A DNA stretch of 64,000 nucleotides from positions 124,001-188,000 of the forward strand of contig OZ025781.1 in NCBI GenBank assembly GCA_964019425.1, written 5' to 3'. This document shows positions 1 through 64,000 of this stretch, one piece after another. Both the position numbers and the translations under genes were made by a program. The notes beneath the pieces were generated by a model. The model made no database searches and was not told the origin of the DNA. It saw nothing but the letters and a program-made list of their open reading frames with translations. The stretch is from Flectonema sp. DT1601. Its lineage: Eukaryota. Positions within the stretch are counted from its first letter, which is position 1. Each line of letters opens with the position of its first letter.

Positions 1-1724
1 TCATTAATAATTGGAGTCGATGGTAACAAACATGGGATGCCATCAGATGATGATTCAGCTATGTAGTTTGCATATCGTCTTACAAAGTTTATTTGTATCT
101 GAGATTCAACGCTACGAGGATCTCTAAAATGTCGAACACGAGCAACAGCAGACTCCGTACTATCTACTACACCAAGACGTAAAAGTAAACAAGCTGCTAC
201 CAGTCCTGCTCTTCCCACACCTCCACGACAGTGAACAAGGACAGATCCACCCGTTTTAATTTCCGACACTAGTTTCCGATCGACTATCTCCCTGTCAAAT
301 TCTGCGGCATCTGACGGAGCAGCCATTTCAATAATGGGATAATTTATTAATTTAACATTTCTTTTTGAACACACTTGATCATACATTTCTGGATGAACTC
401 CCAATGTTCTCAACTCTGAAGGATTCAACAAACATAAAATACTTGTGATTCCAAACTTATCTTTTGCGTGTTGAATATCATTGTTAAGTGAGCGTAAGTA
501 GCTCTTACCGTTACGGCCAGCAGCCATCTTTTTACCTGGACAGGTACTTAAATATAAAGAACCACCTTCAGCTGACTTATAAACAATGGAGGCTCTAAAA
601 GGAGCCACTTTACTAGTCTCAGCTAAGGTTTCGTCTTTCTTCATGGCAACTTGTTGAGCCTTTCCTCTCCGCAAGAATGGTCGTCTTCCGAACACCTCCT
701 TCGGTGATGTCGCATTTGGTGATACCGGAGATGTCGGTCCTCTAAAACTGTTCTCCAGTCCAGTGGTGGGTGATCCTGGAGATGTCAGTTGTATAACACT
801 GCTTTCCAGTCCATTAATAGATGATCCTGGAAATGTTGGTCGTGTGAAACTATTTTCCAGTCCAGACGGTTTTCTAATACTGTTTTGTCTATTTACTGGT
901 GATCCCGGAGATGGACCTCCAAAACTGTTTTGTCTATTTATTGGCGATCCAGGACCAGGAGATGGTCTTCTATAACTGTTTCCCAGTCCAGGTCCTCCAA
1001 AACTGTTTTGTCTATTTACTGGCGATCCAGGACCAGGAGACTGTCCTCTAAAACTATTCCCCAGTCCAGACGGTTTTCTAATACTGTTTTGCCTATTTAC
1101 TGGTGACCCCGGAGATGGACCTCCAAAACTGTTTTGTCTATTTATTGGTGATCCCGGACCAGGAGACTGTCCTCTATAACTGTTCCCCAGTCCAGACGGT
1201 TTTCTAATACTGTTTTGTCTATTAATTGGCGATCCGGGACCAGGAGACTGTCCTCTAAAACTATTTTCCAGTCCATATGGTTTTCTAATACTGTTTTGCC
1301 TATTTACTGGTGACCCTGGAGATGGTCCTCCAAAACTGTTTTGTCTATTTACTGGCGATCCAGGACCAGGAGACTGTCCTCTAAAACTATTCCCCAGTCC
1401 AGACGGTTTTCTAATACTGTTTTGTCTATTTACTGGTGACCCCGGAGATGGTCCCCCAAAACTGTTTTGTCTATTTATTGGTGATCCAGGACCAGGAGAT
1501 TGTCCTCTATAACTGTTCCCCAGTCCAGACGGTTTTCTAATACTGTTTTGTCTATTTACTGGTGCTGGAGATGGCCTTCTGATACTATTTTGTCTACTAA
1601 CTGGTGATCCTGGAAATTGTTTTCTAATACTGTTTTGTCTATGTATCGGTGATCCCAGAGATGGTCTTCCAATACTGCTTTCCAGTCTATTAATTGTAGT
1701 GGCTGGTGCAACGTCAGCAGACAT
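1..1724 (-). CDS. CDKN3/KAP-like dual-specificity protein phosphatase with a Ser/Pro/Gly/Arg tandem-repeat N-terminus; 3' end runs off the window
   Basis: Missing from the ORF track because its stop lies outside the window. ATG at 1724 gives MSADVAPATTINRLE...; same frame contains VLVHCRGGVGRAG (HCx5R, 210-233), LYLSTCPGKK, YPIIEMAAP and RSVESQIQINFV, typical of CDKN3-type phosphatases. Confidence 0.85.
   Translation of the reverse strand, partial: MSADVAPATTINRLESSIGRPSLGSPIHRQNSIRKQFPGSPVSRQNSIRRPSPAPVNRQNSIRKPSGLGNSYRGQSPGPGSPINRQNSFGGPSPGSPVNRQNSIRKPSGLGNSFRGQSPGPGSPVNRQNSFGGPSPGSPVNRQNSIRKPYGLENSFRGQSPGPGSPINRQNSIRKPSGLGNSYRGQSPGPGSPINRQNSFGGPSPGSPVNRQNSIRKPSGLGNSFRGQSPGPGSPVNRQNSFGGPGLGNSYRRPSPGPGSPINRQNSFGGPSPGSPVNRQNSIRKPSGLENSFTRPTFPGSSINGLESSVIQLTSPGSPTTGLENSFRGPTSPVSPNATSPKEVFGRRPFLRRGKAQQVAMKKDETLAETSKVAPFRASIVYKSAEGGSLYLSTCPGKKMAAGRNGKSYLRSLNNDIQHAKDKFGITSILCLLNPSELRTLGVHPEMYDQVCSKRNVKLINYPIIEMAAPSDAAEFDREIVDRKLVSEIKTGGSVLVHCRGGVGRAGLVAACLLLRLGVVDSTESAVARVRHFRDPRSVESQIQINFVRRYANYIAESSSDGIPCLLPSTPIIN
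760..1690 (-). repeat. Coding tandem repeat, ~126-bp higher-order unit (81 + 45 bp subunits)
   Basis: Recurrent ctgttttgtctatttactggtga/ggcgatcc; period 126 bp between 1261 and 1387; encodes SPVNRQNSIRKPSGLGNSFRGQSPGPG + SPVNRQNSFGGPSPG. Confidence 0.9.
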
Positions 1725-2041
1725 GTTGTGTTGTTATTTTCTACTGAAGAAAATCAAGTTTTATTGAGTCTTAAGATAACCATTCGATCCACAGTATAGT
1801 TAGACTCAAAAAAAAAAATAGTTTCATTTAATTATCCATCCGTCTTAAAAAGGATAGTAACGACGACGATAATAAAAATGTCAATCTGGTCCGACAAAAC
1901 AAAAAAAAGAATTTGGTTAAGAAAATCGGAAGAAAAATTTCGGAATCGCATCTTCAAAAGGGATAGAAGCAAAGACGCTGAAAGGTCAAAATTATATCAA
2001 AGTACAAGTTGGGTAAAAAAAAAAATAGGATAATAGAAATA

Positions 2042-3838
2042 TTAAAACCCATTATTATAATCAGTGAAATGGCACCATCTGTTAACTAGAGCACTCCTCT
2101 CATCAGGAACGGCCCTTCCAACTCTACCGAGTACCTGAAGTGATTGGTAGCACTTTGTTATGTGAGTAGCATTGCAAGACTTTGCTAAAGCACTCATCAA
2201 CCATGCCATGGTGTAACGAAGACCTTGATCAGCACCAGCACCACCACCTTTACCTGGGAGACGAGGGAATGCATTTGAAATTTCAATCCGAGCAATCTTC
2301 AGTGAGAGATTCGAAATTGATGACAAATACTTATCGTCTGTGTCATTCTGGTTAGTCAATCTGACACAAGCAAAAGCTGTTTCCATATAAAATTCACCCA
2401 GAGGAAGTTTTGATGGATTTCCGTTTATATTATTAACTTGTCCTGCTGCTGTCTCAAGTATAGAACATACGGCACTACGAGCCTTTACTCTTACCGAATC
2501 GTATATTGTTCCGAGTAATCCCAGTGTTAGTACACTATGAGATAAGACGTTGTGTTGACCACTTTTATTAACCCTCGGGGGGTTATTAAATATCAATTTT
2601 ATAATGTAGTCACCCACCATGTGAGCAACCGTTTCAGTTAGGATGCCGCCACTCTCTCCGATGGCGAGAAGACAACTCGCAGCAATCAACGGTCTGACGT
2701 CTTTTGCAATTTCTATTAGAGACAATAATTTTTCGATGTGATCTTCGTTTTTACAGTAGTATAATGAAGCTGAGAGACCATGACGAACTGAACGGACAGC
2801 CATTTCATCATCATGGAACGTTGGGTTAGAGAGCAAGTTCAATAACTCTGACACAGACAGAGTATACGCAGACTGTAATCTTACTACGTCACATGTCGCT
2901 CCGAGTAAAGCCAATTTATTTAACGGCCTACTGCAAGGAGGAGGGGTTGGCATTTCTGATGGTACAAAACCATAAATCCAATTCCTAATATGTGAGTGAA
3001 TAGAAGCTAACGGTGACCTGTCAACTGGTGTTGGGGGAGGAATGGATGAACTTCTTGGAAACGATTGCCTCAACACTTCATATTTAAACATCCATCTTCT
3101 CTTTGAATCAGTATTAGCCATTCCTCTATGAAATATATCCTTATGAACTATGACACAGCTTCCAGCCTTTACTTCCATTTGTTGCTCTGACGTGTTCCAT
3201 ATTTTTAAATATGGTTTTAGTTTTTCTCTTTGAAGGTGTCGTTCATCTACGCCACCCTCAGGATGTAAATATTGAGTTCTTGCAATTATAGAAGTTGCTG
3301 CGAGTGATATTGTCGTGTCTTGTGGGTAATACATAACCATACACCACCACGGAGCATGTGATCTTCTCATATTAAATCCAGCAAAGTTATCCTTATGAAC
3401 ATTCTGTGGTCTGGATCCTGGATCATTATTCATACCTGTTAAGTGTTTATGAAGAACGTAGTCTGATCCGAGAAGTGTAGCAAGTGCTCCAGAAACTTTA
3501 TTATAATTTGGGTTCATTACAATTGGTAGTAATTCTGGTACTGCAGGGGCGATGTTATTTCCGATTGCCGAATGGTTTCTCGTTCCCTCAATGAACCCAG
3601 CTTGAATCAGTGCTTCATCGCTGTCTTTTATTATCTTGTTGTTAGTCTCTGTTGAGGCAGCGTTTTCAATTACTAAGTAGCCTTCCTTTATAAAGAACTC
3701 AATTTCTTTCTCATCTAACGTTGGTTTTGGTAATTGCGGCGCGTCCAGTAGCATCACGCCAGTAGCAGCAGATTTCTTCGCAGCTGCTTTCTTTCTCTTC
3801 TTCTTATCACGAATACTACTGCTGCTTATGTGAGACAT
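2042..3838 (-). CDS. Phytanoyl-CoA dioxygenase (PhyH)-family Fe(II)/2-oxoglutarate dioxygenase with C-terminal HEAT/ARM-like helical region
   Basis: FFIKEGYLVIEN start of PhyH fold, QNVHKD (HxD), distal FHRGMAN His and following Arg; Ala/Leu-rich helical C-half (CLLAIGE, VLTLGLLG). Confidence 0.75.
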   Translation of the reverse strand: MSHISSSSIRDKKKRKKAAAKKSAATGVMLLDAPQLPKPTLDEKEIEFFIKEGYLVIENAASTETNNKIIKDSDEALIQAGFIEGTRNHSAIGNNIAPAVPELLPIVMNPNYNKVSGALATLLGSDYVLHKHLTGMNNDPGSRPQNVHKDNFAGFNMRRSHAPWWCMVMYYPQDTTISLAATSIIARTQYLHPEGGVDERHLQREKLKPYLKIWNTSEQQMEVKAGSCVIVHKDIFHRGMANTDSKRRWMFKYEVLRQSFPRSSSIPPPTPVDRSPLASIHSHIRNWIYGFVPSEMPTPPPCSRPLNKLALLGATCDVVRLQSAYTLSVSELLNLLSNPTFHDDEMAVRSVRHGLSASLYYCKNEDHIEKLLSLIEIAKDVRPLIAASCLLAIGESGGILTETVAHMVGDYIIKLIFNNPPRVNKSGQHNVLSHSVLTLGLLGTIYDSVRVKARSAVCSILETAAGQVNNINGNPSKLPLGEFYMETAFACVRLTNQNDTDDKYLSSISNLSLKIARIEISNAFPRLPGKGGGAGADQGLRYTMAWLMSALAKSCNATHITKCYQSLQVLGRVGRAVPDERSALVNRWCHFTDYNNGF

Positions 3839-4367
3839 TGTGTTCGTTTTCTTGTTTGTTAGGAAACTGTCGCAGGGAAGAAAAAAAAAAAATAAGTCAA
3901 GAAAAAAGAAAGAAAAGAAAAAATATAAACAAAAATAACTAATTAACTGAAATCTATCAGGTTGAACTTGAATGAAAAAAAAAAAAAAAAAAATAGTAAC
4001 TGAAAAAAAACGAAATGAGAACTTGAAAGGTTAATTCGTCAGTAAATACACCACACACATCGGTGATGGGTGCGAACAAAAATCGGAAAAAAATCTTTCT
4101 GGGAAACTCTACTCTAGGCAATGTGACAATGACTTGGTTTGGTTGTCACTGCACATTCATAAAAAACAGATAAGGAAGACAGAACAAAAGGTTAAAGGTT
4201 ATCAAATTAGTATTTGAAAAAGTCCAGTCCATTGTAAGTTGCTTGAGACTTATCATTGACAAAAAGTATACGAATTGTTAAAAATATATAAAATAATTGC
4301 TAACCAACAACAATAACAACAAAGAAAGTTTTTCTGTTACAGTTGGTAACTTAAGAGATGAGATGTC

Positions 4368-6377
4368 CTAGTTTCGTAATCGTGGTCGGGGTATTTTTTT
4401 AGGTTTCATTGCTGGTGATGGTCGGCGGACTTGAGCACCACCAGCAGAACCCTTTATTCCACCTTGGATTTTAGGAGATCTGTCTGTAGTTTCTGGTGAT
4501 TCGTCCATACTTCGAGGACGACCTGGTCGTTGTTTAGCTGTTGTTGTTGGAGAAGGCATCCTTCCCTTAGCACCTCCTTTTATAGATCCCTGAACTGGAG
4601 GTCCTACTCCTTGTCCTGGTGGACCTGGTTGCCCAGGTGGTCCAGGAGGAGGTCCCTTAGTCGTCGTCCGCACTTGTTGCCCACCAGGACTTGCCGATTG
4701 CTGAGAAACAGATGATACGCTACCAGGACCCTTAATATACTTTGATGGTGACAACCCTGGACTCTTTTTATATTGTCCACCACTGGGTGGACTGGGTTCT
4801 TTCATTCTTCCCCTAGCAGGTGACTGGTTCTTTGACACAGGAAGAGTCTTCTGATTACCTTCAATTGGAGGTGGCTGAGGACCTCCAGGATGTGCTGCCT
4901 TCACAGGAACAGTCTTCCATTCAGTTCCAGAAGGAGGAATTACGTAAAAAGCTGTCGATTTCTGTGTTCCGTTCAACTGAGATAAGATTCTGTGAAGGTC
5001 TTCCTCAGTTTCTACGACGGTGTTATTGATTGCTGCTAAAGTCGCACCCATTGAAATAGTTCCATTAGCTGCACTGTAAGGAGAGATTCCAGTTACTGTT
5101 GTACCAACACATGTTATTCCAAATCCACCACCACAAGCGGCAACAGTGTTTACGTAAACCTTCTTACCAGCGGTTTTAACAAAAGATTCTAACTTTGCGT
5201 GAAGTTGACCAGTCTGTGTTGATACTCGATAAGCATTCCCATCATCATTGTGATGAGTGATGACTCCAAGAATTGGACCTTTTGCAGTTGAACAAATAAC
5301 ATGAGATCCAATAGGATGAGCTCGTGGGGTACCAGTTGGAACAGCAACCGGTAAGCTGACTGCCTGGGATGACATATCAAATGCAGCACTAGAAGAGTCT
5401 TCATCGTTATCAGAAGTACTGTGGAATTCATCTTCTTCATCATCATCATCATGTTGACTGTGAACACCAGTATCAATACTACCATCACGAGTAGATCCTT
5501 GTAAGCTAACTGTTAGAGTGTCTGCTACCTCTGGTGGTGAGGGGGCTCTTTTCTCAGGTGACGATGCTTTCTTTTTCCTCACTGGTCCTCTTCCAGCAGT
5601 CATTGAATCGAAATCAACTTCCTTCTTTCTCTTGTCTAATATCTCTCTTGTTCCTCTTGAAAGAGTTGGCTTTGATTGTAGTTCTTTTAGTTCACCAACT
5701 TGACGACCTCCAGCAGTTCCTGACTTCTCGATTATCTTTTTCTTCTTCGCAATATCACCTGCTTCCTTGTAAAGAGTTTTATGAATACCACCCTCGTCTT
5801 TATGTTGTTGAGATCTTATTCGAGTCAGGTCAAGAGTTTTCTCTTTCAGCTCAGGTTTGTACGTATGTTCTGTTGCAGGGCGGGTCACAGTTCGTTTTCG
5901 AGTGCTTGGAGACTGTAGTCGCATGACGACCTTTCCAGCATCGATGCGCGTTGTGAGTGCAGCTGATGAATGTGGAGCAGTATTTGGTGTTTTAACTGCA
6001 GAGGATCGACTGAATAGCTCTCTTGGTGTCACTGGGTAATTGAATTTGTCAGCTGAGTGATCATCCGTCGTTCTCGTCAGTCTTTCCCAATACGGAGGGT
6101 TAGTCGTTGGTTTTGGTGCTCTTCCTGTTCGTGGTGTGAATGAGAGAGAGGCATCAATCCTTTCCATTATAAACCTTCCTTGCAATTTTACAGCTTCTCT
6201 CTTTTCTCTGGCTACCTCTGCTGATCTGTATAATTCTTCCCAAGCATTCCTACCAGAAGACACTCTATCAACAAGGTTCAGCATCTCATCTTCACGTAGC
6301 TGTACATCTTCATAATCATCACTGGCTTCATATGTTCCAGAGAGAGATGAGGCTGGCCATGGTTGAGGAACAGCCAT
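4368..6377 (-). CDS. Hypothetical low-complexity protein with a PDZ-like domain
   Basis: 669-aa ORF; GGGFGITCVGTTVTGISPYSAA...GATLAAINNTVV resembles PDZ; acidic linker and Pro/Gly/Ser-rich tail; N-terminal F/Y-x-P motifs (SFTP, TYKP, SKPT). Confidence 0.6.
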   Translation of the reverse strand: MAVPQPWPASSLSGTYEASDDYEDVQLREDEMLNLVDRVSSGRNAWEELYRSAEVAREKREAVKLQGRFIMERIDASLSFTPRTGRAPKPTTNPPYWERLTRTTDDHSADKFNYPVTPRELFSRSSAVKTPNTAPHSSAALTTRIDAGKVVMRLQSPSTRKRTVTRPATEHTYKPELKEKTLDLTRIRSQQHKDEGGIHKTLYKEAGDIAKKKKIIEKSGTAGGRQVGELKELQSKPTLSRGTREILDKRKKEVDFDSMTAGRGPVRKKKASSPEKRAPSPPEVADTLTVSLQGSTRDGSIDTGVHSQHDDDDEEDEFHSTSDNDEDSSSAAFDMSSQAVSLPVAVPTGTPRAHPIGSHVICSTAKGPILGVITHHNDDGNAYRVSTQTGQLHAKLESFVKTAGKKVYVNTVAACGGGFGITCVGTTVTGISPYSAANGTISMGATLAAINNTVVETEEDLHRILSQLNGTQKSTAFYVIPPSGTEWKTVPVKAAHPGGPQPPPIEGNQKTLPVSKNQSPARGRMKEPSPPSGGQYKKSPGLSPSKYIKGPGSVSSVSQQSASPGGQQVRTTTKGPPPGPPGQPGPPGQGVGPPVQGSIKGGAKGRMPSPTTTAKQRPGRPRSMDESPETTDRSPKIQGGIKGSAGGAQVRRPSPAMKPKKIPRPRLRN

Positions 6378-9300
6378 AATTACCTGAATGATATAAAAAT
6401 AGATTTAAACGAGTACCTTTCAAATTGATGAAGTTCGATGATCGAAGTCATATTTCACTTCTCCAGATTCAGATGGATGTAATTAAGAATCCTGAATGAT
6501 GAAAGTACCAAACACTAATACTTGTAGATACATCATCATACGAATGAAAAAAAAAATGAAACATGGGAACTGAAGGTTTCTTTTTTTTTTTTTTTTTTTT
6601 TTTTGCTCATGTTACTAAAACCGACCAGTGTCGACAGTCACAGTTAGAATTGCTCTACGAACACTGCATCATTTCATTTCATGATACCATATATTATATT
6701 TGAATTCACGATGACTATTCTATAGGTTTACACCTTACTCAGCAAAGTAAATCTTATGTTTCATGTCTTCTGATTTGGTATAGAGGTCAACACTGAAACC
6801 AATGATATTCTGACAGCGCAAAGCGATATTGACACCGAAAAAATCAATAACGCAAAAAAAAAAAAAAAAAAAAAAAAGTTAGTAGCCGTAAAAAATTGAA
6901 AGATGGGTGGGAAACAACAATAACCAAAACAGATAAAAAATTCACACGTACAATAAAATAAGAACGAAAAAAAAAAAAAAAAAAGAAAAAAAAAAATCAC
7001 ACGCTAGAATGTTAATACAAGGAACTATCTTTTCTCACATTGGCGGAAAGGAAGCAAAATAAGAGAACGTCGCAGACTCGTAGACCGCCCGGGTTGGGCT
7101 GATCTACTTCAATTTTTGAAGTACAATAATTATTTAAATTAATAAACGAATCTGAAAAAGAGAGAACATGAAACCGTCCACATCGTAGGTACATTTCGAT
7201 AAGTTGTCAACTTATCTCATGAATGGCACTACGGCAATTCGTGCTGATAGAGAAGTTCATTGCGTATTGTGCATCACTGATACAACAAGCTATATAGTAT
7301 CAGGTTGCGGGGCAACAGCAACGCAAGCATACAATCTTGTTTAGGATTGTTATGGTACAGCTTTCTATCTTTGGGTGACGAGAACTCGGGGGGGAAAAAA
7401 AAGGGTAGGGGGGAAACCTTTTTATTTTTTTTTTATAACTGATTTTCATATGGAACAACTGATTCTAAGAAGGGGTGCGGGAATAGCTCTTGGGGTTCCG
7501 AAAAAAACTTTTGAAAAAAAAAAAAAAAAAAAAAACTAGACAAAGTATGATTTCACTTCCATCACATAGATCGATTCCTATGAGGTATTATCAGACTTGT
7601 CTCTCGTGGCTTCAATGAACCAAATCTTCAGAATGCTTTCTGAATGATTGTATTAGCTACCCACCCGAGGAGTTTTGTTCGTTCGTCAGGACACAAACAA
7701 AAATAATAATTCAGATTCAAGACCAGCTCCCGCACAACAGTTGTCGTTGGGCTAAGAGAGAGTCTAAAAAAAATCGAATGAGTAACCCTTCACACAAGGG
7801 AAAAAACAACTGAGAAAGGGGAAAAAAAAAAAAAAAAAAAAAGAAATCCTCCCTTGAATACAAAACATTACTCACAGCAATGAAACTGCGAGCCAAGGCG
7901 ACAACGGGGTAACCAGATAAATAATACATAAGTTTCAATTTATTGAATTTTAGTGAACCCATCATCAGACTCACGACAGGCAAGACTGACATATCAGTAA
8001 GCAGGCAGAGATAACAAACTTGGGTAGTAATTTTACAAAATAAACAAACTAAACAAAAAGACCACTCTAATTGAATACAGCGGACTTCATAGTCCAGCAA
8101 GTCTGAAACAGCTGTCGGAGTCTATTTTAACATTCTTTTGAACAGAGTTTGAACCTCACAAGTAGAACGTTATTAGGGAGCGTAGTTTGACTATTGGCTC
8201 TCAGGAACTTAGCTTTGGTCGATGGGTAAAGTAGCCAATTTATTACAAATTGAACTTCTGTACCAATATATCTAACAAATTCCAGCTAAGAATCAACAGA
8301 AGATTAAAAATTGGGGGGGTTTTTTGAAAAAAAAAAAAAAAACAGAAAAATACGGAGAAATAAACAAAGGGGAAAATAATTTTTCCTTTTCTCTCTTTTT
8401 AACACAACTACTGAATGATGGAATAGGGTGGTGAAACAAGGACAAGTTTTAAAGACGAAGGGAACGATGAGACTCAGGAATGAGCTGTGCACAAATTACC
8501 AAAAAGGAATGCCTATTACTTTCTCTGATACCTCCCGCTTTTTTTTTTTTTTTTTTTTTTAGTTCGTTTGACTAAGGGAGAGAGAAAAAAAAAGAAGAAA
8601 AAAAAAGTTTTTAACATTAAAATGATAAAAAAAAAAAAAAATAATATAAAAATTAGTGGTACGGATTTCCAAAGGACCCACCAAGCTCACAGAACTCTCA
8701 CTAACTCTCATCAAGTAAGGGAAGACCATATCATCCCTATTAACGACAGCAGTGATATTAATACAAACAAAAAGGGGAAGAAGATCTCATCCCGAAATGT
8801 CTCAGAAATGTTCTCTGAACCAACAGTTGTACTTTGCTTCCAGTCGTCACAAGCTGCATAGTTTATGATAATATACAAAACTTTTTTCTAACAAATCCTC
8901 AACAGTGACTTACTCCACAATAATATACTTTTCTTTTCATTTTTTTTTTTTTTTTTTTTCCCCTTTCAAGTGAAAAAAAAAAGAAGAAAAAAAAAAAACA
9001 AAAAAAACACCTTATAAAATAACCAAAACAAAATAAAACTGAAATTACGAGAAACAAAAATTTTTTTTTAGGAGAAGGAAAAAAGAATCTACAAACTGAT
9101 CATGGTATGCAAAAAATGACGACGCAATGAGCATTATTATTAGGACAGTTTGATAAGCAGAGTTGCCAACAAAGAAAGCTTCACTCGCTATGAATGTGTC
9201 CTCTTAAGGAATTCCCCGTCCCTTGAAATCTCACTGCGGGGTAATCAAGTAAAGTAGTGAAAAGAGATACCGATTAGAATATATATTTTTTTTTTTTTGA

Positions 9301-10326
9301 ATAGAGCATTACACGCTGTAAGAGACAAGCAAGATTTGATTCTCCAGCTGAAAAGGTTGGTTGCTTAGCCGTTGCTAAATATAACAAAAAAAAAAAAAAA
9401 TGAAAAAAAAAAAGACACATATAAAAAGACTATTCAGTATGCATAATCTTACCAACCAGCAACAGACACGAAGATGAAAAAAAAAAAAAAAAAAAACCTC
9501 AAAGCAGATAAAGTAATTATCAGCACAGTGGCCAATAAGCAGAGGGTTTTTTTTTTTTTTTTTTTTTAAATTCCCCCTTCAATTTATTTTCAACAATATT
9601 TCTTGACCACGCCCCCGTTACAAAAAAGACACATCCCAGGAGAGAAGAGATTGGGATCACATATCATAAGAAATGTTATATAAAAGAATTCGTTTGGTTT
9701 CGACGAACCAAACAACACGACAGGCGGTAAAAAGAAACGAAAGAACAAAGAGACTGGCTTCAACGGATATTATTAATTAGTGTGTTAGCGCGCCTAACAT
9801 GCCACCGAGTATGAAGGAAGCTCAAAGAGAACCGAATAGCTCTCCGTAGATTCTCAATACTGCGGAGGTATATTGGGTTATAGATTATCACGTGAATAAC
9901 TAGGTCATTACTATTTTTTTTTAAAAAAAATCGGAAAAGGAAGAAACTCAACATTCAGGAGAGCATTAAGCGACTGGGTTTTGCACCCGAAGGGGGATTG
10001 GGGTGGGAAAGGAAAAAAAAAAAAAAAAAAAAAAAAAAAAACACCTTTCTAAGTAACAAACTCTCAACAGATCTAACCCAGAAATACTAATTCGCTAAGC
10101 TACACCAGTCATGTTGCTTCAAGTAGGAACCTCAACTGTCGGACCAGTCGGTCAAAACCATAACATCATAATTGTGAGGGTTAGGTAAGAATCTCAGCAA
10201 AAAAAAAAAAAAAAAAAAAAAAAACAGAATTTTAGTATTTTTAACCAGCTTCCAACCGGTTGATGAGATGGAATGCAGGTTCAAGACCAAAGACTTAATA
10301 TCATTAAAACTTGTTGTTAGAAAAGA

Positions 10327-11829
10327 TCAAGTATAGTAGTATCTCAGAGTCATTTGAATTAGTCCCTCACACACTCCAAAAGATCCACAAGTACCTAAAC
10401 CAACAGTAAAGTTTCTAGTGGTAAACCACGTGATTGCCTTTCCTTGTAATGTTGTTGGAGCCTTAGACGACTTCGGAGCAGGAGCAAATGGAAGAAATGC
10501 GTACGCAGTCATCAAATCCGCTATAACAGCAGCAAAATAAAGAAGAGAAGCCCCAGCTGAAAGAGCAAGTCGTTCAGTATAACAAGCATGGATGCATAAG
10601 GCTAACATAATTATTTGTCTCCAGTACCAGACTACGGCGTTCGCTTGAACGAAAAATAATTTACTTTTAATACCAAATATGTCGAAAGCTTCCCATTCGA
10701 CGAGACCCAAATGCTCAGTTGGAAAATATAGAAAATCCAACAACCAATGCAAGTAGTACAAAGCAAGCTCTAAAGTTCCAGCAGATGGAGGTGGTGAGGA
10801 GGTGGACAAGAATAGCTTTCTGTAAGTTCCAGAAAACCTTCCGAGAGCTCTAAAGTATCCAAGTTGACCAGCCAACCACAGACTACCGTCTGCTGCCTCA
10901 AGGCTTACCACGGCATCGAGCAATGGAAATAGCATCCTACCAGAATAGTGAATCACTTTAAGAATTGGATTAAATTGGGTGATTAATGCAATATTCGAAA
11001 ACGAGGTATAAACAACTATCGCGCTTACCAAGAAATGTAAAGCCGAAGTGACAGCATGTTTCACCCTCGTTCTCTTTTTACTTTTTCTAGGAAGAGGCTC
11101 GGACTTGTAAGAAGGTAAAAAATGAGAATTATTTCTCTTCTTTAACAATGATCTCGCCTCTGTAGAGTAATCCGTTTCAAAGAAAGTCTTTCGGCGACGC
11201 ATGACGTGGTCTGGTAGGAGCTCGCTAGTGGAATTTGCTCTCTTTTTTTGTATAAAATGAGATTCATTGAAGTCGGGTCTTACTATTTTTGCAGTTGACG
11301 AGAAATATAAATTATTTGCCGATGCTGACTGACTAAGTGGTGATGTTAATGGAGAAGCCATTCTGTTGTTAGGCCACAGGATGAGTCCGTTCATTTCTTT
11401 TCCAAAAGAAGTTTTTTTGAAAATTGAATCATCACTTGAAGAGTCAGTACGGAAGGTACTGTGAGACAGAGATCGAGATCGTCTGCGTGTGGGATCATCA
11501 AGTAGTGGTTCACTTTCACAAGATGGAGAAGTACCTTCAGGTAGATCCATGTGCTCGTCATCAATCTGATCCCACAAAGCAGATTGTTCTTCTTCTCTTC
11601 TTCTAACGCTCTCATCTGTTTCTGGTAGTACAAGTTCAGGAGAATCCGGACTTGTGATATTAACTTTCTCTGGACTCGCCAATTCAACTGTCGCTGGGCT
11701 TACCAACTCAACGACATCTTCTTCTGGAGGATCAACTTTCAATGGTGGTAGATCCACTTTCTTCCCTTTCTTCCGCCGCTTTCCCTTCTTCCCTCCAACA
11801 CACTTAGCGGCTGCTGCCTTATCTGTCAT
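10327..11829 (-). CDS. PEX11-family (PEX11-gamma-like) peroxisomal/glycosomal membrane protein with long disordered N-terminal extension
   Basis: C-half DFLYFPTEHLG, WYWRQ, ADLMTAYAFLP, VGLGTCGSFG parallel PEX11-gamma motifs (LYYPxEH, ADLxxAxxxLP, VGLxG), compared from memory. Confidence 0.6.
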   Translation of the reverse strand: MTDKAAAAKCVGGKKGKRRKKGKKVDLPPLKVDPPEEDVVELVSPATVELASPEKVNITSPDSPELVLPETDESVRRREEEQSALWDQIDDEHMDLPEGTSPSCESEPLLDDPTRRRSRSLSHSTFRTDSSSDDSIFKKTSFGKEMNGLILWPNNRMASPLTSPLSQSASANNLYFSSTAKIVRPDFNESHFIQKKRANSTSELLPDHVMRRRKTFFETDYSTEARSLLKKRNNSHFLPSYKSEPLPRKSKKRTRVKHAVTSALHFLVSAIVVYTSFSNIALITQFNPILKVIHYSGRMLFPLLDAVVSLEAADGSLWLAGQLGYFRALGRFSGTYRKLFLSTSSPPPSAGTLELALYYLHWLLDFLYFPTEHLGLVEWEAFDIFGIKSKLFFVQANAVVWYWRQIIMLALCIHACYTERLALSAGASLLYFAAVIADLMTAYAFLPFAPAPKSSKAPTTLQGKAITWFTTRNFTVGLGTCGSFGVCEGLIQMTLRYYYT

Positions 11830-12105
11830 ACTGTTCTAGTATACACCTTACTTGATTGTAAGGTTGCTGTTGTAAGAAATAGTTTTGTTATGGCTACAAA
11901 TCAAATGTATATTATCAACCAAACTGGTTGTGTAAGTGAGCAGGAATCGCAATAGCTGGGGACGGAATTGAAGGCAAATAATAATAAAAAAAGAAAAGGA
12001 TCGATAAAAGTACAACTGACACTTCAAGGTGTCCTCTCTAATAATAAGTTGTTCGATTCTCTCGGTCAACACATGTCAGTTATCAACAAGAATACGATGT
12101 GATGA

Positions 12106-12408
12106 TTAATATAAATTAGTTGTAGCTGACCACATCAGCGTTAATCTTTGAGCCTTACGACTTGCGTTATGCTCTCGTCGGTCGCACAATTCTTTCTTGG
12201 AAGCTTCCATTTCAGACCATCGCTTCTTCATTTTTAAGAACTCTGCTTGCCTCTGATCTCTAGTTTCAATCTCCTCTCTCTCTCGTAGTATTTTTGATAT
12301 TTCAGCGAGTCTGGAGTGTTGTGTTGTGTTGTGGGATCGCTGCTGTCGAATAACAGCGAGTTGGAGTGCGGCTTCGCGGGTACTCAGCGGCGGCTCAACG
12401 CTAGACAT
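12106..12408 (-). CDS. Small coiled-coil hypothetical protein
   Basis: 100-aa charged helical ORF, co-oriented, with polypyrimidine + CAG (12420-12422) 11 nt upstream of the ATG. Confidence 0.55.
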   Translation of the reverse strand: MSSVEPPLSTREAALQLAVIRQQRSHNTTQHSRLAEISKILREREEIETRDQRQAEFLKMKKRWSEMEASKKELCDRREHNASRKAQRLTLMWSATTNLY

Positions 12409-14731
12409 TGCGAACGAAGCTGTGACGTAAAAAAAAGAAATGCAGAAATAGTTTTTAGAATATATCTTCGACTTTTAACAATGTCAACATTAGTGAGATT
12501 ATATCCTATGAAATGTGTTATTATCTTCATGTGCGTAATTTATTACAACTTAGGACTGTTCTGGTCATCGGAACAACTGAATTGGTTTTTTTTTTTTTTT
12601 TTTTTTTTGGTTTTCTTTTTCACTCTCTTTTTTTTTTTTTTTTTTTTTTTTTTCTTTCCTTCCAGCCTTTTTTCACCCCCATCAAAAATACAAAAATTTC
12701 TCAAAGTTTTTTTTTCTCAGAAAAACAACAAAAAAAAAAAATAAAAATAAATAAAACTTTTTTACAGACGTTTTTGTCCGTGAAAAGAACCAGTGAACGT
12801 CGGCATTAATTGCCGTATTGCTGCCAACGAGATTAATATGTCGCATGCTCTTTGGATAATCCGCCTCGATAAATTCATATCTCGCACCTGTGTGCCCTAC
12901 TCCAGAGTAGGGAACCACTGGATTTTTTAAAAGTTCCTGATTGCTTTGCCAGTGAAGAATTTAGTTTTTTTTTTCTATTTTGATTCCTCCTTCTTCTCTC
13001 TTGTGCACCAGAGCTCAGCTTGAAAAAAAAAGGAGGGAAGGTGTGAAAGAAAAAAAAAAGAAAAAAAACAGAAAATCGAACCTTGTATTCTACATGCTTA
13101 GTAGTGGTAGTATGGATTTAACAGAGCAGACACGCAATAAGAAAAAGTTAAATCACAAAGGACGGGGGGTGAAATAGAGTAAACGAAGGATCTGCCCAAC
13201 GTTTTCTCCTTTGAAACAAACAATACAAAAAAAAAAAAAAAAAATTTAAAAAAAATCGTAATAATAAAGCAAGCTGGAAACTCTGGCTTGACACAAATTA
13301 CTTTCAGCAGGAAAAAAAAAAAAGGAAACATTTTTTTTGTTGAGGACTATTTCGAATATATTTCCGCTGACTGTAATAAAGAGAACAAGAAGAGAAACAA
13401 AAGAAGCAACGCTTCTCATATTTTATTACTCATCATCTTCAAAGGCTGCCTTTCGTCGTTTTTATTTGTATTAACTTTTTTTTTTTTTTTTTTTCCCTTC
13501 TTCTTTTTTTTTTGTTTTTCTGATGAACAGGGTGGAAAAGGGAAGTTAGTTCAATTCGGTTCAAAAAAAAAATTTTTTTTTCTTCTTCCATTCTCACAAA
13601 TACTAAAGATCCCAGCGTTAGAAGAAAACTACAGAACGCCATGAGCATAAAAACAACAACAAAGGATTAACGCGGTGGAGCAGTACACAAACACAAACAC
13701 ACGATGATAAGGCAGGAAGCAGGAAATTGAACGGCATTTAATTGTTCTTTTCTTTTTTTTTTTGCTTACATTATTTCTTTTTTTTTTCATTTCTTTAAAC
13801 AGGTCGTTAATAAATATGCCATAATCGTAAAACCAAGGGGATGTGGGAAAAAAAAACTAAGGAGATTATTATTATTTTTTTCTTCTTTTTTTTTTCAAAA
13901 CTTTTTTTTCTTTAAAGGGAAACAAGTTGGGTTTTGCGAAGCATTTTCAAACCAATCCCTGCCTGTGACTAATCAGAAAGGCGACCAAGAAAGGTCAACA
14001 CCACTACAGCCACAGAACCTCACGCACGGGTACAAACACACAGATCTCTAAGCAAACGGGAGAAACGTCCAAAGAGTAACATCGACAACCCTTAATAGAT
14101 TACCTTTTCTCTTTTTTTGTTTTTTTTGCAACAAGCAAAAATAGACGAAGAAAGACCAAAGACACGTTAGCGCTGTAGTTTTAGAACAAAGCTTACAAAA
14201 GAAACGACCTGTAGCTTTGATATGGTTTCTGTGTGACACTTTGAAGAAATAAAGGATCGTGTGTGTGTTATTTTTTTTTTCTTTTTTTTTTCATTTTTTT
14301 TTCTCTTTTCTCTTTTTTTTTTCCTGCCTCCAACATTTTTTTTTCTCTTCTTTTTTTCTTTCTCAACATCTGTTTAGGGCAAAGAACGTTTTGTTTGATG
14401 AGAGAACAGATGACTTGACAGCAGTTTACCAAAGAAGAAAAAAAAAAAAAAAGAAGTAAAGGGGAGCGGGATTGGGTGGGAATAACCTAAAGTATAATAT
14501 AAAAGGAAGTAGCTTGGCAAAACAGGTGGTCCTTACTTATGTATATATATATTTTTTTTTTGAATAAAAAAAGACTAGATGAAGAAAGCCACCATGGACA
14601 TCCTACCGCAGCGACGCTGATCAGACAGAGTCCTGCTACCATCGTCATGTGCAACATCTCTGTTGTTGCAGTGGCCTAAGCTAATCGTTCTCTGATCAGA
14701 TGTGATGGTCTACAAAGACATCACTTCATTT

Positions 14732-16786
14732 TTATTCAGGGCGGTATTTCTTAAGGAGTCCATCAAGAATAGTTTTAACTTTACGGGCTTCAGTGTGTTG
14801 TCCCTCCGCCTTATGAAAGTCCATAAGATCTTTAATTAACATATTCTCAAGAAGGAAGGTCTCATCACTGTCTAAGAATAGATCAAGGGATTTTGTGTAG
14901 TTTTCAAGTGCCTTGTCTTTGTCATTACCCTTTTGGTATACCTTGGCAATGGAGTAGAAGGTTTCAGCCATGTCTGGTGAACGTCCTAGTAGATTCTCTT
15001 GCATAGCTAACCCAGTGTTGTAGAATTTGAGAGCCAGAGGAGTAGCTCCGTCTTCTGAAAAGTTCTCAGCCATTTTCAAATTAGTATCGATAACAGCGAG
15101 TCTTGCATCATCAACTTCAGATGCCAGTTTGTCTTCAGCATCGAGTTCGGCTTCGGTTTTCTCCTTCTCTGCTTTGGTCTTAAGCTGATCTAACTTCTTG
15201 TTTTCTTCTTCAACATTCTTCTCCTGAATAAGCAAAGCTTTTTGAAACCAATTAGCAGCTGGACCATGCTTATCCAAGTAGCTCATAAGCTCACCAATCT
15301 TAGTGTATGTTTTAGCAAGAAGGTTTGATCCAGGAGTAAGCTTTTCCTGCATCATAGCAGCTGTGGCGAGATGGTTCATTGCTGGTTCGTATTTCTCATT
15401 ATCAATAAGAAGATCACCCATTAATACGTATGACTCAGTGAATTCTAGTGTGTTTGGAATTAATTTCTGTTGTAACATCATAGCCTTCGACATAGGCTGA
15501 ACTGCTACTTGATGTCCTCCATTCGCACGTAACAATTTAACCATACTAATACAAAGTCTACTGATACGTAGAGTATCTGGGTCACCCTCATGAAGAAGGT
15601 GATGAGCTTGAGTGTAATGCTGCATTGCTGCTTGCACACGACGACTGTCTTCATAGACTTGAGCAATTCTATGATGAGTTGTTGCTTGAACCACCTTACT
15701 GCCTCCCTTGTTGACTTGAATTTCCAAAGCATTAAATAAGTTTTGTAAAGCCTTGTGATGGTCAACAGCTATGAACCCGATGTGTGCCAGAGCTTCTGCA
15801 CATAAAAGAGAACCTTCCTCTTCCCAATCAAAGATCTCAAAAGCATCAATGTAGTAACCCATCGCGGCATCAGTGTTATCATCTCCTCCCATGTTTTGAT
15901 GAACAACTCCAAGTTTCATTAAAGATGTTCCCTGACGAAGACTGTTGTCAAAGTGTTCCTTCTCAATTTTTAATGATTCTTGAAAATGAGGAAGTGCTTC
16001 CTTCCACTCCTCCTTGTCTAAATGATATAACCCTCTGTTGTATGCGACAGCACACATAATATCAGGGTGTTCACTTACCTTTAAGCTTGATTCTGCTAGG
16101 GTTTCAGCCTTCTTCATGTTCTTGTCACAGTTTACGTAGTCTTCCTTTTCTAAGAATAGCATTGCGATATTGTTTAGAATGCTGACGAGAAGTTCTGGTT
16201 TCGCGTCTTCACGATTTTGTAATCTTGGTAGCGCCTTCAGGTATGCTGCGAGTTCCTTGTCAGGAAGCTTTAATCTCTTTTGAGTCAGCGCAATTGACGT
16301 TAGCGTTTCAGCAAATGCTTGAGAAGTTTCAGCGAAATTCTCCTGAATGGCAAGTGCTTTCTCAAAGAGAGATAACGCGGTTTCGTATTCCTTGTTGTCA
16401 CTTTCTAAGAGTGCGTAGTCAACGAGGATACGAGCGGTTTCTAAAGATCCAGGGTCTGCTTCCTGGGCTAATTCAGCAGCTTCCTTGTAACACTTCATCG
16501 CATCTTCGTCATTTGACATCCCCTCGTGCATGAGAGCCATCAAGTGTACAGTTGTTGCTTTTATTTTAGGATCACCTTCTTCAACCTTCTTCAATGCTTC
16601 TAAGGCCTGTTTGTGTAACTTCAATGCTTTCTTACAGCTTCCCATGTCTGATCCGTGAACTACTTTTCCCATTTCATTTAAAGTTTTCACAATTTCTCTA
16701 TTATTTCCTTCGCTTTTCTGCTTATCCAGCTGCTCCCTCAGCACCAGCAGTTGTTTTTGTACTGGTTTCGATGACTTTGCTCCCAT
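14732..16786 (-). CDS. TPR-repeat protein (kinesin light chain/NPHP3-type repeats), probable N-myristoylation
   Basis: Many ~42-aa TPRs (e.g. ALSLFEKALAIQE, AKTYTKIGEL, AETFYSIAKVY); N-terminus MGAKSSK fits MGxxxS. Confidence 0.8.
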   Translation of the reverse strand: MGAKSSKPVQKQLLVLREQLDKQKSEGNNREIVKTLNEMGKVVHGSDMGSCKKALKLHKQALEALKKVEEGDPKIKATTVHLMALMHEGMSNDEDAMKCYKEAAELAQEADPGSLETARILVDYALLESDNKEYETALSLFEKALAIQENFAETSQAFAETLTSIALTQKRLKLPDKELAAYLKALPRLQNREDAKPELLVSILNNIAMLFLEKEDYVNCDKNMKKAETLAESSLKVSEHPDIMCAVAYNRGLYHLDKEEWKEALPHFQESLKIEKEHFDNSLRQGTSLMKLGVVHQNMGGDDNTDAAMGYYIDAFEIFDWEEEGSLLCAEALAHIGFIAVDHHKALQNLFNALEIQVNKGGSKVVQATTHHRIAQVYEDSRRVQAAMQHYTQAHHLLHEGDPDTLRISRLCISMVKLLRANGGHQVAVQPMSKAMMLQQKLIPNTLEFTESYVLMGDLLIDNEKYEPAMNHLATAAMMQEKLTPGSNLLAKTYTKIGELMSYLDKHGPAANWFQKALLIQEKNVEEENKKLDQLKTKAEKEKTEAELDAEDKLASEVDDARLAVIDTNLKMAENFSEDGATPLALKFYNTGLAMQENLLGRSPDMAETFYSIAKVYQKGNDKDKALENYTKSLDLFLDSDETFLLENMLIKDLMDFHKAEGQHTEARKVKTILDGLLKKYRPE

Positions 16787-17177
16787 CTTTTCCTGTAATA
16801 TGATATCCTGAGTAGGGTGATTAATAATAATTGAATAGTTGAGTGAGGTACTCTACTAACGGGTTTAATATATTTCAAAAAAAACATCTCATTTTTTTTT
16901 TTTTTTTTTAATTTTACTGATTGATTGAGTGATAAATGTATTTATGGTATTAATAATTAACAAACAGAGTTCAGAAACCGGAAGAAAAAAAAAAAAAAAA
17001 AAAGCACACACGGATGTCGCATATCACTGGGCAGGAAACCTCCACACGAGTTCAAGGATACAAATCAGACAAACGAGGGAATGCGAAGAGACAAAGTCAA
17101 CGACAGGGACTGGATTGAGTGAAGCCACAAAAAGGGGTTCTCAACACGGACGGGGAACATACGGAAGAATAGTAAAC

Positions 17178-17213
<36 letters not shown>

Positions 17214-17493
17214 CCCCTCTTTTTTTTTTCCAATTTTCTTTTCACTTCTTAAATTTTCTCCTTTTAACTACAAAACACATTTAGTCTGACTATGGTAAAC
17301 TTTACTTATTTCCCGACACAGAGGAGGGGGAATGGGGAAATACTTCTTACATTACATTTCTCTGTTGCTATTGTTTTCTTTTTTCTTTTTTTTTTCCCCT
17401 CTCCCACATACTGAAAAAAAGGTATAAAAGTAATAACATATGAAACAAAAACCATAAAAGGACGACTGCATTTGTTATTATCATTTTATTTTT

Positions 17494-20400
17494 TTATTCG
17501 TCTTCGTCTTCGGCCTCGTCTTCTGACTCTTCTTCGACTTCTTCCTCTTCCTGTCGTTTCTCTTTGAAGAAGACTTTAGCACTTCTGAAAGAGTAAAGCA
17601 TTAATTCAAACTCTCTGTTGCGGGATCTTATTCTGTTGTCTGTCAGTTTCAAAGTGCTGAGCTCTCCAGAGTCGTGAGCTACCTTCGCTTTTTCTTTCTT
17701 TAGTTTGGTAGCATTCGCTGTAGCAATTTGTTTTTCTAAATTCTGTTTCTCATTTCGATAGAATTCACGAACAGATTCAAACCAATGAAGAGAATCAAAT
17801 TTTCCATTTAAGTTCAGCAACTTCAGAACGAACATAATTCCAAGAGCGAAACCGTCGTCACTAAACGATCCTTCTCTTCCTTTTTTAGTCAAACCATCTT
17901 TCTGTGAGATCATATGGTCCATAAATGAAAGAGTTAGAGGAGGAATGATGGCGTAAAAGTTTTGGAGATGAGCATTCTTCTCGCTGGTCATTTCTTCTTT
18001 AAAAGCTCCCTCAAGTAACTTAAAGTACTCCGAACCTTCAGAGAACTTCTTGGATTGGTTCTGTAGTACGATATCTAAGTTGCGAGCTGCTTGAAGAGTA
18101 CTCTCTGGTAGAGTCCCATCGACTTCTTCGTCGCTATCGTCTGGGTTGCGTTTAAAGTTATCTTCTTCAAGCATCTCTTCAAAATTTGGAATGTCTTCAA
18201 GAGAAGGTACGAAACTTATCGATTCACTGATGGCTCTCATTCCACCTGTTCGAACCATTCGTACGTATCCCAAACCATTTCCGATTTCCGTAATCAAACT
18301 TCTATATTGATCTAAGAATGATTTTCCATTTTCAACACCAAGTCGTCTGATATCTTTGGTGAATTTTTCAGCTCTTTGAACCGGATAATTGTTACGTAAC
18401 TCTTCTTTATTGTCTTCGTACCACTTTATGTCTTTGATGAGCCTACTCTTGACGTGGTCATCGAACAAGAATTGAGAAAAGAAATAAAATTTCGATGTTA
18501 AAAACCTAAACACAAAATTAACAGTTGTATTCATCATTCCAGTACCGTGGGTTCTGATACTGTTAGCAATGTGTCGAATGTGAAGAGAATGAACTTGATT
18601 CTTTGTAGTACTCTGAGGCTTTTCTAAGAATATTTGGCTGTTTATATTATAAGTATAACGAGTTACAAAAATGTGAATCGATCTGGTGATTTCTAAAATA
18701 TCAAGTCCCTGATCAAGAATTTGACCTGGTAAGTGAGCCTCAGTCAGTGTCATGTTGTACTTTTCTTTTGCAAGAGCACGAATTTCTTCGTACGTTTTCC
18801 AATCATGGGGTTGCAATGCAGTTAAGTTGTAGAATTGTCTTTCTAGGTACGACTGCACTTGATCTCTAACAGACAATCGTTGTCCAAACAACTGCAATGA
18901 AGGAATGTTTAGTAGGTGCTGATAGTCTTTGTGGGAAGACCCTCCCAACTCGTGCCTTCCTTGACCAAGTACAACCGAATGAATATTTAGTCTTAGAGTG
19001 TTTTCTATTTCTCTACAGAGAGGATCGATAATGATTGCCTTAAAGCTTCCCTCAATCTCTTTCTGATAAGCATTAAATAAAGCTTTCTTGTCAGACAAAT
19101 GCTGGGACGATAATAAGATCTTTGCAGGATCGTGTAATGCGGAAAACATAAATACAAGACTCGGTCCTAAGACTGGATTCCTGATTGCCGTTTCAAAGTA
19201 TTTCGGGATCAGAACTCTCTGCCAATACAGAAAAGAACAGTCGCAAGCTTCAGTTAAAAGTGATTGCCATTGGCTGACTAGTTCTAGCTTTCTGAGATAG
19301 ACTTTCATCGCTTCGAAATCTGTGTCTTTGCAGTATCCACCAGTCTTGCTTGTGACTACCTGAATAGCAGTTTTTAATACGATAATGCTATTCCTACTCG
19401 GTGGTCCATACAGGACTCTCAGCATTAAATCAACAGCGCTCATCTGATCTATTTGTCCATCGTCAAGCTTTGCTTGATTCTCTTTCATTCTCCTCTTAAA
19501 CGGCACCAAAGATCTTTGAAGTGTGAATGATATGAATTCGCATATTACTGACATCAAGTTTCCAGTCTCAGCACTTTTTCGATGAAACGTCGCTGAGATC
19601 GATTTCAGTATCTCTATTGCCTTACACAACAATCTAACTTTCTTTATATTTAAAGGAGTTTCTAAGGCAACGTGAAGAGATAAAATTGATTTTATTAAAG
19701 TGCTTAATTCCTTTGCATAATATAATCCTTTAGTAACATTGAATGATTTGTTATTGAGGACATCTTCAGTGCGAGAGCGGTTTGGGCGGGATTCGAACTG
19801 GGAAGACCACGCAACAACTTCTTGGAAATTCTTATTAATAGTTTGTTCGAATTCTGCGTCTAACTGTTGGAGTCTGGCTTTGCATGCTTTCTCGTGATCT
19901 CTCATGGGATCGGTTGAGATGCTGTTGCTCATGTCTGGAACTCGTTTAGCTAACCACTCCGCAGGATTGAAAGTAGTGTTTCCAATTAAGTGAATCACAG
20001 GAACTCTTTTGTGTGTCTCAAACAGAGTTTTAAAAAACTTTTTTTCCTCAGATTTTCCCTTTATCTTATCTTTAAAGAATGAAAAGTACATAACGTACAA
20101 ACCACAGAGACCTACGTACATATTAGACTGGTCCATCTCCCAAGACATACCCTGACCACGTTTGATATAATTAAATATTTCACGTAACTGGTAATCAAAC
20201 TCATGCATGAAAGCGAGGTTATCGTGGATTGTGATTCCTTCTTGTGGTAGTTCGAATGTTCTGTCTCTCAAACAACGGAGAAATATAACGTCATCAAGAA
20301 GGTACTTTTCTAAGTTTCCTAATAGTATTCCAAAGTGTTCTGCTTCACCAGCATCAGTGTCGTATTTTTCAGGTTGATTTCTGGCGTTTTTCATCATTCG

Positions 20401-21072
20401 TTTATAGACTGTGCAGGCGGCTTGAAATACATCTGTCTGGGTTGCTATTTGATCCAAAGTAATCAAAACAGTCATTAAGTCTGCCATTGCAATCCAGCAG
20501 TTGGTGAAGTGAACTTGTTGATATGCTGAAAGACCTTTCCGATCTGGTCTCTTTCTGTTCCTATCATTGTAAACAGAAGCAAGTTGTCTGACTATGTTTA
20601 CAATTACTAAGTGAGAACGGTTAACGAATGTTGATAGATCTAAGAATAATGGAAGCATTCTACCAAATGATAATTGAACTTCACCATCTTCAAGATCTCT
20701 ATTCATCGGTTGTTCTCCAAATGTAGATAAAGCAGGAAGTAGTCTTTCCTTTGCTTCTGTGACTAAATCTCCTATTTCAGCTACCAATGATGACGTTACA
20801 AGGATGACTTTATAAAAGAGGGGATCTCCTTTTGACTGACCTCCCAACACTTCTTCGAAAGTCAAGTTATAATCCGGCATAAATTTCAGTACAATTGGAT
20901 CACACATATCCCAAACATCCCCAAAGGACTCGTCGAGATCTCTTTCACTCGCTTGTAAGTTTTCACCATGCTCTCTGACAAACTTTCTAAATTTATCATA
21001 AACGACATCCTGAGGAAGCTTATCAGGTTGGTCTCTAAACGAGTCGAAAACGAATTCTTCTGTATCTGCCAT
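17494..21072 (-). CDS. WASHC4: WASH complex subunit 4 (SWIP/KIAA1033)
   Basis: 1192 aa; PLCREIENTLRL, FYNLTALQPHDWKTYEEIR, HIANSIRTHGTGMMNTTVNF, FSDDGFALG, FDSLHWF are WASHC4 signatures. Confidence 0.93.
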   Translation of the reverse strand: MADTEEFVFDSFRDQPDKLPQDVVYDKFRKFVREHGENLQASERDLDESFGDVWDMCDPIVLKFMPDYNLTFEEVLGGQSKGDPLFYKVILVTSSLVAEIGDLVTEAKERLLPALSTFGEQPMNRDLEDGEVQLSFGRMLPLFLDLSTFVNRSHLVIVNIVRQLASVYNDRNRKRPDRKGLSAYQQVHFTNCWIAMADLMTVLITLDQIATQTDVFQAACTVYKRMMKNARNQPEKYDTDAGEAEHFGILLGNLEKYLLDDVIFLRCLRDRTFELPQEGITIHDNLAFMHEFDYQLREIFNYIKRGQGMSWEMDQSNMYVGLCGLYVMYFSFFKDKIKGKSEEKKFFKTLFETHKRVPVIHLIGNTTFNPAEWLAKRVPDMSNSISTDPMRDHEKACKARLQQLDAEFEQTINKNFQEVVAWSSQFESRPNRSRTEDVLNNKSFNVTKGLYYAKELSTLIKSILSLHVALETPLNIKKVRLLCKAIEILKSISATFHRKSAETGNLMSVICEFISFTLQRSLVPFKRRMKENQAKLDDGQIDQMSAVDLMLRVLYGPPSRNSIIVLKTAIQVVTSKTGGYCKDTDFEAMKVYLRKLELVSQWQSLLTEACDCSFLYWQRVLIPKYFETAIRNPVLGPSLVFMFSALHDPAKILLSSQHLSDKKALFNAYQKEIEGSFKAIIIDPLCREIENTLRLNIHSVVLGQGRHELGGSSHKDYQHLLNIPSLQLFGQRLSVRDQVQSYLERQFYNLTALQPHDWKTYEEIRALAKEKYNMTLTEAHLPGQILDQGLDILEITRSIHIFVTRYTYNINSQIFLEKPQSTTKNQVHSLHIRHIANSIRTHGTGMMNTTVNFVFRFLTSKFYFFSQFLFDDHVKSRLIKDIKWYEDNKEELRNNYPVQRAEKFTKDIRRLGVENGKSFLDQYRSLITEIGNGLGYVRMVRTGGMRAISESISFVPSLEDIPNFEEMLEEDNFKRNPDDSDEEVDGTLPESTLQAARNLDIVLQNQSKKFSEGSEYFKLLEGAFKEEMTSEKNAHLQNFYAIIPPLTLSFMDHMISQKDGLTKKGREGSFSDDGFALGIMFVLKLLNLNGKFDSLHWFESVREFYRNEKQNLEKQIATANATKLKKEKAKVAHDSGELSTLKLTDNRIRSRNREFELMLYSFRSAKVFFKEKRQEEEEVEEESEDEAEDEDE

Positions 21073-21325
21073 AGTTGTGATTCCAACCCTGTCTTGTTTA
21101 AAAAAAAAAAAAGAAAAATTTTAAAACAAAAAGTAACCCTTTTTTACTTTTGTTAAAGAACAACCTCAATGTGATTGTCGTCGAAACACAATTGTGATAT
21201 AAAATATTATTATAATTTTACATAAGCTAGTGATCAGTTGATTATTTGTAACCAACTCAAAGTCTCAGGTCAGCGTCGCTGTTCATATCGCTGAAGGTAG
21301 TTTTCAGTCGAGTTGCTACAGTCTT

Positions 21326-21751
21326 TTAAGAAGCTTTTTTTCTTCTTTTAATAGTTTTTTTCACTGTTTTGTCAGTTTCATCTTCAGAGTTATTGTCTTC
21401 GCTGTTGCTGTTGCTTTCGTTTACTGCTAAGTGATCATCGTTACCAGTTTTCGATGACAGCATCGAAAGCCATTTTGGGTTAGCATGTTTTAATACCGAT
21501 TTTGGTAGTTTCTTAAGCAATTCTAGAGTCTCTTTAGCTCCTTCTCCATTAGGAATGTCATCAATATCGTCGTCACTTGTGCTGTCATCCTCATCATTAG
21601 CTGGAGGTGTTGGTCTCTTTGTCTTCTTTACTACTTTATTAGTTGTTTTTAGTGGTTTTGTCGATGACGTTGTTTTCTTTTTCTTCTTCTGATTTACTTT
21701 CTTTACGAGTCCCTTTTTGAGGGCTCCGAGCATCTGCATACTCCTCGTCAT
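21326..21751 (-). CDS. Small Lys-rich/acidic low-complexity hypothetical protein
   Basis: 141-aa ORF, co-oriented, CAG acceptor-like site shortly upstream of the ATG; basic NLS-like runs. Confidence 0.55.
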   Translation of the reverse strand: MTRSMQMLGALKKGLVKKVNQKKKKKTTSSTKPLKTTNKVVKKTKRPTPPANDEDDSTSDDDIDDIPNGEGAKETLELLKKLPKSVLKHANPKWLSMLSSKTGNDDHLAVNESNSNSEDNNSEDETDKTVKKTIKRRKKAS

Positions 21752-21916
21752 GTTTTAATTGTGTTCTCTGTTTCAGACGGGAAGAACATAATAACGTCGT
21801 AATTAATGTTAATTTCACAAAGTACAATACAATAGCCAGGGGAAAAAAAATATATATATATAAATATTTTGCTTACTAAAAATTAAAACGATACAAGTAC
21901 AATAGAAGAATAAAAA

Positions 21917-23122
21917 CTAATAGTAACCAGGGCTACCTCTCATCGGTGGAGACTGTGTATATGGTTGTCTAAATCGAGGAGGTGATACTTGTCTGTAATC
22001 ATAAGGAGACGGTGGTTGAATGGGTGACCTTCCATAAAGTGCTTCAACTCGTTGAGTAGGTGACAGACCAAGACCTCCATGAATAGGACGAGTTAAGGGA
22101 ATAGAATAACTAGGAACGTTACCACTGTCTAAGAGAAGTGATTGCCATTTAGGCCACTCAACTGGAGCCCAGTCTTCTTGTGGAATCACAGGCGCTGTCA
22201 CAACCGGACGAGCAGCACGAGAGAGAGGATCGACATAAGCAGATGATTTCTTATTAGCCTGCCATCCTTTTGAGTATGCAGCCTTCAGACGGTGTCGCAT
22301 TTTCTTTTCATCTTCTGGAACTTCTTCTTCACCCTCAGGCATTTCATAATCAGGTGGAAAAGGACTTCCGTCGATATCTAATATTTCTTCTTGTTCCTCT
22401 TGTTCTTCTTCAGCTACTTCTTCAGCAGCAACTGCGTCATCTTTCTTTGTTGGTTTTGATGACTTGGCAGAGGGTTTTGCAGGTTTCTTAGGATCATCTT
22501 GTTCACTAAAGGGATTGTCCTTTAGCCATTTCTTAAAGGCAGGTTCCCACATGGTTTTTTCTTTCGTGCGATCGTCTCCTTTGTTTTGGTAGTATACTTT
22601 TCCGTCTTTGTTTTTCTTTTCAATCCATTTTCCAGAGCCTATCGCCTGTTTTATTGGATCGTCGGCCTTGTCAGAAGGCTTCGCTGCTGCGCTTTTTGCT
22701 GCTGGTTTTGCGGCTGATTTCTTTGACGGTGCTGCAGTTTCAGCAGCCGTAGGATTGTTTTTCAACCATTTTTTAAAAGCAGGTTCCCACATTGTTTTTT
22801 CTTTCGTTCGATCGTCTCCCTTGTTTTGGTAGTAGAGTTTTCCGTCTTTGTTTTTTTTTTCAACCCATTTTCCAGATTTCAGAGCCTCCTGAATAGGATC
22901 ATCAGTACCCTTTCCTGGAGCAGCAGCTTTCCCCCCTTTGGATGGCTTCTCGTTGTCTCCTCCTATAGGATTGTCTTTTAACCATTTCTTAAAAGCAGGA
23001 GCCCACATAGTCTTGTCTTTCGTTCGATCATCTCCCTTGTTTTGGTAGTATACTTTTCCATCTTTATTTTTTTTTTCGATCCATTTTCCAGACTTTAGAG
23101 CCTCCTCAATGGGATCTGACAT
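21917..23122 (-). CDS. Protein with three tandem WW-like domains and a Pro-rich C-terminus
   Basis: Three near-identical units DPIxxAxxSGKWxEKKNKDGKxYYQNKGDDRTKxKTMWxPAFKKWLKxNP (W...YY...TxW). Confidence 0.75.
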   Translation of the reverse strand: MSDPIEEALKSGKWIEKKNKDGKVYYQNKGDDRTKDKTMWAPAFKKWLKDNPIGGDNEKPSKGGKAAAPGKGTDDPIQEALKSGKWVEKKNKDGKLYYQNKGDDRTKEKTMWEPAFKKWLKNNPTAAETAAPSKKSAAKPAAKSAAAKPSDKADDPIKQAIGSGKWIEKKNKDGKVYYQNKGDDRTKEKTMWEPAFKKWLKDNPFSEQDDPKKPAKPSAKSSKPTKKDDAVAAEEVAEEEQEEQEEILDIDGSPFPPDYEMPEGEEEVPEDEKKMRHRLKAAYSKGWQANKKSSAYVDPLSRAARPVVTAPVIPQEDWAPVEWPKWQSLLLDSGNVPSYSIPLTRPIHGGLGLSPTQRVEALYGRSPIQPPSPYDYRQVSPPRFRQPYTQSPPMRGSPGYY

Positions 23123-23709
23123 GTTTATTTGAAATTCTATGTTACAATAATAATATTATTACGTCAATCAAAAGTCTACTTAAATAGGATTGTCAATTCC
23201 GAGAGAATTTTTTGTTTTTCCGGCTTCGTTGGTATGTCGTGGTTGATTTTTTTTTTTTTTTTTTTTTTTTGCTCCTTGGGAGAAAAAAGATATTTTGAGT
23301 TTAAAAAAAGAGGGAAAAAAAAAAAAAAACGTGTTTATAAACAAAAAACATGCGAAAAAAAGAAAACGGCGGAGTAGATAAATCAGAGCTACTAACTCTG
23401 ACGTAAAACCGAAGCTGACTCTTGCTGACTGTGAATGTAGACTGGATGGCTGCTCAAATGTACGGGACTCTCACCCTCTTTGATGACCCCATTCCAATTC
23501 CTTTCAGATTCATTCACCTGCTGTAGAGAAAGGAGTCCCTGTCGGGGGATAATTACAAACAATCCCCAAAAGGACAATTCCCAAAATGGCATAGCAAAAA
23601 ACAAAGAAACAAACAACCCATCAAACTCCTCTCTCGAATAGGTTCATAATGAAATAAGGACAAATAGAAAAACTACTACTCCAAAAAAAAAAAAAAAAAA
23701 TCGTTGCAG

Positions 23710-25509
23710 CTAGACTACTCGTTTATACTGACGGGGTTTGTACGGTTGGCAAATATCATTGGAGGTGTTCGCTAGACTTGAAGGAGCTCCAAATGACAGG
23801 TGCCAGTACAATTCAAATGTTTCAACGAGAGGACTGCGTACGTGTGAGTTAAAATTATCTAACAACCATCCAAAGTAATCATGTGGTATCATATCAATCA
23901 TTTCCTGAGTAACTACAAAATGACCTCCAATTCTGGGGAGGAGTTCACCAGTGAAATCTTCAAACGGCCAATCTTTCTCACCATATCCAGGTAGCTTTTG
24001 CATGACACGGACTTGGTGATTGTGACGTTCCCGATACTCGTTTCCGTCTAGAAGGGTTGCTGATTTGATCCTCTTACGAATATCATCGAGCCTCACTTTG
24101 ATGTCTTCAATCATAGCAGATCCTAATCCAACATATTGATTGTGTTGGTGAGAACATGAACGAGCTTCTTCAATCTTTTTTATAATTGAGAGGTCGGTTT
24201 CATCCCCTCTCATGAATACAACTGTTTGATATTTCTTTCTATACTTCCTTCGCAGATAGATTAAGTATCCAGCAACATAGTTACAGTCTTCTTGTTTGAG
24301 TAGTTTACAACCGAATCCTTCAGGATGTCGAACCCATAGATTGTAACCAGATTTTTGTAACGATGAGACTAATTCTGGGTTTACTCCGTCAATATGCTCA
24401 CCCAGAACAACAATCGTATCAGTCTTCCAATCGTCACCAGTATTCTCAGTTTTAATTTCTTGCATGTATCTATCGGGTACAATAACTCCAGTTAATAGTT
24501 CATTGACTTTCTTATCATAAGCCAAACTCACGAACTTATTATTAGCCGGTAAGCACTGAGGTATTAAATTATAAACATCTAATTGGACTGGAAGACCAAA
24601 GGCAACATGCCAACTGTATTCCCAAAATTGAGAATTTAAAACTGGTTTGTTAACGGTAAGCTCCTTAGCCTTCTCCCAAAATGAATCGTTTCTAGTAATG
24701 AAAGATTTCGGGACTACGAATTGAGCTGACTGGGGTGCCCTTCTTCGAGTTTCTAACACGCCAGTAAATTCAGAAAAATAAGTGTTCCATTGAGGGCCAT
24801 AACCAGCCCAATAAGGGTTGTGTAACCACATGCTATCAGCGTATATCAGTGGATGAAGTGATACGAATCCATCATATCCTCTTGAACAATTCAAAGCAGT
24901 TGTTAGTAACAACATTGGATCTATTCCCCCAGTGTGCCATTTAGGTCCGTGGCCGTGTAAGAATGCAATGCGATCTCTGATTGGTCTCTTTGGATCTTTG
25001 TCAGATAAATATCTAACATAACCTTGTTGTTCTTTACAATAAAGTTGTGGGTGATCTTTATCGAGGCAGACATAGTTGCTTATCCAGACTAAGAAACCAG
25101 CGTTCAGTAGCTCGTCCATCACGTTCTTTGGGCATATTGACCCCCCGATTACGATAAGAGTGTCGTTCACCTGAGGGACGGTTTTCCTGTATTTCCAATT
25201 TCCGACAGAATTCGATTCAACAACAATTGATTCATCGACAGGTTCTGGAGGCGGTGTCGTTTTTGCAGGTGGCAGTGTCGTTTTTTCAGATGACGGTGTT
25301 GGTGTTGACGACGACGTCGAGGATCCTATCTTTGCTGTCAGCTGTTTTAATTTTTCCTCCCATTCGGAGTTCAATTCAGTCCTGACTTGATTTATTTTCT
25401 TATTAACTTCATCCATATCAACTCCAAGTTTCTTTCTTGGAATCAGCATTGTGCTCATGTAAGCAGCAAGGATCAATGCCACTATCAAAATTACGATACG
25501 CTTCGGCAT
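23710..25509 (-). CDS. Type II membrane protein with two tandem DUF3431-like (putative glycosyltransferase-like) domains
   Basis: N-terminal signal anchor and S/T/P stem; FLHGHGPKWH...SAQFVVP...WEYSWHVAFG, then VFMRGD...GGHFVVT...FELYWHLSFG. Confidence 0.7.
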   Translation of the reverse strand: MPKRIVILIVALILAAYMSTMLIPRKKLGVDMDEVNKKINQVRTELNSEWEEKLKQLTAKIGSSTSSSTPTPSSEKTTLPPAKTTPPPEPVDESIVVESNSVGNWKYRKTVPQVNDTLIVIGGSICPKNVMDELLNAGFLVWISNYVCLDKDHPQLYCKEQQGYVRYLSDKDPKRPIRDRIAFLHGHGPKWHTGGIDPMLLLTTALNCSRGYDGFVSLHPLIYADSMWLHNPYWAGYGPQWNTYFSEFTGVLETRRRAPQSAQFVVPKSFITRNDSFWEKAKELTVNKPVLNSQFWEYSWHVAFGLPVQLDVYNLIPQCLPANNKFVSLAYDKKVNELLTGVIVPDRYMQEIKTENTGDDWKTDTIVVLGEHIDGVNPELVSSLQKSGYNLWVRHPEGFGCKLLKQEDCNYVAGYLIYLRRKYRKKYQTVVFMRGDETDLSIIKKIEEARSCSHQHNQYVGLGSAMIEDIKVRLDDIRKRIKSATLLDGNEYRERHNHQVRVMQKLPGYGEKDWPFEDFTGELLPRIGGHFVVTQEMIDMIPHDYFGWLLDNFNSHVRSPLVETFELYWHLSFGAPSSLANTSNDICQPYKPRQYKRVV

Positions 25510-25845
25510 TTTCTAAGATTTCCCGTTCTATTCCTTGTCGGAGGGGAAAAAAAGGGGGAGTATATGGCTGCGGCAAAGAACACTTACTAAATAATTAGAT
25601 TTTTAGCGACAATTTAAGTACTCGCTATCAGAAGTGAATATGAGAGGTAGTAAAAAGAAATATGAGCAAATGGCAAAGGAAATAATCAAAAAAAAAAAAA
25701 AAAGAAAAAAAAAACTAACTAAAAATATTATTTTCCTTTATGGGCGAAGTGTGTTTAGAGACGTCGTCTCTGTGTTGCCTAAGAACCAGTTCTTAGGGGT
25801 AATTGTTTTTTTTTTTTTTTTTCCCAGATGGATTGCCAGACGTAC

Positions 25846-26652
25846 TTAGCATTGCTTCACAGCCATGTCTGTTATCCAATCATCTGTTTGATCAATAGCA
25901 GGAGGAGCACTTGGGACTACCTTAACATCTCGAGTGAAATTATTAACTTTTGAAAGCAAAAGTCGACGAACAGGTTTCGGCAGATCATTCGGTAGATCAT
26001 CAGCAGTACACTCACATAGTAATTGAAAGGTTCTTATTCCAGATCTACTTAGGCACTCTGCGTAATCCGATAAGTGTTCTGAATCCAAAAATTGAAACAT
26101 CTCATCAGATAAATGATACTTTTGAACAGATGAAGCTGACGGAGTCTCAACACTATCCTGTTGAGGCATTACATCAATAACTCCATTCTGTGAACTTATT
26201 CTTAGACTTCCTCCCTGTGACAATCCCAATTCTTTTAGTGTTTGTTCCGGAAGTAGTTCTACAGATGTTGGTAAGGACAGAATGATGTTGTCTGACTCTA
26301 GATGTTCATCTTTCTTTACTGCCAGTTCTATGACATCCTTTACAAGTAGACAACTGACTGGATCGAATGCGATGACAATAATCCGACCGTCAGAATTCTT
26401 TAAAATCATCTGAGGCTGTGGTGGAGCACTCTTTATTACCAAATGAATAGTATGGCTTTCAGGATCAGTAATCCCATATTCCCGAAGTGTTTTTCCATCT
26501 TCCATTGGCTTTCCTCGCACCACTAATCTCTGCAAACCAGCAGGAGGACCACCAGCATTAAAAACAGCAATACGAAGCTCTTCAACTAAGCTGTCTCCCT
26601 TAATCTTTACTGGGAACTCTTGACTGTCGAGGGTTTTAACGACGAAATCCAT
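25846..26652 (-). CDS. Ubiquitin-like x2 + SAM-domain protein
   Basis: Probable start MDFVVKTLDS at 26652 (the upstream in-frame part is a repeat shared with the S41 genes); QRLVVRGKPMEDGKTLREYGI...TIHLV (UBL), second UBL (EQTLKELGLSQGGSLRI), SAM-like FLDSEHLSDYAECLSRSGI...RRLLL. Confidence 0.75.
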   Translation of the reverse strand: MDFVVKTLDSQEFPVKIKGDSLVEELRIAVFNAGGPPAGLQRLVVRGKPMEDGKTLREYGITDPESHTIHLVIKSAPPQPQMILKNSDGRIIVIAFDPVSCLLVKDVIELAVKKDEHLESDNIILSLPTSVELLPEQTLKELGLSQGGSLRISSQNGVIDVMPQQDSVETPSASSVQKYHLSDEMFQFLDSEHLSDYAECLSRSGIRTFQLLCECTADDLPNDLPKPVRRLLLSKVNNFTRDVKVVPSAPPAIDQTDDWITDMAVKQC

Positions 26653-26671
26653 TTTTATTTGAGCTTGAAAA

Positions 26672-27604
26672 AGAAAACTGATGATGAGAAGTTGTGGATT
26701 CATCGTATTGACTGGATGGGTAACTATTTGCGGTATCGACTTAGTACGAATATCTGTGTTGATGTCCTGGAAAAGAAAAGTATTAATCAATTTAGTGACT
26801 AACATTAAAAAACCAACACAGCCCAGCAGGTAGCTGTCGGGATAACGGAGCTAGTTGTTCAACGCCTGGGCTCCCTGTTGGGGGAAGTCATCCGACGATA
26901 GAGTTGTTTACTTGCATCCCATTGTTATCGAAACAAACGAAATTTATCTTTACGGTGTGAAGTCGCTTGAACAATATAAAAAATTACTCAGAAAATGTCG
27001 GGAAGACGGCAAATTTTGATCAAAAAGAGAAGAGGGACTTTGTTTTCTTCGAATCCTTTTTCTTTATTGACTCAATTAATACTCGTCGTTGTGCGATGGG
27101 CAATGAGCTGAACGTGTCCAATCCCAGGCGATGGTTCAAAAGGTATTCACGGCAATTCAGTACTGGTTCCCTGCTTGTGATGTCATTCTCAGACATCTAT
27201 TTCTTTTCTGTTGACAGTTCCCTTAAGAGAGGAGCAAAAGAAAGAAAGCAAAAAAGGTTTCAGAAAAACACGAAAATGAAAACAACAACTGTTGTACGGT
27301 TCCTAAAGTTGCCGATAGCAGCAGCTTTTCATGTCTTTTTTCCCCTCCTCCGCCTTCAATTCTTTTGTTTGTTTTTTTACTGACCACTGACTACCTCACA
27401 GTAGCAAGTGAAAAGCTAATGAAATTATAGCAATAAAGGACAGACAGAGAGTAATCTCCCATCTAACCGTTGTTCTATACGCAAGTTAATGGTCTAGAAT
27501 AGTAGAGAAACTAAATGAGAGTTTTAAGGAATGAATTCGTGGAAGAGATGTCACCAAGGATGTGGAAACGTTTGTCGAGTTACGTTTCTCTCTTAAATTC
27601 TCAG
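26672..27604. repeat. Left copy of ~935-bp direct repeat bracketing the S41 array
   Basis: Near-identical to 54202-55139, from agaaaactgatgatgag to aaattctcag. Confidence 0.9.
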
Positions 27605-28055
27605 ATTGCATTCAAACTGGAAAAGAATAAAGAAAAAAGAAAAAAGAAAAAAAATAACTTCTCGTTATTAAGAAATCTTCAGTTCTGCTTTTAAAAAATC
27701 TCATCGCGACTTGCAAAGCATTAAAGATCAAAGTGGAAGCGAGCAACCCGCCGACAGAATGAAAGCTTCCAGTCGCTGACATAACCAGAGATATCACAAA
27801 CCAAAGCACACAACAGCTCGTTAATTACACGAGCTGGCTGAGAAAGATTCTCAAGGGAACAGTTAGAATATGAGTTTTGTTATATTAGTCAGTATTAGCT
27901 ATATTAGAGGAGAGTTATCACAAATCAAATCAAATAATTCATTAGGACTACACTCCTTACCATCCTAAGCGTTTTGCCGTTCTCATCAAACGGTCAGAAT
28001 ATGAGTTTTATTTTTATTCGTCGGCAGCATGTTGTGAATAATCGAATGCTCTAAG

Positions 28056-28266
28056 GTCAGTATCATTAATTTTAGAACAGAAAAGTGAGAATAAGAAAAG
28101 TAGAGATCAGTAAAAGAAAAGTATTCATTTCTGCAGTTTCCTAACATCAAAAGGGTAATAGAATATGTAGTTTTCAGGAGCCTTGATCTTATACTACTTG
28201 TCCCTTTTTAGGCCTTCATCAGTAAGTTCTAAGGGACTTCATTCTATGTTGAAGTTGCTTATCGTG
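28056..28266 (-). mobile_element. Solo degenerate copy of the Penelope-like element 3' end, including the hammerhead-like motif
   Basis: Closely matches 59383-59586; motif at 28158-28247 has small insertions (AGGCTCCT, GAAAAC); gtcagtat occurs on both sides (28056, 28283). Confidence 0.75.
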
Positions 28267-29284
28267 CTAGGCCTTCTAGTTAGTCAGTATTAATATCAGT
28301 CAATCAAAAAAAAAAGTCAAATGCAAAAAAAAGATTCATAGGACAACAAAACAAATAATGGTTGGATAGTTAGAGTTTGTTGTAGCATTAAATCAATATA
28401 TTTTTATAAAAAGAAATTTAAAAAAAAAAGCTATAACAACACAATTGTTAATTAGTAAGTAAAAGACGTAATCGAGTAATCTGAAGAGAGGGATGTTTTT
28501 TTCTTGCCGCGGTACTTACGCAGGATCCACGTCAGATAAAGAAGAATACACAACACTGGTGTAAAATAAAATGATTCCCAGCATTCCAATATAATCCACA
28601 GAGGTGGTTACATGTGATGAATTGATATATTAATTTGACGAATTAAAAAAAAAAAAAAAAAAGGAAATTAAACAACTGACTTTCCTGCACCACAAAAGTC
28701 CATACAACAGTTGCCAAACAAGTCAGAATTTTCAAACGACTAAACATAAGAAACGCTGATACCTGTTCGAAGATATCAGGGGAGGGGTGACTCTGATGGC
28801 AACATTGATGGGAAACACAAGGGTAGAATCACAAAACTCAAAACACATAAATGAATGAACCAAACTCCAGTACTTTTCACATAATCAAGTTTGGTTTCAC
28901 ATCGTCAAGTTGTGATTGTGATTTCATTTTCCACATGACACGCGGAGATAACGTTGGTTGATTCCATCACTCTTTATCAAAGCCTTGCGACAACACAACC
29001 ATTAGGGATAGCAATTGGAACTTTCCGTGGCACTCGTAATAAGAAAAACTAATGCTATCAAACGTTTCCCTTCATAATAAAAACACGCATGAAGTAAAGG
29101 CAACTGAAAGACATCGTCACGTACTTAACAACAGAGGGCTATCAGAAGAAAACTTCGGTACAATTCGAACTGAATGAATAATTGACATTTCTAGTACGCC
29201 ATGATGACTACAGACTAGTTTCACTCTCCAGCTACATGAGAGAGAGTGACAGCATAATTAAATTAAGAAAGCAACACAGAAACA

Positions 29285-31771
29285 TTAAGCACCGTCGGGA
29301 CGATCTTCAAGTTCTTCGTCTCCTTGTTCCTGAGATGATGATTTCCTACAACAACACATGTAAACAATAACAATAACAACTATTACGAATACGGCAGAAA
29401 ATATCGAAATCAGAAGTGTATTGCGAAGCTTCACATCGCTGTCATCACTGCTTTTCGCAGGAGCCGTAGAGACACCTGTCGCAGTACTTGTAGCTGTGGT
29501 CGCATTAGGTGAAACCACAACGGTACCTGGCACCTTGTAAGTTCCAGCCTCAAATTCCACCCAATTAGTTGAAACAGTCGAACTGAGTGCAGCAGTTTGC
29601 TGAAGTATCTGCAACTCTGTTGCAGCTGAGAATGGAGGCCAGAAAGGCAACACATGATCAGCATAAACAGGAAGAAATTCATCCGAAAGAGACGTACTTG
29701 AATCAGTGTAGAAAGCACCTAAACTGAATGTCAGCGCGGCGTTAGTTCTCGTGATTGGAGTCAGTGGCTTGTTTACGTTGTTGTTGGCAGCGGTAGCAAC
29801 CCAAGATTTCCACTCGAAAAACGGTCCATTTGTAGCAGAACTTACTCTGTGCCTTTCTCCAGATACACCACCAGCAGTGACAATTGTTGCCGCCTTGGCT
29901 TTTCTAAGGAGCTTTATAGCATGAGAACAAGAACTACCACATGCTCCGAGTGATATAACTTTGATGGTTGCGAATCCCTTCGTAGGTTTATTGATTTGCT
30001 CATTCGCTGCAAAGGTACACTGAGCGTTCGCTGCAGAGTCCCTCAATGTAAATAGTGATTCAAAGAGAGAAACAACCTTTGGAACCACATACACTTCAGG
30101 TGATCCAGCAGCCCTGCTCTTCTTCGGAGCGTTGTTAAAGAGATCATTTAATTTAGCTTGTGCCTGCTGCGGGTTTGTACTGGCCAAAGGTTCGTTGTAT
30201 AAGCTTTCCCCGGTAGAAATACGTAACGCGTTGTAGTTTTCACCACCAACCACAACAGATTGTATCAAACTGATGTATCCCTTAGTGAAGTCAGTGAGGT
30301 GGTATTCAAAAGAACCCTTAGCAGCTGTAACACTTGCAGGTGAGACACGGAATTCACTTTTTGTTTTTGAGGCTTCTCTGAGCCCTGCAGGGTATTGGAG
30401 CTTCGGAGTGAAGTACTCAATCGCTGTGGCGTACAAGATAAGAAATCCTCCACCGTTACCACGGAAGTCCAGGATCAATTCTGTGATTCTCGGGGAAAAC
30501 GCAATCGCATAATCATTGCAAGCCTCAATAACTTTTAAAAACCCGAAGAAGACTCTGGATTCAGCACAACCCTGTAAGTTGGCAGCATTAGGGGAAAAGC
30601 TTTCCAGGTACAAGTACATTACTGGCTTTGCGTTGGTTTCGAAAGAGCTGCACACAATATTCGGTTGGTTGGTATTTTGTGGATATTGAGCAACTATCTT
30701 ACCCTGATTCCAGAGATCTGAAGGAGCAAGCTGCTGAACTGATCTTTTGGACACGTGTTCCTGTTCCTTCTTTGCAGATGCAGCCTTGTCAGCCTTGTCA
30801 GCGTTGTGAAGATCTCTCGCAATGTCTGAAAGTGGATTAGGAGGAAGGTTAGGTCCGGAGTTCACTTCAGGACTTTTATGAATACCTGCCCTCTGATCAG
30901 CGATAGGAGGAATTGGTTTATATGCCTCTCTGTTCTGCCTGATGTGAGTAATGTCGTTAGGGGTCACTGGTGCTTCCTGTACCTGAGCACCTCTCGCAGT
31001 CGCTGCTGGACGGTTACCAGCAACTATGACAGCGGTTGTTAACTGTGGTTCTGCTCTTCCAGAGTAGATTGGAAGGGTGTGAGACGTACCAGCAACAGTT
31101 ATTTGCATTGTGGTGGCCTGGTATCCAAATGAGGTTGAAGATATACCTGCAGCGGCTGGGTTCGTTAGATATTCATTAAGGTCTGCGCCATTAGACTTCG
31201 AAGTGCCGTTGTCACCAAGCAACTTTGATAAATAGGCCACTGCTGGCTGTCCGTTGATTGCAGTTACGACGTTGCCAACCTGAACACTGCTCCACGTCTG
31301 TCCCTGAGAATAGGCAGCGAAAAGGGCATGGCGTTCCCTGATGAAAATAACTTGCTGTCCATTATCCATTCTGGTTCCGAATACAAAAGGAATAGATAAC
31401 TCAGCAAAGTATCCCGATGGTGGAGTGTAAGAAGTATGCCCGTCTTGCAACTTTAAGAAGAGTTGAGCCATTGAAGCTTGAAATTGGAAATCACTATTCC
31501 ACTGTTGAGTAGAGAACTGTTGAAGAGAACCCTTCAAGTTAACCTTTCCAATCACAGATGGGTCTGTTGATAGAGCGATGTCAGTTCCTTGATAAAACTC
31601 AACCATCTCAAGCGCTGCTTTTGTCGCTTCCGTCACAGTTGCTTGATCCACCGGAACAGTGTTGTAACAGTCAAAGATTTCACTAGCTCTGTAGTAGTAA
31701 AAGTTATCTATCAGCCGCCCCTGCAAATTACATTGCGACACCGCCAGCAGGTTTATCATTGAGAGTAACAT
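29285..31771 (-). CDS. Type I membrane S41-family (CPAF/fungal S41-like) serine peptidase, copy A
   Basis: Signal-like MLLSMINLLAVSQC, LQDGHT (His), PDZ-like VGNVVTAINGQP, LILDFRGNGGG, GACGSSCS (Ser), S/T stalk, TM helix, CCC tail. Confidence 0.85.
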   Translation of the reverse strand: MLLSMINLLAVSQCNLQGRLIDNFYYYRASEIFDCYNTVPVDQATVTEATKAALEMVEFYQGTDIALSTDPSVIGKVNLKGSLQQFSTQQWNSDFQFQASMAQLFLKLQDGHTSYTPPSGYFAELSIPFVFGTRMDNGQQVIFIRERHALFAAYSQGQTWSSVQVGNVVTAINGQPAVAYLSKLLGDNGTSKSNGADLNEYLTNPAAAGISSTSFGYQATTMQITVAGTSHTLPIYSGRAEPQLTTAVIVAGNRPAATARGAQVQEAPVTPNDITHIRQNREAYKPIPPIADQRAGIHKSPEVNSGPNLPPNPLSDIARDLHNADKADKAASAKKEQEHVSKRSVQQLAPSDLWNQGKIVAQYPQNTNQPNIVCSSFETNAKPVMYLYLESFSPNAANLQGCAESRVFFGFLKVIEACNDYAIAFSPRITELILDFRGNGGGFLILYATAIEYFTPKLQYPAGLREASKTKSEFRVSPASVTAAKGSFEYHLTDFTKGYISLIQSVVVGGENYNALRISTGESLYNEPLASTNPQQAQAKLNDLFNNAPKKSRAAGSPEVYVVPKVVSLFESLFTLRDSAANAQCTFAANEQINKPTKGFATIKVISLGACGSSCSHAIKLLRKAKAATIVTAGGVSGERHRVSSATNGPFFEWKSWVATAANNNVNKPLTPITRTNAALTFSLGAFYTDSSTSLSDEFLPVYADHVLPFWPPFSAATELQILQQTAALSSTVSTNWVEFEAGTYKVPGTVVVSPNATTATSTATGVSTAPAKSSDDSDVKLRNTLLISIFSAVFVIVVIVIVYMCCCRKSSSQEQGDEELEDRPDGA

Positions 31772-32151
31772 TTTATTTGAAGAACTGTTTAATAAAATAC
31801 AGTAACAGTTCACAACATTCACAGATGTGTATTAATTACTTCAGACATCCATCCAAATCGTACGAATATCTGTGTTGATGTCCTGGAAAAGGAAAGTATC
31901 AATCAATTTAGTGACTAACATTAAAAAACCAATACAGCCCAGCAGGTAGCTGTCGGGATAACGGAGTTAGTTGTTCAACGCCTGGGCTCCCTGTTGAGGG
32001 AAGTCATCCGGCAATCGAGTTGTTTACTTGCATCCTTTACGGTATGAAGTCGCTTGAACGATATAAAAAATATTTATAAAAAAAAGAATCCAGCAATGTT
32101 TTATTCACTTTCCCCCCCACTCGTAGTATTTATAAGACTACCAAGTGTACG

Positions 32152-32830
32152 ATGGGCAATGAGCTGAAAGTGTCCAATCCCAGGAGACGGTTCAAAAAGT
32201 TCTCAAAGAAGTTTAGTTTTGTTTTCCTGCTTGTGATGTCATTCTCAGATATCCATTTCATTTCCGTTGACAGCACCTTTTATAATTCACAAGAGAGGAG
32301 CAAAAGAAAGAAAGCAAGAAACACGAAAGTCGCAGCTTTTCAATTTTTTTTTTCCCCCTCTGCCCTCAGTTTCTTATAAAAAACAGCCTCAGAAAATATC
32401 GGAGAAGACGACAAGCTTTGACCTTCTTCAGGTACCCAAAAAATAAAAGGGATTTTGTTTTCTCCGTATCGTTTTTTCTTCTTCCTATTTTTGTTTTTTT
32501 TTTCCTTTCGAGGTGCAAGTTACTTCATCCGACGACAACTTGTATGATAGTGAACGTGTTCAATCCCAGGCGATGGTTCAAAAGGTATTCACGGCAATTC
32601 AGTACTGGTTCCCTGCTTGTGATGTCATTCTCAGACATCTATTTCTTTTCTGTTGACAGTTCCCTTAAGAGAGGAGCAAAAGAAAGAAAGCAAAAAAAGT
32701 TTCAGAAAAACACGAAAATGAAAACAACAACTGTTGTACGGTTCCCAAAGTTGCCGATAGCAGCAGCTTTTCATGTTTTTTTCCCCTCCTCTGCCCTCAA
32801 TTCTTTTTGATTTTTGTTCCACTAGCTGCT
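32152..32830. repeat. ~390-400-bp tandem unit, 2 copies here (1 at ~27096, 3 at 40941-42030, partial at ~49478, 1 at ~54639)
   Basis: Recurrent aatcccagg...gttcaaaa...cctgcttgtgatgtcattctcaga. Confidence 0.85.
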
Positions 32831-34328
32831 GACTACTTCACAGTAGCAAGTGCAAAGCTAATAGATAGGAATTGGTGTTTCTTATTTCTGTTGTACTTTA
32901 CGAGGCTGTGTAATTACAGCTGTGGGAATAGAATTTTTAGCATAATAAGGTTTGTTGAGTTTTTATTTTTTTCATTTTGAGAGTTAAAATATGAGTTTAT
33001 TACAAAAAAGTGCACCAAAATAAAATATAAAAAAGAAAAATTATACTTTGAGAGTTAACAAGAAAGTGTGTTGCTGTTCTCCCTTTGAAATCTTAATACA
33101 GCCGCACTGAGAAAGATTCACAAGAGAACAGTTAGAATATGAGTTTTGTTATATTAGTCAGTATTAGCTATATTAGAGGAGAGTTATCACAAATAAATAA
33201 ATAATCAAAATTAAATAAATAATTCATTAGGACTACACTCCTTACCCATCCCTCTTTAGCGAACGAGAGCAAGGAGGACACTGCGGTATCAGACCTGTCC
33301 TACTCATCGTGTTTGCCCTTCTCAGCAAATGGGCTGAATATGAGTTTGTTATATTACTTTGTTAGTAACAAAAAGACGTGTCGAATGATCTGAAGAGAGG
33401 GAGGATGGGAATCATTTATGTTATTGTATTCTTCCCACTGCGGTACTAGATAAGATTGATAACGAAGTCCTATACATTGAGTACTGTGCATCGCTGATAC
33501 AGCAAACTAAAGAGAGCATCGGGTTAACTCTCCAGAGCCACGAGGACAACAGTAACGTAATTAGACCTCATCTTATTAGGATTGTTTTATTATAGTTTCG
33601 GCTGACGGGGCATAATGAACACAGTATGCCTATTGTCAGCTTTCCACCTTGTCCGATTGTTGTCAGGAAATGATATGAGGATAACTATAGAGGGGAAAAA
33701 AAAAAAAAAAGAAGAAGAAAAAAAAGACTAACTGCGGTGTCCAACAGAATATAAAAAAACACAATAACAACTGGTTACTGAATAAGGAATAATTTCCAAC
33801 TTTAATAATAAATAACAACGAAATTCAAAAGAGGTACAGCAGGTACAGCATCTACAACAGTTGCCTTAGAAGTCAGTCTTTTTTTCAAACGACGAAACAT
33901 AAGAAACGCTGATACCTGTTCGATGCGGGAAAGCTGAATTTTATTTTCATTTTCCGCATCACAACTGAAAGCTACCATTCCCCACCTCCACAAATATAAT
34001 ATTCGGAAGTAGATTACTTTTAATAAACTAATTCAAAATTTCTTTTTTTCCGGGAACGGGAGAACAATTAAAAAAAAAACAGGAAAATCTAATATGTCAT
34101 CGACCTACCGTTTTAAAATTAATTTTCCTATTTTTTTCTGATAACTGGAACTGAATTACTGAACGATTAAGCTCAAAGCAAGGAACAACTAGAAACAGAT
34201 ATATCTACAACAAGTCATAATAAAACAATAATTGTTTCACATGAGATAGATAGAGAGAGAAGAAAAAAGAGGGGTAGAGAGAATAATAAATTCAAGTAAA
34301 TAAACACAAAACGATTAAGCAATAAATA

Positions 34329-36813
34329 TTAGACAGTTCTGTCGGGATAATCTTCAAGTTCTTCGTCTTCTTGTTCCTGAGATGATGATTTCCTACAACA
34401 ACACATGTAAACAATAACAATAACAACTATTACGAATACGACAGAAAATATCGAAATCAGAAGTGTATTGCGAAGCTTCACATCGCTGTCATCACTGCTT
34501 TTCGCAGGTGCCGTAGAGACACCTGTCGCAGTACTTGTAGCTGTGGTCGCACTTGGTGAGAACACAATAGTACCTGGCACCTTGTAAGTTCCAGCCTCAA
34601 ATTCCACCCAATTAGTTGAAGCAGTCGAACTGAGTGCAGCAGTTTGCTGAAGTATCTGCAACTCTGTTGCAGCTGAGAATGGAGGCCAGAAAGGCAACAC
34701 ATGATCAGCATAAACAGGAAGAAATTCATCCGAAAGTGAAGTGCTCGGATCAGTGTAGAAAGCAGCTAAACTGAATGAAAGCGCGGCGTTAGTTCTCGTG
34801 ATTGGAGTCAGTGGCTTGTTCACGTTGTTCTTGGCGGCGGCAGCAACCCAAGATTTCCATTCCAAAAATGGTCCATTTGTAGCAGAACTTACTCTGTGCC
34901 TTTCTCCAGAAACACCACCAGCAGAGACTATTGTTACGGCCTTGGCCTTTCTAAGGAGCTTCACAGTATGCGAACAAGAACTACCACATCCTCCGAGTGA
35001 TATAACTTTGATGGTTGCGAATCCCTTCGTAGGTTGATTGAGTTGCTCATTCGCTGCAAAGGTACACTGAGCATATCTCGCTTCGTTTCTCACTTCAATC
35101 AGTGAGTCGGAGAGAGAAACAATCTTTGGAAGCACAAACACTTCAGGTGATCCAGCAGCCCTGCTCTTCTTCGGAGCGTTGTTAAAGAGAGCAATTAATT
35201 TAGCTTGTGCCTGCTGCTTGTTTGCTAAAAGGCTCGTTGTATAAGCTTTCCCCGTTAGAAACAAGCAACGCGTTGTAGTTTTCACCACCAACCACAGCAG
35301 ATTGTATCAAACTGATGTATCCCTTAGTGAAGTCAGTGAGGTGGTATTCAAAAGCACCCTTAGTGGAAGCAGCACTTGCAGGTGAGATACGGAAATCGCT
35401 ACTCGTCCTCGATGCGTTCCTCAGTCCTGCAGGGTATTGGAGCTTCGGTGTCAAGTACTCAATCGCCGTAGAATACAGTAGCTGAAGTCCACCACCGTTA
35501 CCACGGACGTCCAAAATCAATTCTGTGATTCTCGGGGAAAACGCAATCGCATAATCACTGCAAGCCTCAATAACTTTTAAAAACCTGAAGAAGACTTTAG
35601 CTTCATCACAACTCTGCAAGTTGGTAGTGTCACGGGCAAAAGATCCAATGTACAAGTACATTACTGGCTTTGCGTTGGTTTCGAATGAGCTGCACACAAT
35701 ATTCGGTTCATTGGTATTTTGTGGATATTGAGCAACTATCTTACCCTGATTCCAGAGATCTGAAGGAGCAAGCTGCTGAACTGATCTTTTGGACACGTGT
35801 TCCTGTTCCTTCTTTGCAGATGCAGCCTTGTCAGCCTTGTCAGCGTTGTGAAGATCTCTCGCAATGTCTGAAAGTGGATTAGGAGGAAGGTTAGGTCCGG
35901 AGTTCACTTCAGGACTTTTATGAATACCTGCCCTCTGATCAGCGATAGGAGGAATTGGTTTGTATGCCTCTCTGTTCTGCCTGATGTGAGTAATGTCGTT
36001 AGGGGTCACTGGTGCTTCCTGTACCTGAGCACCTCTCACAGTCGCTGCTGGACGGTTACCAGCAACTATGACAGCGGTTGTTAACTGTGGTTCTGCTCTT
36101 CCAGAGTAGATTGGAAGGGTGTGAGACTTACCAGCAACAGTTATTTGCATTGTGGTGGCCTGGTATCCAGATGAGGTTGAAGATATACCTGCAGCGGCTG
36201 GGTTCGTTAGATATTCATTAAGGTCTGCGCCATTAGACTTCGAAGTGCCGTTGTCACCAAGCAACTTTGATAAAGAGGCCACTGCTGGCTGTCCGTTGAT
36301 TGCAGTTACGACGTTGCCAACCTGAACACTGCTCCACGTCTGTCCCTGAGAATAGGCAGTGAAAAGTGCAAGGTGTCCACTGATGAAAATAACTTGCTGT
36401 CCGTTATCCATTCCGGCTCCGAATACAAAAGGAATAGATAACTCAGCAGAGTATCCCGATGGCAGAGTGTAAGAAGTATGCCCGTCTTGTAACTTTAAGA
36501 AGAGTTGAGCCATTGAAGCTTGAAATTGGAAATCACTATTCCACTGTTGAGTAGAGAACTGTTGAAGAGAACCCTTCAAGTTAACCTTTCCAATCACAGA
36601 TGGGTCTGTTGATAGAGCGATGTCAGTTCCTTGATAGAACTCAACCATCTCAAGCGCTGCTTTTGTCGCTTCCGTCACAGTTGCTTGATCCACCGGAACA
36701 GTGTTGTAACAGTCAAAGATTTCACTAGCTCTGTAGTAGTAAAAGTTATCTATCAGCCGCCCCTGCAAACTACATTGCGACACCACCAGCAGGTTTATCA
36801 TTGAGAGTAACAT
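34329..36813 (-). pseudogene. S41 peptidase copy B, frameshifted
   Basis: Split into ORFs 35200-36978 and 34329-35291; 5-bp deletion near 35224 relative to copy C (cttgtttg-----ct vs cttgtttgttttgct). Confidence 0.85.
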
Positions 36814-37368
36814 TTTATTTAGAAAACTGATGATGAGAAGTTGTGGATTCATCGTATTGACTGGATGGGTAACTATTTGTGGTATCGACTTAGTACGAAT
36901 ATCTGTGTTGATGTCCTGGAAAAGAAAAGTATCAATCAATTTAGTGACTAACATTAAAAACCCAACACAGCCCAGCAAGTAGCTGTCGGGATAACGGAGT
37001 TAGTTGTTCAACGCCTGGGCTCCCTGTTGAGGGAGGAAAGACAAGAAGAGGATTACAGTAATGTTTATTTTATTTTTTTCAAATATTATTGACATAAAGG
37101 GATTCTTCTTGTCTAGTCAGTTTCAGAGAAGACGATGACAGGATACTCAACAGAATTATTCTATTCGTCGAAAGACCCTTTGAAAATATATATTTCCCAG
37201 AATGAATTAATATGAACAATAAAATAAAATAAGATGTTCAATACAATAAGCCGAAGAGAGCAGATGGAAGTAACTTATATTGTCTTGCCGTGGTACTAAA
37301 CACAGCAACCTCGTCAGAGAGAGGGAAAAAAAAAAAAAAAAGAACATAACAGCTTTTCACCAAAATAA

Positions 37369-37489
37369 TTTTTTTTTTTTTTTTTTTGGCAAAATACAAA
37401 CTGATGACTACGAGGGGTCTGGGTAGCCCGCATCAGTAAGGACCCAATCGCGAAGATTGTAGTTTCATAGTATCGGCTGGAAGTGATCG
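37369..37489 (-). mobile_element. SINE-like poly(A)-tailed structured repeat, 5'-truncated copy (others at 44437-44610 and 50110-50280)
   Basis: Three near-identical copies of caaaat(ac)aaactgatgactacgaggggtctgggtagcccgcatcagtaaggacccaat, each next to a poly(T) run (poly(A) on minus). Confidence 0.55.
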
Positions 37490-38070
37490 TAAAATAAATA
37501 ATTTCAAGTAATGTATAGAAGTGGTTACAGAACAGATGAATGAAAATATTAATTTTGACGATTTAAGAAATAAAAAAGGAAAATCAACAACTGACTTTCC
37601 TGCACCACAAAAGAACACAATATCCACACAACAGTTGCCTACCATACGCACTGATACCTGTTCGAAGATATCAGGGGAGGGGTGACTCTGATGGCAACAT
37701 TGATGGGAAACAATAAGGTAGAATCACAAAAAAAACAATCGAGTTTGGTTTCATTTCGCCAAGTTGTGATTACGCGAAATGCGAAGAAATCCGAATTTCG
37801 TTATAATTTTCGACATCACAATGGATAGTTACCATTCCCAACCCCAACTACCATTATAAGATAACATTTAAGAACAAAAAAAAAAAAAAAGAATCGGCAA
37901 ACTTCACTTTTTTACTTACTCACTCACACTTTTCTTTTGTTTGTGCGCAAACGGTAGAAAATCCTAATAAAAGAATAGGTAGCTACGCTGCCACAATTCT
38001 CTTTCTACCGAACAATGGGCTTGTAGGTACAAAAAAAAATTCCAATTTCCTTATAACTAGGACAATAATA

Positions 38071-40560
38071 TTAGACAGTTCTGTCGGGATAATCTTCAAG
38101 TTCTTCGTCTTCTTGTTCCTGAGATGATGATTTCCTACAACAACATATGTAAACAATAACAATAACAACTATTACGAATACGACAGAAAATATCGAAATC
38201 AGAAGTGTATTGCGAAGCTTCACATCGCTGTCATCACTGCTTTTCGCAGGTGCCGTAGAGACACCTGTCGCAGTACTTGTAGCTGTGGTCGCACTTGGTG
38301 AGAACACAATAGTACCTGGCACCTTGTAAGTTCCAGCCTCAAATTCCACCCAATTAGTTGAAGCAGTCGAACTGAGTGCAGCAGTTTGCTGAAGTATCTG
38401 CAACTCTGTTGCAGCTGAGAATGGAGGCCAGAAAGGCAACACATGATCAGCATAAACAGGAAGAAATTCATCCGAAAGAGACGTGCTTGAATCAGTGTAG
38501 AAAGCAGCTAAACTGAATGAAAGCGCGGCGTTAGTTCTCGTGATTGGAGTCAGCTTTTTGTTCACGTTGTTCTTGGCGGCGGTAGCAACCCAAGATTTCC
38601 ATTCCAAAAATGGTCCATTTGTAGCAGAACTTACTCTGTGCCTTTCTCCAGAAACACCACCAGCAGAGACTATTGTTACGGCCTTGGCCTTTCTAAGGAG
38701 CTTCACAGTATGCGAACAAGAACTACCACATGCTCCGAGTGATATAACTTTGATGGTTGCGAATCCCTTCGTAGGTTGATTGAGTTGTTCATTCGCTGCA
38801 AAGGTACACTGAGCATATCTCGCTTCGTTTCTCACTTCAATCAGTGAGTCGGAGAGAGAAACAATCTTAGGAAGCACGTACACTTCAGGTGATCCAGCAG
38901 CCCTGCTCTTCTTCGGAGGGTTGTTAAAGAGAGCAATTAATTTAGCTTGTGCCTGCTGCTTGTTTGTTTTGCTCAAAGGTTCGTTGTATAAGCTTTCCCC
39001 GTTAGAAACAAGCAACGCGTTGTAGTTTTCACCACCAACTGCAACAGATTGTATCAAACTGATGTATCCCTTAGTGAAGTCAGTGAGGTGGAACTCCAAA
39101 GCACCCTTAGCAGCAGCAGCACTTGCAGGTGAGATACGGAAATCGCTTCTCGTCCTCGATGCGTTCCTGAGTCCTGCAGGGTATTGGAGCTTCGGAGTCA
39201 AGTACTCAATCGCCGCAGCGTACAAAACCTGAAATCCTCCACCGTTACCACGGACGTCCAGGATCAATTCTGTGATTCTCGGGGAAAACGCAATCGCATA
39301 ATCATTGCAAGCCTCAATAACTTTTAGAAATCTGAAGAAGACTTTAGCTTCATCACAACTCTGCAAGTTGGTAGCGTCAGGGGCAAAAGATCCAATGTAC
39401 AAGTACATTACTGGATTTGCGTTGGTTTCGAAAGAGCTGCACACAATATTCGGTTCATTGGTATTTTGTGGATATTGAGCAACTATCTTACCCTGATTCC
39501 AGAGATCTGAAGGAGCAAGCTGCTGAACTGATCTTTTGGACACGCGTTCCTGTTCCTTCTTTGCAGATGCAGCCTTGTCAGCCTTGTCAGCGTTGTGAAG
39601 ATCTCTCGCAATGTCTGAAAGTGGATTAGGAGGAAGGTTAGGTCCGGAGTTCACTTCAGGACTTTTATGAATACCTGCCCTCTGATCAGCGATAGGAGGA
39701 ATTGGTTTATATGCCTCTCTGTTCTGCCTGATGTGAGTAATGTCGTTAGGGGTCACTGGTGCTTCCTGTACCTGAGCACCTCTTGCAGTCGCTGCTGGAC
39801 GGTTACCAGCAACTATGACAGCGGTTGTTAACTGTGGTTCTGCTCTTCCAGAGTAGATTGGAAGGGTGTGAGACGTACCAGCAACAGTTATTTGCATTGT
39901 GGTGGCCTGGTATCCAGATGTAGTTGAAGATATACCTGCAGCGGCTGGGTTCGTTAGATATTCATTAAGGTCTGCACCATTAGACTTCGAAGTGCCGTTG
40001 TCACCAAGCAACTTTGATAAATAGGCCACTGCTGGCTGTCCGTTGATTGCAGTTACGACGTTGCCAACCTGAACACTGCTCCACGTCTGTCCCTGAGAAT
40101 AGGCAGTGAAAAGGACATGGCGTTCCCTGATGAAAATAACTTGCTGTCCGTTATCCATTCCGGCTCCGAATACAAAAGGAATAGATAACTCAGCAGAGTA
40201 TCCCGATGGCAGAGTGTAAGAAGTATGCCCGTCTTGCAACTTTAAGAAGAGTTGAGCCATTGAAGCTTGAAATTGGAAATCACTATTCCACTGTTGAGTA
40301 GAGAACTGTTGAAGAGAACCCTTCAAGTTAACCTTTCCAATCACAGATGGGTCTGTTGATAGAGCGATGTCAGTTCCATGGTAAAACTCAACCATCTCAA
40401 GCGCTGCTTTTGTCGCTTCCGTCACAGTTGCTTGATCCACCGGAACAGTGTTGTAACAGTCAAAGATTTCACTAGCTCTGTAGTAGTAAAAGTTATCTAT
40501 CAGCCGCCCCTGCAAATTACATTGCGACACCGCCAGCAGGTTTATCATTGAGAGTAACAT
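38071..40560 (-). CDS. S41 peptidase copy C
   Basis: Same motifs as copy A (DGHT, DVRGNGGG, GACGSSCS, TM, CCC); intact frame. Confidence 0.85.
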   Translation of the reverse strand: MLLSMINLLAVSQCNLQGRLIDNFYYYRASEIFDCYNTVPVDQATVTEATKAALEMVEFYHGTDIALSTDPSVIGKVNLKGSLQQFSTQQWNSDFQFQASMAQLFLKLQDGHTSYTLPSGYSAELSIPFVFGAGMDNGQQVIFIRERHVLFTAYSQGQTWSSVQVGNVVTAINGQPAVAYLSKLLGDNGTSKSNGADLNEYLTNPAAAGISSTTSGYQATTMQITVAGTSHTLPIYSGRAEPQLTTAVIVAGNRPAATARGAQVQEAPVTPNDITHIRQNREAYKPIPPIADQRAGIHKSPEVNSGPNLPPNPLSDIARDLHNADKADKAASAKKEQERVSKRSVQQLAPSDLWNQGKIVAQYPQNTNEPNIVCSSFETNANPVMYLYIGSFAPDATNLQSCDEAKVFFRFLKVIEACNDYAIAFSPRITELILDVRGNGGGFQVLYAAAIEYLTPKLQYPAGLRNASRTRSDFRISPASAAAAKGALEFHLTDFTKGYISLIQSVAVGGENYNALLVSNGESLYNEPLSKTNKQQAQAKLIALFNNPPKKSRAAGSPEVYVLPKIVSLSDSLIEVRNEARYAQCTFAANEQLNQPTKGFATIKVISLGACGSSCSHTVKLLRKAKAVTIVSAGGVSGERHRVSSATNGPFLEWKSWVATAAKNNVNKKLTPITRTNAALSFSLAAFYTDSSTSLSDEFLPVYADHVLPFWPPFSAATELQILQQTAALSSTASTNWVEFEAGTYKVPGTIVFSPSATTATSTATGVSTAPAKSSDDSDVKLRNTLLISIFSVVFVIVVIVIVYICCCRKSSSQEQEDEELEDYPDRTV

Positions 40561-43500
40561 TTTATTTGAAGAACTGTTTAATAAAATACAGTAACAGTTC
40601 ACAACATTCACAGATGTGTATTAATTACTTCAGACATCCATCCAAATCGTACGAATATCTGTGTTGATGTTCTGGAAAAGGAAAGTATCAATCAATTTAG
40701 TGACTAACATTAAAAAACCAACACAGCCCAGCAGGTAGCTGTCGGGATAACGGAGTTAGTTGTTCAACGCCTGGGCTCCCTGTTGAGGGAAGTCATCCGG
40801 CAATCGAGTTGTTTACTTGCATCCTTTACGGTATGAAGTCGCTTGAACGATATAAAAAATATTTATAAAAAAAAGAATCCAGCAATGTTTTATTCACTTT
40901 CCCCCCCACTCGTAGTATTTATAAGACTACCAAGTGTACGATGGGCAATGAGCTGAAAGTGTCCAATCCCAGGAGACGGTTCAAAAAGTTCTCAAAGAAG
41001 TTTAGTTTTGTTTTCCTGCTTGTGATGTCATTCTCAGATATCCATTTCATTTCCGTTGACAGCACCTTTTATAATTCACAAGAGAGGAGCAAAAGAAAGA
41101 AAGCAAGAAACACGAAAGTCGCAGCTTTTCAATTTTCTTTTTCCCCCTCTGCCCTCAGTTTCTTATAAAAAACAGACTCAGAAGATATCGGAGAAGACGA
41201 CAAGCTTTGACCTTCTTCAGGTACCCAAAAAATAGAAGGGATTTTGTTTTCTCCGTATCGTTTTTTCTTCTTCCTATTTTTGTTTTTTTTTTCCTTTCGA
41301 GGTGCAAGTTACTTCATCCGACGACAACTTGTATGATAGTGAACGTGTTCAATCCCAGGCGACGGTTCAAAAGGTATTCACGGCAATTCAGTACTGGTTC
41401 CCTGCTTGTGATGTCATTCTCAGACATCTATTTCTTTTCTGTTGACAGTTCCCTTAAGAGAGGAGCAAAAGAAAGAAAGCAAAAAAGGTTTCAGAAAAAC
41501 ACGAAAGTCGCAGCTTTTCAAAAAAAGAAAAAGAAAATTCCCTCTCCCCTCAGTTTGTTATAAAAAACAGACTCAGAAAATATCGGAGAAGACGACAAGC
41601 TTTGACCTTCTTCAGGTACCTAAAAAAGAAAAGGATTTTGTTTTCTCCGTATCTTTTTTCTTCTTCCTCCTTTTTTTGTTCTTTTTTTTCCTTTCGAGGT
41701 GCAAGTTACTTCATCTGACGACTACTTGTACCATGGGCAATGAGCTGAACGTGTTCAATCCCAGGCGACGGTTCAAAAGGTATTCACGGAAATTCAGTAC
41801 TGGTTCCCTGCTTGTGATGTCATTCTCAGACATCTATTTCTTTTCTGTTGACAGTTCCCTTAAGAGAGGAGCAAAAGAAAGAAAGCAAAAAAGGTTTCAG
41901 AAAAACACGAAAATGAAAACAACAACTGTTGTACGGTTCCCAAAGTTGCCGATAGCAGCAGTTTTTCATGTCTTTTTCCCCTCCTCTGCCCTCAATTATT
42001 TTTGTTTTGTGTTCCACTAACTACTGACTACTATGCTGGCAAGTGCCAAGCTAATGAAATTATAGCAATAAAGGACAGACAGAGAGTAACCTCCCATCTA
42101 ACCGTTGTTCTATACGCAAGTTAATGGTCTAGAATAGTAGAGAAACTAAAATGCGCGTCATCTCCCGGATTACTACTTCTTATTTTAAATGAATATGCTA
42201 CCACACTGTTAGCAACATTATCTGTTGTTTGTGAGGACACAACTTCCGACAAGTTTTGAGACTTCGGGTGATTACTAAGATGTGGAATAGACAGGAATTG
42301 GTGTTTCTGTTATCTGTTGTAGGCTGTGTAATTACAGCTGTGGGAATAGTATTTTTAGCATAATAAAGTTTGTTGAGTTTTTTTTTTTTTTTTTTTTTTG
42401 AGAGTTAACAAGAATGTGCATTGCTGTTCTCTCTTTGAAATCTTAATACAGCCGCACTGAGAAAGATTCACAAGAGAACAGTTAGAATATGAGTTTTGTT
42501 ATATTAGTCAGTATTAGCTATATTAGAGGAGAGTTATCACAAATAAATAAATAATCAAAATAAAATAAATAATTCATTAGGACTACACTCCTTACCCATC
42601 CCTCTTCAGCGAAAGAGAGCAAGGAGGACACTGCGGTATCAGACCTGTCCTACTCATCGTGTTTGCCCTTCTCAGCAAATGGACTGAATATGGAGTTTGT
42701 TATATTACTTTGTTAGTAACAAAAAGACGTGTCGAATGATCTGAAGAGAGGGAGGATGGGAATCATTCATGTTATTGTATTCTTCCTACTGCGGTACTAG
42801 ATAAGATTGATAAGGAAGTCCAATACACCGCATACTCTGCATCGCCAGCAAACTAAAGAGAGCATCGGGTTAACTCTCCAGAGCCACGAGGACAACAGCA
42901 ACGTAATTAGACCTCATCTTATTAGGATGGTTTTATTATAGCTTCGGCTGACGGGGCATAATGAACACAGTATGCCTATTGTCAGCTTTCCACCTTGTCC
43001 GACTGTTGTCAGAAAATGATATGAGGATAACTATAGAGGGGAAAAAAAAAAAGAAAAAAAAGAAGAAAAAAAAAAACTAACTGCGGTGTCCAACAGAATA
43101 TAAAAAAACACAATAACAACTGGTTACTAAATAAGGAATAATTTCCAACTTTAATAATAAATAACAACGAAATTCAAAAGAGGTACAGCAGGTACAGCAT
43201 CTACAACGGTTGCCTTAGAAGTCAGTCTTTTTTTCAAACGACTAAACATAAGAAACGCTGATACTTGTTCGATGCGGGAAAGCTGAATTTTATTTTCATT
43301 TTCCGCATCACAACTGAAAGCTACCGTTCCCCACCTCCACAAATATAATATTCGGAAGTAGATTACTTTTAATAAACTAATTCAAAATTACTTTTTTTCC
43401 GGGAACGGGAGAACAATTAAAGAAAAACAGGAAAATTTAAAATGATTAAGCTCAAAGCAAGGAACAACTAGAAACAGATATATCTACAACAAGTCATAAT

Positions 43501-43607
43501 AAAACAATAATTGTTTCACATGAGATAGATAGAGAGAGAAGAAAAAAGAGGGGTAGAGAGAATAATAAATTCAAGAAAATAAACACAAAAAGATTAAGCA
43601 ATAAATA

Positions 43608-44428
43608 TTAGACAGTTCTGCCGGGATGATCTTCAAGTTCAACGTCTTTCTGTTCTTCTTCAGATGATGATTTCCTACAACAACACATGTAAACAATAAC
43701 AATAACAACTATTACGAATACGACAGAAAATATCGAAATCAGAAGTGTATTGCGAAGCTTCACATCGCTGTCATCACTGCTTTTCGCAGGTGCCGTAGAG
43801 ACACCTGTCGCAGTACTTGTAGCTGTGGTCGCACTTGGTGAAAACACAACGGTACCTGGCACCTTGTAAGTACCAGCCTCAAATTCCACCCAATTAGTTG
43901 AAGCAGTCGAACTGAGTGCAGCAGTTTGCTGAAGTATCTGCAACTCTGTTGCAGCTGAGAATGGAGGCCAGAAAGGCAACACATGATCAGCATAAACAGG
44001 AAGAAATTCATCCGAAAGAGACGTGCTTGAATCAGTGTAGAAAGCAGCTAAACTGAATGTCAGCGCGGCGTTAGTTCTCGTGATTGGAGTCAGTGGTTTG
44101 TTTACGTTGTTGTTGGCAGCGGTAGCGACCCAAGATTTCCATTCCAAAAATGGTCCATTTGTAGCAGAACTTACTCTGTGCCTTTCTCCAGAAACACCAC
44201 CAGCAGAGACAATTGTTACGGCCTTGGCCTTCCTAAGGAGCTTCACAGTATGAGAACAAGAACTTCCACATCCTCCGAGTGATATAACTTTGATGGTTGC
44301 GAATCCCTTCGTAGGTTGATTGAGTTGTTCATTCGCTGCAAAGGTACACTGAGCATATCTCGCTTCGTTTCTCACTTCAATCAGTGAGTCGGAGAGAGAA
44401 ACAATCTTAGGAAGCACGTACACTTCAA
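43608..44428 (-). pseudogene. S41 peptidase C-terminal fragment (copy F), 5'-truncated
   Basis: Homology to the other copies stops at ~44428, next to the poly(A) of the SINE-like repeat; no signal peptide or His motif. Confidence 0.85.
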
Positions 44429-44639
44429 TACAATCTTTTTTTTTTTTTTTTTTTTTTTAGCAAAATACAAACTGATGACTACGAGGGGTCTGGGTAGCCC
44501 GCATCAGTAAGGACCCAATAGCGAAGATTGTAGGTTCATAGTATTGGCTGGAAGTGATCGACTTCCAGCCTCCACCTTGCCCAGAGGCTAACAGGTTGTA
44601 AACAACTAAAAAAAATAAAAGATAAATGATCTGGGAGTG

Positions 44640-45380
44640 GGGGGAAGGTGAAAAAAATAAAAAATCTTCTTTCTTTCATCTTTCTTTATAATACGACCAT
44701 ATGTGCCATATGCCCACACTCCACGAAAGAAAATAGAAAACCCCGTAACAGTACCGAGGATCGTTCACCCCCAGTTGTCCAAAGCATTACAATTGTACTG
44801 CGGGCTTACCGAAAAGCTTTAGAAAAGTACCACAAAAAAATTGGGCAGCACATAGCCATATCGCTCAGCAAGAAATGAAAATCAAAAGGATCAGGTAAGA
44901 TGACAGTCAGTTTAAGGTCATAACTGCGCCGGACAAATGCCGGACTTTCATTGGGAGGAAAGAGAAGGGAGTAATAACTAAAAATGAAAAAAAAAAAATA
45001 CTAAAATTAAAATATCTTTTAGATTCCTTTATCTAAAACCATTTCATTCATGAAATAATCACATATGTGTAATAAAGCCATTCACCTCCCAAAGTATTAA
45101 TACCGTAGTAAAGAGCCTATAAAATAAGAACCACACAAATAACTATAACAATCTGTAAGGAACAGAATCAAAAGGAATCTTAAATGAGACCACGCAGTCT
45201 TAACTGCTCCGGACCTCGACCTCGACCGGAAATGGGAATTAAAAAAAAAAAAAAAATGAAATCAGTACCAATTTTAGGCACTATCTACTAGAATGGTAAA
45301 AGGTAAAAAAAAAACTATATATTTCGTAGTTGTTAATCAAAAGAAAAAAAAAAGGTACATTTAAAAAACACACAACAGGG
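44640..45380. repeat. Dispersed repeat module (also ~50370-50930 and ~63660-64000)
   Basis: Shared cagtaccgaggatcgttcacccccagttgtcc (first two copies) and gaatcaaaaggaatctta...ctgctccggacctcga...ggaaatgggaatt (all three). Confidence 0.8.
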
Positions 45381-45673
45381 CAATTTATTATGTTTTCATC
45401 AACGAGAAGGAAAAACTTTGTTAGCTATTTAATCCAAACGTTGCTGTATATAATGAGTACTAATACAAGAAGACCCAATCTGTAACCGTCTCAAATGACT
45501 GTTTGGACTGTTGAAGTAGCCTCAACTGAAGGGAAGCTTCAACTTTATATAGAAAATTAAAGAACAACAAATTCTAGCCTTCCATCCTTGACCAAGCTTA
45601 ACAACCTATTTAAATAAAGAACAAAGTGAACCGAAATTTGAAAAATAAAATAAATACATAAATAAGATAAAAG

Positions 45674-45900
45674 TCAATACTGACAGAACACACGAAGAGC
45701 GTTGACGATTAACTCTTGTTCGGTAACAGCCTCGTCTTCTTTTGCTTTGAACCATGCAGACTCGATCCGAGTATAATTAGAAGACATGACTTCTTCTATA
45801 CACTTTGAATCAAGGGAATGAACGGTTAAATATTCAAAAAGTCGTTGTCGAGGGAGGCTCCTGAAGTCTTTCAAGAGCGTTACCAGAGTCAATTGACTAT
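45674..45900 (-). pseudogene. Degenerate remnant of the LINE C-terminal ORF at 62163-62903 (third remnant ~51055-51275)
   Basis: QLTLVTLLKDFRSLPRQRLFEYLTVHSLDSKCIEEV...YTRIESAWF aligns with QLALISLLNDLRSL...PRQRLVKYLSVHS...LDSKCKEEV...FSRIDPVWF; flank 45420-45660 resembles 61890-62070. Confidence 0.7.
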
Positions 45901-46181
45901 ATATCACTAAGTATGTTGTGTTGATATTGATTGAAGTCATCATACACGTGAGAACTTCTCAATTAGGTTAACAGAGCTTGTTGCATGTTCTGTAACACAT
46001 CTGTAACCGAGAATCAAGAAAGCATCATTCCCACACGAAATGATAAATACCTTCCTTATCTTAACAGACAAACACGGTTAAGTCACCAACGTATAACAGC
46101 TTCAGATTGGTATTTGTGATAGTTTCCGGCAATGAGTATACACATACTCAAAACAAGAGTGTCACACGGCTAGAAAGGAAG

Positions 46182-46310
46182 TTACCAATCCACTTGACAT
46201 ATGGGACATATGGGATGAGTATTGAGAGCCTGCTCATTCGAATATGTTGGTCCGCATTACTAAAAGCTCGTGAGATGTCGAAGAATATCACAGTTACATA
46301 TAATAATGCA
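46182..46310 (-). pseudogene. Degenerate RING-finger remnant
   Basis: In one frame: CIIICNCDILRHLTSF**CGPTYSNEQALNTHPICPICQVDW*; RING-like spacing with two stops and missing ligands. Confidence 0.35.
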
Positions 46311-46588
46311 CACTATCACTATCTCGACACACAATAAAGAGACATTAAAGTACGCGACTCGAAACAAACTTTTATTCGAACCTCGCAGCGAACATGCAAA
46401 AACGGGAAAGAAAAAGAATGATCGGAAAAGATGAAACTGCTTTAGCATTTTGAGTATAGTGACGACGACGGGGAAGGAACTCATTCTCCGATCTGCAGAG
46501 GTAACTTGATACTAATATTAAATGGAAAGCAACTTGAAGCTGGCTAAAACGAGAATAGGGTTCAGCGATCTGCAGGGAGGGAAAGCAT

Positions 46589-49078
46589 TTATAGTTTTCC
46601 ATGCTGCGGTACTAACGAAGCTTTACTGGCAACAAAAAAAGTAGGGTGAGTGCGTTCCCTCAGTTCTTCATCTTTTTGTTTCTCCTCTGCTGATTTCCTA
46701 CAACAACACATGTAAACAATAACAATAACAACTATTACGAATACGCCAGAACATATCGAAATCAGAAGTAGATTGCGAAGCTTCACATCGCTGTCATCAC
46801 TACTTTCAGAAGTAGCTGACGCCACAATGGAACCTGGCACCTTGTAAGTTCCAGCCTCAAATTCCACCCAATTAGTTGAAGCAGTCGAACTGAGTGCAGC
46901 AGTTTGCTGAAGTATCTGCAACTCTGTTGCAGCTGAGAATGGAGGCCAGAAAGGCAACACATGATCAGCATAAACAGGAAGAAATTCATCCGAAAGAGAC
47001 GTGCTTGAATCAGTGTAGAAAGCAGCTAAACTGAATGTCAGCGCGGCGTTAGTTCTCGTGATTGGAGTCAGTGGTTTGTTTACGTTGTTGTTGGCAGCGG
47101 TAGCAACCCAAGATTTCCACTCGAAAAATGGTCCATTTGTAGCAGAACTTACTCTGTGCTTTTCTCCAGAAACACCACCAGCAGAGACAATTGTTACGGC
47201 CTTGGCCTTCCTAAGGAGCTTCACAGTATGAGAACAAGAACTACCACATCCTCCGAGTGATATAACTTTGATGGTTGCGAATCCCTTCGTAGGTTTATTG
47301 AGTTGTTCATTCGCTGCAAAGTTACACTGAGCATACGTCGCAGTGTTTTTCGCTTCAAGCAGCGAGTCGAAGAGAGGAACAATCTTTGGAACCACAAACA
47401 CTTCAGGTGATCCAGCAGCCCTGCTCTTCTTCGGAGCGTTGTTAAAGAGATCATTTAATTTAGTTTTTGCTTTCTCCATGTTTGTACTGGCCAAAGGTTC
47501 GTTGTATAAGCTTTCCCCGGTAGAAATACGTAACGCGTTGTAGTCTTCACCACCAACTGCAACAGATTGTATCAAACTGATGTATCCCTTAGTGAAGTCA
47601 GTGAGGTGGTATTCAGAAGCACCCTTAGTGGAAGCAGCACTTGCAGGTGAGATACGAAATTCACTTTTTGTTTTTGAGGCTTCTCTGAGTCCTGCAGGGT
47701 ATTGGAGCTTCGGTGTCAAGTACTCAATCGCTGTAGAGTACAAGATAAGAAATCCTCCACCGTTACCACGGACGTCCAGGATCAATTCTGTGATTCTCGG
47801 GGAAAACGCAATCCCATAATCACTGCAAGCCTCAATAACTTTTAAAAACCTAAGTAAGACTTTTGCCTCATCACAACCCTGTAAGTTGGTAGTCTTAGGG
47901 GAAAAGGTTCCGATGTACAAGTACATTACTGGATTTGCGTTGGTTTCGAAAGAGCTGCACACAATATTCGGTTCATTGGTATTTTGTGGATATTGAGCAA
48001 CTATCTTACCCTGATTCCAGAGATCTGAAGGAGCAAGCTGCTGAACTGATCTTTTGGACACGCGCTCCTGTTCCTTCTTTGCAGATGCAGCCTTGTCAGC
48101 CTTGTCAGCGTTGTGAAGATCTCTCGCAATGTCTGAAAGTGGATTAGGAGGAAGGTTAGGTCCGGAGTTCACTTCAGGACTTTTATGAATACCTGCCCTC
48201 TGATCAGCGATAGGAGGAATTGGTTTATATGCCTCTCTGTTCTGCCTGATGTGAGTAATGTCGTTAGGGGTCACTGGTGCTTCCTGTACCTGGGCACCTC
48301 TCGCAGTCGCTGCTAGACGGTTACCAGCAACTATGACAGCGGTTGTTAACTGTCGGTCATCCCTTCCAGCGTAGATTGGAAGGGTGTGAGACGTACCAGC
48401 AACAGTTATTTGCATTGTGGTGGCCTGGTATCCAGATGTAGTTGAAGATATACCTGCAGCGGCTGGGTTCGTTAGATATTCATTAAGGTCTGCGCCATTA
48501 GACTTCGAAGTGCCGTTGTCACCAAGCAACTTTGCTAAAGAGGCCACTGCTGGCTGTCCGTTGATTGCAGTTACAATGTCGCCAACTCGAATACTGCTCC
48601 ACGTCTGTCCCTGAGAATAGGCAGTGAAAAGGGCAAGGTGTCCACTGATGAAAATAACTTGCTGTCCATTATCCATTCTTGATCCGAATACAAAAGGAAT
48701 AGATAACTCAGCAAAGTACCCCGATGGCAGAGTGTAAGAAGTATGCCCGTCTTGTAACTTTAAGAAGAGTTGAGCCATTGAAGCTTGAAATTGGAAATCA
48801 CTATTCCACTGTTGAGTAGAGAACTGTTGAAGAGAACCCTTCAAGTTAACCTTTCCAATCACAGATGGGTCTGTTGATAGAGCGATGTCAGTTCCATGGT
48901 AAAACTCAACCATCTCAAGCGCTGCTTTTGTCGCTTCCGTCACAGTTGCTTGATCCACCGGAACAGTGTTGTAACAGTCAAAGATTTCGCTAGCTCTGTA
49001 GTAGTAAAAGTTATCTATCAGCCGCCCCTGCAAATTACATTGCGACACCGCCAGCAGGTTTATCATTGAGAGTAACAT
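46589..49078 (-). CDS. S41 peptidase copy D (short stalk)
   Basis: Intact; DGHT, DVRGNGGG, GGCGSSCS; stalk reduced to GSIVASATSESS. Confidence 0.85.
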   Translation of the reverse strand: MLLSMINLLAVSQCNLQGRLIDNFYYYRASEIFDCYNTVPVDQATVTEATKAALEMVEFYHGTDIALSTDPSVIGKVNLKGSLQQFSTQQWNSDFQFQASMAQLFLKLQDGHTSYTLPSGYFAELSIPFVFGSRMDNGQQVIFISGHLALFTAYSQGQTWSSIRVGDIVTAINGQPAVASLAKLLGDNGTSKSNGADLNEYLTNPAAAGISSTTSGYQATTMQITVAGTSHTLPIYAGRDDRQLTTAVIVAGNRLAATARGAQVQEAPVTPNDITHIRQNREAYKPIPPIADQRAGIHKSPEVNSGPNLPPNPLSDIARDLHNADKADKAASAKKEQERVSKRSVQQLAPSDLWNQGKIVAQYPQNTNEPNIVCSSFETNANPVMYLYIGTFSPKTTNLQGCDEAKVLLRFLKVIEACSDYGIAFSPRITELILDVRGNGGGFLILYSTAIEYLTPKLQYPAGLREASKTKSEFRISPASAASTKGASEYHLTDFTKGYISLIQSVAVGGEDYNALRISTGESLYNEPLASTNMEKAKTKLNDLFNNAPKKSRAAGSPEVFVVPKIVPLFDSLLEAKNTATYAQCNFAANEQLNKPTKGFATIKVISLGGCGSSCSHTVKLLRKAKAVTIVSAGGVSGEKHRVSSATNGPFFEWKSWVATAANNNVNKPLTPITRTNAALTFSLAAFYTDSSTSLSDEFLPVYADHVLPFWPPFSAATELQILQQTAALSSTASTNWVEFEAGTYKVPGSIVASATSESSDDSDVKLRNLLLISICSGVFVIVVIVIVYMCCCRKSAEEKQKDEELRERTHPTFFVASKASLVPQHGKL

Positions 49079-51539
49079 TTTATTTAGAAAACTGATGATG
49101 AGAAGTTGTGGATTCATCGTATTGACTGGATGGGTAACTATTTGTGGTATCGACTTAGTACGAATATCTGTGTTGATGTCCTGGAAAAGAAAAGTATCAA
49201 TCAATTTAGTGACTAACATTAAAAAACCAACACAGCCCAGCAGGTAGCTGTCGGGATAACGGAGTTAGTTGTTCAACGCCTGGGCTCCCTGTTGAGGGAA
49301 GTCATCCGACGATAGAGTTGTTTACTTGCATCCCATTGTTATCGAAACAAACGAAATTTATCTTTACGGTGTGAAGTCGCTTGAACAATATAAAAAGTTT
49401 TTATAAAAAAAGAATCCAGCAATGTTTTATTTACTTTCCCCCCCACTCGTAGTATTTATAAGACTACCAAGTGTACGATGGGCAATGAGCTGAAAGTGTC
49501 CAATCCCAGACGACGGTTCAAGAAGTTCTCACAGAGGTTTAGTTTGTTTTCCTGCTTGTGACACGAAGACGACAAGCTTTGACCTTCTTCAGGTACCCAA
49601 AAAATAATTCATTTCTGTAGTTTCTTATATTAATCAGTATTAGCTATATTAGCGAGGAGAGGACTACACTCCTTACCCATCCCTCTTCAGCGAAAGAGAG
49701 CAAGGAGGACACTGCGGTATCAGACCTGTCCTACTCATCGTGTTTGCCCTTCTCAGCAAATGGACTGAATATGAGTTTGTTATATTACTTTGTTAGTAAC
49801 AAAAAGACGTGTCGAATGATCTGAAGAGAGGGAGGATGGGAATCATATATGTTATTGTATTATTCCTGCTGCGGTACTAACTGCGTTGTCCGTCAGAATA
49901 TAAAAAAAACGATCAACAACTTGTTACTAAAAAAAGGATTTCCAGTAACTTTAATAAAAATTAAAAAATAATAAATTCAACGAATCACAAAAGAGGTACA
50001 ATATCCATACAACAGTTGCCAAACAAATCAAAATTTTCAAACGACTAAACATAAGAAACGCTGATACCTGTTCGAAGATATCAGGGGAGGGGGTGACTCT
50101 GATGGCAACATTTTTTTTTTAAAGCAAAATAAACTGATGACTACGAGGGGTCTGGGTAGCCCGCATCAGTAAGGACCCAATCGCGAAGATTGTAGTTTCA
50201 TAGTATCGGCTGGAAGTGATCGACTTGCAGCCTCCACCTTGCCCAGAGGCTACCAGAGGCTAACAGGTTGTAAACAACTAAAGAAAAAAAAAAAAAAAGT
50301 GTTCCGGGAGTGTGGGAATTTTGATAGTTTAGTTTAGTTAGCAAAATACAAACTTGATACGATACGAAAGTGGGGGAAGGTGAAAAAAAATAAAAAATCT
50401 TTTTTTATTCCATATGCAGCGTCTTTTATTTATAATACGACTATATGCCCCACATACCACGAAAGAAAATAGAAAACCCCGGAACAGTACCGAGGATCGT
50501 TCACCCCCAGTTGTCCAAAGCATTATAATTGAACTGTGGGCTTACCGAAAAGCTTTTTAGAAAAGTACCACAAAAAATTGGGCAGCACATAGCCATATCA
50601 CTCAGCAAGAAATGAAAAGCAAAAGAATCAAGTAAGATGAAAGTCAGTTTAAGGTCATAACTGCGACGGACAAATGAATTGAACGAAACATGCAGATCGA
50701 AAACCCGCAGATTTGTATTTTCTTTTAAACTATTAAGGAACAGAATCAAAAGGAATCTTAAATGAGACCACGCAGTCTTAACTGCTCCGGACCTCGAACG
50801 GAAATGGGAATTAAAAAAAAAAAAAAAAAAAATGAAAACAATAAAATCAGTACCAACTTTAGGTACTATCTTAAAAAGGCAAAAAATATATTTCGTAGTT
50901 GTTAATCAAAGAATAAAAAGGTACATTTAAAAAAAAAAAATAAATAAATAAAAAACGTAGAGAATTATCTTCAGCTGAAGGAGATGCAATTTAATTAAAA
51001 AAAAAGAAAAAATACGATAAAAAAACAAGTAAGTTAATAAATGAATAGCTGCCCGAAATGACGATTAATTCTTGTTTGGTAACAGTCACGTCATCTTTTG
51101 ATTTGAACTATTCAGACCCGGTATCAGAGTTCAGCAAACAATACAACTCCAGACCTTATCAGCCGCATTGCTAACATCACACATCTGACTTCTTTTATAC
51201 ACTTTGAACTTAGTAAGAGTAAATGCAGTGGAATGAAACATTAAATACTTCGAAAGTCGTTATCGAGGCTCCTGAAAGAATACATCTGCAACCGACAATC
51301 AAGAAGGCAGTATTCTTACAAAGTCATCTCGTCATCCTTAGTTGAAGTGAGCGAAGCGTATTGTCAAGAGTTTTGTTTGATGTAAGGTGCATAAGATTCG
51401 ATACCATAATAAACCATTAAGAGGATTAGCTCATAAAATAGTTTGGCGGTGAACTCTCGTTGTGACTAAAAAGACGAAACAAAAAATAAAAGAAAAAGTA
51501 CTGTTGAGGACGTTCCCCAATCTGCAGGGAGGGAAGCAT

Positions 51540-54194
51540 TTATAGCCTTCCATCCTGCGGTACTAACGAAGCACTCCCGGCATTAAAAAAAGAATCCTGA
51601 GTACGTTCCCCAAGTTCTTCATCTTTTTGCTCCTGAGATGCTTTTTCCTTTCTACAACAACACATGTAAACAATAACAATAACAACTATTACGACTACAA
51701 CAGAAATGATCGAAATCAGAAGTGTATTGCGAAGCTTCACATCGCTGTCATCACTGCTTGATGAACTCCTCGTTGGGGCCGCAGTAGCATTACTTTTCGC
51801 AGCTGGGGCTGTAGTAGGAGCAGTAGTTGTTGCTGGGGCCGTAGTGGGCGGGGCCGCAGTAGCATTACTTTTCGCAGCTGGGGCTGTAGTAGGAGCAGTA
51901 GTTGTTGCTGGGGCCGTAGTGGTCGCATTAGGTGAAACCACAACGGTACCTGGCACCTTGTAAGTTCCAGCCTCAAATTCCACCCAATTAGTTGAAGCAG
52001 TCGAACTGAGTGCAGCAGTTTGCTGAAGTATTTGCAACTCTGTTGCAGCTGAGAATGGAGGCCAGAAAGGCAACACATGATCAGCATAAACAGGAAGAAA
52101 TTCATCCGAAATAGATGTGCTCGGATCAGTGTAGAAAGCAGCTAAACTGAATGTCAGCGCGGCGTTAGTTCTCGTGATCGGTGTCAGTTGCTTGTTTACG
52201 TTGTTGTTGGCGGCGGCAGCAACCCAAGATTTCCACTCGAAAAATGGTCCATTTGTAGCAGAACTTACTCTGTGCTTTTCTCCAGATACACCACCAGCAG
52301 TTACAATTGTTACGGCCTTGGCCTTTCTAAGGAGCTTTATAGCATGAGAACAAGAACTACCACATGCTCCGAGTGATATAACTTTGATGGTTGCGAATCC
52401 CTTCGTAGGTTGATTGATTTGCTCATTCGCTGCAAAGGTACACTGAGCGTTCGCTGCAGAGTCCTTCAATGTAAATAGCGATTCAAAGAGAGAAACAACC
52501 TTTGGAACCACATACACTTCAGGTGATCCAGCAGCCCTGCTCTTCTTCGGAGCGTTGTTAAAGAGATCATTTAATTTAGCTTGTGCCTGCTGCGGGTTTG
52601 TACTGGCCAAAGGTTCGTTGTATAAGCTTTCCCCGGTAGAAATACGTAACACGTTGTAGTTTTCACCACCAACCACAACAGATTGTATCAAACTGACGTA
52701 TCCCTTAGTGAAGTCAGTGAGGTGGTATTCAAAAGCACCCTTAACAGCTGTAACACTTGCAGGTGAGACACGGAATTCACTTTTTGTTTTTGAGGCTTCT
52801 CTGAGTCCTGCAGGGTATTGGAGCTTCGGTGTCAAGTACTCAATCGCTGTAGAGTACAAGATAAGATATCCTCCACCGTTATCACGGAAGTCCAGGATCA
52901 ATTCTGTGATTCTCGGGGAAAACGCAATCGCATAATCATTGCAAGCCTCAATAACTTTTAAAAACCCGAAGAAGACTCTGGATTCAGCACAACCCTGTAA
53001 GTTGGTAACATTAGGGGAAAAGCTTTCCAGGTACAAGTACATTACTGGCTTTGCGTTGGTTTCGAATGAGCTGCACACAATATTCGGTTCATTGGTATTT
53101 TGTGGATATTGAGCAACTATCTTACCCTGATTCCAGAGATCTGAAGGAGCAAGCTGCTGAACTGATCTTTTGGACACGTGTTCCTGTTCCTTCTTTGCAG
53201 ATGCAGCCTTGTCAGCCTTGTCAGCGTTGTGAAGATCTCTCGCAATGTCTGAAAGTGGATTAGGAGGAAGGTTAGGTCCGGAGTTCACTTCAGGACTTTT
53301 ATGAATACCTGCCCTCTGATCAGCGATAGGAGGAATTGGTTTGTATGCCTCTCTGTTCTGCCTGATGTGAGTAATGTCGTTAGGGGTCACTGGTGCTTCC
53401 TGTACCTGAGCACCTCTCGCAGTCGCTGCTGGACGGTTACCAGCAACTATGACAGCGGTTGTTAACTGTCGGTCATCCCTTCCAGCGTAGATTGGAAGGG
53501 TGTGAGACGTACCAGCAACAGTTATTTGCATTGTGGTGGCCTGGTATCCAAATGAGGTTGAAGATATACCTGCAGTGTCAGGGTTGTTTAGGTATTCATT
53601 AAGGTCTGCGCCATTAGACTTCGAAGTGCCGTTGTCACCAAGCAACTTTGATAAAGAGGCCACTGCTGGCTGTCCGTTGATTGCAGTTACGACGTTGCCA
53701 ACCTGAACACTGCTCCACGTCTGTCCCTGAGAATAGGCAGCGAAAAGGGCATGGCGTTCCCTGATGAAAATAACCTGCTGTCCATTATCCATTCTGGTTC
53801 CGAATACAAAAGGAATAGATAACTCAGCAAAGTATCCCGATGGTGGAGTGTAAGAAGTATGCCCGTCTTGTAACTTTAAGAAGAGTTGAGCCATTGAAGC
53901 TTGAAATTGGAAATCACTATTCCACTGTTGAGTAGAGAACTGTTGAAGAGAACCCTTCAAGTTAACCTTTCCAATCACAGATGGGTCTGTTGATAGAGCG
54001 ATGTCAGTTCCTTGATAAAACTCAACCATCTCAAGCGCTGCTTTTGTCGCTTCCGTCACAGTTGCTTGATCCACCGGAACAGTGTTGTAACAGTCAAAGA
54101 TTTCACTAGCTCTGTAGTAGTAAAAGTTATCTATCAGCCGCCCCTGCAAACTACATTGCGACACCGCCAGCAGGTTTATCATTGAGAGTAACAT
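51540..54194 (-). CDS. S41 peptidase copy E (long mucin-like stalk)
   Basis: Intact; DFRDNGGG, GACGSSCS; duplicated TTAPATTTAPTTAPAAKSNATAAP stalk (~51775-51925). Confidence 0.85.
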   Translation of the reverse strand: MLLSMINLLAVSQCSLQGRLIDNFYYYRASEIFDCYNTVPVDQATVTEATKAALEMVEFYQGTDIALSTDPSVIGKVNLKGSLQQFSTQQWNSDFQFQASMAQLFLKLQDGHTSYTPPSGYFAELSIPFVFGTRMDNGQQVIFIRERHALFAAYSQGQTWSSVQVGNVVTAINGQPAVASLSKLLGDNGTSKSNGADLNEYLNNPDTAGISSTSFGYQATTMQITVAGTSHTLPIYAGRDDRQLTTAVIVAGNRPAATARGAQVQEAPVTPNDITHIRQNREAYKPIPPIADQRAGIHKSPEVNSGPNLPPNPLSDIARDLHNADKADKAASAKKEQEHVSKRSVQQLAPSDLWNQGKIVAQYPQNTNEPNIVCSSFETNAKPVMYLYLESFSPNVTNLQGCAESRVFFGFLKVIEACNDYAIAFSPRITELILDFRDNGGGYLILYSTAIEYLTPKLQYPAGLREASKTKSEFRVSPASVTAVKGAFEYHLTDFTKGYVSLIQSVVVGGENYNVLRISTGESLYNEPLASTNPQQAQAKLNDLFNNAPKKSRAAGSPEVYVVPKVVSLFESLFTLKDSAANAQCTFAANEQINQPTKGFATIKVISLGACGSSCSHAIKLLRKAKAVTIVTAGGVSGEKHRVSSATNGPFFEWKSWVAAAANNNVNKQLTPITRTNAALTFSLAAFYTDPSTSISDEFLPVYADHVLPFWPPFSAATELQILQQTAALSSTASTNWVEFEAGTYKVPGTVVVSPNATTTAPATTTAPTTAPAAKSNATAAPPTTAPATTTAPTTAPAAKSNATAAPTRSSSSSDDSDVKLRNTLLISIISVVVVIVVIVIVYMCCCRKEKASQEQKDEELGERTQDSFFNAGSASLVPQDGRL

Positions 54195-54201
54195 TTTATT
54201 T

Positions 54202-55139
54202 AGAAAACTGATGATGAGAAGTTGTGGATTCATCGTATTGACTGGATGGGTAACTATTTGTGGTATCGACTTAGTACGAATATCTGTGTTGATGTCCTGG
54301 AAAAGAAAAGTATCAATCAATTTAGTGACTAACATTAAAAAACCAACACAGCCCAGCAGGTAGCTGTCGGGATAACGGAGTTAGTTGTTCAACGCCTGGG
54401 CTCCCTGTTGAGGGAAGTCATCCGGCAATCGAGTTGTTTACTTGCATCCCAGTGTTATCGAAACAAACGAAATTTATCTTTACGGTGTGAAGTCGCTTGA
54501 ACAATATAAAATATTACTCAGAAAATGTCGGGAAGACGACAAATTCTGATCAAAAAAAAAGAAGAGGGATTTTATTTTCTTCGTATCTTTTTTCTTTATT
54601 CCCTTCGCAGTGCAATTAATACGACGACTACTTGTACGATGGGCAATCGTGTTCAATCCAAGGCGATTGTTCAAAAGGTTTTCACGGCAATTCAGTACTG
54701 GTTCCCTGCTTGTGATGTCATTCTCAGACATCTATTTCTTTTCTGTTGACAGTTCCCTTAAGAGAGGAGCAAAAGAGAAAGCAAAAAAGGTTTCAGAAAA
54801 ACACGAAAATGAAAACAACAACTGTTGTACGGTTCCCAAAGTTGCCGATAGCAGCAGCTTTTCGTGCCTTTTTTCCCCTCCTCCGCCTTCAGTTTCTTTT
54901 GATTTGTGTTCCACTAACTACTGACTACCTCACAGTAGCAAGTGAAAAGCTAATGAAATTATAGCAATAAAGGACAGACAGAGAGTAACCTCCCATCTAA
55001 CCGTTGTTCTATACGCAAGTTAATGGTCTAGAATAGTAGAGAAACCAAATGAGAGTTTTATGGAATGAATTCGTGGAAGAGATGTCACCAAGGATGTGGA
55101 AACGTTTGTCGAGTTACGTTTTCTCTCTTAAATTCTCAG
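54202..55139. repeat. Right copy of ~935-bp direct repeat bracketing the S41 array
   Basis: Near-identical to 26672-27604. Confidence 0.9.
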
Positions 55140-56217
55140 TTAGTGCGATTCTTTTTCTTTTTTTTTATTTTTCTTGTTTTTCGTTCTCTTTTTTTTTTCC
55201 CCTACGAGAAATCTCGAGTCGAGCATATAACTAGAGCGGTGGTCAAAACCCTCAAGAGAAATTTATAAGGAGAACATTTTTCATGTTGGGTTGTTTCGAG
55301 TAGTTAGAATTTTCACAACTTATTTTTGTGGTTTCCCTTATTTTTTTTTTTTTTTTTTTTTTCGGAGATCACTTTCTTCAAAGACGGATATGAAAGAAAC
55401 ATCAAAACAAAAACCATTCAGACATTTACTTCAGACCATTGCTGCAGTAAAAGTTTAGCAACAAACAAGAAAAACAAAACAAAAAAAACCACTCAGTCAC
55501 ACAATCCGAATAGTATCTCCTCTGCAAAAAAACAAGGGGAAAAAAAAAAAAGAAAAAAAAATGTATCATTTAGTATAATATTATGGTATCATTTATTTGT
55601 AACCAGTAACAGTAGTAACTTTATAATACCAAAGCAATAAGGTATAAACTGAAAAAAAAAAAAAAAAACTGAGCTTTCCTTTTAGAACAGCAGCTAAAAA
55701 AGCAAAGATAATGTATTCTCTCGTACATAACTAAAATAATGTTAATACGAGTATCCAGAATGTAGTTCGGGGGCCAAGTTGAACACCCCGTGCAGTCAGT
55801 TACGGAGAATGTAAATTTCTTTTCTTCTTTTCAGTTTTCCGTTATCGTATTTTGAAAGAAGGGGGAAATTTGATACTGCATTTAAGATTGAGAAAAACAA
55901 CAAAAAACGTTCTTTATTTTAATTTTCTGAGGGGGAAACTTAGGTCTTGTGAGTCAGACAGTATGAAATGTTGTCAACGTCCCCTCTCAGTACAATGCGC
56001 TCTACTTCATCCTGACAAGTTCTCCCTTGTGAGTGCATCCCTCTGCCTTCCCTGCAAAGAAGGTACGTTTGTAGACTTAAACACAGAGAGCCGTTGCGTC
56101 AGACTAAACTAAAAGCATCTATCTGCGTTTAAATAAAAAAAAATAAAAAAGTTAACGCTAAAATTATAACGACAAAAAAAAAAACGTTCTGATGACAAAG
56201 AAAATAAAAGGTTTCCT

Positions 56218-58036
56218 TCAAACTGCTTCTTTCTCCTCCTCAACATGGGAATCACGGGTTGCGAACCTCAGGAACAGTTCAGTACCCTTCTTCATGGTAG
56301 CAGTAAATAGTAAATTGATGTATATTTTAACTGGTCGATTTGCCCTTATAAAATACAACCTTATAATAACAACGACGAGTAACAACGCGAGAGAGACAAA
56401 AGCAGTATTCCACTCACCAGTCTTCCGATTGTTATATTCCGTATCATCTGGGGTGCTGTATTTCAGAAGGACATAAATATTGTCGGAGGGACTTACCGTG
56501 TCGATGGTAAGCTGATTTGGTTCACCAAAAATAGTGTGCCAATAAAATTCAAGAAATTTTAAATGTAAAATAACTAAAGGAGTAGTCAACTCTCTCACGT
56601 ACCCGACATTCATCGGGTCTATTTCATAAACGGACTTAGCAGGGACTACGAAATCACTTGTTGCGAAACCCTGACCAGCTGCTTTGAAAGGTGACTCTTT
56701 TGGCCAGGACCTAACCATCACCGGACGTGCATGTGGTCTGGCGAATTTTCCAGCAGGAAAATAACCTTTTCGTTCTCTGCTTTTCAAGGCTGCGTATAAG
56801 ATATCAGTCGCGGATATCTTTATTAAACCAGATACGAATACAAACACATCAGATTGTAAGTCACGATGATCAGCTCCATTTACATCATCAAGACCATAAT
56901 GAGCCATAAATCTCGAATATCCTTCTGTGTGACTACACGGAGCACCTCCAACAAAAAGGTTCACGTTGACAGAACCGTATGGACAGTTGTATGTTGGCTG
57001 ACGAATCCAAACACCAAAAGTACTACCGAGTGATGTCGATAAGATTGACTCGATGATGTTTGACGTCATCAGTTCTGTTGGATCACTTCCAAAGACGACT
57101 GTAATTCTAATCTCATCTTTTGGTGCCGATGGAAACATCCACCAGCCTTCAGAGTCGTGAAAAAATTGCCTTCCAGAAGTTGGCCATCTCAATAACGGTT
57201 TTGTTAACCGAGGCTTCTTCTTAGCACCAGTACAAGTACCAGCTGGGTATAAGGTTTTTGACGTCGTGTTAATATTTGGATCTTCACCAAGGATGTATCC
57301 CCAAGTGAACTCCAAATCGAACGCGTCCAGTTCACAAAACTTTTTATTCTTTAACAACTTCTTTTGAGGAGACAACTCCCAACAGCGTTTCGTAAAACTT
57401 TTCTGATCTCATTCCGATCAACTTCTGTAATATCGTGAATTGCCCCCCCATAAACCCATTGAATACTGACGGAGCTGGAAGTAACGGATGAAGGCTGCTC
57501 CTTTTCCATCTTGTTTCAAAGCCATACTTCTCAATCCGAGCAGGAATACTCGGCTGGTAAATCCAACCGAGAGAAGCGTATCGACCAGTTTGAGATGCGC
57601 AGAGAATCGACTGCTGAATAAGTGAATGGATATCATCAGTTTGATGCCATGCTTCAAGATGTCCGTGAATGAATGTAACAAACTCCCCAGTTGGTTTTTT
57701 TGGAATTGACATATCAGCCAAGTAAGTTGAGTACCCAACTGACTCTCTACAACAAGCAGCGATCGCACATTTCTTTCGTCGTCCCCACACAGTGTACCCG
57801 ATGCTTACTAAATACTCAACAGTTCTGAAATCACTTCCTCCAATTACAACTAACGATTTCACTTCATCACTAACGTCCAACCTTCCCCAAATTCCATTTT
57901 CATTTGCATCCCAAGTCGCACCCATCCTTTCCAATAATGTTGCTATCGTGTTATTATTTCTCAGTAATTTAATCTTATGATCTAACATACTCTGACTACT
58001 AGCTAAGAGCGTTACCAACAGTAGAATTGATTGCAT
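56218..58036 (-). pseudogene. Tandem DUF3431-like protein with signal peptide and C-terminal TM, split by a +1 frameshift near 57345-57375
   Basis: 57344-58036 has FIHGHLEAWH and GGQFTI; 56218-57375 continues with LEFTWGYILG and a second domain (SDFVVP, LEFYWHTIFG) plus TM. Pseudogene or sequencing error. Confidence 0.7.
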
Positions 58037-58293
58037 AATTTTTGTAACCCACGATGTCTAATTGCAGGGAAATAAAAAAAAAAAAAAAAAAAATTATTAA
58101 TTACGATTACGATTTACTGATCTTTTTTTTTCCTTTTTCCCTCAAATTCTATTTCTATAATAAAAAAAACATAAAAAACTCTAAAATAGTAAATAAAGTA
58201 ATATGTGGTACAGATTTCCTTAGAAAGGAAAAGATCTAATCGATTAAACAAAAGGTCACTTTTAAACGACTCAAAATAGAAGTTGTATTCCGT

Positions 58294-59367
58294 TTACATC
58301 ATCCTGTTTGGAATGTAGGAAGTGTTTTGTAGTCTGCGAAGTCCATCGTTCTCAACTTCAAGTGTTTTAATGTATTCAGACAACACTTGCTTCTCTCTCT
58401 CAATGACCGCGCAAGCCTTCGTCGCTTCGGCAAACTTCGTCCAATCAACTTTCATTGCCTGGCACCGTTCTTTCATTTTCTCGTAGCGGGATTCGAGTTT
58501 TCTGACTGAAGTTGCATCCGGTTGAGACAGCATGGAGGTGTCTATTGCGCGTCTTTTTTTACCACCGCCGTGGATGTGGGGATCGAGTGGACGGACTGGA
58601 TGGGTCTTCATAAGACCACCACTGTGAACTCTTTCAGAACAAATAGAACACATTCGACCTCTACAAAGTGTACAAACAACTTCAGCAGGTCGTTGAAGAC
58701 AATCTTCACACAGAGGTCGAGTACCAAGTGGTGCGATTGTTGCTGTTTGTGTTTGATGTTGGACGTCATCTTGAGCAGACAGCTCTTGTTGGATTCGAAG
58801 GCGTTCTGCCTCAGCGTACTCTGACAACATGTTGTCTCTATCTTTGATTGCTGATGTTGTTAGATGCTGTGATTTTACGATAGTCTCAGCCAATGCTGTT
58901 ACTTCTTCTTGAGTGCTGTGTTCTTTTGATTTAAATATCTGAAGCTCAAGTTCGTGACGAGACTCCATTTGTTTCATTCTGTCATTAGCAGCCTCCACTG
59001 CTTCATGAATACCTCTTTTGACTAAAAGTTGCTCAAGTCTGGCACTTGCGATTTCCGCATCTTTGCGTGCAGTTGCTGCCAGCAGTCCAAGATTCTCAAT
59101 AAGCCCAACTGCGAGTAAATTTGTTCCCTTGAATTGCGTAGACGAAGGCGTCCAAATGCAACCAAACGGCATCAGCATTTCATTATCGTTTGGGAACATG
59201 GATATTTTTTGAAGGTGTCTTCCGTGCTTCAAGTTCGATACCGTGACAGGTTGATTTTCAAGACCAGCTGCTCCCAAAGGGGAGCCCCTGGTTAGAATAT
59301 TACGATCTAAAGTCGCAGAAGTAAGCCCAACATTAACAACAGGGTACTCAACATCAACAACAGCCAT
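58294..59367 (-). CDS. Coiled-coil protein with a B-box zinc finger
   Basis: CEDC...VVCTLC...CSICSERVH...KTH B-box pattern flanked by coiled coils. Confidence 0.75.
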   Translation of the reverse strand: MAVVDVEYPVVNVGLTSATLDRNILTRGSPLGAAGLENQPVTVSNLKHGRHLQKISMFPNDNEMLMPFGCIWTPSSTQFKGTNLLAVGLIENLGLLAATARKDAEIASARLEQLLVKRGIHEAVEAANDRMKQMESRHELELQIFKSKEHSTQEEVTALAETIVKSQHLTTSAIKDRDNMLSEYAEAERLRIQQELSAQDDVQHQTQTATIAPLGTRPLCEDCLQRPAEVVCTLCRGRMCSICSERVHSGGLMKTHPVRPLDPHIHGGGKKRRAIDTSMLSQPDATSVRKLESRYEKMKERCQAMKVDWTKFAEATKACAVIEREKQVLSEYIKTLEVENDGLRRLQNTSYIPNRMM

Positions 59368-59482
59368 TGGGTAGTTATTTAGTTAGTATCATTAATTTTA
59401 GAACAGAAAAGTGAGAATAAGAAAAGTAGAGATCAATAAAAGAAAAGTATTCATTTCTGCAGTTTCCTAACATCAAAGGGTA

Positions 59483-59569
59483 ATAGAATATGTAGTTTCA
59501 GGCCTTAATCTTATACTACTTGTCCCTTTTTAGGCCTTCATCAGTAAGTTCTAAGGGACTTCATTCTAT
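59483..59569 (-). ncRNA. Candidate non-circularly permuted hammerhead ribozyme
   Basis: CUGAUGA 59544-59538; stem II AGGCCU/AGGCCU; GAAA 59499-59496; stem III GUAGU/ACUAC; GUA site; stem I CUUA/UAAG; extra 7-bp stems GUCCCUU/AAGGGAC and AUAGAAU/AUUCUAU. Confidence 0.65.
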
Positions 59570-59648
59570 GTTGAAGTTGCTATCGTTCAAAGATAAAAAT
59601 CCATCGGAGCTCGCCAGGATAGGGCTAGCAATGTTTATTTGCTTTTGC

Positions 59649-60458
59649 TCAATTTGAATTTTTGACGTCTGGTCGTTTCACTATTACAGTCGAGTTAATG
59701 GATGAGTCGTCATCCAATTTCCGTTTTACTTTATCATCGCATACCATCAAAGGTCCTATATTCGCAGGTGTCATTGTAACATCCATATCAGTCTGAGCTT
59801 TTAATGGTATCATATGGAAACTATATTCTGTAGTTTGGTACATCTTGTCAAAATGGTCGAAAGGGAGTCTTAAATCTTTTGTGCCTTTAAGAATGTCTCG
59901 GATGATCATGGACTCAAATGAGACTAGCGCAACAATAAAGTGAGTCATCCTTGTTTTCGCTTTATGCAGACTAAGTGCTGCGGCTGCTTCAGGATAATCG
60001 AAATCTGCAGGGTTAACGAAGTACTCAATTCTCCTGTTGAATTTAGTCATGCAAGCCATGTTAAGTACTTGTAGCGAGAACCAACCATCTGGTGATGGTT
60101 TATGCTCTGAGTTGTTCGGTTCTACTTTAAGAGATTCTTCATAAAATCGCTGTTGGTAGTTTTGCAGAAAACTGAAGTTAATTCTATCGATATATAAATG
60201 ATCTGCAATGAAGTTGAGCGCTGCCCATCCGCATTCTCCACCGAGAAGACCTTCTCCTGATGTTTGATGTAGGGATGGTGGAAATCGTTTATCCAAGGAA
60301 TGGCTTGTAGAGCCCGTATGGTTAATTGTATCCTTTTCGATGCTTAATGGGACTTTGTGACTAAACTTCTCAAAAGTAAGGTTGATACGTCGACGCATTG
60401 CAGCTGCTGTATTACCATCATCAATGTGAGAGCTAATGAAGCGGCTGCTCTGATATTG
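59649..60458 (-). CDS. Josephin-like (ataxin-3/JOSD, papain-fold) cysteine protease domain, probable frameshifted C-terminus of the RT ORF
   Basis: ECGWAALN (Cys 60231-60233), DGWFSLQVLNMA, His 59940-59942, Asp 59895-59897 15 residues later, EYSFHMI; frame open from 60458 and overlapping the RT frame. Confidence 0.65.
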   Translation of the reverse strand, partial: QYQSSRFISSHIDDGNTAAAMRRRINLTFEKFSHKVPLSIEKDTINHTGSTSHSLDKRFPPSLHQTSGEGLLGGECGWAALNFIADHLYIDRINFSFLQNYQQRFYEESLKVEPNNSEHKPSPDGWFSLQVLNMACMTKFNRRIEYFVNPADFDYPEAAAALSLHKAKTRMTHFIVALVSFESMIIRDILKGTKDLRLPFDHFDKMYQTTEYSFHMIPLKAQTDMDVTMTPANIGPLMVCDDKVKRKLDDDSSINSTVIVKRPDVKNSN

Positions 60459-61888
60459 TCAGATTTATAGCCCCGGTTGAGTAATCTATAAGTTACCGCT
60501 TCAAGTTCCTGTAAAAAATCTGCCTGGTTGTTGCAGATTTTTAAAGCTCGTAAGATCATGGTGGTAAAGATACCTGAACCCATTGATTCTTGAGCTGCGG
60601 AATGCTGATGGGTAAACCTTGTTGGCGTAATATGCCAACCCCTGGCTTTGTCGTTAACACTTAAACGAATCCATCGTTTATTTGTGCTAGTGATCTCTAT
60701 TCGGATACGAATTCCTATATAAGAGACATCATCGATATTATTCGAAGTATCAGTGTAATCCATTGAGTATAGACTTGCTGGTGGAGGGTCACAACTCCAG
60801 GTGAGGAAGTCGTCGATGTATCTACACGACTGGTCATGTTGCCGAGCTAAGTCTAGATTTTTTGCTTCAATTAAAGAATCGATATATGCGGATTCAACTC
60901 TATAGCAGTAGAGATTTGCTATATCGCTACTGGCGTTGCCACCCATTGGAATGCCTATTGTTTGTCTCCAAATATAACCTCTTAATGCAATAAAGGAGGA
61001 GTCAATACAGAATTCAAGTAATTTTTGACATTCTGCAAGCGCAAGAGACGGGAATCGTGTAGGGTCACTCGATTCAAGACGTAAGATATTTTTGAAACTA
61101 AAGGCTTCTTGCAGTGCTTCACTTACTTTAGTTTTAATAGCGTTGTGTGGTAGGCGGGTGTACATTGTTGTAAAATCAAAAGTCTTCGGGGATAATTTTT
61201 TCAAAACCATCAAATTCTGTTTAATCGAACTAGAGACTTCATCATCTGATTCCACAATCCAGTATCGTTTGAACCGTGAATGCATATCTTTCTCTTTTAA
61301 TATAGTCATCGCATTTTTAAGGATACTAGAGAGATGTTGGTGCGCATATGTTGTTGCTGTAGCGGGTGCAAGATTATGATCCTTATCGTATTGTCGTTGT
61401 TCCGCTGTACCCGTGAAGGATGAGACACCAGTAATCCATCTCATCCCGATAGCTGATTTGTGTAATTTAATCATTCCATATAGGTGTGGGAGTCGATCAG
61501 AGTGGCGGGCATTGATTGAAATGTTCATGTTCTTGAGGTTGGCTAGTAGAGTTGGTTCGTCTGATGTGATGCGTTCATAAGAATCACTTTGTAGCTGCTC
61601 TCGAAGTAAAAGCAAATAATTTAATTTACACATGTAACCAATATCGTGCTGTCCTTTGTCAACTTTAAGAAATACAAACTGAGATTGAAGATTCTGAAGT
61701 TCAGTCCATGCTTTATTTGATAATGGTGAGTCAAGAAAGCTTAAGTCTTTACTTAATTTAAGCTGCAATTGTTTAAGAATTGTGTTTTTAAAGATCGATT
61801 TAAAGTTATCGCCAACGTTCTTGTATGCGTGAGTTATATATTCAGTAATATCATTTTCAAGTGATTCTAATGCAGCTGATGGGTGCAC
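60344..61888 (-). pseudogene. Penelope-like reverse transcriptase with C-terminal helical (thumb/HTH) region, lacking its N-terminus
   Basis: KVDKG...YMCK, LPHLYGMIKLHK, FDFTTMYTRLPH, QTIGIPMGGNAS..IANLY, RYIDD (YIDD 60809-60820), RALKICN...EL...RGY; no ATG at the 5' end and an in-frame stop just upstream. Confidence 0.88.
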
Positions 61889-62162
61889 TGGGTTAGTTAT
61901 TTAATCCAACGTTACTGTATATTATGAGTGCTAGGTAACTCACAGTAACAGAGGACCCAATCCGTAGCCATATCCGAAGATTTCGCATGGATTGTTGAAG
62001 TAGCATCGACTGAAGATTAATAAATACCAATCTCCAGCTTTCCGCCTCGCCTAGCTTATTAAACTATCGAACTAAAAAAAAAAAAAAAATAATAATAATA
62101 ATAATAATAATAAATTACACTGATAATATACTAAAGCACTCGTAGAGCATTAGAAATTAACG

Positions 62163-62903
62163 CTAGGTTGGCAGCAGCCATTTATTTGAATCGAACCACA
62201 CTGGATCGATCCGAGAAAACTTAGAAGACCTAATCTTCTCCAGGAATGAATTAAAATGTTGGTTTTTGTTTTTATCCGAATTCAAGAAACAGTATATCTC
62301 CAAGTCCCACAAATGGTCGTAGACTTTTTCGATTTCATTTGCGTTATAAACTTCTGAGATCAGTTTTCTGACTTCCTCCTTACACTTCGAATCAAGTGTG
62401 GTAACAGTGGAATGAACGGACAAATATTTGACAAGGCGTTGTCGAGGGACCGCTCGACGTAACGGGAAGCTGTCGTGTAGGCTCCGGAGGTCATTCAAGA
62501 GCGATATGAGAGCCAACTGGTTTTCAGTAGCAAAAAACTTGTGTAGATGTTGACCCACATCCTCATCTTGATCATTAAATGCCATCTGTGGGAAGTGAAT
62601 TTGAACAAACATCTTAGTCTCCGGACATTTCGATAGTAAATGGTGAGTATCTGTATCTCTTTTATTACAGAAGAGACAGTTTGATAATCCCTTTCTTGGT
62701 TGCTTCACAAGCGGATGGTGTCCAGTCCTGAGGCGGGCGATTTGCATTTCTCCCTCACGGTTAAGATCTGGGTGGAAGCGTTGAGCACCTCTGCCCATTG
62801 TCGATAAAGAGTGCACATGTGATGTACTGCGCTGCTCGTACCAGTTTCTTCGGATTTTATTATTCACTGAACATTGGGTCATCCTGTAGTCAAACTTGAC
62901 CAC
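62163..62903 (-). mobile_element. 3' fragment of a non-LTR retrotransposon ORF (Ingi/I-group-like) with CCHC zinc knuckle
   Basis: IARLRTGH...CLFC...DTHHLLSKCP is the typical post-RT/RNase H motif of such LINEs; no RT upstream in the window. Confidence 0.7.
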
Positions 62904-63028
62904 TGTTAAGAAAAGGAATGATTTCCAACTTTAATAATAAAAAAAATAAAATAAAAAAGGAAATTTAACAGTAGATGTTCAATATCTACAACAGTTGCCC
63001 GAAGTCAGTCTTTTTTCGTCAAAAAATT

Positions 63029-63250
63029 TCAAACGACGAAACATAAGAAACGCTGATACCTGTTCGAAGATATCAGGGGAGGGGTGACTCTGATGGCAAC
63101 ATTGATGGGAAACAAAAAGGTCGAATCACAAAACTCAAAACACGCAAATGAATTGAACGAAACATGCAAACTGAAAACCCGCAGATTTGTATTTTCATTT
63201 AAACTACTCAAATAATCCAGTCTTGGTTTTATTTTCGTCAAGTTGTGATT
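63029..63250. repeat. Dispersed repeat module (also ~28735-28930, ~37650-37780, ~50035-50110; partial ~33880 and ~43235)
   Basis: Shared aaacataagaaacgctgatacctgttcgaagatatcaggggaggggtgactctgatggcaacat. Confidence 0.85.
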
Positions 63251-63645
63251 ACATGAAATGCGGGTAACATTTGGTCATTAATCATCACGGCAAACAAAAT
63301 AATTTAGACTAGCGTTGCTCGGAAGGATTATTCTCAGCTGCTTGTCTAGAGACTAACAGGTTCAAAACAACAAAGAAAGGAAAGAAATGATCGAAAACCC
63401 GCAGATTTGTATTTTCTTTTAAACTATTTTGTTATCCCAGTACTTTTCACATAATCAAGTTTTGGTTTTATTTCGTCAAGTCGTGATTACATGAAATGCG
63501 GGGAAATCTGAATTTTATTTTCATTTTCCCCATCGGGATATTAAACATCGCGGCAAAGTTTTCATAGCTTCGGTCGGAAGGATTACTCCCAGCTGCTTGT
63601 CTAGAGACTAACAGGTTGAAAACAACAAAGAAAGGAAAGAAATGA
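63172..63645. repeat. Local imperfect tandem duplication (~220-250 bp)
   Basis: gaaaacccgcagatttgtattttc at ~63173 and ~63393; cagctgcttgtctagagactaacaggtt twice. Confidence 0.8.
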
Positions 63646-64000
63646 TCAGAAGAGGGTAACCTGATACTACATCATTGGGAGGAAAGAGAAGGGAGTAATA
63701 ACTAAAAATGAAAAAAAAAAAAAATTAAAATTAAAATATCTTTTAGATTCCTTTATCTAAAACCTTTTCATTCATGAAATAATCACATATGTGTAATAAA
63801 GCCATTCACCTCCCAAAGTATTAATACCGTCGTAAAGGATTTATCATAGCCTATAAAATAAGAACCACACGAATAACTATAACAATCTGTAAGGAATAGA
63901 ATCAAAAGGAATCTTAAATAAGACCACACAGTCTTAACTGCTCCGGACCTCGACCGGAAATGGGAATTAAAAAAAAAAAATGAAATCAATACCAATTTTA

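Follow-up and report, generated by a model that had tools for sequence, protein, structure and literature searches.

The 3′ end of a Penelope-like element (PLE) in Flectonema sp. DT1601 holds an RNA motif in which the conserved nucleotides of the hammerhead ribozyme are all present and follow one another in an unusual order. This locus raises the question of whether the motif is a genuine hammerhead, how it relates to those already published, and what it would do for the element that carries it. All coordinates given without a locus name refer to the window, the whole stretch of 64,000 nt that was analysed (contig OZ025781.1, positions 124,001 to 188,000).

A complete hammerhead core in the order C-S-G

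The motif occupies 59483..59569 on the minus strand, and its sequence and coordinates, read from 59569 to 59483, agree with the original prediction. According to the descriptor and the pair table, its core is made up of three blocks, each of them uninterrupted and all on the minus strand. Block C (59532..59548) comprises a strand of stem I (59548-59545), CUGAnGA (59544-59538) and a strand of stem II (59537-59532). Block S (59510..59519) comprises a strand of stem III (59519-59515), the H17 nucleotide (59514), which belongs to a GUA triplet, and the second strand of stem I (59513-59510). Block G (59492..59505), with a 4-nt linker (59509-59506) directly on its 5′ side, comprises the second strand of stem II (59505-59500), GAA (59499-59497) and the second strand of stem III (59496-59492). 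The core is complete in CUGAnGA, GAAA, the U16.1-A15.1 pair and H17. Its order of CUGAnGA, cleavage site and GAAA (C-S-G) is non-circular, as had been proposed, and is the only assignment that we found for this core. The proposed site is likewise supported by the sequence: H17 is the A at 59514, and the RNA is predicted to be cut between 59514 and 59513.

Five helices had been drawn for this RNA, and all of them hold, with Watson-Crick pairing at every position (29/29 pairs). Within the core, the pair table gives Watson-Crick stems I (4 bp, 59548-59545 with 59513-59510) and II (6 bp, 59537-59532 with 59505-59500), and stem III (5 bp, 59519-59515 with 59496-59492) has pair probabilities of 0.95-1.0. 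A 7-bp joining helix (59559-59553 with 59528-59522) is the same helix that is present in the published ribozymes CSG-1 and CSG-2, and a further closing helix of 7 bp (59569-59563 with 59489-59483, its 5′ arm being 59563..59569) has pair probabilities of 0.65-0.99. Both strands of stem II are one identical palindrome. The 10.1-11.1 pair is A-U in the window, a less active pair than the G-C that occupies this position in four fetched relatives and in both published CSG sequences.

The window was searched on both strands with a descriptor that permitted all six block orders and required at least four Watson-Crick pairs per stem. The motif was the sole match in the 64 kb, and 300 block-wise dinucleotide shuffles of the window returned no site at all. 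When the requirement was lowered to two pairs per stem, the core still allowed C-S-G with H17 at 59514 and nothing else. Several other readings were tried and rejected: even at two pairs per stem, the upstream GUC had no valid assignment as a cleavage site, neither a canonical type I reading (order C-G-S, with a hairpin stem II) nor a type III reading could be assigned, and the S-G-C order of a type-SGC reading was not found in the core by the descriptor. An Rfam search of 55000-64000 gave no hammerhead match at E ≤ 10. The evidence for the whole motif thus comes from the descriptor, the shuffles, the pair table and the fold, which is described below.

The nested minimum-energy fold of the RNA (-20.5 kcal/mol, z -2.95, with 2 of 200 shuffles equally good) contains stem III as well as the closing and joining helices, and stems I and II cross these nested helices as loop-loop pairings, as the original prediction claimed. 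The 4-bp duplex of stem I comes to +0.3 kcal/mol, and in the nested optimum block C is paired with itself, at 6.9 kcal/mol below the bare scaffold. We propose that the closing and joining helices, together with stem III, would build a three-way junction bearing two hairpins, of which the first exposes block C in its loop and the second exposes the strands that complete stems I and II. Zipping of the two loops would then produce an ordinary hammerhead core, with stems I and II clamped by the joining helix and the 4-nt linker in place of the loop I/II contact, and the ribozyme would act as a monomer. The fold in the window is almost certainly a conserved type-CSG hammerhead.

The ribozyme follows the ORF of a Chlamys-like Penelope-like element

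The original prediction also placed the ribozyme in a Penelope-like element, and this context is borne out: the ribozyme starts 80 nt past the stop codon of the element ORF (59651-59649). The element itself, a 5′-truncated, Chlamys-like PLE of the N-terminal-endonuclease kind, spans 59382..61891 on the minus strand, as delimited by tblastn and, for its 3′ end, by the match to a second copy (copy B, described below). Its reverse transcriptase (RT) region, with DKG and the core RT motifs, extends up to a frameshift near 60440 (60440..61891, minus strand), and the C-terminus of the ORF, in which alignment to P0011 reveals a Josephin-like domain, lies at 59649..60443 on the same strand. By tblastn, the window ORF matches residues 602-1350 of an intact relative, P0025, at 99%; the GIY-YIG endonuclease region is missing from the truncated window copy. 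Intact relatives of 1350 aa exist, the P0025 cluster having 59 members and that of the sister family P0029 having 24. Both families have an N-terminal GIY-YIG, CxC, DKG and PLE-type RT motifs, and their C-termini can be aligned with the Josephin domain of P0011. The GIY-YIG motif is visible with weak Pfam scores (P0025 residues 238-256, E 0.15; P0029, E 0.0073), the CxC and DKG/DKA motifs stand ahead of the RT at residues 560 and 679 of P0025, and a CxxC within the GIY-YIG, found in neither P0025 nor P0029, is present in the Naiad-like P0012. The part of P0011 that aligns with the C-terminus of the window ORF hits Pfam Josephin at E 4.4e-08; on its own, the Josephin-like region of the window gave no Pfam match and no homologue among 356 candidates. 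Judged by these motif features, the element appears to be an N-terminal EN+ PLE, with Chlamys as its closest group.

The named RTs nearest to that of the element are from Flectonema and Diplonema, and the WASH gene in the window shows 66% identity to Diplonema papillatum versus 36-38% to named animals. From such sequence comparisons, the host is likely to be a diplonemid. The insertion is bracketed by a 10-bp direct repeat (61903-61894 and 59381-59372, minus strand), which is a possible target-site duplication, and the 5′ flank of the element is similar to window positions 45420-45531. Directly after the element, 58294-59388 (minus strand) contains the 3′ part (residues 600-963, 96%) of P0047, a coiled-coil/B-box host gene whose 5′ part is absent from the window.

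Comparison with published hammerheads

Six block orders are defined by Eckert et al. 2023 (PMC10085705). The original prediction gave non-circular permutations as rarely reported; the claim is to be refined in that the order seen in the window has already been described there as type CSG. As presented in that paper, type CSG is known from five sequences, two of them unique, which come from soil metagenome DNA with no organism, neighbouring gene or associated ribozyme. CSG-1 and CSG-2 both cleaved in vitro where predicted, with rates of 0.004 and 0.026 per min, and the authors themselves grade the biological relevance of the type as weaker-supported (PMC10085705).

As these two sequences are given there, they and the window ribozyme are alike in strand order, in the joining helix, in the 2-nt spacer before stem III and in the short linker that separates stem I from stem II. 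The layout common to all three runs from the joining helix through stem I, core, stem II, joining helix and 2 nt to stem III, and after that stem III strand through the site, stem I, linker, stem II and GAA back to stem III. The 5-bp stem III of the window is one compensatory pair apart from that of published CSG. In contrast to the published sequences, the window ribozyme lies in a eukaryotic genome and inside a retroelement, and it has an extra closing helix, unpaired 4- and 3-nt linkers beside the joining helix, the A-U pair at 10.1-11.1 and a GUA site. The spacer between its stems II and III is 12 nt, whereas the descriptor of Eckert et al. fixes G10.1-C11.1 and permits at most 10 nt, and would for these reasons miss the window ribozyme; this failure is a limit of the search and not of the permutation type.

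The type I or minimal hammerheads described for other PLEs (PMC4209133, PMC11167929) share with the window the same core, a site near the 3′ end or pseudo-LTR, and the likely role. Those of type I have the order C-G-S, a hairpin stem II and often a tiny palindromic stem III that needs dimers (PMC4209133), whereas the window ribozyme is a double pseudoknot with a stable stem III. Type SGC, represented by HRIMA-1 in Eckert et al. 2023, resembles the window in its cyclic strand order, joining helix and short linker, SGC, GCS and CSG being rotations of one circle (PMC10085705); it is opened elsewhere and, unlike the window ribozyme, comes from metatranscriptomes of viroid-like RNAs and not from DNA. 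In the accessible passages of the open-access literature, including those of PMC13725137 and bioRxiv 10.64898/2026.07.22.740005, we found no link of permuted hammerheads to a PLE, another retroelement or a eukaryotic genome.

Some related elements carry the same circle of strands

A scan of genome contigs provided a sample of 22 loci with a Naiad-like RT, several of which share genomes; they are likely eukaryotic DNA binned into MAGs. A core-only descriptor returned five sites in four of these loci, all on the sense strand and all 3′ of the RT except for an extra site in L219. L206 has a contiguous CSG hammerhead with stems of 6, 5 and 10 bp. The cores of L215 (4933-5050, plus strand) and L219 (772-870 and 5330-5430, plus strand, one on each side of the ORF) are CSG with a two-hairpin insert of 30 or 29 nt between A9 and 10.1, and in L204 (3300-3405, plus strand) the same circle of strands is opened within the position of this insert. 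To judge from their sequences, L215 and L219 connect plain CSG with the opened form. The joining helix is 7 bp in the window, 12 bp in L206 and 13 bp in L215, and is weak in L219.

Across the window, L206, L215, L219 and L204, the first four positions of stem I are Watson-Crick in 20/20 pairs and the first five positions of stem II in 25/25, with two-sided letter changes at every tested position of both stems. The descriptor itself selects for pairing, and shuffles serve as the control for this covariation: 200 shuffled sets of the 22 loci yielded three matches, compared with the five observed, and 972,089 nt of unrelated loci yielded no match to the core descriptor. The descriptor had no match in 18 of the 22 loci; among the 16 loci with 500 nt or more downstream, 12 were without one. 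A further 45 loci, drawn from ten of these genomes and in part overlapping with the 22, contributed no new family. Matches at a relaxed threshold in L224 (antisense), L236 and L246/L252 were weak, likely due to chance, and were set aside.

A pattern scan of metagenome contigs found stems I and II in 0/80 matches, with a pattern that fixed the letters of stem III and would miss most relatives. The published CSG contigs were not among these matches, the shortest contig listed being 1015 nt. In viral contigs, the stems were present in none of at least 120 matches of the pattern scan, and none of 58 candidates was an RT relative of the element. In sequencing run X1, which is possibly the window's own source and not independent, two of three records covered the ribozyme without differences. 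A contig in record 2 of this run matches the ribozyme over its 3′ half (window 59486-59521, with 1 difference in 36 nt) and then diverges within the arm of the closing helix; it probably represents the sister family. Two further observations were made among these contigs. After its Naiad-like RT, L211 has three tandem repeats of about 290 nt (2400-3160, plus strand), every one of them combining a long stem with a CUGAnGA-like core and lacking an intact GAAA block, and the metagenome contig L137 has an ordinary type II hammerhead at 342-394 (plus strand).

Permuted hammerheads among Naiad consensus sequences

Naiad and most Chlamys elements were stated to be without canonical hammerheads by Craig et al. 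2021 (PMC8557442), who flag 'HHR_core' and 'HHR_half_core' cases that fit no descriptor, eight of them with the second half 35-50 nt away; the corresponding distance between the core halves of the window is 38 nt. The table in that paper has 54 Naiads, eight of them from nematodes. By inspection of the supplementary consensus sequences by eye, all eight nematode consensi end in a complete CSG hammerhead, with a joining helix of 8-13 bp, a stem I of 5-6 bp, a stem II of 4-6 bp and a stem III of 5-12 bp. Their sites are GUC or GUU, and the sequences of their stems are unrelated yet pair. The consensus passages of at least ten of the other 46 Naiads show, again by eye, the opened form, in which a stem II strand is followed by S, G, and stem I with the core, together with a closing helix and a hairpin; the carriers are Beroe, one Clytia, three Acropora, two Morbakka, one crustacean and two Octopus elements. 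At least four of the eight 'half core' cases (Parc, Nbra-3, Hpol and Ovul) appear to be accounted for in this way.

In the Chlamys consensus passages inspected by eye, no permuted hammerhead was recognised. The window element and its relatives share with Naiad and Chlamys, as described in PMC8557442, an N-terminal GIY-YIG, CxC, DKG, a PLE-type RT and 5′ truncation, and the window lineage shares with Chlamys-1_cBra an endonuclease without CCHH and a Josephin-like C-terminus. The passages of Craig et al. examined make no mention of diplonemids or euglenozoans.

Likely role of the ribozyme

We favor the interpretation, with a probability of roughly 0.78, that the window ribozyme cleaves after 59514 and so likely releases the RNA of the element from longer transcripts, whether tandem or read-through. 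The 3′ end of the element would double as a pseudo-LTR ahead of the next copy, and for this reason the cut would likely define the end of unit-length element RNA, a role that would parallel the one proposed for the type I hammerheads of other PLEs. Regarding such tandems, the window shows the truncated copy and one solo 3′ piece, and in L219 the motif flanks the ORF on either side. The solo piece, copy B (28056..28265, minus strand, 210 nt, 96% identical), begins 12-17 nt upstream of the ribozyme and ends at the 3′ end of the element. Its start does not coincide with the predicted cut, it retains the 5′ half in uncut form, and its block G is damaged. The ribozyme of the window copy may be slow, or dependent on the protein of the element.

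A different explanation would make the fold mainly a protein-binding RNA near the start of reverse transcription, with cleavage that is slow, protein-assisted or incidental. Such a reading would be consistent with the Poseidon PLE as reported by Frangieh et al. 2024 (PMC11167929), in which the hammerhead was cut only in the presence of protein, insertion in vitro could do without this cleavage and still took place with catalytic mutants, and RNA-seq gave no reads ending at the site; it would also agree with the slow rates of the published CSG ribozymes, with the weak stem I and the competing nested pairs of the window, and with the uncut 5′ half retained in copy B. We nevertheless regard it as unlikely. 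From the diplonemid to the nematode consensi, all catalytic nucleotides and a permissible U-H site are conserved while the letters of the stems vary, which argues against a mere binding site, since such a site needs no conservation of this kind. The original prediction allowed for a dimer in which two RNAs swap their self-complementary stem II strands, and the identical palindromes of the window, together with the view that metazoan PLE hammerheads work as dimers (PMC4209133), would suit this arrangement. However, known dimers offset an unstable stem III, whereas that of the window has 5 bp of high pair probability, and stem II is non-palindromic in L215, L219, L204 and most of the nematode consensi given in PMC8557442, so that a dimer through AGGCCU is not needed and we consider it very improbable.

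It could also be argued that the ribozyme belongs to a small, non-autonomous, retrozyme-like parasite that by chance sits at the end of the element, given that copy B is a solo piece of 210 nt beginning just ahead of the ribozyme and that Craig et al. suggest that hammerheads may parasitise PLEs (PMC8557442). Against this stands the fact that the window, four loci and the eight nematode consensi all have the ribozyme on the same strand and in the same position, a short way 3′ of the ORF; furthermore, both pseudo-LTRs of L219 carry it, and the end of copy B is the end of the element, as expected of 5′-truncated copies. An independent parasite is accordingly as poor a candidate as the dimer. The truncation and frameshift of the element copy and the damage in copy B might suggest that the motif arose by chance or is the functionless remnant of decay, but this is scarcely credible when none of 300 shuffles contains such a site, all 29 pairs of the five helices are intact and distant elements share the architecture.

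Implications for N-terminal-endonuclease elements

We lean, with some reserve, towards the broader reading that the ribozyme native to the N-terminal-endonuclease PLE clade as a whole, from diplonemids to animals, is a non-circularly permuted hammerhead, one ancient knotted fold in three forms: plain CSG in the diplonemid and the nematodes, CSG with the two-hairpin insert at A9/10.1, and the form opened in this insert. If this is true, the permutation of protein domains in this clade would have a counterpart in its ribozyme, and the soil CSG sequences, orphans so far, would derive from the tails of such elements. The spread of Naiad and Chlamys without canonical hammerheads, as reported in PMC8557442, had fed the idea of hammerheads as parasites of PLEs, and it is because this clade was reported to be without them that the find in the window is more telling. 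Should the clade have permuted forms that are invisible to standard descriptors and Rfam, self-cleavage would be closer to universal in PLEs. The CSG permutation was known; its pairing with a retroelement and a eukaryotic genome was absent from the papers found, and the retroelement and the closing helix set the window ribozyme apart within this type. Type CSG, so far two similar sequences with no host, is now placed in a genome and a mobile element and backed by broad evidence of covariation. The contribution of the window is that a Chlamys-like element outside the animals has the plain CSG core, in an RNA of 87 nt whose uninterrupted core is of a type known to cleave.

Other features of the window

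Elsewhere on the minus strand, 29285-54380 contains six tandem copies of a gene for a membrane-anchored protein with weak peptidase S41/CPAF-like matches. An ORF at 62163-62930 (minus strand) with a weak zf-RVT match (E 0.035) is likely the remnant of a non-LTR element. Finally, two overlapping ORFs at 56218-58057 (minus strand), the first with a weak DUF3431 match, are perhaps one frameshifted gene; the ORF at 23710-25512 has a look-alike motif.

Follow-up and report, generated by a model that had tools for sequence, protein, structure and literature searches.

The DNA analysed here, a stretch of 64,000 nucleotides (the window), carries on its minus strand a truncated copy of a Chlamys-type Penelope-like element (PLE) whose intact relatives almost certainly encode, in one continuous ORF, an endonuclease (EN), a reverse transcriptase (RT), a thumb and a Josephin-like domain. 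We believe, with a probability of roughly 0.65, that this C-terminal domain removes ubiquitin, be it from the protein of the element itself or from proteins of the host at the site of insertion. The positions of all features are summarized in Table 1. The window around the copy has the character of a eukaryotic gene region poor in introns, with a GC content of about 39%.

Table 1. Features of the window copy, its flanks and a solo copy (positions in the window)
Feature	Position	Strand	Remarks
5'-truncated Chlamys-type PLE copy	59383..61891	minus	tblastn of P0047 on the window; 3' end common to 28056-28265
RT coding part	60446..61891	minus	linker end, DKG (61666), RT core, YIDD (60823), thumb
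Net 7-nt deletion breaking the frame	60440..60450 (about 60443)	minus	private to window copy; comparison with listed relatives
Josephin-fold cysteine protease domain (predicted)	59793..60296	minus	168 aa
Predicted triad	Cys 60233-60231; His 59942-59940; Asp 59897-59895	minus	His followed by Phe
C-terminal tail	59652..59792	minus	poorly conserved, short basic stretch
Predicted type-CSG (non-circularly permuted) hammerhead, 3' UTR	59492..59559	minus	definition in PMC10085705
Hammerhead core	CUGAUGA 59544-59538; GAAAC 59499-59495	minus	
Hammerhead stem II	59537-59532 with 59505-59500	minus	6 bp, perfect
Cleavage-site strand	59519-59510	minus	stem I partner 59548-59545; cleavage predicted between 59514 and 59513
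Extra helix	59559-59553 with 59528-59522	minus	7 perfect pairs, also in minimum-energy fold
5' copy of likely target-site duplication	61889..61903	minus	15 nt; 3-nt overlap with truncation point
3' copy of likely target-site duplication	59368..59381	minus	14 nt, one base shorter
Solo 3'-end copy of same element	28056..28265	minus	96% identical

Two overlapping minus-strand frames make up the coding part of the window copy. A 518-aa stop-to-stop frame (60344-61900) contains the PLE RT motifs KVDKG, FDFTTMY, IPMGGNAS and RYIDD, and a 269-aa frame (59649-60458), which reads RFISSHIDDGN..., carries C76-GWAALN, GWFSLQV, H173-F and D188. A first-pass annotation had described PLE-type RT motifs followed in an overlapping frame by a domain with CxxxxLN, GWFSLQV and His-x14-Asp, and the motifs were found as it gave them. 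Pfam and PDB sequence searches with the RT frame and the 269-aa frame returned no useful match. The RT matched PLE proteins with an N-terminal endonuclease (E from 3e-75 to 4e-14), and the RT search returned a protein (P0024) that was 99% identical and ran uninterrupted through the junction of the two frames. The cluster of this protein holds 59 members, which are protein fragments and not a measure of element copy number, and the 15 listed include two full-length ones with single continuous ORFs, P0047 (1,350 aa) and P0041 (1,279 aa). The RT part of the window copy is 99% identical to residues 602-1085 of P0047, and the 269-aa frame matches the C-terminal end of the continuous ORFs at 99% identity; judged by this homology, neither frame is a chance open frame. 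A sister family of 24 members (15 listed) includes a protein of 1,367 aa, P0051, that is 61% identical. An ancestral ORF of the order (EN)-RT-thumb-Josephin had been proposed from the window, together with a search for full-length RT-Josephin copies with an N-terminal GIY-YIG; P0047 is such a copy, and the ORFs of P0047, P0041 and P0051 are all continuous.

The order in the intact proteins is an N-terminal extension, GIY-YIG without CCHH, CxC, DKG, RT, thumb, the protease domain and a short tail, and, since it fits the definition given for Chlamys in PMC8557442, we regard the element as Chlamys-type. The endonuclease, placed by its motifs at residues 237-335 of P0047, with R/H/E/N present, is N-terminal to the RT, and its Pfam match is weak (E 0.007 in P0051, no match in P0047). 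Its 110 residues include a single Cys in P0047 and none in P0051, so that both the CCHH and the CxxC zinc finger are absent, and it is the lack of these fingers that discriminates Chlamys from Naiad (PMC8557442). In P0047, CxC is found at 560 and VDKG at 678, and the distance from FDFTT to RQTIG is 71 residues, which is compatible with a fingers insertion, though unaligned to the PMC8557442 set. In a tree built without reference Chlamys sequences, the RT grouped with diplonemid PLEs and apart from Naiad-like rows. Of the Chlamys traits of 5' truncation, many copies and pseudo-LTRs, the first two were observed here (the two clusters comprise 59 and 24 fragments of protein). Those relatives of the RT and the protease domain that bear a name all come from diplonemids (Flectonema neradi, Diplonema japonicum, D. 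papillatum and Lacrimia lanifica), which makes a diplonemid host likely, and the family is young and diplonemid-type.

No Josephin match was obtained for the window frame alone in Pfam, in a PDB sequence search or in the ESM Atlas. Pfam PF02099 was not above cut-off for the window domain or its family, only a related PLE (P0033) passing it, and an ESM Atlas search with the domain only gave low scores (0.75-0.77) led by C39 double-glycine peptidases. A homologue search among 1.84 billion representatives yielded 15 matches at E<=0.001, a family with the signature ECGW that includes a Flectonema neradi protein (P0012) with a PLE RT in frame with the domain's first half, as well as a Flectonema LINE (P0022, APE plus RT) with the domain at its N-terminus. 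That this LINE carries the same subtype suggests an exchange between LINEs and PLEs. A third homologue search, for which the domain alignment served as query, contributed nothing beyond near-identical fragments, and no relatives of the domain were found in viral or metagenome contigs, nor any of the RT in viral contigs. In the 12-row domain alignment the Cys is present in 11 rows, and the His-aromatic pair and the Asp in 9 of the 10 rows that are long enough; a D. papillatum relative of the domain (P0015/P0095) has lost Cys and His. Profile A1 aligned to the Pfam-Josephin domain of P0033 with a probability of 91% (E 1e-6), and in the profile-to-PDB comparison ataxin-3-like was the best match, though a weak one (E 0.11 and 0.63). 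A control profile comparison with the window's ubiquitin-like protein gave nothing.

Structure prediction against Josephin had been set beforehand as a check, and a Josephin fold was predicted. The model obtained from the 12-sequence alignment reached a pLDDT of 86.6 and a pTM of 0.85 (a single-sequence model, with a pLDDT of 31.7, was not confident), and Josephins came first in three fold searches. When 48,161 solved chains were searched, the top five were Josephins, namely JOSD2 (Z 13.0, rmsd 2.9, 130 aligned), ataxin-3-like (Z 12.8) and three bacterial Josephins (Z 9.2-10.2); C39 peptidases (8.6-8.8) and other papain folds came next, with a top score of 8.8, and UfSP folds scored 7.7-7.9. 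All six Foldseek matches in the PDB at E<=0.001 were ataxin-3 or ataxin-3-like, with C39 peptidases close behind (from E 1.5e-3), and the only match at E<=0.001 in a viral structure search was a Josephin protein. We consider it very probable from the model that the domain adopts a Josephin fold, as had been suspected from its motifs. The predicted fold, the order Cys...His-aromatic...Asp and a G-aromatic-FS motif are shared with ataxin-3, ATXN3L, JOSD2 and the bacterial Josephin clippases. In contrast to the Josephin/MJD deubiquitinases, the domain has an ECGW signature of its own, shows 11-17% identity to solved Josephins and falls below Pfam detection, and it is a new Josephin subtype missed by Pfam. 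Its Cys-His-Asp triad, assigned by sequence and alignment, is intact, with an aromatic residue after the His. In conventional deubiquitinases, an aromatic residue at this place acts as the gatekeeper for Gly-75 (bioRxiv 2024.07.24.604956). The cleavage mode of the domain is not fixed by these features, since bacterial clippases share the Josephin fold and many of them retain the aromatic residue (same source).

Other proteases were found at the same C-terminal position in related elements. Of 8 longer RT relatives, 5 have a USP domain that exceeds the Pfam cut-off and shows the Cys and His boxes, and the sequence of a sixth ends inside the USP domain. Among 25 metagenome loci, six had Ulp1/SENP above cut-off (L004, L005, L010, L011, L016 and L022, the Ulp1 frame being broken off from the RT in L010, L011 and L022) and four had weakly supported OTU-like motifs (L002, L003, L007 and L009; Pfam E 0.02 and 0.05 for two of them, no PDB support). 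Two loci carried a C39- or Josephin-like domain (L001, L015) and two a degenerate-looking one (L012, L013), and the remaining loci were truncated or had no protease. We rejected L001 and L015 as Josephins, their alignment to the window domain not being significant and L015 scoring as C39. The RT tree had 30 rows, after dropping L013 and L022 as too short and leaving out redundant or fragmentary sequences (L004, L007, L008, L010, L017, L019, L021, L023-L025, P0003, P0026, P0028 and P0029). These rows were labelled as ECGW Josephin (3), Pfam Josephin (1), USP (5), Ulp1 (3), OTU-like (3), C39-like (2), degenerate (1) and none or truncated (12). The window family grouped with the USP-bearing P0001/P0005 (96/94) and not with P0033, and USP and Ulp1 each appeared in two distant parts of the tree. 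Constraint tests on 20 rows were borderline for a single Josephin clade (p-AU 0.052) and for a single USP clade (p-AU 0.047). Several protease families occupy the same slot in one clade.

We propose that the Josephin domain would strip ubiquitin and thereby guard the protein-RNA particle of the element against degradation. Removal of ubiquitin could alternatively serve to lift chromatin silencing, and between these two roles we lean somewhat towards the guarding of the particle; disruption of protein degradation is also the role that has been proposed for the Dualen protease (PMC8557442). In this reading, the domain is probably active on ubiquitin, and we infer a Gly-Gly-specific isopeptidase activity. 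The fold, the aromatic residue after the His and the chemistry shared by the families that replace the domain all suggest cleavage at Gly-Gly. Considering that several unrelated protease families fill one slot in one clade, the selected trait would be tag removal itself, and, since relatives swap or lack the domain, it would be an accessory counter-defence part and not a core transposition enzyme. Elements that bear such a domain likely use it to escape the host tagging system. Only tentatively, at slightly less than even odds, do we extend this to a wider proposal in which Chlamys-type elements have a C-terminal anti-ubiquitin slot repeatedly filled by unrelated Josephin, USP, Ulp1-SENP and OTU domains, which would point to a widespread ubiquitin/SUMO host defence, and in which the family also cuts its RNA with a type-CSG hammerhead.

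The presence of Ulp1/SENP at the same slot in relatives, the bacterial Josephin clippases next in the fold ranking and the low identity to eukaryotic Josephins would also suit a protease directed at a modifier that resembles ubiquitin (SUMO, NEDD8, ISG15-like, UFM1 or ATG8) or a ubiquitin clippase, but the eukaryotic ubiquitin-specific Josephins rank at the top, above the clippases and the UfSP folds, and we regard this explanation as unlikely. We likewise consider it improbable that the target of cleavage is the long protein of the element itself or another non-ubiquitin substrate. It is true that a papain-fold domain within a single long ORF could do so, that C39 peptidases are near in fold and that one Gly-Gly near residue 23 is conserved in both families. 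However, neither the stretch from thumb to protease nor that from EN to RT has a conserved Gly-Gly, a protease is lacking in many relatives with this layout, and the replacements (USP, Ulp1, OTU-like) are established modifier-specific enzymes, and self-processing is the weaker of the two roles that had been put forward for the domain from the window.

The removal of ubiquitin, which we prefer, presupposes a working enzyme, and selection bears on this point. We compared the domain with a 709-nt contig about 93% identical to it from a marine RNA library, an origin that is no proof of transcription. The domain showed 15 synonymous and 7 replacement codons (pN/pS 0.12, p 6e-7; 0.19 on the assumption that each of the 4 unlisted differences is a replacement), and the tail 2 synonymous and 7 replacement codons (pN/pS 0.92). 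Between the two families, the domain is 65% identical, the RT core 67% and the tail 42%; the basic stretch of the tail is a possible nuclear signal. The codon comparison shows the domain to be under purifying selection. Although the domain is dispensable in many relatives and degenerate in L012/L013 and P0015/P0095, this pN/pS, and a triad conserved between families 61% identical and in distant homologues, make a binding module without catalytic activity, or a neutral passenger acquired from the host, a very unlikely explanation.

The first-pass annotation had placed the domain in the -1 frame. The domain does lie in an overlapping frame of the window, but the junction has 14 nt there instead of the 21 needed by the intact protein, and the frame change is on this account a lesion of the window copy and not a feature of the element. 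Of the 11 family members listed that extend to the junction, 10 keep the frame, the remaining one (P0044) being the ORF of the window itself, and all 6 of the listed sister-family members that extend this far keep it as well, which refutes a separate downstream gene or a programmed frameshift, as the two overlapping frames might have suggested. Public contigs cover the window copy in pieces, none of them spanning the deletion, and an assembly error may be behind the frameshift, which leaves the conclusion unaffected. The window copy is dead and the element is intact elsewhere. By tblastn with P0047, the copy starts at residue 602 of the 1,350-aa protein, GIY-YIG and CxC being absent here, and a pseudo-LTR was not found in it. 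It is flanked by a direct repeat of 15/14 nt that is likely a target-site duplication, with a 3-nt microhomology at the truncation. In PLEs as a class, a nick made in the DNA by the endonuclease is where the RT copies the RNA, and this copying often ends prematurely. Nick-primed copying with an early stop fits both the truncation and the duplication of the window copy.

RNA of the 3' UTR is predicted to self-cleave through a type-CSG hammerhead, in which stem I has 4 bp, stem II 6 bp and stem III 4 bp plus an A-U pair. The combination of CUGAUGA, a 6-bp stem II and GAAAC is the sole such motif in the window and occurred in 1 of 20,000 shuffles; the cleavage-site strand lies between the core halves and pairs with the stem I and stem III partners, a pattern that was chosen post hoc and was seen in 10 of 200,000 shuffles. 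A general scan gave one match in 149,037 bases, of the non-canonical CSG order, and none in 5 shuffles. There was no hammerhead match in Rfam, the canonical form (type I-III) was not found, no exact match to the hammerhead occurred in viral contigs, and the minimum-energy fold did not show the pseudoknotted CSG form. A type III reading with the upstream GUC (59559-59557) was rejected, as it has a long stem III and no stem I; the strand in question forms the extra helix. In the solo copy, stem II and GAAA of the hammerhead are disrupted. The type-CSG hammerheads CSG-1 and CSG-2 were found by searching genome and environmental data (Eckert et al. 2023, PMC10085705), and the one predicted here resembles them in the block order C, S, G, in all core nucleotides, in stems I-III and in an extra helix joining stems I and II. 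In contrast to CSG-1 and CSG-2, for which the available part of that source names no host element, it lies in the PLE 3' UTR of a genome. A type-CSG hammerhead situated in a genome would enlarge a class of ribozymes of which two sequences have been described, and it would account for part of the hammerhead lack reported in Chlamys. If our reading is true, one compact intact element holds a protease together with a ribozyme thought to be missing from the clade.

Dualen/RandI LINEs with a Josephin-related cysteine protease were reportedly described by Kojima and Fujiwara in 2005. This protease (PMC8557442, PMC9977147) resembles the present domain in being Josephin-like and borne by a retrotransposon, but it accompanies a LINE RT with APE and RLE endonucleases. 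The fusion of such a domain to a PLE, of which the first-pass annotation knew no case, is not unprecedented, since three Chlamys families of Chara braunii (Chlamys-1/-4/-6_cBra) have a C-terminal Josephin-like motif of weak homology (Craig et al. 2021, PMC8557442). As described, these families resemble the present element in a Josephin-like motif after the RT, in a single ORF and in an N-terminal GIY-YIG without CCHH, CxC, DK(G), the RT and the C-terminal extension. The Chara elements differ in their length (about 1,800 aa, compared with 1,350 aa here), in a second C/H-rich motif not seen here and in a microsatellite target, whereas a likely target-site duplication and a rearranged hammerhead are present here; moreover, the nearest named relatives here are diplonemid, and neither Diplonema nor Euglen- is mentioned in the available text of PMC8557442. 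Further ubiquitin- or SUMO-type proteases carried by transposons are the Ulp1 of Mutator-like/VANDAL elements and the OTU of Helentrons (PMC13317346, PMC6431247). These are DNA transposons, whereas several protease families alternate here in one slot of one retroelement clade. The parts of the literature that were searched contain no description of a USP or Ulp1 domain in PLEs, nor of PLEs in diplonemids, a point on which the repeat supplement of PMC10161547 may bear. What is new here is the structural support, the diplonemid-associated lineage and the occurrence of USP and Ulp1/SENP (with OTU weakly supported) in the same C-terminal slot, and the intact 1,350-aa copies make the role of the protease testable. 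In D. papillatum, the USP-bearing relatives go under the name of a host protein (in 7 of 11 cluster members, 'ubiquitin carboxyl-terminal hydrolase 16'), and the counts of host deubiquitinases in this species are therefore likely to be inflated.

The C-terminal slot that is held by a predicted Josephin domain in the Penelope-like element of the window (the Penelope copy) is occupied by a USP domain in related proteins. The D. papillatum proteins P0002, P0004, P0081-P0083 and P0085-P0087, whose annotation reads ubiquitin carboxyl-terminal hydrolase 16, are Penelope-like elements with the layout GIY-YIG/RT/USP, and P0008 bears its C-terminal USP domain on a Naiad-like element with a CxxC-type endonuclease. 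The ECGW subtype of Josephin, to which the window's domain belongs, was found at the N-terminus of P0022, a Flectonema neradi LINE with APE and RT. In this P0022 resembles Dualen, although a second endonuclease like that of Dualen was not found in it by the Pfam scan.

Hammerhead parts occurred at the 3' ends of four loci with related RTs and an OTU-like, weakly supported domain, and also in L015, whose C-terminal domain is C39- or Josephin-like (see table). In all five the blocks run from the site to GAAAC and then CUGAUGA, stems I and III are paired, and a simple stem II is absent; stem I shows a compensatory change between L002 and L007. They represent another rearranged form, unlike the predicted type CSG of the window.

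Features of the window and hammerhead parts of related loci
Feature	Locus	Position	Strand	Remarks
Predicted type-CSG rearranged hammerhead	Window	59492-59559	minus	3' UTR of Penelope copy
Rearranged hammerhead parts	L002	4340-4416		OTU-type, 3' end
Rearranged hammerhead parts	L003	70-144		OTU-type, 3' end
Rearranged hammerhead parts	L007	5685-5768		OTU-type, 3' end
Rearranged hammerhead parts	L009	2353-2427		OTU-type, 3' end
Rearranged hammerhead parts	L015	3133-3216
LINE-like repeat, 3' fragment	Window	61892-62930	minus	Different repeat; weak zf-RVT match
LINE-like repeat, second copy	Window	near 45420-45895		Worn
B-box ORF	Window	58294-59367	minus	357 aa; coiled coil, B-box zinc finger
Tandem array	Window	29285-54380	minus	~6 membrane-anchored proteins, 850-950 aa
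ORF with array-derived 5' part	Window	25846-26850	minus

The end of the LINE-like fragment adjoins the Penelope copy, and the B-box ORF, which may be part of another mobile element, begins immediately past the 3' half of the probable target duplication of that copy. The array units are 88-96% alike in DNA, certain copies being broken, and their proteins gave weak matches to PDZ (CPAF-like) and S41 peptidase. The 5' part of a further ORF copies the upstream region of the array and is fused to a remainder that we take, by eye, to resemble ubiquitin-like and SAM-like domains.
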